Shown here: positions 1 to 64,000 of the stretch, in pieces
Layout: each line of letters begins with the position of its first letter
Numbering within the stretch: the stretch's first letter is position 1
Source of the DNA: Eledone cirrhosa
Lineage: Eukaryota
Assembly (NCBI GenBank): GCA_964016885.1
Contig: OZ024752.1
Span: 47,058,001 to 47,122,000, forward strand
Length of the DNA: 64,000 nucleotides
Direction of reading: 5' to 3'
Made by a program: the position numbers and the translations under genes
The notes under the pieces: model-generated
The model's input: only the letters and a program-made list of their open reading frames with translations
Database searches by the model: none
Told to the model about the DNA's origin: nothing

Positions 1-870
1 GTGAGTACTGGGTGCTTTTTGTCGTGACACCTACACGACCACTTCACAGTGAGTACTGGGTGCTTTTTGTCGTGACACCTACACGACCACTTTACAGTGA
101 GTACTGGGTGCTTTTTGTCATGACACCTACACGACCACTTTACAGTGAGTACTGGGTGCTTTTTGTCATGACACCTACACGACCACTTTACAGTGAGTAC
201 TGGGTGCTTTTTGTCGTGACACCTACACGACCACTTTACAGTGAGTACTGGGTGCTTTTTGTCGTGACACCTACACGACCACTTTACAGTGAGTACTGGG
301 TGCTTTTTGTCGTGACACCTACACGACCACTTCACAGTGAGTACTGGGTGCTTTTTGTCGTGACACCTACACGACCACTTTACAGTGAGTACTGGGTGCT
401 TTTTGTCGTGACACCTACATGACCACTTTACAGTGAGTACTGGGTGCTTTTTGTCGTGACACCTACACGACCACTTTACAGTGAGTACTGGGTGCTTTTT
501 GTCGTGACACCTACACGACCACTTTACAGTGAGTACTGGGTGCTTTTTGTCATGACACCTACACGACCACTTTACAGTGAGTACTGGGTGCTTTTTGTCA
601 TGACACCTACACGACCACTTTACAGTGAGTACTGGGTGCTTTTTGTCGTGACACCTACATGACCACTTTACAGTGAGTACTGGGTGCTTTTTGTCGTGAC
701 ACCTACACGACCACTTTACAGTGAGTACTGGGTGCTTTTTGTCGTGACACCTACACGACCACTTTACAGTGAGTACTGGGTGCTTTTTGTCATGACACCT
801 ACACGACCACTTTACAGTGAGTACTGGGTGCTTTTTGTCATGACACCTACACAACTACCTTACAGTGTGG
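1..870. repeat. 48-bp tandem repeat (~18 copies, runs off the window start)
   Basis: Unit GTGAGTACTGGGTGCTTTTTGTCGTGACACCTACACGACCACTTTACA repeated with few substitutions. It explains the 16-aa periodic ORFs at 12-893. Confidence 0.97.
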
Positions 871-2026
871 ATTGGTTGTTTATATTTCCCTAAATACCTT
901 CTATCATAACTTTGTTAGAATCTTTAAGTTATGTTCCAAACACCAGCTTAATGAGAAAGTTAGCTATATTATGAAATCCTTCCAAATTCTTGATTATTTT
1001 CAAAGCCATTTGAAAATCTTATGCATTATCTTTCGACAGAAATATGGTGACATGAGGGTTTAATAAAATTTAATATTTTTTATATATATATATGTATAAA
1101 TTACTTGTTAAAACAATTTTTGTTTCATTCAATGTTTTATTAATATAAGAGTGGTGGTTATTAACTGTAAAATATCCTTTCTTTTGGCAAGGCAGCTACT
1201 CAGCCTCATGTGACAAGAGGTAAAGTTATGGGGAGCAGCATAGCAGATGTGACATCTCATTGAAAGAGTCATTCATTGACCAACAGTGACAGTCACAAAA
1301 AGCTAGGCAACAAGAACCACTCTGAAACCAATGGCCAAGATCACCTAGTTCCCTAACTTAGTAGCCATAGATATCTTTAACCCTTTAGCATTTAAACTGG
1401 CCAGAATTCTCTCACGCCTTTCTGTTCAAACTGGCTGTAACTGGCTACTCATACTGACATAATAAATAATATCAAAATCTCATAGATTTGGTATAACTTT
1501 ACCATAAAAATATGATAGTATATATAAAGTAATGCAAATGATAAAGGGTTAAACTATTGAAAGATTCCAGATGAGACAATCCAAGCAAACTCAAGCAAGG
1601 GTGATACTGAGAAGGAGCGTACATAAGAAAGGCCTATTCTGAATGTCTTAAAATCTAAGCAGTTACTGTAACACTATATATCCTTTCAGTAAGAAATAAT
1701 TTGAAAAAAAAAAAGAGGAAATATTATATAAATTGTTTAGTAATAAATATTCTGTAGCTATAGTTAAGCTATACTTAAAATAACATTAAACAGTGTTTTG
1801 TTGAACTGTTGTTTATTGTGTGACAAACATTTACAAAGTATAAGGAGGAATGATCTTTGAAATCTCAAATCAATTTTGGTTTTTAAGCTGATGAAATATG
1901 GTGTGATGGAATTTTTAAGCATTTAAATGTTGTCTTCTTATATTATAATTATATTATTATTTTCTGTTTTAATTATTATTAAAATTATATTATTATCATT
2001 AGATATTGTTGTTGTTATCATTATTA

Positions 2027-3110
2027 GGATGGTGGTTTTGCAAAATCTTTAGCGTGTCAGACAAATTAGCTTCGAGTATTTGTTCCAGCCCTTTACATTC
2101 TGAGTTCAAATCCTATCTAAATCAACTTTGCCTTTCGTCCTTACAAGGACCATAAAATAAAGTATCAAGTGCTGGGGTAAATTTCATTGACTTTTACCTC
2201 CCCGCCTCACATGGAAATCGTTGGGCTTCTGCCTAAATCAGAAACCATTATGATTTGGCAGTATCAGAAGAGTGTCAGACGCCATGCTTTGGCAGCATAG
2301 AGTTATGGGTTTTTTACGGTCTGAGTTCAAATCCTGCCGAGGTTAGCTTTGCCTTTCATCCTTACGAGGTCGATAAAATAAAGCACCAGTAATGCACTGG
2401 GTTCGATTTAATCAACTTTCCCCTCCCCAAAATTGCTGGCCTTGTGCCTGTACTAGAAATCATTATTATATCATAGAGCTACACTCCTTTACGTTCTGAG
2501 TTCAAGTCCCGCCAAGATTAGCTTCTCCTTTCATCTTTACAGGGTAGATAAAATAAAGTACCGGTAACACACGGGTCGATTTAATCGACTTTCTCCACCC
2601 TCAAAATTTTTGGCCTTGTACCTCAATCAGAAATTATTATATTAGCGTGGTAGTCGGGTAAAATTATGTCAAATAAATAACTTTAATTTGTATTAAAATC
2701 TCAGTTAAGTGAATTTTGCTTCTCATCTTTCCTAGGTCTATAAATTGAAGACTAATCCCTCCTTGCTCATTCATCTCTGGCCTTGTACCTATGTTAGAAA
2801 TTATTATTGATAGAGGGAGAAACTATATAGGGATTTCTCGATAAAGAGTTCAAATCTCACCAAGGAAGATTTGCCCTCCCCCCAGTTCATGAAATAAAGT
2901 ACCAGTCATATACTGGTATATATATACACTTTTAATATATTTAAAAAAAAGTATTTATTGTAATAATTATTTGAGAAGGGAATAATATGACAGAAACAGA
3001 CCACATGCCTTACAGTATCTAGTTTAATCTCTTGATAATCTGAGTTCAAATCCCACTGGAGTCAACTTTGTCTTTCATCTTTCTAGGATCAACAAACTAA
3101 GTATCAGTAA
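2027..3110 (+). mobile_element. Cluster of 5-6 head-to-tail tRNA-derived SINE copies (Nin/Deu-like central domain)
   Basis: Repeated B-box-like CTGAGTTCAAATCC followed by CTTTGCCTTTCATCCTTAC..GGTCGATAAAATAAAG.ACCAGT and GGCCTTGTGCC. The same family occurs at ~9873-9971(-), 17270-17455(+), 50866-50992(-) and 53890-54077(-). Confidence 0.8.
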
Positions 3111-3230
3111 TGATGATGATGATGAATCCTCTAGTACTACAATGAGCATTCATTAGTCCGATCAACCAAGAGCCTAACTTGTTAGATTAGGATGTATGTA
3201 ACTAAGTACATTAGTGTTTTAAGTCTTTAT

Positions 3231-4440
3231 CATTTACATTACTTTATATATACTATTATATTTACATTACTTTATATATACTATTGTATTTACATTACTT
3301 TATATATACTATTGTATTTACATTACTTTATATACACTATTGTATTTACATTACTTTATATATACTATTATATTTACATTACTTTATATATACTATTGTA
3401 TTTACATTACTTTATATATACTATTATATTTACATTACTTTATATATACTATTGTATTTACATTACTTTATATATACTATTGTATTTACATTACTTTATA
3501 TATACTATTGTATTTACATTACTTTATATATACTATTGTATTTACATTACTTTATATACGCTATTGTATTTACATTACTTTATATATACTATTGTATTTA
3601 CATTACTTTATATATACTATTGTATTTACATTACTTTATATATACCATTGTATTTACATTACTTTATATATACTATTGTATTTACATTACTTTATATATA
3701 CTATTGTATTTACATTACTTTATATACACTATTGTATTTACATTACTTTATATATACTATTGTATTTACATTACTTTATATATACTATTGTATTTACATT
3801 ACTTTATATTTACTATTGTATTTACATTACTTTATATATACTATTGTATTTACATTACTTTATATATACTATTGTATTTACATTACTTTATATATACTAT
3901 TATATTTACATTACTTTATATATACTATTGTATTTACATTACTTTATATATACTATTGTATTTACATTACTTTATATATACTATTGTATTTACATTACTT
4001 TATATATACTATTGTATTTACATTACTTTATATATACTATTGTATTTACATTACTTTATATATACTATTGTATTTACATTACTTTATATACACTATTGTA
4101 TTTACATTACTTTATATATACTATTGTATTTACATTACTTTATATATACTATTGTATTTACATTACTTTATATACGCTATTGTATTTACATTACTTTATA
4201 TATACTATTGTATTTACATTACTTTATATATACTATTGTATTTACATTACTTTATATATACCATTGTATTTACATTACTTTATATATACTATTGTATTTA
4301 CATTACTTTATATATACTATTGTATTTACATTACTTTATATACACTATTGTATTTACATTACTTTATATATACTATTGTATTTACATTACTTTATATATA
4401 CTATTGTATTTACATTACTTTATATTTACTATTGTATTTT
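3231..4440. repeat. 28-bp tandem repeat (~43 copies) inside a TTAA-type MITE
   Basis: Unit TTTACATTACTTTATATATACTATTGTA. It is followed by the rest of the MITE body, which ends AAATGCTAAAGAG-TTAA at ~4593. Confidence 0.97.
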
Positions 4441-4919
4441 CTCATATAATATCAAATCTATAAGATTTTGATATTATTTATTTTGAGAACAATACCTTAA
4501 CATAAGTTTGAGCAGCTGGTTATGGCCAGTTTGAACAGAATGAGGTGAGAGAATTCTGGCCGGATACAGCTGGTTTAAATGCTAAAGAGTTAAGGCTAGT
4601 TTCACTGCTAAATCAGCAGGGGTTAGTCTTGTAGGCTCCATAAACTTCATTCTTTTTAATGCATTAGTTTACAGTACAACCAAATACTCTTCTTGGTGCC
4701 AATCCTTTTATTTACTTCTTATGACATGCAGGGATACGCTGTACATATTCTAAACCCAAAACACAGAGAATGTAAGTGATTTTATATAGTATAGTTAACA
4801 TAATTCAAAGGCCGAGCCTTGTCATATATTGTATCATGTTGAGTTCAATGTAAATGGCTGAGTACTGCACTCTACTTATTCCTGAGAGGGTCGTAGGGTT
4901 TAGAGTCCTCACACACTCC

Positions 4920-5210
4920 TGTCAGAAGGTCCTGTCAGAAGCATCTGTCTCCAACTAATTCAGCTGGATCCCCAAACGAGACCAGCCAAGCTCATGGATG
5001 TTATCCAACCATCTTGCTCAGGGTCTACCTCTGGGTCTCTTGCCTGTTGGTTTTTCCCCGTAAAATCTGTCCTCCAGCGATTCTTTCCTGAGACATTCTA
5101 ACGACATGCCGATAGTATCGGAGCTGTGGTCTCTCAATTTGGAGAAGTAGCGGCTCTACCTGGAGTGACTCTCTGATCTCTGAGTTATGCACTTTGACAG
5201 GATACATTAC
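4920..5210 (-). mobile_element. RTE-clade LINE 3' fragment
   Basis: Translation IRESLQVEPLLLQIERPQLRYYRHVVRMSQERIA matches the RTE ORF C-terminus pattern (..IER.QLRW.GHV.RM). Partial repeats occur at ~5320-5400 and ~8245-8330. Confidence 0.75.
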
Positions 5211-5695
5211 TATATTTGATCAGACTGTGTGTTCTGAGATCAAATAGCTCTGCTTGTCAGAGGTTATGACTGGTAGATAGTATCAGCAATAGAAAGACCA
5301 ATGGAAACATAGTTTTCGTGGATGTTATCCAGCCAGCTTGCTTAGGGTCTACCCCTGGGTCTTTTTCCAGTTGGTTTTGCCTGTAAAATCTGTCCAGCGA
5401 TTCTGATTCTAGTATATTACTGTTTGTTATTGAGTTAAAAAGATGAAAATCAAAGTTGATTCTAGTGGGATTTAAAACCCTGATATAGAGAGTCCGAAAC
5501 TAAATATTGTAATGCAGATCTTCTATTTTGGCCTTTTTTAGTTGCTCTAGTGGAATGAAATATAATAAAAATAATTATCCAAATGTAAAACCTAATTATC
5601 ATTATTAGATAAAATTCCAATTAATGCATGGTTTGATTTTGTTTCAGCTTTTATTGTTATTTGGGGTTGGGGGGGATTGTAAATAACTATAAATA

Positions 5696-6413
5696 CAGTA
5701 AACCCTTGGTTTAACAGTTTTCCAATTTAACTGACCCAATAATAAACATGCAATACTGTGCAACAAAATACTCTTCAACTACACTGACAAAGTGAAGTAA
5801 AAATGACATATTCTTTATTTTAATTGAATAATTTTATATTGTATGTTCATGTGTATAATGTAGGAATCCTTTCGGTTACAACCCAGCGAAAACTGCCTCT
5901 GGTTCTATGAAAATGGGGTCCTATTTAATCCTTTAGCGTTTACATTACTCTATATTTACTATTGTATTTTCACAGTAAACACTTTATCTCATAATATCGA
6001 AGCTATGAGACTTTGATATTTATTTTGGGAACAGTACCTTAATATAGGTATGAGCTGCCAGTTATGGCTGGATAATGTATTTCATTGGAAATATGGTCAT
6101 AAAAGGGTTAAAGCTTTCAGCATTAAACTAACACACCTTAACTTTTGATACCACCCACTTGAACTGCCTCAACTTCTATGATACAAAACTACTTGTTTTA
6201 AAGTGATTATATTTGATCTCAGAACCTTTCATCATAATTCTGTGTAAAAGTCTTTGTTCTGTTCTCTTTTAAATACCAGTAATATGATGAGAAGGTTAGT
6301 TATATTGTTAAACCTCTCCAAATTCTTGATTATTTTCGAAATTATTTGAAAATCATAGTTAGTGTCTTTCATTAGAAATACTGTAATGAAAAGTTTAAGT
6401 CAAGGGTTTACTG
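5696..6413. mobile_element. pogo/Tigger-like MITE with nested insertions
   Basis: TIRs CAGTAAACCCTTG / CAAGGGTTTACTG flanked by TA on both sides. A TTAA-type MITE copy lies inside (~5926-6111). Confidence 0.65.
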
Positions 6414-7150
6414 TATATGTGTTGATACTCAAATATCATGTATGTCTTTCACACATATACACACACTGTATAGCTTGCATGACAAAACTGTACAAGTAAG
6501 GTTGTTCCACATCACAGAAAGTTAAAATAAGCAGATAACTGCATCATCTTTGAACAAATCATCTCTATCTAAATGATTTCAATGTCTCTATTTCTATTAG
6601 AAATGCATATTTATTTATTAACTACTTTGTTGCTTTATATATATTGTTGTTGTTTATATATATATATCTATTTGTTCCAGCTCTCTGTGCGCTGAGTTCA
6701 ATGATGGGCTCCGCCTGGTTTTAAAATGTCCTAGAAATGCTGTATATAAATATGGCGCCCCTACGACTCCCTCTGGAGTTATGGGTCCATACATATTAGT
6801 TCACAAGCTAAATATTCAGGGGATTGAACAAGTAGATACTTATCTTCAAATCAGAGGATCCATCATAATGACTAATATCTTTATATTAGCCTCAGTAACA
6901 TTATATTATAAAAGTTTAGTAACCATCATTGTCACTATAAAATAATATATAATCAATTTTCTAACACAGGATTCTTAAAATATATAAATATATAATAAAC
7001 ATTATTTTAAAGAAACTAAAAGAATAACTATTATAGATCTTTTATCATTAATAATGATCTACTCAGAATCTTTTCATTTATATATATATTTGTTACATCA
7101 AGAGCAAATCTTTTCTATAATTTTTGTAATCAACCTTGAATGTTAAGTTT

Positions 7151-7205
<55 letters not shown>

Positions 7206-8329
7206 CATACACACATACAGGACTGTGAAAGTAGTTGAGTATGTGTGATGTCCGAACACATATCCTCCGACTATCTTACTCTCCACCTCTTGGTCCTGGT
7301 CGACATGATGGAGAATACATTGCCCTGGAGGACAGCGAGGGAGACACGCTGGAACACTCACACCACCTCACTGGGCTTGCACCTGTGGACAGCCAACTCT
7401 GTTCCAATATCAGTGAGCAGGGATGTGGTTTGAGGACCAAGAACACTGGAAGTCTCCACAGCTCTACCACAAACCTATCAGGGAGCAGCCGAGACTTGGA
7501 CAGTTTGTCCTCTTTGGTCTGGCGGACAGCAGAGCCTAGGCTGGTAGCCAAACACTTTCTTCTTACCAAAACATGGTCTTTGTTTTTTATTCTAAGTTCT
7601 GTTTCCACAGTATGAGTGGGTGTCTTCTGTAGCTCTTCCACTGATTCAGTTATAAGCTTTCTGGCCTTTAAACACTTGTTATACTGAATCTTTTGGTTGA
7701 GTTAGTAGCTTGAATTATTTATTCAATGGATTCTACTAACTACTCTTACAAAATATCTGTTTTTTGTTTTAATTTATTTCATTGTTTGTTCAGCAAGAGA
7801 AGGGTAGTGTACCCTTTTCAGAGCCTCCAAGAGTGTTAAGAGCATGTTATCCTTAAGTCAGAGAGCTGGTCTAAATGCTTGCAATAGAGTCAACTTTGCT
7901 AAATATATGTTAAAAAAAGATAATTCTCACTACTGTGTTTCAATTGTTTATTGTTTTGATCAATATTGATTTATTAAGTTTAATAATTGATACCTGTAAA
8001 TTCTAAAGATTTGCAGTGTTTTATTTTCAGACATTATTTTACCATATTTTTGTGAAGAAAGTTAATATAAACATATATTGTCTCTTGTTTTCACATATTT
8101 TTAACCCTTTTGTCTGAAACTGCCTTTAGTTCTGTGTTATAAAGCTTCTTATTTTTAAGTGTTATATTTCTCCTCTTTTTTTCTTTATCATCATCTTCTT
8201 CTTCTCCTTGAGAGAGAGAGAGAGAGGGGGGGGGGGTCGGGGTAGAGTCCTCAAACACTCCTTCCAGTGGCTCCCGTCAGAAGTAACCAACTCCAATTGA
8301 TCCAGTTGGATCCCCAAGTGGGACCAGAT

Positions 8330-8530
8330 TTTGTCTCAGCTCATTGATGCTTTGCCGTTCATGTATATCACTGTTACACATCCATCAGAGTATGCATGCC
8401 TCATTTCGTTCCAATCTTCAGCACACAAAGCCCAAGTCTTCCATGCAGCATTGCCATTTGTATACATGCACCATACAAATCTATTTTCACTCTGAGAGAA
8501 AGAAACTTTTTGGTAGTAGCTCCTGGAAAT
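8330..8530 (-). mobile_element. Degenerate RTE LINE fragment
   Basis: Nucleotide similarity to the RTE copy at ~35345-35580 (ctgttacacatccatc..gcatgca..ttcgtt, ccatgca.cat). Confidence 0.6.
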
Positions 8531-9380
8531 TTTTCCAGCTAGTCTTTAATTTGGCCCTTCAGGTAACAGAAGCTATCAACTACATCTAGGGGGCCTAGCT
8601 AAACATTAGACAGGGCTTGTTTCATGCGAGTTCTTGCTGCTCACTACTCCTGGGCGTCTGTCACATACAAAGCCTACATTCTTTGTCAGCCTGCCTGAGA
8701 TCCTGCTACACCTCCTGTTATAGTTTGTACATAAGATTGAATTTCTATCTACTCATTTCCTCCATACCAAGTTGTTTTCCTTTTTACTTACTAGGAATTT
8801 AGTCTTTGCCAAGTTGACTCTGAGGCCTTCGGATTCCAGATTTTGCTTTCATGTCTGGAATTTTTTCTCTAGTTCTGCCACAGACTTGGCTATGAAGACT
8901 AGATGGTTGGCATATTTTCTCTAGTTCTGCCACAGACTTGGCTATGAGGACTAGATGGTTGGCATATAGGAGTTACTGTGGGCAGTTAGACTTAAACTCC
9001 TAGATTCAACAGGTGGGGGCTAAGGACAGAACCCTAGTGGACCCCCACCTGCACTTGAAATTCATCCCTATATTCATTGTGAACTCTAACCTTACTGAAT
9101 GCACCTCTGTATATGGGTTGTATCCCTAACCCTAGCCCTAATGTGTTATACTAATAAATCCTTTGAACATCAGAGGCAGTGTCTTGGCAGTTGGGGGGGG
9201 GGGGGGGGAATAAGGTGACAAAAATGTTAAGAAAACAAAGTATTTGATATCAATATTGGACATGTATTTGTTGCCTTCGTTTTGTCTTTAAATTTGTGTA
9301 AAAACAGGACAAAATAATCAATATATTTATAAAGTTTTATTACAAAAAGAATTTTATTATGTTTTTTATGTTCCTTTCAG

Positions 9381-9497
9381 ACTGGACTAAATGTTGCGAG
9401 GATTGTTGAAATCCCACCCGTGGCAATTATGCCAAACTTCCTAGTACAGCGTTATGTTCTGCAGCCATTCAGATATCAGACAGGTGGAACTATTCTG
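9381..9497 (+). CDS. HDAC11: HDAC11-like histone deacetylase, internal exon (first recognised in window)
   Basis: ttcctttcAG acceptor and GTAAGG donor. The 117 nt encode TGLNVARIVEIPPVAIMPNFLVQRYVLQPFRYQTGGTIL, matching the HDAC11 EIPP..PNFLVQR.VL.P.R.QTGGTI motif. Confidence 0.93.
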
Positions 9498-9710
9498 GTA
9501 AGGTTAACTATATTGTGCTTGTTTTGTTTGGTTGTTGTTGTTTTTTTTTGTTTTTTTTGGGGGGGGGTGGGGAGTTATTTAGTCAGGGATAAATGAGCAA
9601 TGCTCATGAAAGTTTTCAGGGCCTCTAAAACTAGTGAGTGATAGACTAGAAGATATGCTCAAACAGTAGTTCAGGTTCGAATGTTTGCAATAAAATGGCT
9701 TCCTCTAAAG

Positions 9711-10117
9711 CAGTGGTTTTTAAGCTGGGATGCTAGATTCAGTTCTTCTGGGGACAGAGAATAAGTAAGAACAGAAGTTGCATTATAGATTAAAATATTT
9801 TGATTGGATATTTTCTGTTATTTTCAAAAAATTATATTTATTAATTGTAGTAGTTAATTAATTAAATAATTGTTTCTACTTTAGGCACAAGGCCAGTAAT
9901 TACCCAGTGCATTACTGGTACTTTATTTTATCGACCCCGTAAGGATGAAAGGCAAAGTCAACCTCGGCGGGATATAATAGCAGCTAATTAGCTGATAATT
10001 TTACCTGAAAATTTGAGTTCTTTTGTCTTTTGTGCTAGTCCTAAGGGTGTGGTATAGCATTTCAAAATCTCAAGGGGTGGTGGGGGGGGGGGGATAGCAG
10101 AAGGTTAAGAACCATTG
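9711..10117. mobile_element. hAT (Charlie-like) MITE containing a SINE fragment
   Basis: Ends CAGTGGTTTTTAA / TTAAGAACCATTG with a near-identical 8-bp TSD, CTCTAAAG / CCCTAAAG. Confidence 0.6.
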
Positions 10118-10453
10118 CCCTAAAGGTACCCAAAGGTGACAGATTATGTTTGCCACCCATGTAGGCCACTAGATTTAAACTCGAAACACAAAGATCCAGA
10201 ACAGCTATAGCAAGATATATTCTCTGATGTAACTATTCCACTGCCTTGGCCTGCTACTTTATTTTATTGACATTGAGAGGAAGCAAGGCAAAGTTTACCT
10301 TGGCAGGATTTGAGCTCAGTGCAAAGTGCTGGAAAAATCCCATGACATTGGGTTTACAATGCTAACCCTTGCTTTAGTCAGGAAATTTGCTATGAAATGT
10401 TTGTTTTTTTTGTGTTGTTGTTTGAAGACTAATAAATGTATTATCTGTTGTAG

Positions 10454-10633
10454 GCTGGTGAACTTGCCTTGAAGCGGGGCTGGGCAATCAATCTTGGAGG
10501 GGGATTCCACCACTGTTCAGCGAAGAAAGGGGGTGGGTTCTGTGCTTATGCTGATATTACACTTACAATGAAATTCATGAGAGGCAGACATAAGATTAAA
10601 AAAATATTAATTATAGACTTGGATGCTCATCAG
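10454..10633 (+). CDS. HDAC11: HDAC11-like exon with catalytic HH dyad and DxH zinc ligands
   Basis: AG/GT bounded, 180 nt: AGELALKRGWAINLGGGFHHCSAKKGGGFCAYADIT...IIDLDAHQ. Confidence 0.97.
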
Positions 10634-11222
10634 GTAAATATCCCCTTTTTTTCTCCTAATTATTTTCTTTTCTTAAATGAATGTTCCTACCTATCTTCCT
10701 CGTCAGAGCAGAGTCGGCTCTTCAGTTGGGTCTATGATCAACAACCTCTCTAGTGACAATGCCATTTAAATGCACCTGATACACTCTGTAAGGGTGGTTG
10801 GTGACAGGAAGACCGCCTTGCTGTAGAAACCAATCCTAAAAGAATTGAGAAGACCTTTCATTTGTGTCAAAGACACAACAACCTCCCAAGTACTGGTGAT
10901 TTTTTTTGTTTAACTTCCTTCCCTAACCGTCTCACACAACTCTTACATCTATCTGTTCTCTCCTTATTCAAACTTTCCTGGAGAAGGACTTCTATCCAAA
11001 ACGTTGAAACCTCCTCCACTTCCTCCAAGCATGAATCAAATATAACTGTGTAAATTTACCCCCTGTGTTTTGTTTGTTTCATTTATTAACTATATATATA
11101 TGTGTGTGTGTGTTTGCATGTGTAGTCAAGAAATGAAACAAACAAAACACATATGTGTGTGTTTTCCTATATATATGCGTTATCAAATCCTCTTCTTTAA
11201 AAATGCTACTCATATTTTACAG

Positions 11223-11325
11223 GGCAATGGCTACCAAAGAGATATACTTGAAGCTGATGACAATGATGCCTATATCTTGGATATTTACAACAGAAAGATT
11301 TATCCATTTGATGGTTATGCTAAAA
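11223..11325 (+). CDS. HDAC11: HDAC11-like exon
   Basis: tttacAG acceptor and GTGAG donor; GNGYQRDILEADDNDAYILDIYNRKIYPFDGYAK plus 1 nt. Confidence 0.95.
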
Positions 11326-11474
11326 GTGAGCACATTTTATTGACATTTTAATTTTTTGGTGAATTCCTTTTATCAAATATGTTTGTCATCTGCTTATATT
11401 TATATGGTAAAGTTAAATACGACTGTATATGTATATGGTAGTTTCATAGAAGTGGTTGATAGCTTCTGCTATCT

Positions 11475-11715
11475 AGGTGCCTTTATTAGAGGGAGGGTGC
11501 TCTGGGAGCATAATAGCTAGAATAAGGATAAGATGGAAAATGTTTAGAGAGCTACAACCACTGTTAACCACTAAAGGTTTCTCCCTACATAGAAAATGGT
11601 GACTGTATGACGCCTGTGTGCGATGCTGCATGGTAGTGAAACATGGGCTATGACTGCAGAGGACATGCATAGAATGGAGAGAAATGAAGCAACCATGCTT
11701 CATTGGATGTTCCGT
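11475..11715 (+). mobile_element. RTE LINE fragment in HDAC11 intron
   Basis: MLHGSETWAMTAEDMHRMERNEATMLHWM, homologous to the RTE ORF at 22573-23115. Confidence 0.8.
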
Positions 11716-11856
11716 GAGGTAGGTGAACTAGGTTTCACCCTTGTACCACAAGGGGGGAAAGGCTGGTTCAGGTACAGTCTACCCAATGGGCTTTCAAACA
11801 GTTTCTCTTTACCCAATTTCATTCCAAAGGCCTCAATTGATATGAGGTTATGTTAA

Positions 11857-12067
11857 CCCTTTAGCATTTTCATTACTCTATATAAAGTATTGTATTTTCA
11901 CAATAAAGGCTTTATCTTACATAATAATCTCACATAACATCGAATCTACAAGATTTTGATATTATTTATTTTGAGAACAATACCTTAACGTCAGTATGAG
12001 GGGGCGGTTGGGGCCAGTTTGAACAGAAAGAGGTGAGAGAGTTCTGGCTAGTATAAATGCTAAAGAG
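11857..12067. mobile_element. TTAA-flanked (piggyBac-like) ~200-bp MITE
   Basis: TTAA-CCCTTTAGCATTT ... AAATGCTAAAGAG-TTAA. Other copies lie at ~1381-1548 (opposite orientation), ~14725-14990, ~16302-16668, ~41010-41203, ~56547-56966 and 60447-60646. Confidence 0.8.
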
Positions 12068-12219
12068 TTAAGTAGTTCTCTGGTAAAATACCATTGAAAC
12101 AGTTTCTCTTTACCCAATTTCTCTCTCAAGGCCTCAGTTGATCTGAGGTTGTGGTAAGTAGTTAACTGGTAAAATGTCATCAGATCAAATTAAATATTCT
12201 TATCAATATATATTTCCAG

Positions 12220-12289
12220 AAGCCATCAAGAGAAAAATAGAACTTGAACCTTTCACAGCTGATGAAGAATATCTTGATTCTGTTGCAGT
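12220..12289 (+). CDS. HDAC11: HDAC11-like exon
   Basis: tttccAG acceptor and GTAAGT donor; (K)AIKRKIELEPFTADEEYLDSVA(V). Phases 1/2 fit the neighbouring exons. Confidence 0.92.
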
Positions 12290-12476
12290 GTAAGTACATT
12301 TTCTATTTTGGGACTTTTTTATTTTTATTTTCTATTAATCTGTGTTGATTTGATGTTGTTTAACCCAAGGTCAGCTCAGGGTTGCCAGTCGTAAAATGAT
12401 AATGATGATGAAATATGAGTATTTAGTTTTCAAATAATTTAACATGAATTTTTATTTTATTTTGTTGTTCATTTAG

Positions 12477-12585
12477 AAATGTACATGGAGCCTTAAATGA
12501 GTTTGCTGCAGATGTTGTTATCTATAATGCTGGGACTGATATTTTAGATGGAGATCCATTAGGCAATCTTGCCATCTCACCAGCG
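12477..12585 (+). CDS. HDAC11: HDAC11-like exon with YNAGTD zinc-ligand motif
   Basis: atttAG acceptor and GTATGT donor; NVHGALNEFAADVVIYNAGTDILDGDPLGNLAISPA. Confidence 0.96.
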
Positions 12586-12839
12586 GTATGTATCAAAATA
12601 CCACACTGTTATAACCTTCTCTTAATTTTATAATGTAATATTTTGTTAGTTTAAGGTTTTCTGGGAATTTATTTCAAAAGACCCCTTTTTAACAGCTCAG
12701 TAGTCACAGTATTTATCTCACAGCAGTAATATTCTGTATATACTTGTGTGTAAATCAGAAGGATTAAAATATTGATTTATGGAAAATTAAATTTTCGCCG
12801 TTTACAGTAAATTATATTTTCAAATGACCAAGCATATAT

Positions 12840-13153
12840 GTGTTGAGAGAGAAACTGGGTATAAGAGGGATAAGTTGTGGTGTGCAGGAGAGAAGGCTGA
12901 GATGGTATGGACATGTGATGCACATGGAGGATGACCGCTGGGTAAAGAAGTGCCAAGAAATGCCAGTAGAAGGAAGACGCAGTAGAGGAAGACCACGAAA
13001 AACATGGGCGGAGGTGGTGAGAGCAGACCTCAGATCGCTGAAGCTCACAGAGGAGATGACGAAGGACCGTGACAAGTGGAGAGATGCTGTGCTGAATAGG
13101 ACCCGTCCCACTCTTGCAAGCAGGGAAAAGCGGGCGTAAAATGATGATGATGA
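12840..13153 (+). mobile_element. 5'-truncated RTE LINE 3' end with (ATG)n tail
   Basis: LREKLGIRGISCGVQERRLRWYGHVMHM...GRRSRGRPRKTW followed by TAAAATGATGATGATG. Confidence 0.9.
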
Positions 13154-13296
13154 AATCAAATTCCATTTTTAGTTTTCTACTATGTTGAAAATTTGTTTCA
13201 CTAATTTATTATTAATTAAAAAGAATAACCTAATGAACTTTCAAAAATAATTGAAGATGTTTTACCTCAGTAATTATCTAATTAGCTGATGTAATT

Positions 13297-13580
13297 ATGA
13301 GTTCAATTCTCAGACCGGGTGATGTGTTGTTTCCTTGAGCAAGACACTTTATTTCACATTGCTCCAGTTTACTCAGCTGTAGAAATGAGATGATAGGACT
13401 GGGGTCCCTTTCATTCCACTGCAAAGTGGTCGTGGAGGTGCCACGGCAAAAAAGCACCCAGCCCTCACTGTAAATGAGGTTGGTGTTAGGAAGGGCATCC
13501 AGCTGTAGAAATCAAGCCAGAATCAGTTCCTGTCCCACCCTTGCAAGCAGGGAAAAGTGGACGTAAAATGAAATGAATGA
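13297..13580 (+). mobile_element. 5'-truncated CORE-type SINE with RTE-derived tail
   Basis: GAGTTCAATTC B-box, CCTTGAGCAAGACACTTTA core, then sequence shared with RTE 3' UTRs. Near-identical to the copies at 40157, 54532 and 63538. Confidence 0.85.
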
Positions 13581-13646
13581 ATTATATGATTATGTTAAAT
13601 GAAATATCAATGAAAGTTGTTGCTTTTCTTGAATCTATTTATACAG

Positions 13647-13827
13647 GGAGTAGTTAAACGAGATTATATTGTGTTTGAAGCTGTGAGATCTCGTAATATT
13701 CCTATAATGATGTTAACCAGTGGTGGCTACATGAGAAGTAATGCTCGCATCATTGCTAATTCTATTCTCAATCTACATAAAAGTCAACTTATTGACTGTG
13801 AAGACGCAAGACATTATCAATCAATAG
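13647..13827 (+). CDS. HDAC11: HDAC11-like exon with SGGY catalytic Tyr motif
   Basis: atacAG acceptor and GTAAGA donor; GVVKRDYIVFEAVRSRNIPIMMLTSGGYMRSNARIIANSILNL...QSI plus 1 nt. Confidence 0.95.
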
Positions 13828-13939
13828 GTAAGAACTCTATTGTTATAGATCAAACAAAACAGTCATCATGTCCACTTTGCATGTTGACATGGGTTGGACA
13901 AGTTGTTATTGTCACAGTCAGTTCTTATTTTGAGTTGTA

Positions 13940-14311
13940 CAAAGTGAAACCTACTACAGTCAGTAGGCACCCCTAACAAAATACACCCCCGTACCACTAC
14001 CCCCACCCCATCCACACCACCTCTTTCAATGTAAAGATTTGTTGGTACCACAACATCCAGTCCGAAACAAATGAGGTCGTGTAGGTGTCACAACAAAAAA
14101 ACACACAGTCCACGCTGTAATGTGGCCGTGTAGGCAACACGGTAAAAACCTCCCAGACCCACACTATAAACGTGGTTGGTGTTAGGAAGGGCATCCAGCT
14201 GTAGAAAACCCGCCAGACAGTCGTATACGAGCAAGACAACGACTCTTGCTTCAAGTAGGAAAACTCCCATCCAAACCCATGCAAGCGTGGAAGATGGACG
14301 TTAAATGATGA
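13940..14311 (+). mobile_element. RTE LINE 3'-UTR-type element
   Basis: Closely similar to 59720-60100, where it follows RTE coding remnants. Contains GGTTGGTGTTAGGAAGGGCATCCAGC and ends TTAAATGATGA. Confidence 0.75.
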
Positions 14312-15117
14312 GTTAATGACCTTCTAGATGGGTCAGATGGCCATTTCTCTCACTTGTATGTGAGCAAGGTCTGGTTCGCCGACCTATCATTCACATTACT
14401 CTATATATACCCCAGCAAGTTTTATGAAAGGTGGGTGAAAGTAGGGAGAATGGCCAGAGTGAATGGGTCTTCTCTCTATATCAGCCTGTAGGTGAAAGAA
14501 GAGGAAAAAGAAGAGACGAGGGAAGCACCTACTCTTTGTGCTCCTGAGGAGAAGGGTTGCACATTTTTTCCGGGGTGTGTGCAACCCATGTTAATGCCCC
14601 CTCCCTATTGAGGACTTCGTTTGTTGTTATTTCATTGTTATATTTTTGTACTCGTTAATTATATGTAAACTTCCCCCCTTGTATCTGTCCCTACCTTTTG
14701 TGCCCTAGTGGCAAATAAAGAAACCACTCTATATATACTATTATATTTTCACAGTCAAGGCTTTACCTTACATAATTATCTCACATTACTCTATATATAC
14801 TATTATATTTTCACGGTCAAGGCTTTACCTTACATAATTATCTCACATAATATCAAATCTATAAGATTTTGATATTATTTATTTTGAGAATGATACCTTA
14901 ACATCAGTATGAGTGGCCATTTACGGCTGCTTTGAACAGAAAGATGTGAGAGAATTCTGGCTGGATACGGCTAGTTTAAATGCTAAAGGGTTAAACCATG
15001 ACAACCTGTTTAACCCATGTCAGCATGGAAAGTGGACATAAAATGATGATAATTATGACAAATTTCCAGACCTAAGAAGATTCTATGTAATTTCTCTCTT
15101 TAATGTTGTAATTTCAG

Positions 15118-15248
15118 ATAGCCTGTGCTCTGTTTCATCTGAACCGGTTTCACGAAGTCGCAGTGACAGTTTCTTATCCAGACTTTTCTGTACAGAACCT
15201 AAAAAGAGTCCATCTATGGAATCTCAGATTAATGAACCAAAATCCTAA
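15118..15248 (+). CDS. HDAC11: Probable terminal coding exon of HDAC11-like gene (Ser-rich tail)
   Basis: Pyrimidine tract plus atttcAG. Phase 1 matches the upstream donor and the frame is open to TAA: (D)SLCSVSSEPVSRSRSDSFLSRLFCTEPKKSPSMESQINEPKS*. No recognised homology supports it. Confidence 0.72.
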
Positions 15249-16327
15249 CACAAAAGACTTTTAACTAATTCTTTTAAATATATGAATAATTTCCATCTCT
15301 GAAAACCCCAACATTCTTTTGAACAGTTCTTGGCAGTTCTTAATGCTGGGGCACCATCATTAATGCTTAACATCTTGTATCACATTAGCAAGACATTCTT
15401 GAAAAGTACAAAGGAGCATTATGCCTGCATCACATTAATGATTAAAATCATTACTCTAATATTGCAAATGTTCATAACAGCCTGTACAACTAGTAAATAT
15501 ACGATAAACATTTGAATTAACAAACCCATTATTTTAGATATTTTCTGCTAAATCATTACAGAATGTTAAGAGTTAAGTCTTAAATACCAAGATTTGGTAT
15601 TGAGAATTACTCCATAATTTATTTGTTGTTTATCCTAAGCATAAAACTGTGATATTTTATGAAATAATTGAACAAACCTATAACATTAAACTCTATGAAA
15701 CTCATAAGACTGTTTACTTATGAGAATTGTTTAAACAATTTAAATTATACAAAATGATAGATCATTGTAAACTAATGAGAATTTCATTTTTATTTTCCAC
15801 TACCACACATATTTCTCTAGTACTGGTGCCATGATCAAATGCACCCAGTACATTCTGTAAAGTGGTATTACTACTAAAGTCACTATAATATACTCCCAGT
15901 ATATGCTGTAAAGAGCATCCAATCATAAAAACCAAGTATGGAAATTGAGCAAGATTAGGTCTTTCTAACCATGGCAACCCATGCCAGCATGATGATGATA
16001 TTACCCTGTGGCTCCAGAATAGCCAAATGGTTAAGGAGATCACTTCACAATCCTGAGGTCCCAGATTTGATCCATCCCACTTCATGGCATTTTGGGAAAG
16101 TGTCTTACAATAGCCTCAGCTTGAACCAAACCTTGTAAATGAAATTGGTTACACAGAAATGGTTTGGAAGCCTGTCAGATGGTCTGGACATGTAATTCAA
16201 AGGGATAACATTGTCACACACTGTGTAACACTGAATCTTTCTAAGAATTACATTAAAGGTATACGTTTGTGGAATACTCAGTCACTTTTATATTAATGTA
16301 ACCCTTTAGCATTTACATTCCTCTATA

Positions 16328-16480
16328 CAGTAAAATTCCGTTTATAACGAAATTCACAGGGTATTAAAAATTTTCGTTGTAACGAAAAATTCTCTATAAT
16401 GAGATTGACCCAATACATTGGCCGGGGATTGAAAAAAATTTTGTTATACTGAAAAATTCGTTATAACGGAATTTTACCTG
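16328..16480. mobile_element. pogo/Tigger-like MITE nested in a TTAA-MITE
   Basis: TA-CAGTAAAATTCCGTTTATAACGAA ... TTCGTTATAACGGAATTTTACCTG-TA, interrupting the TTAA-MITE at ~16302-16668. Confidence 0.85.
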
Positions 16481-18039
16481 TATTTTCTATTACATTTTCA
16501 CAGTAAAGGCTTTATCTTACATAATATCAAATCTACAAGATGTTGATGTTATTTATTTCGAGAACAATACCTTAACATCAGTATGAGAAGCTAGTTATGG
16601 CCAGTTTGAACAAAACAAAAAATGTGGGAGAATTCTAGCCGGATATGGCTGGTTTAAATGGTAAAGGATTAAAGTATGAGCCATTCCATTGACCAAACAA
16701 GTGGAACACTCATTGTTGAAACAGGTGGAGGTTCATATTTCTCTTTTATCTTTATTACCTTGCACTTTAACACTCAACGTGTTTCCAATTTAAAATCTGT
16801 AACACTAACATCACTAGTATATCTCAATTGTTTTTAACATGTAGAACTAAATCAGAAAAATACAAGCTATATATTATAATATCAGAATAACAGATACTAC
16901 TGAATCATTACAAACATTTGCAGTTAGTAAATTGTCAGTCACTAGATGATCGGACAAAATACCTTTCAGTATTTGTTCCATTTCTTTGTGATCTAAGTTC
17001 AGGTCCCGTTCAAATGAACTTTGACTTTCATCCTTTTACGGTTGATAAAATAAAGAATTATTCCAGGCAGTGGATTAGTGGAATTAGAGCATCAGGTGAA
17101 ATGATTTGTACTAGTTGTTTTAGTTCTTTCTGTGTTGAGTTCAAATTCTGGAGTTGCCAACTTGGGTGCCTTTAGCAGAGTTCATTTTGTTGCAAGCATT
17201 TGGGCCATATTTGGAATTTGTTCCTTCTTCCCTCTGCAGCTGCAATAATTGAAACTTTATTTCTTAAGGGCAGTGGATTGGCAGTATCGGTAGAGGGTCA
17301 GACGCCATGCTTTTCAGCATAGAGTTACGACCCTTTACGGTCTGAGTTCAAATCCTGCCAAGGTTAACTTTGCCTTTCAACCTTACAGGGTTGATAAAAT
17401 AAAGCACCAGTAATTTACTGGGATAGTTGTTGGCCTTGTGCCAAAAATAGAAACAATTATTTCTTAGGTGTATCTGAAGATTGGTTCTTTGTTTTCTATG
17501 AGGCTCAAAAGCTTGTGGAAGGGCCAGGGTTTCTACTTTTTTCTCCCTGTCTAAACTGAAAATAAAAAGGAAAATGTCTGTTATATTATCCACAAAGATG
17601 TCACATGATCACAAACTACCCATATTCCACTGAATTATATACACACTTTTAAGGAATATATAACAAAATATTTATGGCTTGTATGTTAAATTTTATATCC
17701 TGTGTCCACCATTGAAAATATCTGATCAAATAATTGTTTCTACACTAGGATAATTGCTGGCACAAGACCAGCAATTATCCTAGTGTATTACTGGTACTTT
17801 ATTTTATCGATCCTGTAATATCTGATGAAATAATGATCTTAGATCATTCAATCTTCATTATAACATTATATCTTCTTCATTGAAATGTTCACAAAAAGAA
17901 AAATGTAATAAAAAAAAACCTTAAAAGCTAAAATATTGGTTGTTATAATCACAATGACTCAGTTGTTTTATCCTCTGGCCGTCTTCAGATGGTTCTTGTA
18001 TTTTGTAATGAAACCAATATTAGGGTTGCACCAAATATT

Positions 18040-18280
18040 AACTGCAGCATTAGACTGAGAGACTTCAATGCACATGTTGGCACTGACCACCTGACCACCT
18101 GACATGGAGTGATTGGAAGGAATAATGATCCCAATCTAAATAGTAATGGAGAAGCCTCATTAGACTTCTGTTCTGGTAATGCGCTCGCTATTATGAACAC
18201 CTTCCAGCATAGAGACATCCATAAATATACATGGTATAAGGGAAATCAAGAACAAAGACCAATAATTGATTTTTTATTAT
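18040..18280 (+). mobile_element. LINE AP-endonuclease fragment (RTE-like)
   Basis: DFNAHVG...VIGRNNDPNLNSNGEASLDFC...IMNTFQHRDIHKYTW...IIDF are APE domain motifs, with an in-frame stop. Confidence 0.85.
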
Positions 18281-18288
18281 CTCTGAAC

Positions 18289-18321
<33 letters not shown>

Positions 18322-18896
18322 TGTCAGGTTGCTCTTCTGCACTACTAGTAACATGTAAACCAGTACATGTGCATGGTCGGATCATTGGCAACTAAACCGG
18401 TAGCCCCTCCAAATTTGCTTGGTGAGGAGTGTTATTTTGGACACCCTGTGGGATGAAAAACAAAAGGCAGTGGAACTCAGGGCATCCAATAAAGCTCTTT
18501 TTTTTTGTGGGGCAAGAAACCCCTAGACTTCATTAAGACATCTCTTTAGTAGGTCACTCTGATATAAAACCTACGACTTCATTTGCATCCAATGATGTAG
18601 ATCAGTTCTTCTTTTTGGGTAAATGGGATTAACCCCGTGCAAAGCTTTTCCTCACTTAAAAAAGCTTCAAGCACAGGCATTGCTTGATATGTGACATTTT
18701 TGTATTGCTGGTCATAGGTAAGTCTCTAGCTGGACTAAAAAACAGGATTTAAGTTACGTGGACATTTGGTCTGGATTCAAGTAGAGACACAAGGTAGGTT
18801 CGTTTGCTTCCCACCACAGTTTTTGCAACATGCATTCTAATATATATGTGTGTGTGTATGTGTATTAGTAATTCAAACCCACTTGCATTGTATGGC

Positions 18897-21345
18897 TTCC
18901 TAAACATACCCAGAGGGCGTAAGAAGCAGTTTTAGGGTGTATATGTACCATAGGGTCTCCATCTGAATCCTGGTCAGAGGGCTAAAGTAATGGATCTTCT
19001 ACAGCCAGCTAAGGCCTAGTCACTAGAAGCAGTCTTAGGGCATATACTTCACATAACATATCCTACGGCCAGCTAAACTCTGGTTAATGCCAGGTTAGAG
19101 GGTGAAAGAAGCTGTTTTGGAGCATATGATTCCCATAGGATCTACATCTGGCTAAAGCTTTGTCAATGCCAAGTTAGAGGGCAAAATAAGCAGTTTTAGG
19201 GTATATACTTCCCATATAACCTTCTACGGCCAGCTAAACCTTGATCAATGCCAAGTTAGAGGACAAAATAAGCAGTTTTAGGGTATATACTTCCCATTTG
19301 ACCTTCTACGGCCAGCTAAACCTTGATCAATGCCAAGTTAGAGGGCAAAATAAGCAGTTTTAGGGTATATACTTCCCATTTGACCTACGGCCAGCTAAAC
19401 CTTGATCAATGCCAAGTTAGAGGGCAAAATAAGCAGTTTTAGGGTATATACTTCCCATATAACCTTCTACGGCCAGCTAAACCTTGATCAATGCCAAGTT
19501 AGAGGACAAAATAAGCAGTTTTAGGGTATATACTTCCCATATAACCTTCTACGGCCAGCTAAACCTTGATCAATGCCAAGTTAGAGGACAAAATAAGCAG
19601 TTTTAGGGTATATACTTCCCATTTGACCTTCTACGGCCAGCTAAACCTTGATCAATGCCAAGTTAGAGGGCAAAATAAGCAGTTTTAGGGTATATACTTC
19701 CCATTTGACCTACGGCCAGCTAAACCTTGATCAATGCCAAGTTAGAGGGCAAAATAAGCAGTTTTAGGGTATATACTTCCCATATAACCTTCTACGGCCA
19801 GCTAAACCTTGATCAATGCCAAGTTAGAGGACAAAATAAGCAGTTTTAGGGTATATACTTCCCATATAACCTTCTACGGCCAGCTAAACCTTGATCAATG
19901 CCAAGTTAGAGGACAAAATAAGCAGTTTTAGGGTATATACTTCCCATATAACCTTCTACGGCCAGCTAAACCTTGATCAATGCCAAGTTAGAGGACAAAA
20001 TAAGCAGTTTTAGGGTATATACTTCCCATATAACCTTCTACGGCCAGCTAAACCTTGATCAATGCCAAGTTAGAGGACAAAATAAGCAGTTTTAGGGTAT
20101 ATACTTCCCATATAACCTTCTACGGCCAGCTAAACCTTGATCAATGCCAAAATAAGCAGTTTTAGGGTATATACTTCCCATATAACCTTCTACGGCCAGC
20201 TAAACCTTGATCAATGCCAAAATAAGCAGTTTTAGGGTATATACTTCCCATATAACCTTCTACGGCCAGCTAAACCTTGATCAATGCCAAGTTAGAGGAC
20301 AAAATAAGCAGTTTTAGGGTATATACTTCCCATATGACCTACTACGGTCAGCTAAACCTTGGTCAATGCCACAGACCAATGTCATGTATAACTGAGGGGT
20401 GAGTCACACTAAAGTGTACATTATATAGTTTTATTATTACCTTTATATTGTAAATGTTACTCAACAGAACATTATGCAGAATTAGTGGGAACCCTAATAT
20501 ACATCAATCAGTTTCCCATAGCTGGGGCAGTCAGCTGTTGGGGTGCTATTCTATATGTTTTACTGTGTCTCTATGACATATTTAGAAATATTTGACAACG
20601 CCCATCTCCGCTCCAAGTGTCCCACCCCTCACTAAGTTCAGCATGCCACCATCTGGGTGTTGTTGAGAACCAATGTACTGGTGTCTCCATCATGACAGTT
20701 CAGCAAGCCTTAGAAATATTTGATAGCCAGCTAAACCTTGTTCAGTGCCCGGTTTTAGGGTGTATATGTCCCATACGATCTCCTACAACCAGCTAAACCC
20801 TGGTCACCACAAGCTTAGAGGATGAAAGAAGCAGTTTTAGGGCATATACTCCACATAGCATCTCCATGGTCAATAGCTAGCTAAACCATTGTCAATACCA
20901 AATAATTTCCATGGGTCCTTTATGTTATGAGGCAAGTCTTGCAATATATATGTGTGTGGGAGTACACTTATAGTTGTCCTTTGAAATTTGAAGATGACAA
21001 AGTTGTTCATCAATTGTGGATCCTTTGGTAACAGCAGGCGAAATGAACAGTTTACGGGTCTAATCTTCTCATAGGATCCTTTACGGCCAGCTAACTCATC
21101 GACAATGCCAGGTGAGAGGGTGATTGAAACAGTTTAAGGACGTATACTTCCCATAGTATCTCCTAAAAAATGGTCAGTGCTAGCCAGCTAAACTATAATC
21201 AGTGTCTGCTTAGAGGTCGAAAGAAGCAGTTTTAGAGTGTATACTTCCCATAGTATCTCCTATGGGCACTGAAACCCAGGCTAGTAATGAATCTCCTACG
21301 GCCAGCTAAACCCTGGTCGCTGCAACCATAAAGGGCGAAAGGAGT
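18897..21345. repeat. 82-bp satellite: homogeneous core ~19170-20370 with degenerate flanking units
   Basis: Unit TACGGCCAGCTAAACCTTGATCAATGCCAAGTTAGAGGACAAAATAAGCAGTTTTAGGGTATATACTTCCCATATAACCTTC, with 79- and 70-bp deletion variants. Confidence 0.95.
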
Positions 21346-21405
21346 CATTTATGTAGCTGGACTGTCGTCTATACGGAGGTGACTGATTATTCACTGAAAA
21401 AAATA

Positions 21406-21834
21406 TATAAACGCAATCTAAGAAGACACTGGGCCTCTATATGCTCTTCCTTGCTGTCAGTCAACATACTTCTAAATTTGTTACTGTTTGAAGGGTCTTT
21501 TAACTTGCATACTCGTCTCCTGAGTCGAGGTCGATAAAGAAAGTACCAGTCTAGTACTGGGAACGATTCTTCTTCTATCCTATCTGGAAGAAATCTGTTG
21601 TATACTTCTTTCTGTGTAGTTAGTAGCCAACACACTCAAGTGTTCTTTTAAAAGAAAAAAAACTTTATTTCATGTTGCTCCAGTACACCCAGTTAGGGCA
21701 TCCTATCCAAAGAACATAGAATAAACATTATATATATACTAAATTAGATATAATCAATAATTTATACTTATAAGACGGACAGTTTGCATTTTTTATTTCC
21801 AGAAACAAGTATATTTACTTACGTATTAATTGTT
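21406..21834 (+). repeat. Extra direct copy of palindrome-arm segment ~23688-24112
   Basis: TATAAACGCAATCTAAG...ACGTATTAATTGTT occurs here, at ~23688-24112, and inverted at ~34187-34612. It produces the duplicated ORFs 21387-21635 and 23673-23912. Confidence 0.92.
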
Positions 21835-23517
21835 GATGGACCAGGTCATGAAAGTAACAGAAAGAGTTATAGCACAGTTGATTAGGGACCGGGTGAAACT
21901 AGAGATGCAATTTGGGTTTGTACCAGGAAGAGGCACCACTGATGCCCTCTTCCTTGTCAGGCAGTTACAGGAAAAGTACCTTGCTAAAAGTAAGCCACTC
22001 TACCTGGCATTTGTCGACCTTGAGAAAGCCTTTGACAGAGTTCCACGTGCTGTAATCTGGTGGGCTCTTAGAAAACTAGGAGTAGATGAATGGCTTGTGA
22101 AAGCGGTACAAGCCATGTATAGGGGAGCAGTCAGCAAAGTTAGGATTAGCAATGAGTATAGCGAGGAATTTAGCGTACAGGTTGGGGTCCACCAGGGCTC
22201 TGTTCTTAGCCCCCTCCTGTTTATCATAGTCCTGCAGGCAATAACGGAGGAGTTTAAGACCAGATGCCCATGGGAACTCCTGTATGCTGATGACCTCGCA
22301 CTTATAGCTGAATCTATGGTAGAACTAGAGAAGAAATTCCAAACTTGGAAGCAGGGACTAGAAAGAAAGGGTCTCAAAGTCAACATGACAAAGACTAAGG
22401 TCCTTGTAAGTAGACGAGAAAACAGAACCCAGATCCCCTCAGGGAAATGGCCTTGCTCAGTATGTAGGAAAGGTGTAGGTAGGAACTCCATTCTCTGCCC
22501 CAAATGCAAACAATGGGTACACAAGAGATGTAGCGGGATCTCAGGAAGCTTAATTAAGAATGTAGGCTTCACATGCAGCAGCTGTGCTGGGACAGCAAGC
22601 AGGGAACAAGTACCACCAATCTCTGGGAGGGCTCTGTAGAAACAGTAGACAGCTTCTGCTACCTAGGTGACCGAATTAGCAGTGGAGGTGGGTGTTCAGA
22701 AAGTACAATAACTAGGATAAGAACGGGATGGAAGAAGTTTAGGGAATTACTACCACTGCTAGCTGCAAAAGGCTTCTCCCTCAAAATGAAAGGCAGACTG
22801 TATGATGCGTGTATCCGAACAGCGATGTTGCATGGTAGTGAGACCTGGGCGCTGAAGGTGGAAGACTTATGTAGATTAGAGAGAAACGAAGCCTGCATGC
22901 TCCAATGGATGTGTAACAGTAATATACGCAAACGACAAAGCATAAATGAATTGAGAGAGAGACTGAGCATAAGAGGAATCAAATGCTGTGTGCAGGAGAG
23001 GCGGTTGCGCTGGTATGGACATGTGATGCATATGAAAGATGACAGCTGCATAAAAAGGTGCAGAGCACTAGAAGTCGATGGAAACCGCGGAGTGGGGAGA
23101 CCCAAGATGAGGTGATAAAAGCCGACCTTACCCAATTACACCTCTCAAAGGCGATGACACACGACCGTGACCTCTGGCATCACGCAGTAATACAGAGTAC
23201 CTGACCTCCCATGAGTACAAGCTGAAGCATATAGACAATATGCCCCCACACCCCCTACTGCAAGGTGGTCGTGGAGGTGCCACGGCAAAAAAGCACCCAG
23301 CCCACACTGTAAAGTGGACATGTAGGCGCCACGAAAAAGCACCCAGCACTCACTGTAAATGAGGTTGGTGTTAGGAAGGGCATCCAGCTGTAGAAATCAA
23401 GCCAAATCAGTTCCTGTATGAGCAAGGCATAGTCAGCCGACCAGACACTGCCCACAACAGGACAACTCGTCTAACCCATGCTAGCGTGGAAGAATAGACG
23501 TAAAACGGTGATGATGA
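21834..23517 (+). mobile_element. 5'-truncated, frameshifted RTE-clade LINE (RT, PHD-like Cys cluster, 3' UTR)
   Basis: RT motifs QFGF, FVDLEKAFDRVPR, GVHQGSVLSPLLF and YADD. Frameshift near 22610, C-terminal RLRWYGHV, and an (ATG)n tail. Confidence 0.95.
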
Positions 23518-24154
23518 AAGAGACGAACACATGTATATAACTATGTGTGTTCAAATCACAAGAGACAGAAACCGTGAGGGTGAAGAAAATACTGATTAAA
23601 TTGATTCCAGTGGATTACTGGTATTTTATTTAATGAGAATTAAAATTTACTGTTCGTCTAGCTTGCTGTCAGTCAACATACTTCTAAATATAAACGCAAT
23701 CTAAGCAGACACTGGGCCTCTATATGCTCTTCCTTGTTGTCAGTCAACATACTTCTAAATTTGTTACTGTTTGAAGGGTCTTTTAACTTGCATACTCGTC
23801 TCCTGAGTCGATAAAGAAAGTACCAGTCTAGTACTGGGAACGATTCTTCTTCTATCCTATCTGGAAGAAATCTGTTGTATACTTCTTTCTGTGTAGTTAG
23901 TAGCCAACACACTCAAGTGTTCTTTTAAAAGAAAAAAAACTTTATTTCATGTTGCTCCAGTACACCCAGTTAGGGCATCCTATCCAAAGAACATAGAATA
24001 AACATTATATATATACTAAATTAGATATAATCAATAATTTATACTTATAAGACGGACGGTTTGCATTTTTTATTTCCAGAAACAAGTATATTTACTTACG
24101 TATTAATTGTTATGTATAAATGTACCAAATACTAGTAGTTTCTAAATTAATTTA

Positions 24155-24600
24155 TATATAGAAACGGAATGAGAGTGAGGTAACACCCGGAATATATTTT
24201 GAGGCGTGCCATCTCGCTTTCGTTCCGTTTCTATTTTTTTTTTTAAAAACAATAAATAAAATTTTACCTATAAGTATGACTAATTTGCTTAGTAGAATTG
24301 CGGCTTCGCGCGGCGATGCGCGTAGCGGTTCGGACTTCGTTTGCCTACTTATGTATGGTGTGACCATTCTATGTGTCTGAAGATCGAATCGTTACGAGGT
24401 CTTCGTGGCTTATGCAGCTGGGACTATTTGCAGGCTGGCTACTTGCTGGCCTGCGTTCCCGGACCTCGCGAACAATCGATTTTTGGTGTATATTTAAATT
24501 AGAGTTATCGCCCTTTATTTAGAGTTACTTCCCCTTAATTTAATTGACTTCCGGTTTTTTGAAAAAAGATCATTTGGAATATCGTGTTGTGAGAGGTATG
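24155..24600 (+). promoter_or_regulatory. CpG-rich promoter-like block (mirror ~33700-34143)
   Basis: High CpG density in an otherwise CpG-poor window (GCGGCTTCGCGCGGCGATGCGCGTAGCGG). ETS-type ACTTCCGG at ~24547, followed by a GAG|GTATGT donor at 24596. Confidence 0.45.
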
Positions 24601-25559
24601 TAATGTTTCTTTGCTGTGTACACACATCTTTATTTCATGTTGCTCCAGTACACCCAGAACAAACATTGTATATATATATACTAGATTTAGGTTTAATCAA
24701 TAATTATATGACATTATTTCCAGAAACAACTATATTTACTTACATATTAATTGTTCGGTATATATATACTAAATACTAGTAGTTTCTAAATTAATTTATT
24801 TGTAATGTTTTCTTTGCCATGCACACATACATCTAAGAAACTAAAATTCTCTAGATAAAAAAAATGTATATATATATGTATACATACATCAAACTTCTCT
24901 CTACACACATACAGATACATTCTGTTATATATCTATAAACTTTACTATTTATTGAATTGAACCGGTGACATAAAAATACGTTTACCGTCTTCGTTAATAT
25001 AGGTAGAGACGTTTATAAACGCCATTCACATATCTTCTTCTAAGAAACATGTATATACAGCTACATTTTTTATTATCTTTATTTCTTTCACACATAACGA
25101 AGCATGGCAGCTTTATTTGTTGCACTACTTGAAATGATTATTTAAACGATAGTTTAGCTACTAGTGAGGTATTTCTAATACATATACGCTCACAAAAAAC
25201 AGGGTGTAGGACATTTTTATTATCTTCATATACATTCTTAGTTTCTTTAGAAACTTTATATAGATTCTTAGTTTCTTTCGATAGTTTAGTTTATTTATTA
25301 GTGATGTTGTATTTCTAATACATATACACACACACATAGCTCGCAAAAAGAAGGTGTAGGACATTTTTATTATCTTCATATACATTCTTAGTTTCTTTCG
25401 ATAGTTTATTTATTAGTGATGTATTTCTAACACACATAGCTCACAAAAACAAGAGATACCAAAAAAAAATGTAGTCACAGAAAAGCAACTTGAAATAAAA
25501 TGTCACGTAAAGCCCGGCCTAAGAATCGAACTCAAGACGGTGATTTCACATAAATACTT

Positions 25560-25597
25560 TGCGCATGCGCACTTGTGTCTACATTTGTTGCGCATGC
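25560..25597. promoter_or_regulatory. NRF1-type motifs (mirror 32707-32744)
   Basis: Perfect TGCGCATGCGCA at 25560-25571 and a partial TGCGCATGC at ~25589. Confidence 0.45.
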
Positions 25598-26384
25598 TTA
25601 CCCGGGGTACCTGTTGAGAGAAATAAAATAGTTGCTTGGACAACTTCATATTTTCAAACCTGAATAAAAAACGTTAAAAACTTGGATTTTACTATTTATA
25701 AAAAGGTAAAGTAAAGCTTTTATTGTATGTTTAATTCCTTCCATAATGTCAGCAATAATTAATTAAAGTATAGTTTTGTATTAATAATACACCTTCCACG
25801 GTCATATGAAATAGAATTTAGCGTATTTTTATTTAAAGTGGTAAATAATATATTTCTAGTTCCCTTCATGATATCCTCGTGTTTTGGAGGACTTTCTCAG
25901 CATGTTCCTGTCATAGGTACGACAGATTTCACACTGGTACTGTCACTAGTTTCTATATACATCATGTCTGGAAGGGCCTCCGTGTTGTGATGTGGAGCAA
26001 CCTTCTCAATGACTTGTCTTCCAGTTTCTTTTCCCTAACCTTTTGTCTACTCTGACTGGGGTGTAGTGTCAGTATTTTGTTTTTATTAGATACTGCTCAA
26101 TAAATGTTTATATAATGTCAATATCTTTTCATGACATTGTTTGAGATTTTCTATATTAAATATGTTTATACCCCTGTAAATGTCAGACATACTTTACCAG
26201 TGAAATAATTAAACTGATAGGGTTTCATTGTTAATTTCTGATGGAGTTTACCATGACAGAAGTGACCCGTATCTCTTTCGGTTCTAGCTACTTGAAAGGT
26301 GTCCACCACATGATGTTTGCTATATTATGGTTAGAAATATTAACCAGACTCTTTTGAGATCTGTCATCTTTGGTTTACTACATC

Positions 26385-28586
26385 TACATTCTTAGTTTCT
26401 TTAGAAACTTTATATAGACTCTTAGTTTCTTTCTATACATTCTCAGTTTCTTTAGAAACTATATAGACTCTTAGTTTCTTTCTTTAGAATCTTTGTATAG
26501 ATTCTTAGTTTCTTTCTTTAGAATCTTTATATACATTCTTAGTTTCTTTAGAAACTTTATATAGACTCTTAGTTTCTTTCTTTAGAATCTTTGTATACAT
26601 TCTTAGTTTCTTTAGAAACTTTGTATACATTCTTAGTTTCTTTAGAAACTTTATATAGATTCTTAGTTTCTTTCTTTAGAATCTTTATATACATTCTTAG
26701 TTTCTTTCTTACGAATCTTTATATAGATTCTTAGTTTCTTTAGAAACTTTATATAGACTCTTAGTTTCTTTCTTTAGAATCTTTGTATACATTCTTAGTT
26801 TCTTTAGAATCTTTGTATTCATTCTTAGTTTCTTTAGAAACTTTATATAGATTCTTTCTTACGAATCTTTATATACATTCTTAGTTTCTTTAGAAACTTT
26901 ATATACATTCCTAGTTTCTTTAGAAACTTTATATAGACTCTCAGTTTCTTTCTTTAGAATCTTTGTATACATTCTTAGTTTCTTTAGAAACTTTGTATAC
27001 ATTCTTAGTTTCTTTAGAAACTTTATATAGATTCTTTCTTTAGAATCTTTGTATACATTCTTAGTTTCTTTAGAATCTTTATATAGATTCTTAGTTTCTT
27101 TAGAAACTTTATATAGATTCTTACTTTAGAATCTTTGTATACATTCTTAATTTCTTTAGAAACTTTATTTAGACTCTTAGTTTCTTTAGAATCTTTGTAT
27201 ACATTCTTAGTTTCTTTAGAAACTTTATATAGATTCTTACTTTAGAATCTTTGTATACATTCTTAATTTCTTTAGAAACTTTATATAGACTCTTAGTTTC
27301 TTTCTTACGAATCTTTATATAGATTCTTAGTTTCTTTAGAAACTTTATATAGACTCTTAGTTTCTTTCTTTAGAATCTTTGTATACATTCTTAGTTTCTT
27401 TAGAAACTTTATATAGATTCTTACTTTAGAATCTTTATATAGATTCTTAGTTTCTTTAGAAACTTTATATAGACTCTTAGTTTCTTTCTTACGAATCTTC
27501 ATATAGATTCTTAGTTTCTTTAGAAACTTTATATAGACTCTTAGTTTCTTTCTTTAGAATCTTTGTATACATTCTTAGTTTCTTTAGAAACTTTATATAG
27601 ATTCTTACTTTAGAATCTTTATATAGATTCTTAGTTTCCTTAGAAACTTTATATAGACTCTTAGTTTCTTTCTTACGAATCTTCATATAGATTCTTAGTT
27701 TCTTTAGAAACTTTATATAGACTCTTAGTTTCTTTCTTTAGAATCTTTGTATACATTCTTAGTTTCTTTAGAAACTTTATATAGATTCTTAGTTTCTTTC
27801 TTACGAATCTTTATATAGATTCTTAGTTTCTTTAGAAACTTTATATAGATTCTTACTTTAGAATCTTTATATAGATTCTTAGTTTCTTTAGAAACTTTAT
27901 ATAGACTCTTAGTTTCTTTAGAAACTTTATATAGACTCTTAGTTTCTTTCTTTAGAATCTTTGTATAGATTCTTAGTTTCTTTCTTTAGAATCTTTGTAT
28001 ACATTCTTAGTTTCTTTAGAAACTTTATATAGATTCTTACTTTAGAATCTTTATATAGATTCTTAGTTTCTTTAGAAACTTTATATAGACTCTTAGTTTC
28101 TTTCTTACGAATCTTCATATAGATTCTTAGTTTCTTTAGAAACTTTATATAGTTTCTTTCTTTAGAATCTTTGTATACATTCTTAGTTTCTTTAGAAACT
28201 TTATATAGACTCTTAGTTTCTTTCTTTAGAATCTTTGTATACATTCTTAGTTTCTTTAGAAACTTTATATAGATTCTTACTTTAGAATCTTTATATAGAT
28301 TCTTAGTTTCTTTAGAAACTTTATATAGACTCTTAGTTTCTTTCTTTAGAATCTTTGTATACATTCTTAGTTTCTTTGGAAACTTTATATAGATTCTTAG
28401 TTTCTTTCTTACGAATCTTTATATAGATTCTTTAGAAACTTTATATAGATTCTTAGTTTCTTTAGAAACTTTATATAGACTCTTAGTTTCTTTAGAAACT
28501 TTATATAGACTCTTAGTTTCTTTCTTTAGAAACTTTATATAGATTCTTACTTTAGAATCTTTATATAGATTCTTACGAATCTTCAT
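26385..28586 (-). repeat. Modular satellite, left arm (~2.2 kb)
   Basis: Reverse complement of 26/30/34-bp AAGAATCTATATAAAG(TTTC/ATTC)TAAAG.. modules. A local 184-bp period is visible (ORFs at 27305 and 27489). Confidence 0.96.
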
Positions 28587-28830
28587 GCTTAGTTACCTCC
28601 CTTTATTCAGTTATGTAATGTTTTCCTATAATAAAATTGGAAGAATTAATAAAGTTTAATATTCTTTTTATTGACAACGTTAAATGACTTTCTCTTTACA
28701 GATGTCCAGCCTTCGGGGTTATTTGCTGCTGTCCAACGTGGGAATACGAAGTTTCTGTTAATAAAGAAAGTTAACATGTCATATATGAATTGTGTTCAGT
28801 TTATTTAATATAAGACACTTTATAGATTTT

Positions 28831-31800
28831 AAGAATCTATATAAAGTTTCTAAAGAAACTAAGAATCTATATGAAGATTCGTAAGAAAGAAACTAAGAGT
28901 CTATATAAAGTTTCTAAAGAAATTAAGAATGTATACAAAGATTCTAAAGTAAGAATCTATATAAAGATTCTAAAGAAAGAATCTATATAAAGTTTCTAAA
29001 GAAACTAAGAATGTATACAAAGAGTCTATATAAAGTTTCTAAAGAAACTAAGAATCTATATAAAGATTCGTAAGAGAGAATCTATATAAAGTTTCTAAAG
29101 AAACTAAGAATGTATACAAAGATTCTAAAGAAAGAAACTATATAAAGTTTCTAAAGTAAGAATCTATATAAAGTTTCTAAAGAAACTAAGAATGTATACA
29201 AAGAGTCTATATAAAGTTTCTAAAGAAACTAAGAATCTATATAAAGATTCGTAAGAGAGAATCTATATAAAGTTTCTAAAGAAACTAAGAATGTATACAA
29301 AGATTCTAAAGAAAGAAACTAAGAATCTATATAAAGATTCGTAAGAAAGAAACTAAGAGTCTATATAAAGTTTCTAAAGAAACTAAGAATCTATATAAAG
29401 ATTCTAAAGTAAGAATCTATATAAAGTTTCTAAAGAAACTAAGAATCTATATAAAGTTTCTAAAGAAACTAAGAATGTATACAAAGATTCTAAAGAAAGA
29501 AACTAAGAGTCTATATAAAGTTTCTAAAGAAACTAAGAATCTATATGAAGATTCGTAAGAAAGAAACTAAGAGTCTATATAAAGTTTCTAAAGAAACTAA
29601 GAATCTATATGAAGATTCGTAAGAAAGAAACTAAGAGTCTATATAAAGTTTCTAAAGAAATTAAGAATGTATACAAAGATTCTAAAGTAAGAATCTATAT
29701 AAAGATTCGTAAGAAAGAAACTAAGAGTCTATATAAAGTTTCTAAAGAAACTAAGAATGTATACAAAGATTCTAAAGAAAGAAACTAAGAGTCTATATAA
29801 AGTTTCTAAAGAAACTAAGAATCTATATAAAGATTCTAAAGTAAGAATCTATATAAAGTTTCTAAAGAAACTAAGAATCTATATAAAGATTCGTAAGAAA
29901 GAAATTAAGAGTCTATATAAAGTTTCTAAAGAAACTAAGAATCTATATAAAGTTTCTAAAGAAACTAAGAATGTATACAAAGATTCTAAAGAAAGAAACT
30001 AAGAGTCTATATAAAGTTTCTAAAGAAATTAAGAATGTATACAAAGAATCTATATAAAGATTCGTAAGAAAGAAACTAAGAGTCTATATAAAGTTTCTAA
30101 AGAAACTAAGAATCTATATAAAGATTCTAAAGAAAGAATCTATATAAAGTTTCTAAAGAAACTAAGAATGTATACAAAGATTCTAAAGAAAGAAACTAAG
30201 AGTCTATATAAAGTTTCTAAAGAAACTGAGAATCTATATAAAGATTCTAAAGTAAGAATCTATATAAAGTTTCTAAAGAAACTAAGAATGTATACAAAGA
30301 TTCTAAAGAAAGAAACTAAGAATCTATATAAAGTTTCTAAAGAAACTAAGAATCTATATGAAGATTCGTAAGAAAGAAACTAAGAGTCTATATAAAGTTT
30401 CTAAAGAAACTAAGAATCTATATAAAGATTCTAAAGTAAGAATCTATATAAAGTTTCTAAAGAAACTAAGAATGTATACAAAGATTCTAAAGAAAGAAAC
30501 TAAGAGTCTATATAAAGTTTCGAAAGAAACTAAGAGTCTATATGAAGATTCGTAAGAAAGAAACTAAGAATCTATATAAAGATTCTAAAGTAAGAAGCTA
30601 TATAAAGTTTCTAAAGAAACTAAGAATGTATACAAAGATTCTAAAGAAAGAAACTAAGAATCTATATAAAGATTCGTAAGAAAGAAACTAAGAGTCTATA
30701 TAAAGTTTCTAAAGAAACTAAGAATCTATATAAAGATTCTAAAGTAAGAATCTATATAAAGTTTCTAAAGAAACTAAGAATCTATATAAAGATTCGTAAG
30801 AAAGAAACTAAGAGTCTATATAAAGTTTCTAAAGAAACTAAGAATCTATATAAAGATTCTAAAGTAAGAATCTATATAAAGTTTCTAAAGAAACTAAGAA
30901 TGTATACAAAGATTCTAAAGAAAGAAACTAAGAGTCTATATAAAGTTTCTAAAGAAACCAAGAATCTATATGAAGATTCGTAAGAAAGAAACTAAGAGTC
31001 TATATAAAGTTTCTAAAGAAACTAAGAATCTATATAAAGATTCTAAAGTAAGAATCTACATAAAGTTTCTAAAGAAACTAAGAATCTATATAAAGTTTCT
31101 AAAGAAACTAAGAATCTATATAAAGATTCGTAAGAAAGAAACTAAGAGTCTATATAAAGTTTCTAAAGAAATTAAGAATGTATACAAAGTTTCTAAAGAA
31201 ATTAAGAATGTATACAAAGATTCTAAAGAAAGAAACTAAGAATCTATATAAAGATTCGTAAGAAAGAAACTAAGAGTCTATATAAAGTTTCTAAAGAAAC
31301 TAAGAATCTATATAAAGATTCTAAAGTAAGAATCTATATAAAGTTTCTAAAGAAACAAAGAGTCTATATAAAGTTTCTAAAGAAACTAAGAATCTATATA
31401 AAGATTCGTAAGAAAGAAACTAAGAGTCTATATAAAGTTTCTAAAGAAATTAAGAATGTATACAAAGTTTCTAAAGAAATTAAGAATGTATACAAAGATT
31501 CTAAAGTAAGAATCTATATAAAGATTCGTAAGAAAGAAACTAAGAGTCTATATAAAGTTTCTAAAGAAACTAAGAATCTATATAAAGATTCGTAAGAAAG
31601 AAACTAAGAATGTATATAAAGATTCTAAAGAAAGAAACTAAGAATCTATATAAAGTTTCTAAAGAAACTAAGAATGTATACAAAGTTTCTAAAGAAACTA
31701 AGAATGTATACAAAGATTCTAAAGAAAGAAACTAAGAGTCTATATAAAGTTTCTAAAGAAACTAAGAATGTATATAAAGATTCTAAAGAAAGAAACTAAG

Positions 31801-31919
31801 AATCTATACAAAGATTCTAAAGAAAGAAACTAAGAGTCTATATAGTTTCTAAAGAAACTGAGAATGTATAGAAAGAAACTAAGAGTCTATATAAAGTTTC
31901 TAAAGAAACTAAGAATGTA
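28831..31919 (+). repeat. Modular satellite, right arm (~3.1 kb)
   Basis: AAGAATCTATATAAAGTTTCTAAAGAAACT (30), ..GATTCTAAAGAAAGAAACT or ..GATTCGTAAGAAAGAAACT (34) and ..GATTCTAAAGT (26) modules in shuffled order. Confidence 0.96.
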
Positions 31920-34781
31920 GATGTAGTAAACCAAAGATGACAGATCTCAAAAGAGTCTGGTTAATATTTATAACCATAATATAGCAAACATCATGTGGTG
32001 GACACCTTTCAAGTAGCTAGAACCGAAAGAGATACGGGTCACTTCTGTCATGGTAAACTCCATCAGAAATTAACAATGAAACCCTATCAGTTTAATTATT
32101 TCACTGGTAAAGTATGTCTGACATTTACAGGGGTATAAACATATTTAATATAGAAAATCTCAAACAATGTCATGAAAAGATATTGACATTATATAAACAT
32201 TTATTGAGCAGTATCTAATAAAAACAAAATACTGACACTACACCCCAGTCAGAGTAGACAAAAGGTTAGGGAAAAGAAACTGGAAGACAAGTCATTGAGA
32301 AGGTTGCTCCACATCACAACACGGAGGCCCTTCCAGACATGATGTATATAGAAACTAGTGACAGTACCAGTGTGAAATCTGTCGTACCTATGACAGGAAC
32401 ATGCTGAGAAAGTCCTCCAAAACACGAGGATATCATGAAGGGAACTAGAAATATATTATTTACCACTTTAAATAAAAATACGCTAAATTCTATTTCATAT
32501 GACCGTGGAAGGTGTATTATTAATACAAAACTATACTTTAATTAATTATTGCTGACATTATGGAAGGAATTAAACATAAAATAAAAGCTTTACTTTACCT
32601 TTTTATAAATAGTAAAATCCAAGTTTTTAACGTTTTTTATTCAGGTTTGAAAATATGAAGTTGTCCAAGCAACTATTTTATTTCTCTCAACAGGTACCCC
32701 GGGTAAGCATGCGCAACAAATGTAGACACAAGTGCGCATGCGCAAAGTATTTATGTGAAATCACCGTCTTGAGTTCGATTCTTAGGCCGGGCTTTACGTG
32801 ACATTTTATTTCAAGTTGCTTTTCTGTGACTACATTTTTTTTTGGTATCTCTTGTTTTTGTGAGCTATGTGTGTTAGAAATACATCACTAATAAATAAAC
32901 TATCGAAAGAAACTAAGAATGTATATGAAGATAATAAAAATGTCCTACACCTTCTTTTTGCGAGCTATGTGTGTGTGTATATGTATTAGAAATATAACAT
33001 CACTAATAAATAAACTAAACTATCGAAAGAATTTATATAAAGTTTCTAAGAGAAGAAACTAAGAATGTATATGAAAATAATAAAAATGTCCTACACCCTG
33101 TTTTTTGTGAGCGTATATGTATTAGAAACACCTCACTAGTAGCTAAACTATCGTTTAAATAATCACTTCAAGTAGTGCAACAAATAAAGCTGCCATGCTT
33201 CGTTATGTGTGAAAGAAATAAAGATAATAAAAAATGTAGCTGTATATACATGTTTCTTAGAAGAAGATATGTGAATGGCGTTTATAAACGTCTCTACCTA
33301 TATTAACGAAGACGGTAAACGTATTTTTATGTCACCGGTTCAATTCAATAAATAGTAAAGTTTATAGATATATAACAGAATGTATCTGTATGTGTGTAGA
33401 GAGAAGTTTGATGTATGTATACATATATATATACATTTTTTTTATCTAGAGAATTTTAGTTTCTTAGATGTATGTGTGCACGGCAAAGAAAACATTACAA
33501 ATAAATTAATTTAGAAACTACTAGTATTTAGTATATATATACCGAACAATTAATATGTAAGTAAATATAGTTGTTTCTGGAAATAATGTCATATAATTAT
33601 TGATTAAACCTAAATCTAGTATATATATATACAATGTTTGTTCTGGGTGTACTGGAGCAACATGAAATAAAGATGTGTGTACACAGCAAAGAAACATTAC
33701 ATACCTCTCACAACACGATATTCCAAATGATCTTTTTTCAAAAAACCGGAAGTCAATTAAATTAAGGGGAAGTAACTCTAAATAAAGGGCGATAACTCTA
33801 ATTTAAATATACACCAAAAATCGATTGTTCGCGAGGTCCGGGAACGCAGGCCAGCAAGTAGCCAGCCTGCAAATAGTCCCAGCTGCATAAGCCACGAAGA
33901 CCTCGTAACGATTCGATCTTCAGACACATAGAATGGTCACACCATACATAAGTAGGCAAACGAAGTCCGAACCGCTACGCGCATCGCCGCGCGAAGCCGC
34001 AATTCTACTAAGCAAATTAGTCATACTTATAGGTAAAATTTTATTTATTGTTTTAAAAAAAAAATAGAAACGGAACGAAAGCGAGATGGCACGCCTCAAA
34101 ATATATTCCGGGTGTTACCTCACTCTCATTCCGTTTCTATATATAAATTAATTTAGAAACTACTAGTATTTAGTACATTTATACATAACAATTAATACGT
34201 AAGTAAATATACTTGTTTCTGGAAATAAAAAATGCAAACCGTCCGTCTTATAAGTATAAATTATTGATTATATCTAATTTAGTATATATATAATGTTTAT
34301 TCTATGTTCTTTGGATAGGATGCCCTAACTGGGTGTACTGGAGCAACATGAAATAAAGTTTTTTTTCTTTTAAAAGAACACTTGAGTGTGTTGGCTGCTA
34401 ACTACACAGAAAGAAGTATACAACAGATTTCTTCCAGAGAAGGATAGGATAGAATAAGAATCGTTCCCGGTACTTTCTTTATCGACCTTGACTCAGGAGA
34501 CGAGTATGCAAGTTAAAAGACCCTTCAAACAGTAACAAATTTAGAAGTATGTTGACTGACAACAAGGAAGAGCATATAGAGGCCCAGTGTCTGCTTAGAT
34601 TGCGTTTATATTTAGAAGTATGTTGACTGACAGCAAGCTAGACGAACAGTAAATTTTAATTCTCATTAAATAAAATACCAGTAATCCACTGGAATCAATT
34701 TAATCAATATTTTCTTCACCCTCACGGTTTCTGTCTCTTGTGATTTGAACACACATAGTTATATACATGTGTTCGTCTCTT

Positions 34782-36715
34782 TCATCATCACCGTTTTACG
34801 TCTATTCTTCCACGCTAGCATGGGTTAGACGAGTTGTCCTGTTGTGGGCAGTGTCTGGTCGGCTGACCATGCCTTGCTCATACAGGAACTGATTTGGCTT
34901 GATTTCTACAGCTGGATGCCCTTCCTAACACCAACCTCATTTACAGTGAGTGCTGGGTGCTTTTTCGTGGCGCCTACATGTCCACTTTACAGTGTGGGCT
35001 GGGTGCTTTTTTGCCGTGGCACCTCCACGACCACCCTGCAGTAGGGGGTGTGGGGGCATATTGTCTATATGCTTCAGCTTGTACTCATGGGAGGTCAGGT
35101 ACTCTGTATTACTGCGTGATGCCAGAGGTCACGGTCGTGTGTCATCGCCTTTGAGGTGTAATTGGGTAAGGTCGGCTTTTATCACCTCATCTTGGGTCTC
35201 CCCACTCCGCGGTTTCCATCGACTTCTAGTGCTCTGCACCTTTTTATGCAGCTGTCATCCTTCATACGCATCACATGTCCATACCAGCGCAACCGCCTCT
35301 CCTGCACACAGCATTTGATTCCTCTTATGCTCAGTCTCTCTCTCAATTCATTTATGCTTTGTCGTTTGCGTATATTACTGTTACACATCCATCGGAGCAT
35401 GCAGGCTTCGTTTCTCTCTAATCTACGTAAGTCTTCCACCTTCAGCGCCCAGGTCTCACTACCATGCAACATCGCTGTTCGGATACACGCATCATACAGT
35501 CTGCCTTTCATTTTGAGGGAGAAGCCTTTTGCAGCTAGCAGTGGTAGTAATTCCCTAAACTTCTTCCATCCCGTTCTTATCCTAGTTATTGTACTTTCTG
35601 AACACCCACCTCCACTGCTAATTCGGTCACCTAGGTAGCAGAAGCTGTCTACTGTTTCCACAGAGCCCTCCCAGAGATTGGTGGTACTTGTTCCCTGCTT
35701 GCTGTCCCAGCACAGCTGCTGCATGTGAAGCCTACATTCTTAATTAAGCTTCCTGAGATCCCGCTACATCTCTTGTGTACCCATTGTTTGCATTTGGGGC
35801 AGAGAATGGAGTTCCTACCTACACCTTTCCTACATACTGAGCAAGGCCATTTCCCTGAGGGGATCTGGGTTCTGTTTTCTCGTCTACTTACAAGGACCTT
35901 AGTCTTTGTCATGTTGACTTTGAGACCCTTTCTTTCTAGTTTCTGCTTCCAAGTTTGGAATTTCTTCTCTAGTTCTACCATAGATTCAGCTAAAAGTGCG
36001 AGGTCATCAGCATACAGGAGTTCCCATGGGCATCTGGTCTTAAACTCCTCCGTTATTGCCTGCAGGACTATGATAAACAGGAGGGGGCTAAGAACAGAGC
36101 CCTGGTGGACCCCAACCTGTACGCTAAATTCCTCGCTATACTCATTGCTAATCCTAACTTTGCTGACTGCTCCCCTATACATGGCTTGTACCGCTTTCAC
36201 AAGCCATTCATCTACTCCTAGTTTTCTAAGAGCCCACCAGATTACAGCACGTGGAACTCTGTCAAAGGCTTTCTCAAGGTCGACAAATGCCAGGTAGAGT
36301 GGCTTACTTTTAGCAAGGTACTTTTCCTGTAACTGCCTGACAAGGAAGAGGGCATCAGTGGTGTCTCTTCCTGGTACAAACCCAAATTGCATCTCTAGTT
36401 TCACCCGGTCCCTAATCAACTGTGCTATAACTCTTTCTGTTACTTTCATGACCTGGTCCATCAGCTTTATACCTCTATAGTTTCCTCTATCTAGTGCATC
36501 ACCTTTACCTTTGTAGCAGTTGACAATGAGATGCTACTGCACCAATCTTTTGGTATGACACCTTCTAGTATTACCTGGTTAACAATATGTGTGACCTACA
36601 GACCCAGATGCCTTCAGCATCTCGGCAGCTATACCCGATGGACCGGTTGCCTTCCCCATCTTCATATCTTTGATTGCCTTACTTACTACGTTGCTGCTGG
36701 CCCCTCTATAGGGTC
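34782..36715 (-). mobile_element. RTE-clade LINE, mirror copy, ~250 bp longer at its 5' end
   Basis: Same RT ORFs and same frameshift as 21834-23517. It continues past the palindrome edge into KAIKDMKMGKATGPSGIAAEMLKA. Confidence 0.95.
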
Positions 36716-36918
36716 TACTATATATATATGTATAGATGACAGCTATATCAAAAAGTACAGGGCACTTGGAGTTGAAGGAAACTATGGAAGTGGAAGACCC
36801 AGGAAAATTTGGGATCAAGTGATAAAAGCTGACTTTGCACAATTAAACCTTTTGGGGACATGCTGTACTGCAGAAGACCAGCCCTCCAATGTACACAGGA
36901 TGAAGCAAACATCTAGAG

Positions 36919-37054
36919 CAGGCATGTCAAACATGCGGCCCTTTACAGCGTGAAAATGTTTTATCTTTGTAATATAAAATAAAAAAACTTGTTGTAATGT
37001 GTGCAATTAGTTGTCATGCGTGGCCCTTGGGGGTCCCTCAGTTTGACATGCATG
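36919..37054. mobile_element. hAT MITE with perfect 8-bp TSD
   Basis: ATCTAGAG-CAGGCATGTCAAAC ... GTTTGACATGCATG-ATCTAGAG. Confidence 0.85.
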
Positions 37055-37429
37055 ATCTAGAGGACACTAGGCTGCACTAAACTTCCACACACCTTCCGAC
37101 ATCTTAATATTCATCCATCCCCAGCCTGCATACTCATCATATCTCCACTACACCACCTGTCCAACCCAAAGCTAGACAAGCTCCACATAGGCCACACTAT
37201 AAAGTTGTTGTGCTGATAACAATAAAACACTCAAAGGTGAAACCCAGTGGCACAGCAAAACATCTTAGGGTGAGCGTAACAGTTTACCAACTGTGGTTTT
37301 GATATAGAGTGGAACGGACGTAGACATTAAGAACATCATATCTGTCCACTCCCTTTTCTTTCACTAGGATTGCCTCGGAAACGTAACAAAAGGGTTAAAT
37401 ATGTTTAAAAGAAATGGAAAAACAAAAAC

Positions 37430-39615
37430 AAACTATATTCATTTAAACGCTTTAATGGTTTCATGTGTATTTACAGGAGATGGTATGATGGAAAAAAAAG
37501 AACCTGCTCAAAATTTTTACAACCAAGACTTCACTCTTTATGTAAAGCAATCACTATATTATAATTGTTTTCTTGGAAAATTAAATGTAAAAATGTTATA
37601 AACTAGACACAACTTCACATGTCCTTAAATACAAAATTATTTACTGTAACAGACAGTATCAAAAGGAAGCTAGCTACTTATTTAATGTTAAGCACGAACC
37701 TGGGATATGGAATGAAATGACAAAAATGATCACATTAAAAAGAAATACAAAACAAAAACAGTACAAAGAAAAGACAGGGGTAGGGAGGGAGGAAGTTGGA
37801 CTACATAGTAGTCAAACAGGGCAAATTTCAAAGCTACTGCCAAACCTTCAGAAATAAGTGCACTAATGTTTGAAGTAGGCAGAAGAATGTTGATAAAATC
37901 ATGGTTTGGTTTGGCTTGGCATAGAAATATACAGCTGGGTTCAGCAGTAGACCTGAGAACATTCAGTTTGTTAACACAGATAATCAGTCTGTGATGCCAG
38001 TCATTCGCTAAATGGCTGATTGCAGAGGCAGGAATAGAAAAAGACTTTGTTGAGAACCTGAAGCTATTTCCATATCAGATACCCATTAAAATTAATGCAT
38101 GAAATCTATTAAAGTTAAGAGCTTTTAAATGCTTAGAGTAATTAGTAAGCATCTCTTAAAAAAAAATGGAGATCACATATGAAAGTATCAAAATGTAGAA
38201 GTGTTGATTAGACAGTATTCAACCAATTGACACAATTAAACCAACATTTAAACACCATGGTACAACATCTGGACTTCTGATGTACTGGGGTGAAAGATTC
38301 ACACAAGTTGCAAAATGTATGAATGAAACAAGTTTTACTATAGATGTAAAAACTGTATAAAATGTCTAGAAACAAGGGAAAGAAGGCGGGGAGGAGGGGG
38401 GGAATGGAAATGATGGTGAGATCCAGAAGTACAATAATGTACATTAAACGGAAGAAAAAAAACAACCCAAAACAAAACAATACAAAAAGAATAAAACACA
38501 TCTGTACAATAACTACTGTACAGAGACCAAATTACATTTAAGAAGGTACCAATAATCTATATGACATTTTCTAAAGATTTTTGAAGTTTTACACTTGTTC
38601 AATTGGAGCAGTTATTATTATTTATTATAAGAGGAGTGTGAGAAATGGCTGCAACTATGAAGCTGCAATAAATCAAGCGACACCATTTTACAATAAAATG
38701 TCCAGCTAACATTTGTACATCACCTCTGGCCCAAAACAAACATTACACCTTGTTGATCACATCACTGAAGTATATCTTATTGGAGTGACATTGTTTTTTT
38801 TTTTTGTTCATAGAAACCTCAGCCAAGATATGTGGAGTTGAACTAGTTGTAAACAACACTTCCTTAAAGAGAATTAGATAGTTGTTAGAAAGCCACAAAG
38901 CAAGTGGAGATACGGTGCCAACTAGGTGGTAGATTTGCAACAGTGAAAGAAAAATATATTAAAATGCAATCACCTCTGTTCAAAGTAACAACAGTCAACA
39001 GTGGAGTAGCCATCAAACTCACTATACAAGTTATATTTCCATGACAACACATTTCAGTTAACTAGAAATGTGTTGTTGGATTAACGTTCCTAATTTGTAA
39101 ACCATCAATAACCAACAGATATTGATCTTTTACATAACATGCATACATGCACATATAAGTATATGCACATATTCTTTGACCCTGCAATGTAGAAAACAGG
39201 CCATTAACCTAATCTAATTATAACTTTTTTCCTCAACTTGTGTTAAGGAAAAAAAAAATTCTTTCAATTAATTCATGACTGATCAGATTAGGGACCTTTC
39301 CCTTGAAAATTGATCAAAAGAAAAAGGAAAATCCTTTTCTAAGGAAGACCAGATTTTGAAAACCATATTAAGTTCTTAGGGTTTAAAAATGTTCATGAAT
39401 AATGCAACGCAGTTAACACATTTTCTTTCGACATCTGTGAATAAAAACTAACAGCTTCATATGTAGTTTTTTATTTCACACTTTTTAAAATATTTTTAAT
39501 TTAGTAGCTCTCCAGAGACGACCAAATCCTTAATTTGTATTCCTGCTGTCAACATTGCCTACACAAAATAACTTTCTAGCTTTAGATTTTCTTCATCAGA
39601 CCAATCTTCAACCTT
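37430..39615 (-). other. Probable ARGLU1 3' UTR
   Basis: About 2.2 kb without recognisable transposons downstream of the stop, U-rich on the minus strand. Candidate ATTAAA at 37456-37451; the end point is inferred. Confidence 0.5.
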
Positions 39616-39774
39616 TCATTTTCCTAAACTGAACGATAATTTTGGTCGAGCATTTTTCTTATTTAAGATCCTATCTTGCTCTTGTTTCACCCGTTTTCTC
39701 TCTTCTTCCTCCATTCTTTGTTTCTCTTCTAAAATTTTTCGCTGTTCTTCAACTAGCTTCAACTGTTCTTCAGC
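39616..39774 (-). CDS. ARGLU1: ARGLU1 terminal coding exon
   Basis: tttcAG acceptor; AEEQLKLVEEQRKILEEKQRMEEEERKRVKQEQDRILNKKNARPKLSFSLGK*, with the conserved RPKLSFSL end. Confidence 0.96.
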   Translation of the reverse strand, partial: AEEQLKLVEEQRKILEEKQRMEEEERKRVKQEQDRILNKKNARPKLSFSLGK

Positions 39775-40156
39775 CTGAAAAGAAGAAGAAAAAAAAGTTA
39801 AATGAGAAATACTCTCAAACAATATTTCTTCATTAATTAGAATATATATTGACAGTCGATTCCCAGACCTCATTTGCTTATGCTTCCATTGGTCTTTCCA
39901 ATTGCTAATACTATCTGTTGGTTGCAAAACGAGCAACATGAAATTAAGTGTCTTGCTCAAGGACATAACGCATCGCCTGGTCCGGGAATCGAAATTACGA
40001 ATCCAATCTTCTTATATATATATAACTAACAAATAGTTTAGATGCCAAGACAAGAGCAAGAATGACGGTGCCATTTTACTGACATGGCTTAAAGAGGCTG
40101 TTTGCGTAATTGCAAACGAATTGATTATTATTAATATTCGAAAAACTCAGATTACA

Positions 40157-40465
40157 TTTCATTCATTCATTTCATTTTTACATCCACTTTTTCCCTGCTT
40201 GCAAGGGTGGGACGGGAACTGATTCTGGCTTGATTTCTACAGCTGGATGCCCTTCCTAACACCAACCTCATTTACAGTGACTGCTGGGTGCTTTTTTGTC
40301 GTGGTACCTCCACGACCACTTTGCAGTGGAATGATTTGGACCCCAGTCCCTATCATCTCATTTCTTCTACAGCTGAGTAAACTGGAGCAATGTGAAATAA
40401 AGTGTCTTGCTCAAGGAAACAACACATCACCCGGTCTGAGGCCAATAATCTAACCACTAAGCCAT
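40157..40465 (-). mobile_element. CORE-type SINE with RTE tail
   Basis: Near-identical to 63538-63873, with a deletion in the tRNA head. Confidence 0.85.
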
Positions 40466-40499
40466 TTATATATATATATTAATTAGAATGGTTATATTC

Positions 40500-40950
40500 T
40501 AATATATATATTGAACAGGGAAGGTGAATCAGAGTAAGTCTGTCCTAGGTTGGATGGGTAAGAGTGTAGCAAGACATATGTTGGATGTGGGGAGTGAATG
40601 AAATAAAGTCAGCTCTAGCTTTCCACATTGATATGGTTGGATGAGAAAGCAGGACAAGGGTAATGGGTGGTTTCAGACAGGGAAGTTGAGATTATACTAG
40701 CAGGTGGGACCCTAAAATGTTCCACCTCTCAGTTTCTTCAGGTTTAAAGTGGTGGAAAAGTGGGCAAGAGAGGAGTCAAAACCATCTTCTCCTGCTTGTG
40801 TGGGAAGGCATGTGACTAATCATCTTTGAGATTCAGCTGCATGAGGTTGGCCCTCACCACATTCTACAAATTTCTCCTAGCTCTTCTCTGTACATAGGTT
40901 CTATCAACTACAAGCGCTCTGCATTTTATGTAGCTGTTTATATTTATCTA
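40500..40950 (-). mobile_element. Possible decayed Penelope-like fragment
   Basis: GC-richer island whose broken minus-strand translation is reminiscent of GIY-YIG C-termini. Weak evidence, by eye only. Confidence 0.3.
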
Positions 40951-41261
40951 AGACCCTTCCATCACAAGTTTATATAAGAAACATCCCAAATTCTGGATTA
41001 TTTTATTAACCCTTTAGAATTTACATTACTCTATATATACTATTGTATTTTCATTGTAAAGGCTTTACCTTATATAATTATCTCACATAATATCAAATCT
41101 ATGAGATTTTGATATTATTTATTTTGAGAACAATACCTTAACATAAGTATGAGCAGCCGGTTACAGCTGGTTTGAAAAGAAGGGCGGTTTAAATGGTAGA
41201 GGGTTATGGGTCAATATTTTATTCAATTATCCAAACCAAACCACCAAAGTGACCAACTTAC

Positions 41262-41345
41262 CAATTTCCTGTGAGCTTCTTCAATTTTTTTGTTATTTTC
41301 TTCCATTATGCGTTCAAGATCTTCTCGTTTTTTCCGTTCCTCTTC
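41262..41345 (-). CDS. ARGLU1: ARGLU1 penultimate exon
   Basis: tttgtAG acceptor and GTAAGT donor; 84 nt encoding EEERKKREDLERIMEENNKKIEEAHRKL. Confidence 0.95.
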
Positions 41346-41745
41346 CTACAAAGACAAGTAACGATGTTCATACGAAGGTGCATAATGAACAAATATCGGA
41401 ATACTACACAACCAACGAATAAATAAGAAAAGGAAAAGAAAACAATCAGCTTTAAGCTACGATAGACTAAGGAGGTGAGAGGCCGTGGATGATGTCAACA
41501 TAAAGCAGCAGGAGTAGCAGTAGCAGCAGCGACAGCAGTAGTACCAGTGGCAGTTACACAACCACTATACCCCCCACCACCGCCGCCACCACCACCACCA
41601 CCAGTGGCCATCGGCACAGCTGGGTGTTGTCAGAACCAGAACAAAAAGAGATGTGTTTTGTTTGCTTGTTTTTGGTGTTGTGTTTGTTTGTTATTTTTTT
41701 TTAAAAAGTGATCTTGAGGTAAGTCAATACAGAAAGACAAAGTAG

Positions 41746-41794
<49 letters not shown>

Positions 41795-44700
41795 TTTATT
41801 TGTCTTTTGTAGGTTATTATTAATTTAAAGAAAAAGATTTCAGATTTCAAGGCAAGATATGATGTTAGAAAATAGAAACAACACACTACAAAAGAAACAA
41901 CTGGTAATTGATTGACTGGATCAATAATCATCTTTCATTTATAGATTTCTTTCTTGACGAAAACAAGAGTGCGAGATCAATAAAGATCATTGGTAACAAT
42001 TGTGTTTGTGTATTGAAAAGGAAATAAATAAAAAAAAATATATATTTATTTTACAAACCTTTTTTTTTACAAGAATCACCAAGAGATCTAACAGTAATTG
42101 AACCTCATTATTATTTTTATTATTATTATTATTATTAACATATTTTCTTTTTATATGTTAGTGTCATGAGGGAAGAAGAAAAAAAAAAAACAAGGTCAAA
42201 ATAAAAAGATACATACCAGTTGGACTTTAAAGAATTTAAAATTAATTATAAAAAAAAATGCACATTTTTTTAAATATAAACATGGAATAAAAAAAAAAAA
42301 AAAGTATTGATTAGCATTTTTGGTTCAAACATTATGCATTATTCCTAGAGATAATGAACCGATTTAGCCAACGTTGTATTGTGGGCTATAATTGCACGGA
42401 GAATTGACAGATAATGTGACGTCATTGATAGAAAAGTATCTTTCTACATACCCAACAGTAGGTAGGTACACATCTGTAGCACATGACACGAATATATCCA
42501 TCCAGGAATGCTTCCTCTTCAAACTGTTTACTTCAGTGCGGCAGCCAGTTGTCTCATATTTAAACAAAGCCATTAAAATCCCCAACTACAGACACCAAAT
42601 AAACTGTTGTCCACCAGTCAATGGCAGTTGCAGCAGTGGGTAATGAAAGGGGGGAGGAGTATTTATAAGGGGTTGGCCAGTGGGGGGAACTGATGACACT
42701 TGTGTAAAATGTTTCAGCAGTTGATACATATACTAAGAGAACAAAATAATTTGGCCAAAGACCCAAAACAAAACAGTATTCCTTTAGGTCTTCTAAAGTG
42801 GAAATTTATTAGAAATGTGTTTTTGAAATGTTGGGAGTGGTGTTAGTCTTCTACAACTACCATTGATTCCTAAATAAAAGGGGAACTCCTAATACTGTAA
42901 AAATTTGGTGCTTCATTTTACAATCCTCTCTCAATAATTAATATTTCTTACAAAAGAAAAATATACTATTAATTGCCGTAGTAATTAGTATAATTACAAT
43001 AAAAGTTGCTGTCAGCAATATACTAAATAATAACTAGGCACTCAAATAAATATTGCCTTTGTTATATAAACCAATATTAACAGACAGATATTCCCGAGCT
43101 AGTCTTAGAAGGAAGCAGTCAACACACTCTTATAATCAAATGTTTCCTGTTGCTAAGAAATATTTAGTTTAAACATGAATCCCTATACAAAACAATATTT
43201 TTCATTCTTTCAATGTAACATTAGATGGATTGAAAATTAAAGAAGCAATAAAGAAGTAAGTATAAAATTAAAAGACGAGAAAGAGCAAAATAGAACTAAA
43301 AAGAAAGCAGCAGCAAGGAGTAAAATAGAATAGAAACTGGTTGACAGACTGAAAAATTGCAGAGAATTTCCTAACACAGCTTGAAAATAGTCCAACTATT
43401 TTGATTAAACAAAATCAACCATCTTGAGAATTGTTTTAGCCCTTAACATGAACAATTTATGGATAGCACACCAGAAGTTATTCTGGAGAAGGAAAAAAAT
43501 TAATAAAAAGTGAAAAGAAATTAGGTGAAGATAAAGGATATTCCATGTACTTTAAAGTATATTCTAAATATTGGTGCCATCAAACTTGTAATGGACAATC
43601 TGTGGAAAGATTCTATTAATAACATAAAAAAAATTTCAAAGCTAAATGGAATAATATTAATGCCTGGAGTAGAAGAGATAAAGACAGTTTAAATGAACAT
43701 GAGAGTAGGGACAGGAGATTATGGCTATGTAAACATTATATACTTCCTCAGCTGTGTGAATATCCAATCTTTTTAATATCTTTTCCAGCAGAAATCCAAT
43801 GGTGTGTACTTTATTTTACTGGAAAATGCATCACTGAATACTGTAAAAAAATGTTCTTATTAGGTTTGACCACATAGCAACCTAATGGTATTCCAGTTAA
43901 GCTATGTTGATCTATATGTGGCTAAGGTACAGTAGCATATGTTACACAGAATGCGAGCAGAATTTCTCAAACAATAACAATATTTACAAGAGATGTCAAG
44001 AAACAGCTTTCTGCTTTAAGAAAATGTTTCACAATTTGGAAATCTGTTGGGTAAAACAACCAACTGTAATAATACATTTTTGTTGTACAAATATGAAGGG
44101 AAAATTGTAATTATTAATTTTAGGATAAATATTTATCATCTGAAAGTTGAAAATTGCAATGCTTCTCTAAGATATTTAACTCAGTTGGCAGCAGATATAA
44201 ATGTGGAGATAAAAACAGTAAAACTCCAAATATATTACAATTTACATGCTCTTTTCTCTTTTCTAGTATCTTATTCTTTACAAAACAGAGCAGCAACAAT
44301 AATCAGGGGGCCCAAATATTTTAGACCATAAACCTTTGACCCCTCACTGGCAACAAGCATGTACAAATATAAATAAGCAAATAAATATAAAAAAAAAAAA
44401 CCCAAAAAAACCCCCACTAATTATATATGAGAAACCTGTATTAGTAAGTTGTATTTTTATTGATTTTCATTTCTTATAACGGAGAAGCTTTTGATGGGGC
44501 CCGCAAAGCTGATCCAGGCTTTAACAGGGGCAATGGTCTTAAAATGCTTGTTGCATTTTCATTTCTTATAAAAAATGTCAGGTTTTGACCCAAAGGTTTA
44601 ATCAACCCTCTGAATAATCTCAATGACACCTGGAAATCAATACTGACCAGATTGTAGACCCCTACTGTAGAGCATTGTATAAATATCGGTAAGGATGTAC

Positions 44701-47700
44701 AGTTCAGCAGCCAATAATTCAATAAATGAAAAGGGGGAAAAAATCAATATAGAAGCAGCAGATAGAAAACTTGAAACAGCTACATAACATTGAGAAACTA
44801 GAATTTATCCGAAATTTCAAATTGTTAGTCTGTAATCCAAAGAGGAAGTAAAATTAACAGACCAACATATGAATTACACAAAATCAATCACTTCAAATTT
44901 ATATAATTTCCCTCACAAAATTATAGAAAATAAATAAGTCAAACTCCTCAATTTAAACCTGAAGAATTTCAACAATTTCTTTAAGGAAAAAGCTGTCTCT
45001 TGAACAAAATATTCTACTGGGGAAGAACATGGAATAAAAAGATAGAATCTGTATCATTCCAACCATTATTAGAACACAATTTCTCATTTCACAGTAGTAC
45101 TCAATATGTAGGAATAGAGCTACCAATGATAGAAGACTAATCATTATCATCACTGTTTAATGTCCTTTTCACAAGCTAGCATGGGTTGGAAGGGTTGTCA
45201 CAGACCAAACCAGAAATCAATAAGGCATGCTGTGGGCTGTGTCTTGCTTACATACACCATACACATATACACTTTAAAGAATGTACTGGGGTCAATTTGT
45301 TATGGCACCAGCACTAGGCAGGTTGTCATGTCTTGATAAAACTGGATGTCCTTCCTAACACCAATCACTTTACAGAATGTAGTGGGTGCATTTTATCATG
45401 GCACCAACACAAGGGAGGTTGTAGTGTAAAAAGTACCAGCCATTTAAGAATAGGAGAAATACTACCCTCAAATATATTCACAAACAAAATGACATCTAAA
45501 TAAATGGTCGTTAGTGATGCAGATTCTAATTTTGCTGACAACTATATAAAAACAACAACAACAACAACAAGCCACTAGCATACTTACATTAACCATTCAT
45601 ACAAAACAGAGAGAGGAAACAGCTTCAACACCAAAAGGTGTACATAACCAGTTTTACAATCAGTGAAGTAACCAGAAAACTAACAAATACAAATAATTAA
45701 GACATTAACAGTGTAAGTTAATTTAGATAAGATAGACTCTTTTGAAAAACGTGAGAGAAAATACAGCAAATTCATTAACTAATTCCAAAAAAGATTTTAA
45801 TAGAATTTTTAAAATTCTTGAAATTTTACAACCAAGATGGTTAAAAGCTAACAAAAATGTTTACAAGGGGAAATAAAAGCAGAGAGATATAGCTAGCAAA
45901 GTTGAAACAATATCAATAAGATATGAATCAGTGTATTCTTTACCAGACAGTAAAACTGCTGATAAATTTTGACCAATTTAGCGATACCACAAGAAAGAAA
46001 ATATGGAATCAGCTGCCAAATATTTCAAATTCCATTCAAGTGGGAAGAATATAAACACAATGTAGTGATCAATATTTAGATTAATTACAAATAACAGAAC
46101 TCGAAATTATCAAACTAATAAAAGGAAAGTCCTTATGAATAGAAATAAAGAATCAAGGTCTGTGTGCGTGTGTAATTTATGTTATTAAACCATTACAAAG
46201 AAATCCTTGTTTTTCTCCTTACAGAGATGGTCACAGGGTCGGTTAAATAACATGAATAAAATATGTTCTCTATTAATATGTATTGAATACTCATTTAAAA
46301 CTGGTCTCTCTTAACCTTTTACTAAGAAATACCAAGTGTATACATGCACGCACACACATGCATATATATATGTCCATATGTGTGTGTGTCCATGGAGATT
46401 TTTAAAGATAGCTTTGAGGAAAAACAACACTAACCATCTTAGTGCAAGTAATTGAATAAAGATCCAAAATAAATATATTAAATATTCAGAGACAAATTTG
46501 GTATTACAGAAGAGAATAGATTGTTAGTTAAAGATTCTTTGCCTATTTCCCCTCACATTTTACATTCCAGTTACAATGTTACAGCTGATCTAGGCTAGTT
46601 TTATTAAGTATGAAGCCCACATTTGATTTGTTAGTCAGTCATTCATTCTTCATAAATGACATTTTAAATCATAACAAATCAATAACTGTTCAATGCTATT
46701 ATTATATGAATATTTATAGATTGAAGAAGGGGGAATAGGTTGAAAGAGAAAGAAGAGAGAGAGGGAGAAAAAGAAGAAACCATCCAGAATACAAGAATTA
46801 TGAACAAACAAAAATGTGTATGAAGAAATGAAATATTTATTTTAAATATTGTTACGTAAATTAACATTTGTTACCAACCTAGCCCAAGCCCCCTCTGGTC
46901 CTACAAAATAAAACCACTCATTTCGATAATGAAATGAAATTCACAGCTCACCTACGTAGAGGGGCCACAGTCCTATCATGAAATGCAACATGAAATGAAG
47001 TGTCTTGCCCAAGAATACAATGTGCTGTCCAGTCCAGGAATTGAACCCATGACCTTATGATCAAGAGCCCAACACCTTAACCAATTGGACCCGGGCCTTC
47101 ACATCCATTTTGAAGGGTTTCTATTTCAATTAAGATCTTCCAATATAATTTTGTATAACAACAATTTGTTAACTTACAAATACCATCTTGATAATGAAAT
47201 AATCATTTTAGTCCTCCAAATTCTTCATTAATTGATAGTGAATTTTATTAGAAATATTCTAACAAAATGGTTAAACAATTTTCACCAATCAGAAGAGATT
47301 CATTACCAAATTTGAAATCCAAAATATGAGACAATAAATTGTGTATAACAGTAGCAATTGCCTTCGATTTTGGCACAAAACCTGTGTATTTTAAAAGATT
47401 TATATATCTAAAATCCTCCCATTATAATTTTATGTAAGATCCTTTCTTAAACTATGTTCCAAACGCCAGCTTAATAATGAGAAAGTTCCATTACCAAGTC
47501 TCTCCAAATTCATTAAATGAAAATCATAGGCAGAATCCTTCATTAGAAATTTGGTGTCAAAAGTGTTAACAAGGAAAGAAAGTATTTTTTGTCCTTTCTT
47601 TAAATTTAATTAACTTGCCTTAAACTGCTCTGGGTTCTACTTTTAAAAGTGTTCATATTTAAATTTAAACCGTCCACCATCATTTTCATCTAAGAAACTT

Positions 47701-48446
47701 TTGTTAAATTATCTTCTGAACACTAGCTTAATAATGAAAAGGTTAGTGATATTACTAAATCCTTCCAAATTCTTAATTATTTTCAAAATTAATTGAGAAA
47801 GAACCATGAGCTGTGTATGATATTATTGTTAGATTTATGTTAACAAAAGAGTTAAGGTAAGAGTTGTGAATAAAATTTTCAATTATATAGTTCACATTCA
47901 GGATAAAGGGATGATCTTTTTTTTAGAATAAATACTTTTAATTATATCAACCTAGAAATAAATTATCATAGGAAATAGAGAGGGATAAGAAGTCTAAATT
48001 TAATTTCTTTCTAATAAAAAGATAACTATTTTTTCTCCCCAACTTAACATACCTTCATTTAAATTTAATAAATAAATGTGCTACCAAGTCCTAATTCCTT
48101 ATGGTTTTGGGCATCTCACGATAAAAAATTAAATAATAAATATGTCCTTTCTTTCTCTGATCAAAGAATTAATTATGAAAATGCTGGCCTAATTTAAATG
48201 TTGATTTTATATGTATTTATTTGACTCTAATAAAAAGAAAATTTCAATTAAAAGTCAAAATTTATAAGATTACCAAAACACATGTAGATTCAGGATTTGA
48301 CAGGACATTTCAAATGTTAAATTTAAAAAAAAAAAATAAAAAAAAATTTTCTGATATTATTTGGGCGGAGAGTACACCAAACTGACAAAAAGGAGGTGGG
48401 GTGGAGGCAAAGGAAATAAATAATAAAAGCTGAAACTTTGCAGTAC

Positions 48447-48672
48447 CTCTTTTTGACGTTGTGCTTCAAGTTCGGCTTGGCGTTGTCTTTCTAATTCTTC
48501 AAGCATTTGTTTCTCCATTATCCGTTTAGCTTCTTCTACCCGTCTCATCACTTCTGCTTCTATCTCATCTTTACGTTTCTCAAGCTCTTCATTAACCCTT
48601 TTAGCCACAAGCTCTTCCACACGCCTTGCTACTTCCTCTTCGATTAATTTTTCTTCCAGTTCTTTTTGTTTT
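48447..48672 (-). CDS. ARGLU1: ARGLU1 Glu-rich exon
   Basis: AG/GT bounded, 226 nt; [75 protein letters not shown]. Confidence 0.97.
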
Positions 48673-49699
48673 CTAATTAAGGTATAAAAAAAAAAAAAAA
48701 AAACAGTCTTCATAAGAAATAATGCTGAGACATCACAACCAAGGAAACAAAGAATAAAAATTAAAAATTCTCATTTAAAAACTGGTATTAATTTTATTCT
48801 AATTTATTCAAATCTGCAAATGTAATATGTTAAGTCCATCACAGTAAAAAACAATTCTCCAGAAATACCTAAAGGTAGACAGTAATTAAACAATGTAATC
48901 CTTTATATTTTTTGTATAGTCATGGTAAAAAAATAAAACAATGAAATGCTGAAAAAATGGGAACTTCAGCACTTGGGGTTTAGAAATAACAATGAAAATA
49001 AAGCCAACAGGATTTGTTATGCTGAATTAGAACCAATGGAGTGTTCAAATATTGAGTAATATAATAAAAAATCTATTGTAAGAGTAGATCTGTGAGACAA
49101 AAACAATAATTTTCATTAAGTTATGGGCTGTATGAGAAAGAATATAGCTTTATTTTTAAAAGATAATAATAAACCTGACAGAGTTAGAATAGAAAAGATC
49201 TACAAGTAGATGTACTTTAGTAATATGATCAAATTCTATTTCACGAAATTACTAAATATGTATATTTCAATGCCGTGTGTATCTGATTTAAATAGGTACA
49301 CTGTATCTCTGTGTCATAAGAAGTGAGGAAAAGAGTTGGTACCAGGAAGGGCATCTGGCCATAAAACATTACCTCCCCAAAACCCCCAATGAGGAATCGC
49401 AGGGCTAATCCTTTCTCTAGCCTGAAAATACGTGAAGATCTATTTATTCAAAATCTGTAGCTCTTTTAGAAGTCAGTATTCCTATCTTAAATACTATGTA
49501 CTCCACCCCAGACAAAATTCTGGCACACATTTGAATTAATTTCCATTTTATTTCTTCATGGTCGCTTAACAATACAATGTTACATATATAAGTAACAGAA
49601 ATACATATAAAATGCCTGCTATAAAATCAATGTCCGACAAAAACAAAACATAGTGGCCGTCTTGGTGCCAGGATAAAAAGCATCCAGTCCACATTGTAA

Positions 49700-49910
49700 A
49701 TGTGGTTGGCATTAGCAAAGGCATCTAGCCATAGAAACCAAGCCCAAAACAGTTCTGAATGAGCAAGACACGGTCATCTGATCTGACTTGTCTAACTGAC
49801 AAATTGTCCCATTGTTAGACAAGTCAGATCAGATGACCATGTCTTGTTCATACAGAACTGTTTCAGGCTTGGCTTCTATGGCTGGATGCTCTTCCTAATG
49901 CCAACCACAT
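49700..49910. repeat. Tail-to-tail inverted repeat of RTE/SINE 3' ends
   Basis: Arms of ~97 bp (49700-49796 and 49814-49910) with a 17-nt spacer. Confidence 0.9.
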
Positions 49911-52900
49911 TAGTGTATTGGGTGCATTTTATTGTGACACTAACATTGGGTACGCTATTATGTCCTTGACACAACGGAAGAGTCCTTTGAACTCTGTTTG
50001 ACATGATTTATACAGCTAGATGCCTTTTCCTACCACCAACTACTTTACTAAATGTAAATTATTTTTTACTGGTTTGGCCTGGAAGAAAGGAATGTGCCCT
50101 TACAGGCTTTTGGAGGTTGATGAGACTGATGTAGTGGAACCAAAGTCCTAGTAGTTAATTATAGAAATCTTCAGACAGGACATAGAACCGGTTTGATTAA
50201 ACACTTATAATTTGTATATTAAACTAGCAAATTTCATTTGTAGCATAGTATAATACATACTTTAATATATGAGGATATTATGAAATATGTAAACCTTTAA
50301 AAAAAGAAGTAATCCGATTATTCATTTGATAAGAGATTACTATAAATAATATTTTGATGAAGGTAAGATATGAGGTTTTAATAACTCTCACACTTGCAAT
50401 TTGAACAAAGAAATCTTACTTTTCATCTATATGCTACCCTGATCAACTAGATAGATATTTAGTAGGCCATGTTATATAACTGAGTCCTAGCCTTGACAGG
50501 GCTGGGACATATTCAAAACAAAGTAGAATCAAGCAGGGGGGAGTTTTAGAATAAGTACCCCCATGTAAATGGCCATAACCTTTTTATTTATTGTGTTTTT
50601 TTCTCTGTCAATTGTACATTTTGAACAGGGAGATTTACAATACATATATAAAAAAAAAAAAAAAATTCAACCACATCCAACACTTTATCATTTTTATGTG
50701 CTATTTCTAGTATGGAAAAAACACATGGGAGCTCCCTTAGGGAAAGGTTTAAAAAATGTAACCCTTTTATGACTGTATTTCTAAGGAATTACATTGTTGC
50801 AATTAATTAATGAAGAATTTTGAGGGAATTGCTAAATCTATTAATTATTTCATTACTAAGATAATGATTCTACTTTTGGCACAAGGCCAACAATTACCCC
50901 AGTGCATTACTGGTACTTTATTTTATCGACCCCATAAGGATGAAAGGCAAAGTTAAGCTCTCAGGATTTGAACTCAGAACGTAAAGGGCCATAATAACTT
51001 CTTACATAAAATGTTGAAAGATTTAAACAGGAACCCTTGAAAATGGTTGGTTCTGTTTCATAGAACCAGAGCTGGTTTTAGTCAGGCTGATATGAAAAGA
51101 ATTAAAATATATAATGCTATTTCATATGAATTAACAAGATACCTACTATGTAGTCCCTTGACATACTACAAATTAACAACCCCAAAATGAAAAAGTTCAG
51201 AATTGGGGCTGTTTCTGTTTTCTTATTTATTTACAGAACTGTAAATCTTTCTGTTCAAAATGAAGATTTTAAAAATAAAAATAATAATAATAAAAAGTCA
51301 CGGCCATTTACATGGGGTACTTATTCTGAATCTCCACCATCTTGTAAATATACTTGTAAACCAAATAATGAAAACTTCATTTCAAAATATGAAGCAATCA
51401 GTCCAACCTACAGGGGTCATAGTGAAGAATTTCATACTCCAGTATTAATATCTGATGGTGTATCCAAAGGGTGACTTTTTTTTTCTCTAATTCAAATACC
51501 AACAGCTGTCTAATGAACAAATAATTAGGAAATACACTTACCTTTAAAGAATTATTTGGCATTAACTGCTTTTTATATTGAATACACCTGAAATTCTTTC
51601 AGCCAACGTAAACATAATTGGATCATTTTTCATATAATACATGAAATGCTTAATGAGGAAAAAAAAATTGTCTGGGAAACAGCAGCAAAGATTTTTTCAA
51701 GTTAACAGCATCTTGAAGAAATAAAAATTTAATTCTATCTCCATACATGAATCAATAAAAAGGGAAACAGTTTTAACTTCAATGGTGGTACTCCAGCATT
51801 TTCATGGCCCATGGGCTGGAACAGGCAAATCAGTAAAAGAGTATAGCTTCTCCAATTTGCTCTAGCTCTATATCTATCCACAGGCATTTTCAATGTAGAG
51901 CTTTCAGTCAAATATATATATTTTTATTTGTGCCACATTTTCAAGTGTAGCAAAAGTGCTGTCTCTTTCTCTCTCTCTCCATTAATTGCCCTTTCATTAC
52001 CACATTTCTAATGAAAGACACTGCTATTATGATTTTGAATTAATTTTGAAAATAATCAAGAATTTGGAGGAATTTAGTAGAACTAACTTTCTCATTATTA
52101 AGTTGGTGTTTGGAACATAAATATTCTTACATAAAATTATGATGGGAGTTTTTATATATATATATATATATAAACACTTTAAAATATATATATTTAAACG
52201 GTTTCATGTGGTCTGGTATTAAAAGAACTAAAGCGTGAACAGCAGTCATTCTAGAGGTAAAGTACAAATTACTTTTAATTCTTATTGTCTGTTTTAGTTT
52301 AATTTAAAAGGATTCTTCACAAGAATGATTTCTAATACAGGACTAGCATATCTTCAATGTTTAATGAAGTATCACAGACAACCCTTCACCCTTTTATTAC
52401 CATATTTCTAATGAAAAATACTGCCCAAGATTTTCAAATAATTTGGAGGGATTTTGTAATAACTAACTTTCTCATTAGGCTGGTGTTTTAAATATAAAGA
52501 TTCTTACATAAAATTATGATAGAAGGTTTTAGATAAATATAAACACTTTAAAATATACAGTTTCATATCATAAAACCAAGGGCGGTTTCAGGCAGTTTAG
52601 TATCAAAAGGTTTAAATTTGTACCTACAAATGTTCTACAAATGAAAATTTATGAAATAATATTCTTATTATCTAAGATGTCAACTAAAAGTATTAATACA
52701 AATTAAATTGATTTTATAAATATAGAACAGTGTTCCTTAAGCTTTAAATGACATGGTGAGTAAATTTGAATATAAAAAAATTGTTTCAATATATCAACTG
52801 TAAACAAAATATCTTGAGTTTGTTAATAGAAGTTTATTTTAAAAATGATAGGCCAAATTCTATAGAAATATTAAGATTGAAACCTTAGATTGTTTCTATC

Positions 52901-53720
52901 TTAAAAGGTAGCAAACTGTCAGAACAAGGATGTCAGATAGAATGCTCTGTGTTATTTGTTCCGGCTTTCTGTGCTCTGATTTTAACCCCTTCCCTACAAC
53001 AACCACCAGGTCAACTTTGTTTTTCATCCCTTTGAGGTTGATAGATAAAGTACAAGTCCAATACTGGGGTTGACTTTCCCCCTACCCATCTCTCTCTCTG
53101 GAACAATTCAGCAGTGTGCAGACCTAGAGAGGGATATTTTCTGCTAGTATTAAAGGTCTAAGACAACAGCCTCATGACTACATCAGGTATTAAGGTCCCC
53201 ATGGATAATAATCTATATTATAATAGCTGTAAGGTTTTTTTTTTGTCCATCTCTCACTAAGATCAGTCAAAAACATTTTAATATTTATATTCAAAATTCA
53301 TGCAAAGAAAAAAAAAGGATGAGGAAAATATCCTTAAATATATTCACTCAGATCATCGTTCTCTGTTAACAGTGTTGTCTATTAGTTTGTTTTGCTCTGC
53401 ATCTCATCCCTCTTTTAACAATTATGGCATGTCATTATGTTTATGTTTCTCTGATCTTGTCTTGTTCAGAGAGATGTTTTCTGTTATTGACAAACATTTT
53501 TTTTCTTCTTTTCTGTTGTTATAAACACACACATTATATATATATATATATATTTATTTATTTATTAAAATCACAGATTAAAGTTTAAGCAAAGAACTGC
53601 TGCTTTCACCCTTAATAGGATCCTCAGAAATAAATATTTGCTCTATAGTTCTTATATATTTTATATATTTTCCTTATCGAGCCCTCTTTGGATTTTAGTC
53701 TTCACATTTATTATTATTAC

Positions 53721-53763
<43 letters not shown>

Positions 53764-54531
53764 CATACATGGTATGTAATGTTCAGTTACTGATAGTTCA
53801 CCAGATTTAGCACTCCAGGCTATCAAAGTACGACTTATCCTTGTGTGGTCGCTGGCTTTGGTATTGGTACAAGCAGTTTGATAATTATAATTGTTTCTAC
53901 TTTTGGCACAAAGCCAGCAATTACCCCAGTGTATTACTGGTACTTTATTTTATCGACCCCCGTAAGGATGAAAGGCAAAGTTAACCTCGGCGGGATTTGA
54001 ACTCAGAATTGAAAGGGCCGTAACTCTTTGCGTCAAAGCATGGCGTCCGACCCTCTACCGATACTGCCAATCTGCCTATAATGATTCCATTTATTGGGCA
54101 CAAGGAACAATAATGCGTAAATACAAACAAAGAGCCAATTTAGCATCTTCTACATATTTTATTCACCTGTGATGCGTGTCTTGCCATCGGTGAGCTCAAG
54201 GTACAATCGGGCTTCACTCTGGAATTGATAGCTCATCTGACTTGTTGACAATGAAGTATACAAGATGCTAAATTGATACTTCATGACCACTTACTTAATA
54301 TATATAAATATATAGAGAGGGCATATATGTATTCAGTAGTATACAAAATAATATATTAATAAAGTATAATTGTAAGAAGTAATAAAACACTGTTTATCAC
54401 TTGGATAAAAAAATAGATCTTTATAATAAAATGGTTTGATATCTTCTTCTCTACTTCTCTACTTAGTGTTGACAAGATGATCAGCAGTAGAAACAACAGC
54501 TATCTATAGCTACCTAGCTATGGATCTACCT

Positions 54532-54868
54532 CATCATCATCATCATTTCATTTTACGTCCGCTTTTTCCCTGCTTGCAAGGGTGGGACGGGAACTGATTC
54601 TGGCTTGATTTCTACAGCTGGATGCCCTTCCTAACACCAACCTCATTTACAGTGAGTGCTGGGTGCTTTTTTGTCGTGGCACCTCACGTCCACCTTGCAG
54701 TGGAATATGGACCCCAGTCCCTATCATCTCATTTCTACAGCTGAGTAAACTGGAGCAATGTGAAATAAAGTGTCTTGCTCAAGGAAACAACACATCACCC
54801 GGTCTGAGAATTGAACTCACAACCTTTCAATTGCAAGGCCAATGCTCTAACCACTAAGCCATGTGCCT
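54532..54868 (-). mobile_element. Full-length CORE-type SINE with RTE tail
   Basis: tRNA head TGGCTTAGTGGTTAGAGC (A box) ... GAGTTCAATTC (B box), core, RTE-like tail and (ATG)n. Confidence 0.9.
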
Positions 54869-56671
54869 ACCTATCTTTGGAAAATCAAAACATCTATCTA
54901 TCTCACTATCTGTCAATCTATCTATATCTATGTCCCCTTCTTTTGTGCCCCTGTGGCTAATAAAGAAATATATCTATATCTATGTGTCTATTTACCTAAC
55001 TGTCTAGCTATCTACATCTCGGTATATCTATCTATTTAACTATTTATCTCTCTATCTATAGTTATCTCTTCATGTATATTTACTAACGTATCTATCTTTG
55101 GACAAGAAAAACAATAACAACAACAAAACACAAATCCCAATAGTAGTTTGAAGACAGGTATGTAGATAGATAGACACATAGGTAGAACAAAGCCATCATA
55201 ATTTAGTGGAGGTATGTTGATAATGATTAAAGCAGATATAGAAGTAAATTACTGCAAAATGAAATATGTCAATGGCTGGAGTGACAAAAAGGAGAAGGTC
55301 AAGGAAAATCTTTACATAGAATGTTGTAATCAAAGAATTATTAAATAAACCCCATCATTTTTTATGGGTACTTTACTAGTATAATAGTAACAAAACATTG
55401 TATATAATTTGAATCTAGTGGAAGTTCTAGTTTGATCCCCCATTTAATAACAACCAAATTTCTATCTTGATAAGTCTAGTGAAAGACGAAAATTCTAAAA
55501 TCAAATTCTAAACAATGTTTTATTATTTCGTTGCCATATTTCTCATGATAAACGCTGCCTATGATTTTCAAATAATTTTTAAAAGGATTTAGTAAAATGA
55601 TTATCCTTCTTCATTCATAACAAAGGTTTTTACATAAAATTATGATGGAAAGTTTTTAGCTAAATATAAAGAATTTAAAACAAATAGTTTTTGTATTATA
55701 GAATCATGGGCTGTTTCAAGCAGTTTGATATCAAAAGGGTTACCATCTCAAATTTTAATACACTGCCCTGTTTAATGAGTATGCTGTTTCCAGTGTTCCA
55801 ATCAACAGAATAACTTGCTTTTGAAATTAATGAGCAAATGGTTGAGAATTGTACAGACATACATACATGGGTTGATAAAACTGCCCTTCAAATTACAGGT
55901 ACAACTCATTTTTGCTAGCTGAGTGGACTGGAGCAATGTAAAATATAGTGTCTAGCTCAACATTCCACTAGAAATTGAACTCATGACCTTTTGATTGCGA
56001 GCCAAACACCCTAAACCGCTAAGTCATATGCCTTCACTCATGTTTAATATGTAACAACACAAGAACAAGTCATATTTTTCCAACATGCTCTTTTTTGTTT
56101 CATAATAATTCTGTTAAGGGAGACCCCAAGTTTAAATAGAGAGTTTCTCAAGTCCTGGTGTTCACAATCAAGAGAGAGAGAGAGGGAAATATGGGGAGGG
56201 AACATTACCCTTTTCAGAGTTTCTAAAACGGGGGGGGGGGGGGGGGTATCATCAAACCTTACTTAGAGCTGGTTTGAATGCTAGCAACAGTGAATAAACT
56301 TCACTAAAAGCACCAAAGTGCCAGTTGATAATGTTAAATCGGGCAACATTAAGTCTAGCCTCCCACCCAAACAGGGCTACAGTAAGATTAGTACTCAGAA
56401 CACAAAGAGCCAGAACAAATACAACGATGCATCTTGCCTGAAACTCTTAACAATTCTACAACCACTACTACCCTGGACTGCTATTATATTCTATCGCCCC
56501 TGAAAGGATGAAAGGCAAAGTTGATCATTATGGGATTTGAATTTAACCCTTTAGCATTTACATTACTTTATATTCACTATTGTATTTTCACGGTAAACAC
56601 TTTATCTCACATAATATCGAAGCTACGAGATTTTGATATTTATTTCGAGAATACCTCAACATGAGTATGAG

Positions 56672-56950
56672 CAGCCAGTTATGGCTGGTTTGAACAGAAA
56701 TAAGTGAGAGAATTCTGGCCAGATACAACCAGTTATGGCTGGTTTGAACAGAAATAAGTGAGAGAATTCTGGCCAGATACAGCCAGTTATGGCTGGTTTG
56801 AACAGAAATAAGTGAGAGAATTCTGGCCAGATACAGCCAGTTATGGCTGGTTTGAACAGAAATAAGTGAGAGAATTCTGGCCAGATACAGCCAGTTATGG
56901 CTGGTTTGAACAGAAATAAGTGAGAGAATTCTGGCCAGATACAACCAGTT
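56672..56950. repeat. 54-bp tandem repeat (5 copies) inside a TTAA-MITE
   Basis: Unit CAGCCAGTTATGGCTGGTTTGAACAGAAATAAGTGAGAGAATTCTGGCCAGATA is the subterminal part of the MITE at ~56547-56966. Confidence 0.95.
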
Positions 56951-58089
56951 TAAATGCTAAAAAAGTGTTAAGGCACAGAGAACCAAAACAAATACTACAA
57001 AGCATTTTGTCCTACATTTTAACAACTGTATCAATTTGTTGATAATACTTGCACTCTCACAAAAGTTGATGAGGGACTGTATCCAGTTAGAGCCTCAGAT
57101 ATAGCCTTGTGATGCAATGGAGTGTAGTAAGAACCACCATAGGAATATCAACAGACATTCCACACAATGTGTAACAGAACAGACCTGAGAACATTGCATC
57201 AGATTGAAGGAACTACTGCAGGCCTTCACGTACAGTACTTCAAATCATCATACTACATCTGCTTTTCCACACTGGAGTGAGTTGGATGTGTCAGTATTTA
57301 ATTAGAATATTACTCTCCCAGAGAGACCATGTTTTGTTTTCCTTACATACATTTCAGTTTTTGCAGCTGCACGTCCTTCCTAACACCAACCACTTTACTG
57401 AGTGTATTGAGTGCATTTTGTCATGGCACCAACTCTAGTATAGGAAAAGAAAAGGACAGAAAAATGTCCAATGGTTAGCAGATTAAAGATGGCTGCTAAA
57501 TTTAATCAGAGCCACATATATTAAGTTCTGTTTTACAATCAACCTTCGCTAGCAGGGAAAACAGACATCAGCTGATGATAATAAATCAGTTGGTGCAGTT
57601 GATGTTAATTTAATAAGATTATATAAAGTAAATATTACACCTAACCCTTTTGTCATCATATTTCTAATGAAAGTCACTGTCCCAAATCATTTGAAAATAA
57701 TCAGGAATTTGGCGGAATTTAGTAATATAAGCTAGTGTTTAGAACATAACTTAACAAAGGTTCTTACATAGAATTATGGTGGAAGGTTTTAAGACTCAGG
57801 CCAGTGCTTATTCCAGTTTCATTGGCGTTAAGTACCTGAGAGTGCGAGAACAGGATGACAATCTGTTGCAGGGTTAACTCCCTAGCTGCTGGTACTCATT
57901 TTTTCCAGATGAGTGGACTAGAAATATGTCTTGCTCAAGGATACAACATGTCACTCAATCAAAGAATGGACCCCATGTGAGCCCAACACCTTAATTAATT
58001 TCTAGGCCACACTCATTCACATGATGCTATATAATTTCTTTAAAATATAACCAAGAGACACTAACTGCATTCACTAGACAGATAACTTA

Positions 58090-58552
58090 TCTAAACTATA
58101 ATAAAGGAAGGTCTGCGGGATTGCGTACAGTTTTTTAAGTTTTTTATCACACTTGTAAAATAAGTTGGATTACTTTGAATAAATAATGAATGAATATTAC
58201 ATAATTTATCTACTAAATTTCGTGGCTGTTCATAAAATATATTTTGTTTATTTAAAGATTCACTTCTTTAAAATTTCTGAAATGTCAACACTTACGGTGG
58301 CGATCGCTTAAATAAACATACTAATTTTCTCCTAATGCAGTTTATATATAATATCGTCTTTTTTAATGTATCATGGATTGCATTACTGATTAAATAAGAC
58401 AGTGTAACACAGTCTTCGTTCAATTTCTATGCATTATATATTGTCAATTACGATTTTATTTGATGCATCATATCTACATGTATATATATTTGCGTATAAT
58501 ATATGCTACACATGCTAGCAGAAAACCATCCGAAGGGTGGTTTTTCTGCTAG
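58090..58552 (+). mobile_element. Non-autonomous Helitron
   Basis: Starts A|TCTAAACTATAATAAAG and ends with the hairpin AACCATCCGAAGGGTGGTT then TTTCTGCTAG|T, giving 5'-TC, 3'-CTAG and an A/T insertion site. Confidence 0.8.
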
Positions 58553-59376
58553 TTCTTATAATACAACATATAGAAAATAAAGTGTTAGTGGTCTGGCTAA
58601 TACATACAAGTATGAAATGACAGGAGTATGAAGCATCAACATATTATATTCAATGTAGCAACACCACACAGGCAAAATATTGGCCTAAAAATGTAAAGCT
58701 CTTTCGAGAGTTAACCTAGTGTTTTTTGCCTTTATGTTAAAAAAGTCATCTCACTATAAGAATCAATTTTAAGGGATGCTAAAAATGAGATCTGCAATTA
58801 ATTTAGCAGATTAAAATGATAAGGCATCCTCTGCTGGTTTCAACAATGAGTATTATTCAGTCGTTCAACCAACTGTACATGCAACTCATAAATTAACGTG
58901 GTGTAACGGACCAGGTATTACAGTCACATGTACCCATAATATAATTCCCATGCACAATATATGACAGGGCTGGACATCTGAATTACAGGTACAATCCATT
59001 TCACAAGCATCCAAGGTTTCTATCTACACCATTTCACTCATAACACGGGTATGGTCAAGAGACTTGCCCAAGATACTGTATCAAACCTGGGACTTCATGA
59101 ATGTAAAGTGGATCTCTTAATCTCTCAGATTAAAATAAAACATTCAAATAAATGTCTACTGCAATACACAACTACTTGGAACCTCTAAGGAATTGTGGCC
59201 ATTTTAAAACACACTTTAAGTCTGTAACCAATGGGTTAATAAACCAGGTTTATATGCCATCTTAACAATGACAAATATGTTTGTGCATGCATAAATAATT
59301 TACAAACTGATTCTGCAGCAAATAGGGAAGGTGGAGAAAATTCAACAAAATATATACCAAAAGGAAATTAACTTAC

Positions 59377-59487
59377 AAAATTCTCTGTTTTTCCAATTCA
59401 GCTTTCTTTTCTTCCTCCTCTCGACGTTTAGCACGAATAATAAGATCTTCATCACTACTTGAACTACTAGAAGAATAGGAGCGCCGC
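59377..59487 (-). CDS. ARGLU1: ARGLU1 internal exon (end of RS region, start of Glu-rich region)
   Basis: tttgcAG acceptor and GTAAGT donor; RRSYSSSSSSSDEDLIIRAKRREEEEKKAELEKQRI matches KREEEEKKAEFERQRKI. The phase-2 end fits the next exon. Confidence 0.92.
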
Positions 59488-59514
59488 CTGCAAATATATA
59501 TAACATATTTAGGA

Positions 59515-60100
59515 TTGCTACATTGGTATGGTCACGTGATGCGCATGAAAGACAACAGCTGTATAAAAAAGTGCAGGGTGATCAAAATTGACGGAAGTTA
59601 CGGAGCAGGCAGACCCAGATTTGATAAATTCTGACCTTACACACTTACACCTCTCTAAGACAATGTCGCTGGACCGAGATCTTTGGCGCTACGCAGTAAT
59701 ACAGAAAACCCGCCTTACCTAAGTTCAAAGTGAAACCTACAGTCATAGACACTTCTTAATCAAATATTCACCCCTCTCCCACTACCTCACCCCTTTCTCT
59801 GTAAAGTTATGTTGGTACCACAACATCCAGTCCGAAATAAATGAGGTCATGTAGGTGTCGCGACAAAAAAAAAAAAAAAAAAACACAGTCCACGCTGTAA
59901 TGTGGCCGTGTAGGTAACACGGTAAAAGGCTCCCAGTCCACACTGTAAACGTGGTTGGTGTTAGGAAGGGCATCCAGCCGTAGAAAACCCGCCAGACAGT
60001 CCTATACGAGCAAGACAACCAATCTTGCCTCAAGTGGAACAATTCCCGTCTAAACCCAGGCTAGCATGGAAAATAGGCGTTAAACGATGATGATGATGAT
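59515..60100 (+). mobile_element. RTE LINE 3' end plus 3' UTR
   Basis: LHWYGHVMRMKDNSCIKKCR..GAGRPR remnant, then a UTR matching 13940-14311 and a (GAT)n tail. Confidence 0.85.
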
Positions 60101-60446
60101 TTAGACTTTTAGAGGTAGTACAGTTGTCTCCTGGTATTCGCGGGGGTTACGTTTGCAACTCCAGGTAGAATATACATACACATATCTGACAGAATCCCTT
60201 ACAATTTCACTCATACTCATAAAGATACTATAAACATTTAAATTAACAAACTTGTTTTTAGATATTTTATGCTAAATCACTCCAGAATGGTAAAAGTCTA
60301 TCTTCTTTGAACTGTTAAACTGCGGGACATATAGTTTATGTAATACATAAACAAATAGCTCCACTTATTTAAATATGATGACACATGTGAAGATAAACAG
60401 ACACAAACACATATGACAGCCTTCTGCACAGCTTCGGTCTCCTTAA

Positions 60447-60646
60447 CCCTTTACCATTTACATTACTTTATATTTAGTATATTTTCAAGGTAAAGACTTT
60501 ACCTCACATAATATCAAATCTATGAATTTGATATTTATTTTGAGTTTAATACTTTAACATCAGTACGAGTGGCTGGTTACAGCCATTTTCAACAGAAAGA
60601 GGTGAGAGAATTCTGGCAAGATACAGCCGATTTAAATGCTAAAGGG
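60447..60646. mobile_element. Intact TTAA-flanked (piggyBac-like) MITE
   Basis: TTAA-CCCTTTACCATTTA ... TAAATGCTAAAGGG-TTAA. Confidence 0.85.
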
Positions 60647-61469
60647 TTAAATTCATTCATGAGGAAACAGTAGAAAACACTTGCCAAAGTGCCCTGCTGT
60701 GTGATTGAATCCAAAACCTTGTGGTTACACATTGGATTTCTTAATAACACAGTTGTACCTATGCCTATTATTTGTATAATTTTAATTTCCATTACGAAAT
60801 CGTGCAACAAGGTTAGGAGTTAATTTCCAAAATCACTTGAAATAGAAGCTATTTCAACACCTGAAAATACTTCATTAACTAATATCAATGTTCTTTTAGA
60901 TTCTGCAAAATATTATCTCTAATAATCTTTATCCTTTCTCATTTTATTTACAAGGTCTAGCTTACTAATCTCTGATTTAATCATCATGCCTGAAAACTTC
61001 ACAGCTGTAATGAATGAAACTAGTGTTTCACTACTGAGTAGTCATGTTTTATATCTTGGCAGGTTTATATCAATGACATAATCTCTGTAATACTTCTAAT
61101 ACCCAGACAACAGTCAGAAATAGACGCTTCCTGCTACTGCTACGACTTTTACATCTTTTTTTCCCTGATAAAAGCATTATATAGTACAGTAGTTCTCAGC
61201 CCCCCTGGGGATCCACAAGGACAGTATTGAGAGTTTGTGAGCCAAGTTCAACTCTTTTGATATCAAGTCAATCCTGGTTCTACTGTTTATTTTTATCTGA
61301 AAAGCTTCCATCATAACACCAGATTAATGATGAGGAAGTTAGTTATATTACAAAACCTTTTCAAGTATTTTATTAAGTTCAAAATTACAGGCAACATTTT
61401 TTATTAAAAATATGGTTATGAAAAGGCTAAAATTTGAAGAGGTTGCAGCAGTCCAACCTATATCTAATA

Positions 61470-61684
61470 CAGTGGAACCTTGGTTTTCCCATACGAAATG
61501 TTGAGAGAAAAATACAGAGAGAGACTGTGTGTGAAAGACAGATAGATATGACCATAGTAACTAACTACAAAGCAATTGACACTTTCCTATTGATACTCCA
61601 AGCTTGTTCATTACTCAAGACACCATTCGTAAACCAAGACGTTTTATGTTTGGAAAAATTGTTTTGTGACCCAAGGTTCCACTG
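61470..61684. mobile_element. pogo/Tigger-like MITE
   Basis: TA-CAGTGGAACCTTGG ... CCAAGGTTCCACTG-TA. Confidence 0.85.
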
Positions 61685-63537
61685 TATATATTTGTGCATA
61701 CCCCATTTCTTCTCCTTTTTATGTAATGTTCTTTCGTTCTTCCCCTTCTGCACTTTTTATCTCGTTACATTTTCTTTTATCACTTGCGCTCTCTCTTGCT
61801 ATTCATCCATCTTCTATATTTCCTTCACTTTCTTACTCTCCTCCTTCTGCTGTTGCCATAACAAACTCTCTTCAGTTGTCATTTAAACAATCTACCCTAC
61901 ATCAAAAGTTATTTCATTAAAAGAATCACTAATTTATAATTTACTGGTCAATAGTTTATTTTACTAAATCAAATAGTGTCTTGCATTAGAAATATCATGA
62001 CTAAAGGTTATGATGGAAGGTTTTTATATATATACAATCTAAAATAACAAGTTTTTCTATCATTGAATCAGGGTAATTTTAAGCCGTTTGGTATCTAATA
62101 GGTTAAAAATGGAAATTAAAAACCTTATTGATAGTTTATCATCATCATCATCACTTTATGTCCGTTTTCCATGCTGGTATGGGTTAGACAGATTGTCGTG
62201 GTCCAACATCTAGTTCATAGGTTCCATATTTTGCAATGGTTACCATGGCAACATATCCTTCCAAAAATCAACCACTATACAGAGTGTACAAGGGACATGT
62301 TATCATGGCATCTGCAGTACCACTTTCATATTTCAACCATTAGGTTAACATCCATTAATAAACACCACGGAAAGACTATTTTTAAATACACGTTATTGAA
62401 AATTCCTTAACATGTTTATATATTTTGACATTTGTGAGCTGTACAACAATTATTCAATAACAAAAGATTACACAGAAGTAAAATACTGAAATATAAACAT
62501 CTTGTATATAACCTAGAAATACAATAAGTTTACTGTGGAATTATTCAATGCTATCTAATTAACTGTTTGTTGTGCTAGCAACTGCATTGCAAATATTTTA
62601 ATGAAGAAAATTATTATATATATTTATTATAATACTAAACATACATCTATTGCTGTCGTTGATCAACATAAACTATAGGGTTTTTCTTATGCAAATCAGT
62701 GATTTATCAAAATGCAAGTTTCCCAGTTTGCGTGATGTATTCAGTAGTCTTGCTATGTATAGCAAACCAATTCTGGACTTCCAAATCTTAATACATTCAG
62801 CACGGTTGCCATTATATAAAATATATTTGACTGTGTATGGAATTCTATATCAAACAATGCTTTACGAATGTATAATATATATATATATATGATAAATAGG
62901 TGTTTTAATGCCAGATAAAGCAGGAGTCAACTGTTTGAACTTCATGATAGTATGGTCATATGAATGTGTAACATTAGTGTGCAAGAGAGAGACTGCACTA
63001 GGATGGATATATGATGCATATGAGGTCTGGTAGGATGACCTGGTGGGAGGCGAAGGACACGTCCATACCAATACCTGCATGCAGCTCTTTGTTGGAAGCA
63101 CGGTGGTATCATCTGATGTTCTCGATGGTCCCCAGGACTCAGCTCTCGAGTGTATATAATTACATTTAATTAAATTTATAACACTAATGATTCTTACAGG
63201 ACCATAGTTGCTTCCTTCTAAAATGATTTCCCTATGAAGGAAACAGAACAAATCCTGTAAAAGTCATTAATTCAATTCACACGTTGCACCTCAACTGCAC
63301 ACAGAAACCAACACCGCTGATAGACGAGGACATTGTCACCACTATACTGCATACACCCCCAACCTCAGTGTAGGAAAGCATACACTCCGGCCCACTTCAG
63401 CTTGATGAGCTAACTTCTCCACCACAACCTGTCTCTCTCACCCATCTATCTATGACTATCTCTATATAAATATATCTATGAAACAAGATAAACCACTATG
63501 TTAGAGAGCGAGTTTGTGCCAATATTTATATATATAT

Positions 63538-63873
63538 CATCATCATCATTTCATTTCATTTTATGTCCGCTTCTCCCTGCTTGCAAGGGTGGGACGGGAA
63601 CTGATTCTGGCTTGATTTCTACAGCTGGATGCCCTTCCTAACACCAACCTCATTTACAGTGACTGCTGGGTGCTTTTTTGCCGTGGCACCTCCACGACCA
63701 CTTTGCAGTGGAATGATAGGGACCCCAGTCCCTATCATCTCATTTCTACAGCTGAGTAAACTGGAGCAATGTGAAATAAAGTGTCTTGCTCAAGGAAACA
63801 ACACATCACCCGGTCTGAGAATTGAACTCACAACCTTTCGATTGTAAGGCCAATGCTCTAACCACTAAGCCAT
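63538..63873 (-). mobile_element. Full-length CORE-type SINE with RTE tail
   Basis: A/B boxes, CCTTGAGCAAGACACTTTATTTCAC core and RTE-like tail; near-identical to 54532-54868. Confidence 0.9.
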
Positions 63874-64000
63874 GATATATATATATATAGAGAGAGAAAT
63901 GGCTTCTACAGGACCAATGGTTTCTACATTTATACTCTATATATTGAGTACCTTACTTACTGTGGTTATCCCCGATTGAATCCAGGACACACACACATAT

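Follow-up and report, generated by a model that had tools for sequence, protein, structure and literature searches.

The genome of Eledone cirrhosa carries a real, young palindrome, 14.6 kb long, that is one member of a palindrome-prone family. The locus works like a core duplicon with a Foldback-like anatomy, and its membership of the Foldback transposons and its status as a hairpin-RNA (hpRNA) gene are putative. Template switching combined with segmental duplication fits the data best. We give somewhat better than even odds to the reading in which the palindrome belongs to a dispersed, inverted, likely non-coding gene-like family and was built by replication template switches at the family's short inverted repeats, without a transposase. 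The window analysed here is a 64,000-nt stretch of chromosome C12 (C12:47058001-47122000 of the 3.0-Gb genome).

Self-BLAST of the window returned a single minus-strand HSP, which pairs 21834-28583 with 36463-29676. The outer arms (21834-26381, 4548 bp, and 31920-36463, 4544 bp) differ in their global alignment by 23 substitutions (19 of them transitions) and 7 indels over about 4.55 kb, the indels including 23806-23859 and 25246-25272; a preliminary description had already called them near-perfect reverse complements of that length. The arm differences that it listed (GRGTT/GRDTT, KQGLE/KQKLE and DLCRL/DLRRL, with indels near 23810 and 25250) are all present, as are the break in reading frame shared by both LINE copies and the oppositely oriented inner satellites of unequal length (2205 versus 3093 bp) around the loop. 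Both LINE copies, which we take to be RTE-type, match RVT_1 (PF00078) and PHD (PF00628). The positions 21834 and 36463 had been presented as element termini; the LINE copy on the right continues to about 36716, family sequence reaches leftward to about 18760, and a third copy of the arm segment X at 21405-21834 had been overlooked. Upstream of this copy, the W repeats have expanded locally into a satellite (19027-20371), and the 3′ end of W is a weakened donor-like site near 21380; W also lies upstream of X in relatives on C12, C24, C25, C13 and C15. The palindrome sits between minus-strand ARGLU1 exons (identified by Pfam) and a plus-strand exon, presumably HDAC11-like, which had no Pfam or PDB match. 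ARAGORN reported 0 genes. Among the read rows listed for 21700-26380, the junction between segment X1 and the LINE is absent and reads are swamped by other LINE copies; a read run also labelled X1, distinct from the segment, shows private changes as well.

Table 1 Modules of the palindrome and its flanks, in window coordinates
Feature	Position	Strand	Remarks
W, family upstream module	18760..21404	+	Degenerate 82-bp repeats
X1, third copy of arm segment X	21405..21834	+	97.9% to X2, 94.7% to X3
Left LINE copy, begins mid-RT	21834..23517	+	RT and PHD finger; inverted copy of the right flank
Z, flank separating LINE from X	23518..23687	+	Ends with the 28-bp templated copy
X2, chimeric X copy	23688..24111	+	Ended by an acceptor-like site, ~24079
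HP, family hairpin, 77 nt	24158..24234	+	24-bp stem, four G-U pairs on the + strand
Y1, CpG-island-like core	24296..24480	+	Most conserved block of the family
Presumed ETS-type motif and splice-donor-like site	24547..24603	+	Motif 24547-24554; GT at 24596
Intron-like inner arm	24604..26381	+	Presumed SINE relics, presumed NRF1-type motif (25560-25571), stray satellite monomers
Left satellite	26382..28586	+	73 units, 26-34 bp monomers, 2205 bp
Loop, family exon-2-like module, 243 bp	28587..28829	+	Acceptor AG 28700-28701, then AATAAA at 28760
Right satellite	28830..31922	-	95 units, 3093 bp
Mirrored inner arm, donor, CpG core and hairpin	31923..34186	-	From the arm alignment
X3	34187..34611	-	End of the older core palindrome
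Z and longer, donor LINE copy	34612..36716	-	Mirror stops at 36463; LINE runs on to ~36716

The non-LINE parts of the arms and the loop each have 70-90% relatives elsewhere in the genome. The loop, once described as unique, has 63 BLAST matches, and the exact 19-mer pattern of its acceptor matches the genome 108 times; 88 of the 100 such matches listed lie on C13, C15, C20 and C21. An exact hairpin-arm pattern gave 41 genome matches and two core motifs gave 80 and 23, with 0 matches for the reversed-pattern control of the hairpin arm and for the controls of the acceptor and the core motifs. Merging the hairpin-arm and core-motif lists yields 123 distinct cores at 89 loci on the smaller chromosomes, commonest on C23, C20, C15, C13 and C21, with none on C1-C7 in the merged lists; counted by exact patterns, the family size of about 90 or more loci is a lower bound. 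Pattern scans of metagenome and viral contigs gave 0 matches. A literature search found no description of this palindromic repeat family. The strings ‘foldback’ and ‘palindrom’ occur 0 times in the main text of an O. vulgaris repeat annotation (PMC13282606); because this negative covers the main text of that paper only, the modules may exist as ‘unknown’ repeats in O. vulgaris libraries.

The family unit runs in the order W (82-bp repeats), X, 77-nt hairpin, CpG-rich core, presumed ETS-type motif, donor, intron and acceptor exon with AATAAA sites, and thus holds both promoter-like and splice-like signals. The observed/expected CpG ratio of the core is 1.42 here and averages 1.31 over 79 copies, against 0.39 across the window; judged from such signals in the DNA, this core probably acts as an unmethylated promoter from which short spliced non-coding RNAs are made. 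Among 104 distinct copies in the alignment rows listed, none of the exon's reading frames is conserved. A donor-like motif was detected in 34 of 82 copies, and column changes are almost as frequent in the donor (6.1) and the ETS-type motif (7.1) as in the intron (7.3).

Palindromes recur at related loci, with different centres. On C20, members are palindromic over about 3-19 kb; their arms match at 89-98%, and their near-spacerless, GC-rich centre folds to leave a 3-nt loop, a type of centre found only on C20, plus once on C19. Members on C13 and C15 form asymmetric inward pairs. Three of the four C23 regions fetched contain 29-33 kb palindromes, and in two C23 palindromes a hairpin loop of 550-630 bp lies between 88-bp satellites of opposite orientation, which repeats the arm-satellite-loop layout of this window with a different satellite. 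Overall, the relatives' palindromes measure 3-33 kb and have variable ends. Core neighbours less than 15 kb apart comprise 11 inward, 1 outward and 14 tandem pairs outside C23 and 2 inward, 5 outward and 1 tandem on C23, counts that are not independent because the copies are related. All 61 exact genome matches of the 30-mer satellite unit fall in this locus. Among 119 family copies, 82 have the satellite monomer in sense orientation upstream of the exon, 74 have it in antisense orientation downstream and 62 have both, with 0 of 119 for the sense-downstream control. Because monomers thus flank the exon head to head in 62 copies and the 30-mer is found only here, the head-to-head monomers were inherited and only their expansion is local. 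The left (73-unit) and right (95-unit) arrays mirror each other only over the outer 12 units; their interiors differ.

The three X copies bear on how this palindrome formed. Each of X1, X2 and X3 has private changes, and X2 is chimeric: its first ~50 bp, with the first two diagnostic sites, match X3, and its next three diagnostic sites match X1. X1 is joined to the LINE interior through a 1-bp microhomology, the outer 2.2 kb of the left arm is flanking LINE DNA copied inverted, and the 28-bp templated copy at the Z-X join (23662-23689) is X-internal sequence. Changes at 12 LINE sites fall 4 on the left arm and 6 on the right, with 2 unresolved; both arms have therefore aged since the duplication. 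We propose that folding back at the two monomers that flank the exon would have copied the left arm rightward as far as X, with the 28-bp templated insertion as a by-product. Later, a switch via X homology would have given the left arm a copy of Z and of 1.7 kb of LINE and then rejoined through the 1-bp microhomology, with three diagnostic differences as the whole basis for the order of the two switches. Independent expansion of both satellites would have followed.

Similar junctions are described for inverted repeat (IR)-mediated inverted triplication, where one junction is a chimeric repeat and the second shows templated insertions or a microhomology of 1-9 bp (PMC11293582); a chimeric-repeat junction and a microhomology junction are likewise both present here. 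The chimeric inverted repeat, the 1-bp microhomology and the templated insertion are shared with both IR-mediated inverted triplication (DUP-TRP/INV-DUP) and ODIRA as reported in PMC11293582, PMC10766186 and PMC10766183, suggesting that mechanisms of this type may have acted at this locus. In contrast to those systems, the event here spans 2-3 kb, is germline and old enough for divergence, and triplicated only X.

Could the palindrome instead have arisen in assembly, from two haplotypes or folded reads joined inverted? The 0.5% divergence of the arms lies within allelic range, contigs of read run X1 carry right-arm letters at six of the seven listed inner-arm (24112-26380) diagnostic sites, the depth of that run at right-arm-letter sites (~20) is similar to that of shared stretches, and two RAD runs have the right-arm letter alone at 25725 (48/48 reads). 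However, at 25725 the left letter occurs in read run X1 too, the two flanks have nothing but different sequence and the satellites differ throughout their interiors; moreover, three X copies with private changes, one of them a chimera, are impossible from two alleles of one copy. An artefact is very improbable because of the three distinct X copies, the independently evolved satellites and the palindromic layout shared by relatives. The earlier view of a DNA-level duplication rather than a simple read fold-back was right. Under a Foldback origin, a non-autonomous DNA transposon family of Foldback type, with long modular TIRs, would insert at TA tracts, hop locally and decay, and would have gained the LINE later at this locus. 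Its roughly 90 loci are dispersed, with solo copies on other chromosomes and this one between the ARGLU1 exons and the presumed HDAC11-like exon, and a related 88-bp-repeat unit on C22-C24 shows the classic outer-repeat layout beside TA tracts. We found long modular inverted arms and arm tandem repeats of variable number, as in Tetris (PMC4079207), and, also as in Tetris, a satellite born from an arm module (PMC4079207); Drosophila FB and Galileo share with Tetris such arms, variable internal tandem repeats and a non-coding middle. Complete Tetris copies, however, combine modular TIRs with TSDs of 8-9 bp (PMC4079207), within the 8-10 bp expected of Foldback transposons, whereas there is no TSD at 21834/36463, and at 22 arm boundaries of this and related loci, which include one at a locus edge and one probably unrelated repeat pair, TSD length is 0 bp in 16, 1 bp in 5 and 2 bp in 1. 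No terminal sequence is shared across copies at these boundaries, which fall in different modules. Upstream ends vary among relatives and several family ends fade into (TA)n, so that a TA TSD would be invisible at some of them; the 88-bp units, too, share TA flanks and have several different ends. In further contrast to Foldback transposons, family copies have flanking DNA in common and group by chromosome, the middle consists of an exon-like module of the family, and the tandem repeats at this locus are innermost and expanded only here. Family modules are absent from C1-C5 among the whole-genome pattern matches listed, and no transposase-like ORF was seen by eye in loci with listed ORFs; our ORF and junction checks thus had the same outcome as the earlier statement that neither a transposase nor a TSD was in view. 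The family has a Foldback-like look, but its variable ends and the lack of a shared terminus and of any TSD of 3 bp or more set it apart from Foldback transposons, and this origin is unlikely. What stands of the earlier Foldback proposal is the layout and its recurrence elsewhere in the genome; a Foldback transposon spanning 21834-36463 is not supported.

A function in RNA would be compatible with an origin by template switching: the units may be hairpin-RNA or microRNA genes, whose spliced Pol II transcripts would fold across the arms or HP and be cut to small RNAs or ADAR-edited. We regard this as doubtful but not negligible. Drosophila hpRNAs are spliced, mRNA-like inverted repeats in multi-copy clusters (PMC10317233), and as in Nmy, Tmy, hp-pncr009 and the hp-tHMG cluster (PMC10317233) the gene-like units of the family contain inverted repeats and splice signals, are multi-copy and are lineage-specific. 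Neighbouring cores outside C23 face inward more often than outward (11 versus 1 in unbiased hits), the exon of C20 members would run through a near-perfect hairpin, and HP, with a stability z score of -8.1, gives the better fold on its sense strand in 55 of 82 copies (G-U 163 versus A-C 91). That G-U excess, however, stems from about three inherited positions, and HP shows no compensatory change (0 of 12 predicted pairs over 20 sequences); its 5′ arm is best conserved and its loop is no more variable than its 3′ arm. The long arms lack a G-U bias on the exon-sense strand (152 versus 150, p 0.95, 12 oriented HSPs), the AATAAA sites come after the acceptor and ahead of the mirror, Rfam gave no hit at gathering score over 20400-29000 and five family loci, and no target gene was found. 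Sequence tests for selection on RNA pairing are mostly negative. The defining features of hpRNAs are spliced transcripts and siRNAs that depend on Dicer-2 (PMC10317233); in contrast to the Drosophila examples, the present family has no G-U strand bias, its poly(A) signals precede the mirror, and its siRNAs, Dicer-2 dependence and targets would be putative. The wider proposal is distinctly unlikely: about 90 or more hairpin-RNA genes would form an octopod system on the smaller chromosomes, and each, a CpG-island promoter with spliced exons, would copy itself as a palindrome without a transposase, spawn central satellites and yield dsRNA for Dicer or ADAR. A CpG core, presumed motifs of ETS and NRF1 type, a short first exon and an ATG that opens exon 2 could instead point to a protein-coding cluster, for example C2H2 zinc-finger genes, whose promoters and 5′ exons would be arranged as inverted pairs. 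No exon-2 frame is conserved, though, and no zinc-finger ORF occurs in the loci counted, making such a cluster extremely improbable. Weak tests for protein homologues of exon 2 and of the C20 centre ORF gave no match. We rejected a zinc-finger cluster identity because, of 64,383 candidates for PF00096, the best 150 are mostly found on C27, C18, C26, C1 and C4, with 1 on C13, 0 on C15, 1 on C20 and 1 on C21.

The distribution of the family instead resembles that of core duplicons, in keeping with our preferred reading of template switching and segmental duplication. Three paralogue pairs have 9-19 kb in common; in two pairs the shared stretch reaches far past the family modules into flanking DNA, and the C24 and C25 copies share their upstream flank. 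An 82-row core tree clusters by chromosome (16 changes versus 49.8 when shuffled, with 0 of 200 shuffles as low), as is expected because the rows include near-copies. The family would thus spread mostly within chromosomes, as core-duplicon-like segmental copies of 9-19 kb. The primate core duplicon GOLGA8 is said to be palindromic. For LCR16a/NPIP, PMC7419210 describes interspersed core duplicons that expanded serially and mostly within chromosomes, took flanking DNA along and also occur as single copies on other chromosomes. The present family shares all of these traits, with a common core that has expanded serially within chromosomes and copies that carry flanking DNA. In contrast to primate core duplicons, its units are smaller (3-33 kb), with no protein product found, palindromy is built into the unit and transcription is putative.

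Long, near-spacerless palindromes are normally unstable, and this genome keeps dozens of them, assembled from one modular unit, 3 to 33 kb in length and with different centres. The family is a natural series for the origin of Foldback-like structures and of new satellites without an evident transposase, and its loci are precise targets for small-RNA and RNA-editing studies in cephalopods. Should the units prove silent, the family would be an undescribed duplication core, clustered by chromosome, that is likely to cause rearrangement.

The palindrome is flanked convergently by the ARGLU1 exons and by an HDAC11-like exon that we take to be the last of its gene, although database searches with the latter returned no match. 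At its 5′ end, the donor LINE, the longer right-arm element from which the inverted left-arm copy derives, is disrupted by a deletion; beyond this end lies a LINE 3′ fragment in inverted orientation. Among the tandem arrays outside the palindrome, the 48-bp array matches a LINE/SINE 3′ region and the 82-bp array is module W, the upstream module of the palindrome family.

Coordinates of features around the palindrome and at compared loci (L, genomic locus; C, chromosome).
Feature	Location	Strand
48-bp tandem array	window 1-867	
28-bp tandem array	window 3232-4439	
Presumed HDAC11-like last exon	window 13640-13976	plus
82-bp tandem array	window 19027-20371	
Disrupted donor-LINE 5′ end with inverted LINE 3′ fragment	window 36533-36850	
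ARGLU1 exons (PF15346)	window 39619-40011 and 48360-48770	minus
54-bp tandem array	window 56672-56950	
Expanded satellite	L057:7902-9550 (G000:C15:1.486 Mb)	
Solitary X fragment, 390 bp	L072:8493-8881 (G000:C22:24078493)	
GC-rich centre	L074:7980-8420 and other C20 loci	
88-bp-repeat unit	L211-L217 (G000:C23:22.13-22.19 Mb), L218-L230, centres of L193 and L197-L198	

A solitary fragment of the arm segment X on C22, matching the window locus at 95%, retains ancestral states for both palindrome arms; it sits within a TA tract, adjoining a 320-bp inverted repeat.

We also observed a related Foldback-like unit, in which 88-bp tandem repeats lead through an inner domain to a hairpin of roughly 440 bp, beyond which the arrangement is mirrored. 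TA tracts often adjoin these units, which are arrayed as tandem chains (11 within 50 kb on C23). A 23-mer that occurs roughly twice in each unit has 176 exact matches; of the 100 matches listed, one lies on C15 and the others on C22, C23 and C24. Lone 88-bp monomers also occur close to X in palindrome-family units on C23.

The GC-rich palindrome centre, confined to C20 plus one occurrence on C19, folds at the C20 loci into a hairpin of about 200 bp, which contains sub-hairpins and closes on a loop of 3 nt. Within a family palindrome on C15, a related satellite monomer has expanded to kilobase scale; this is a second satellite expansion, independent of that in the window.
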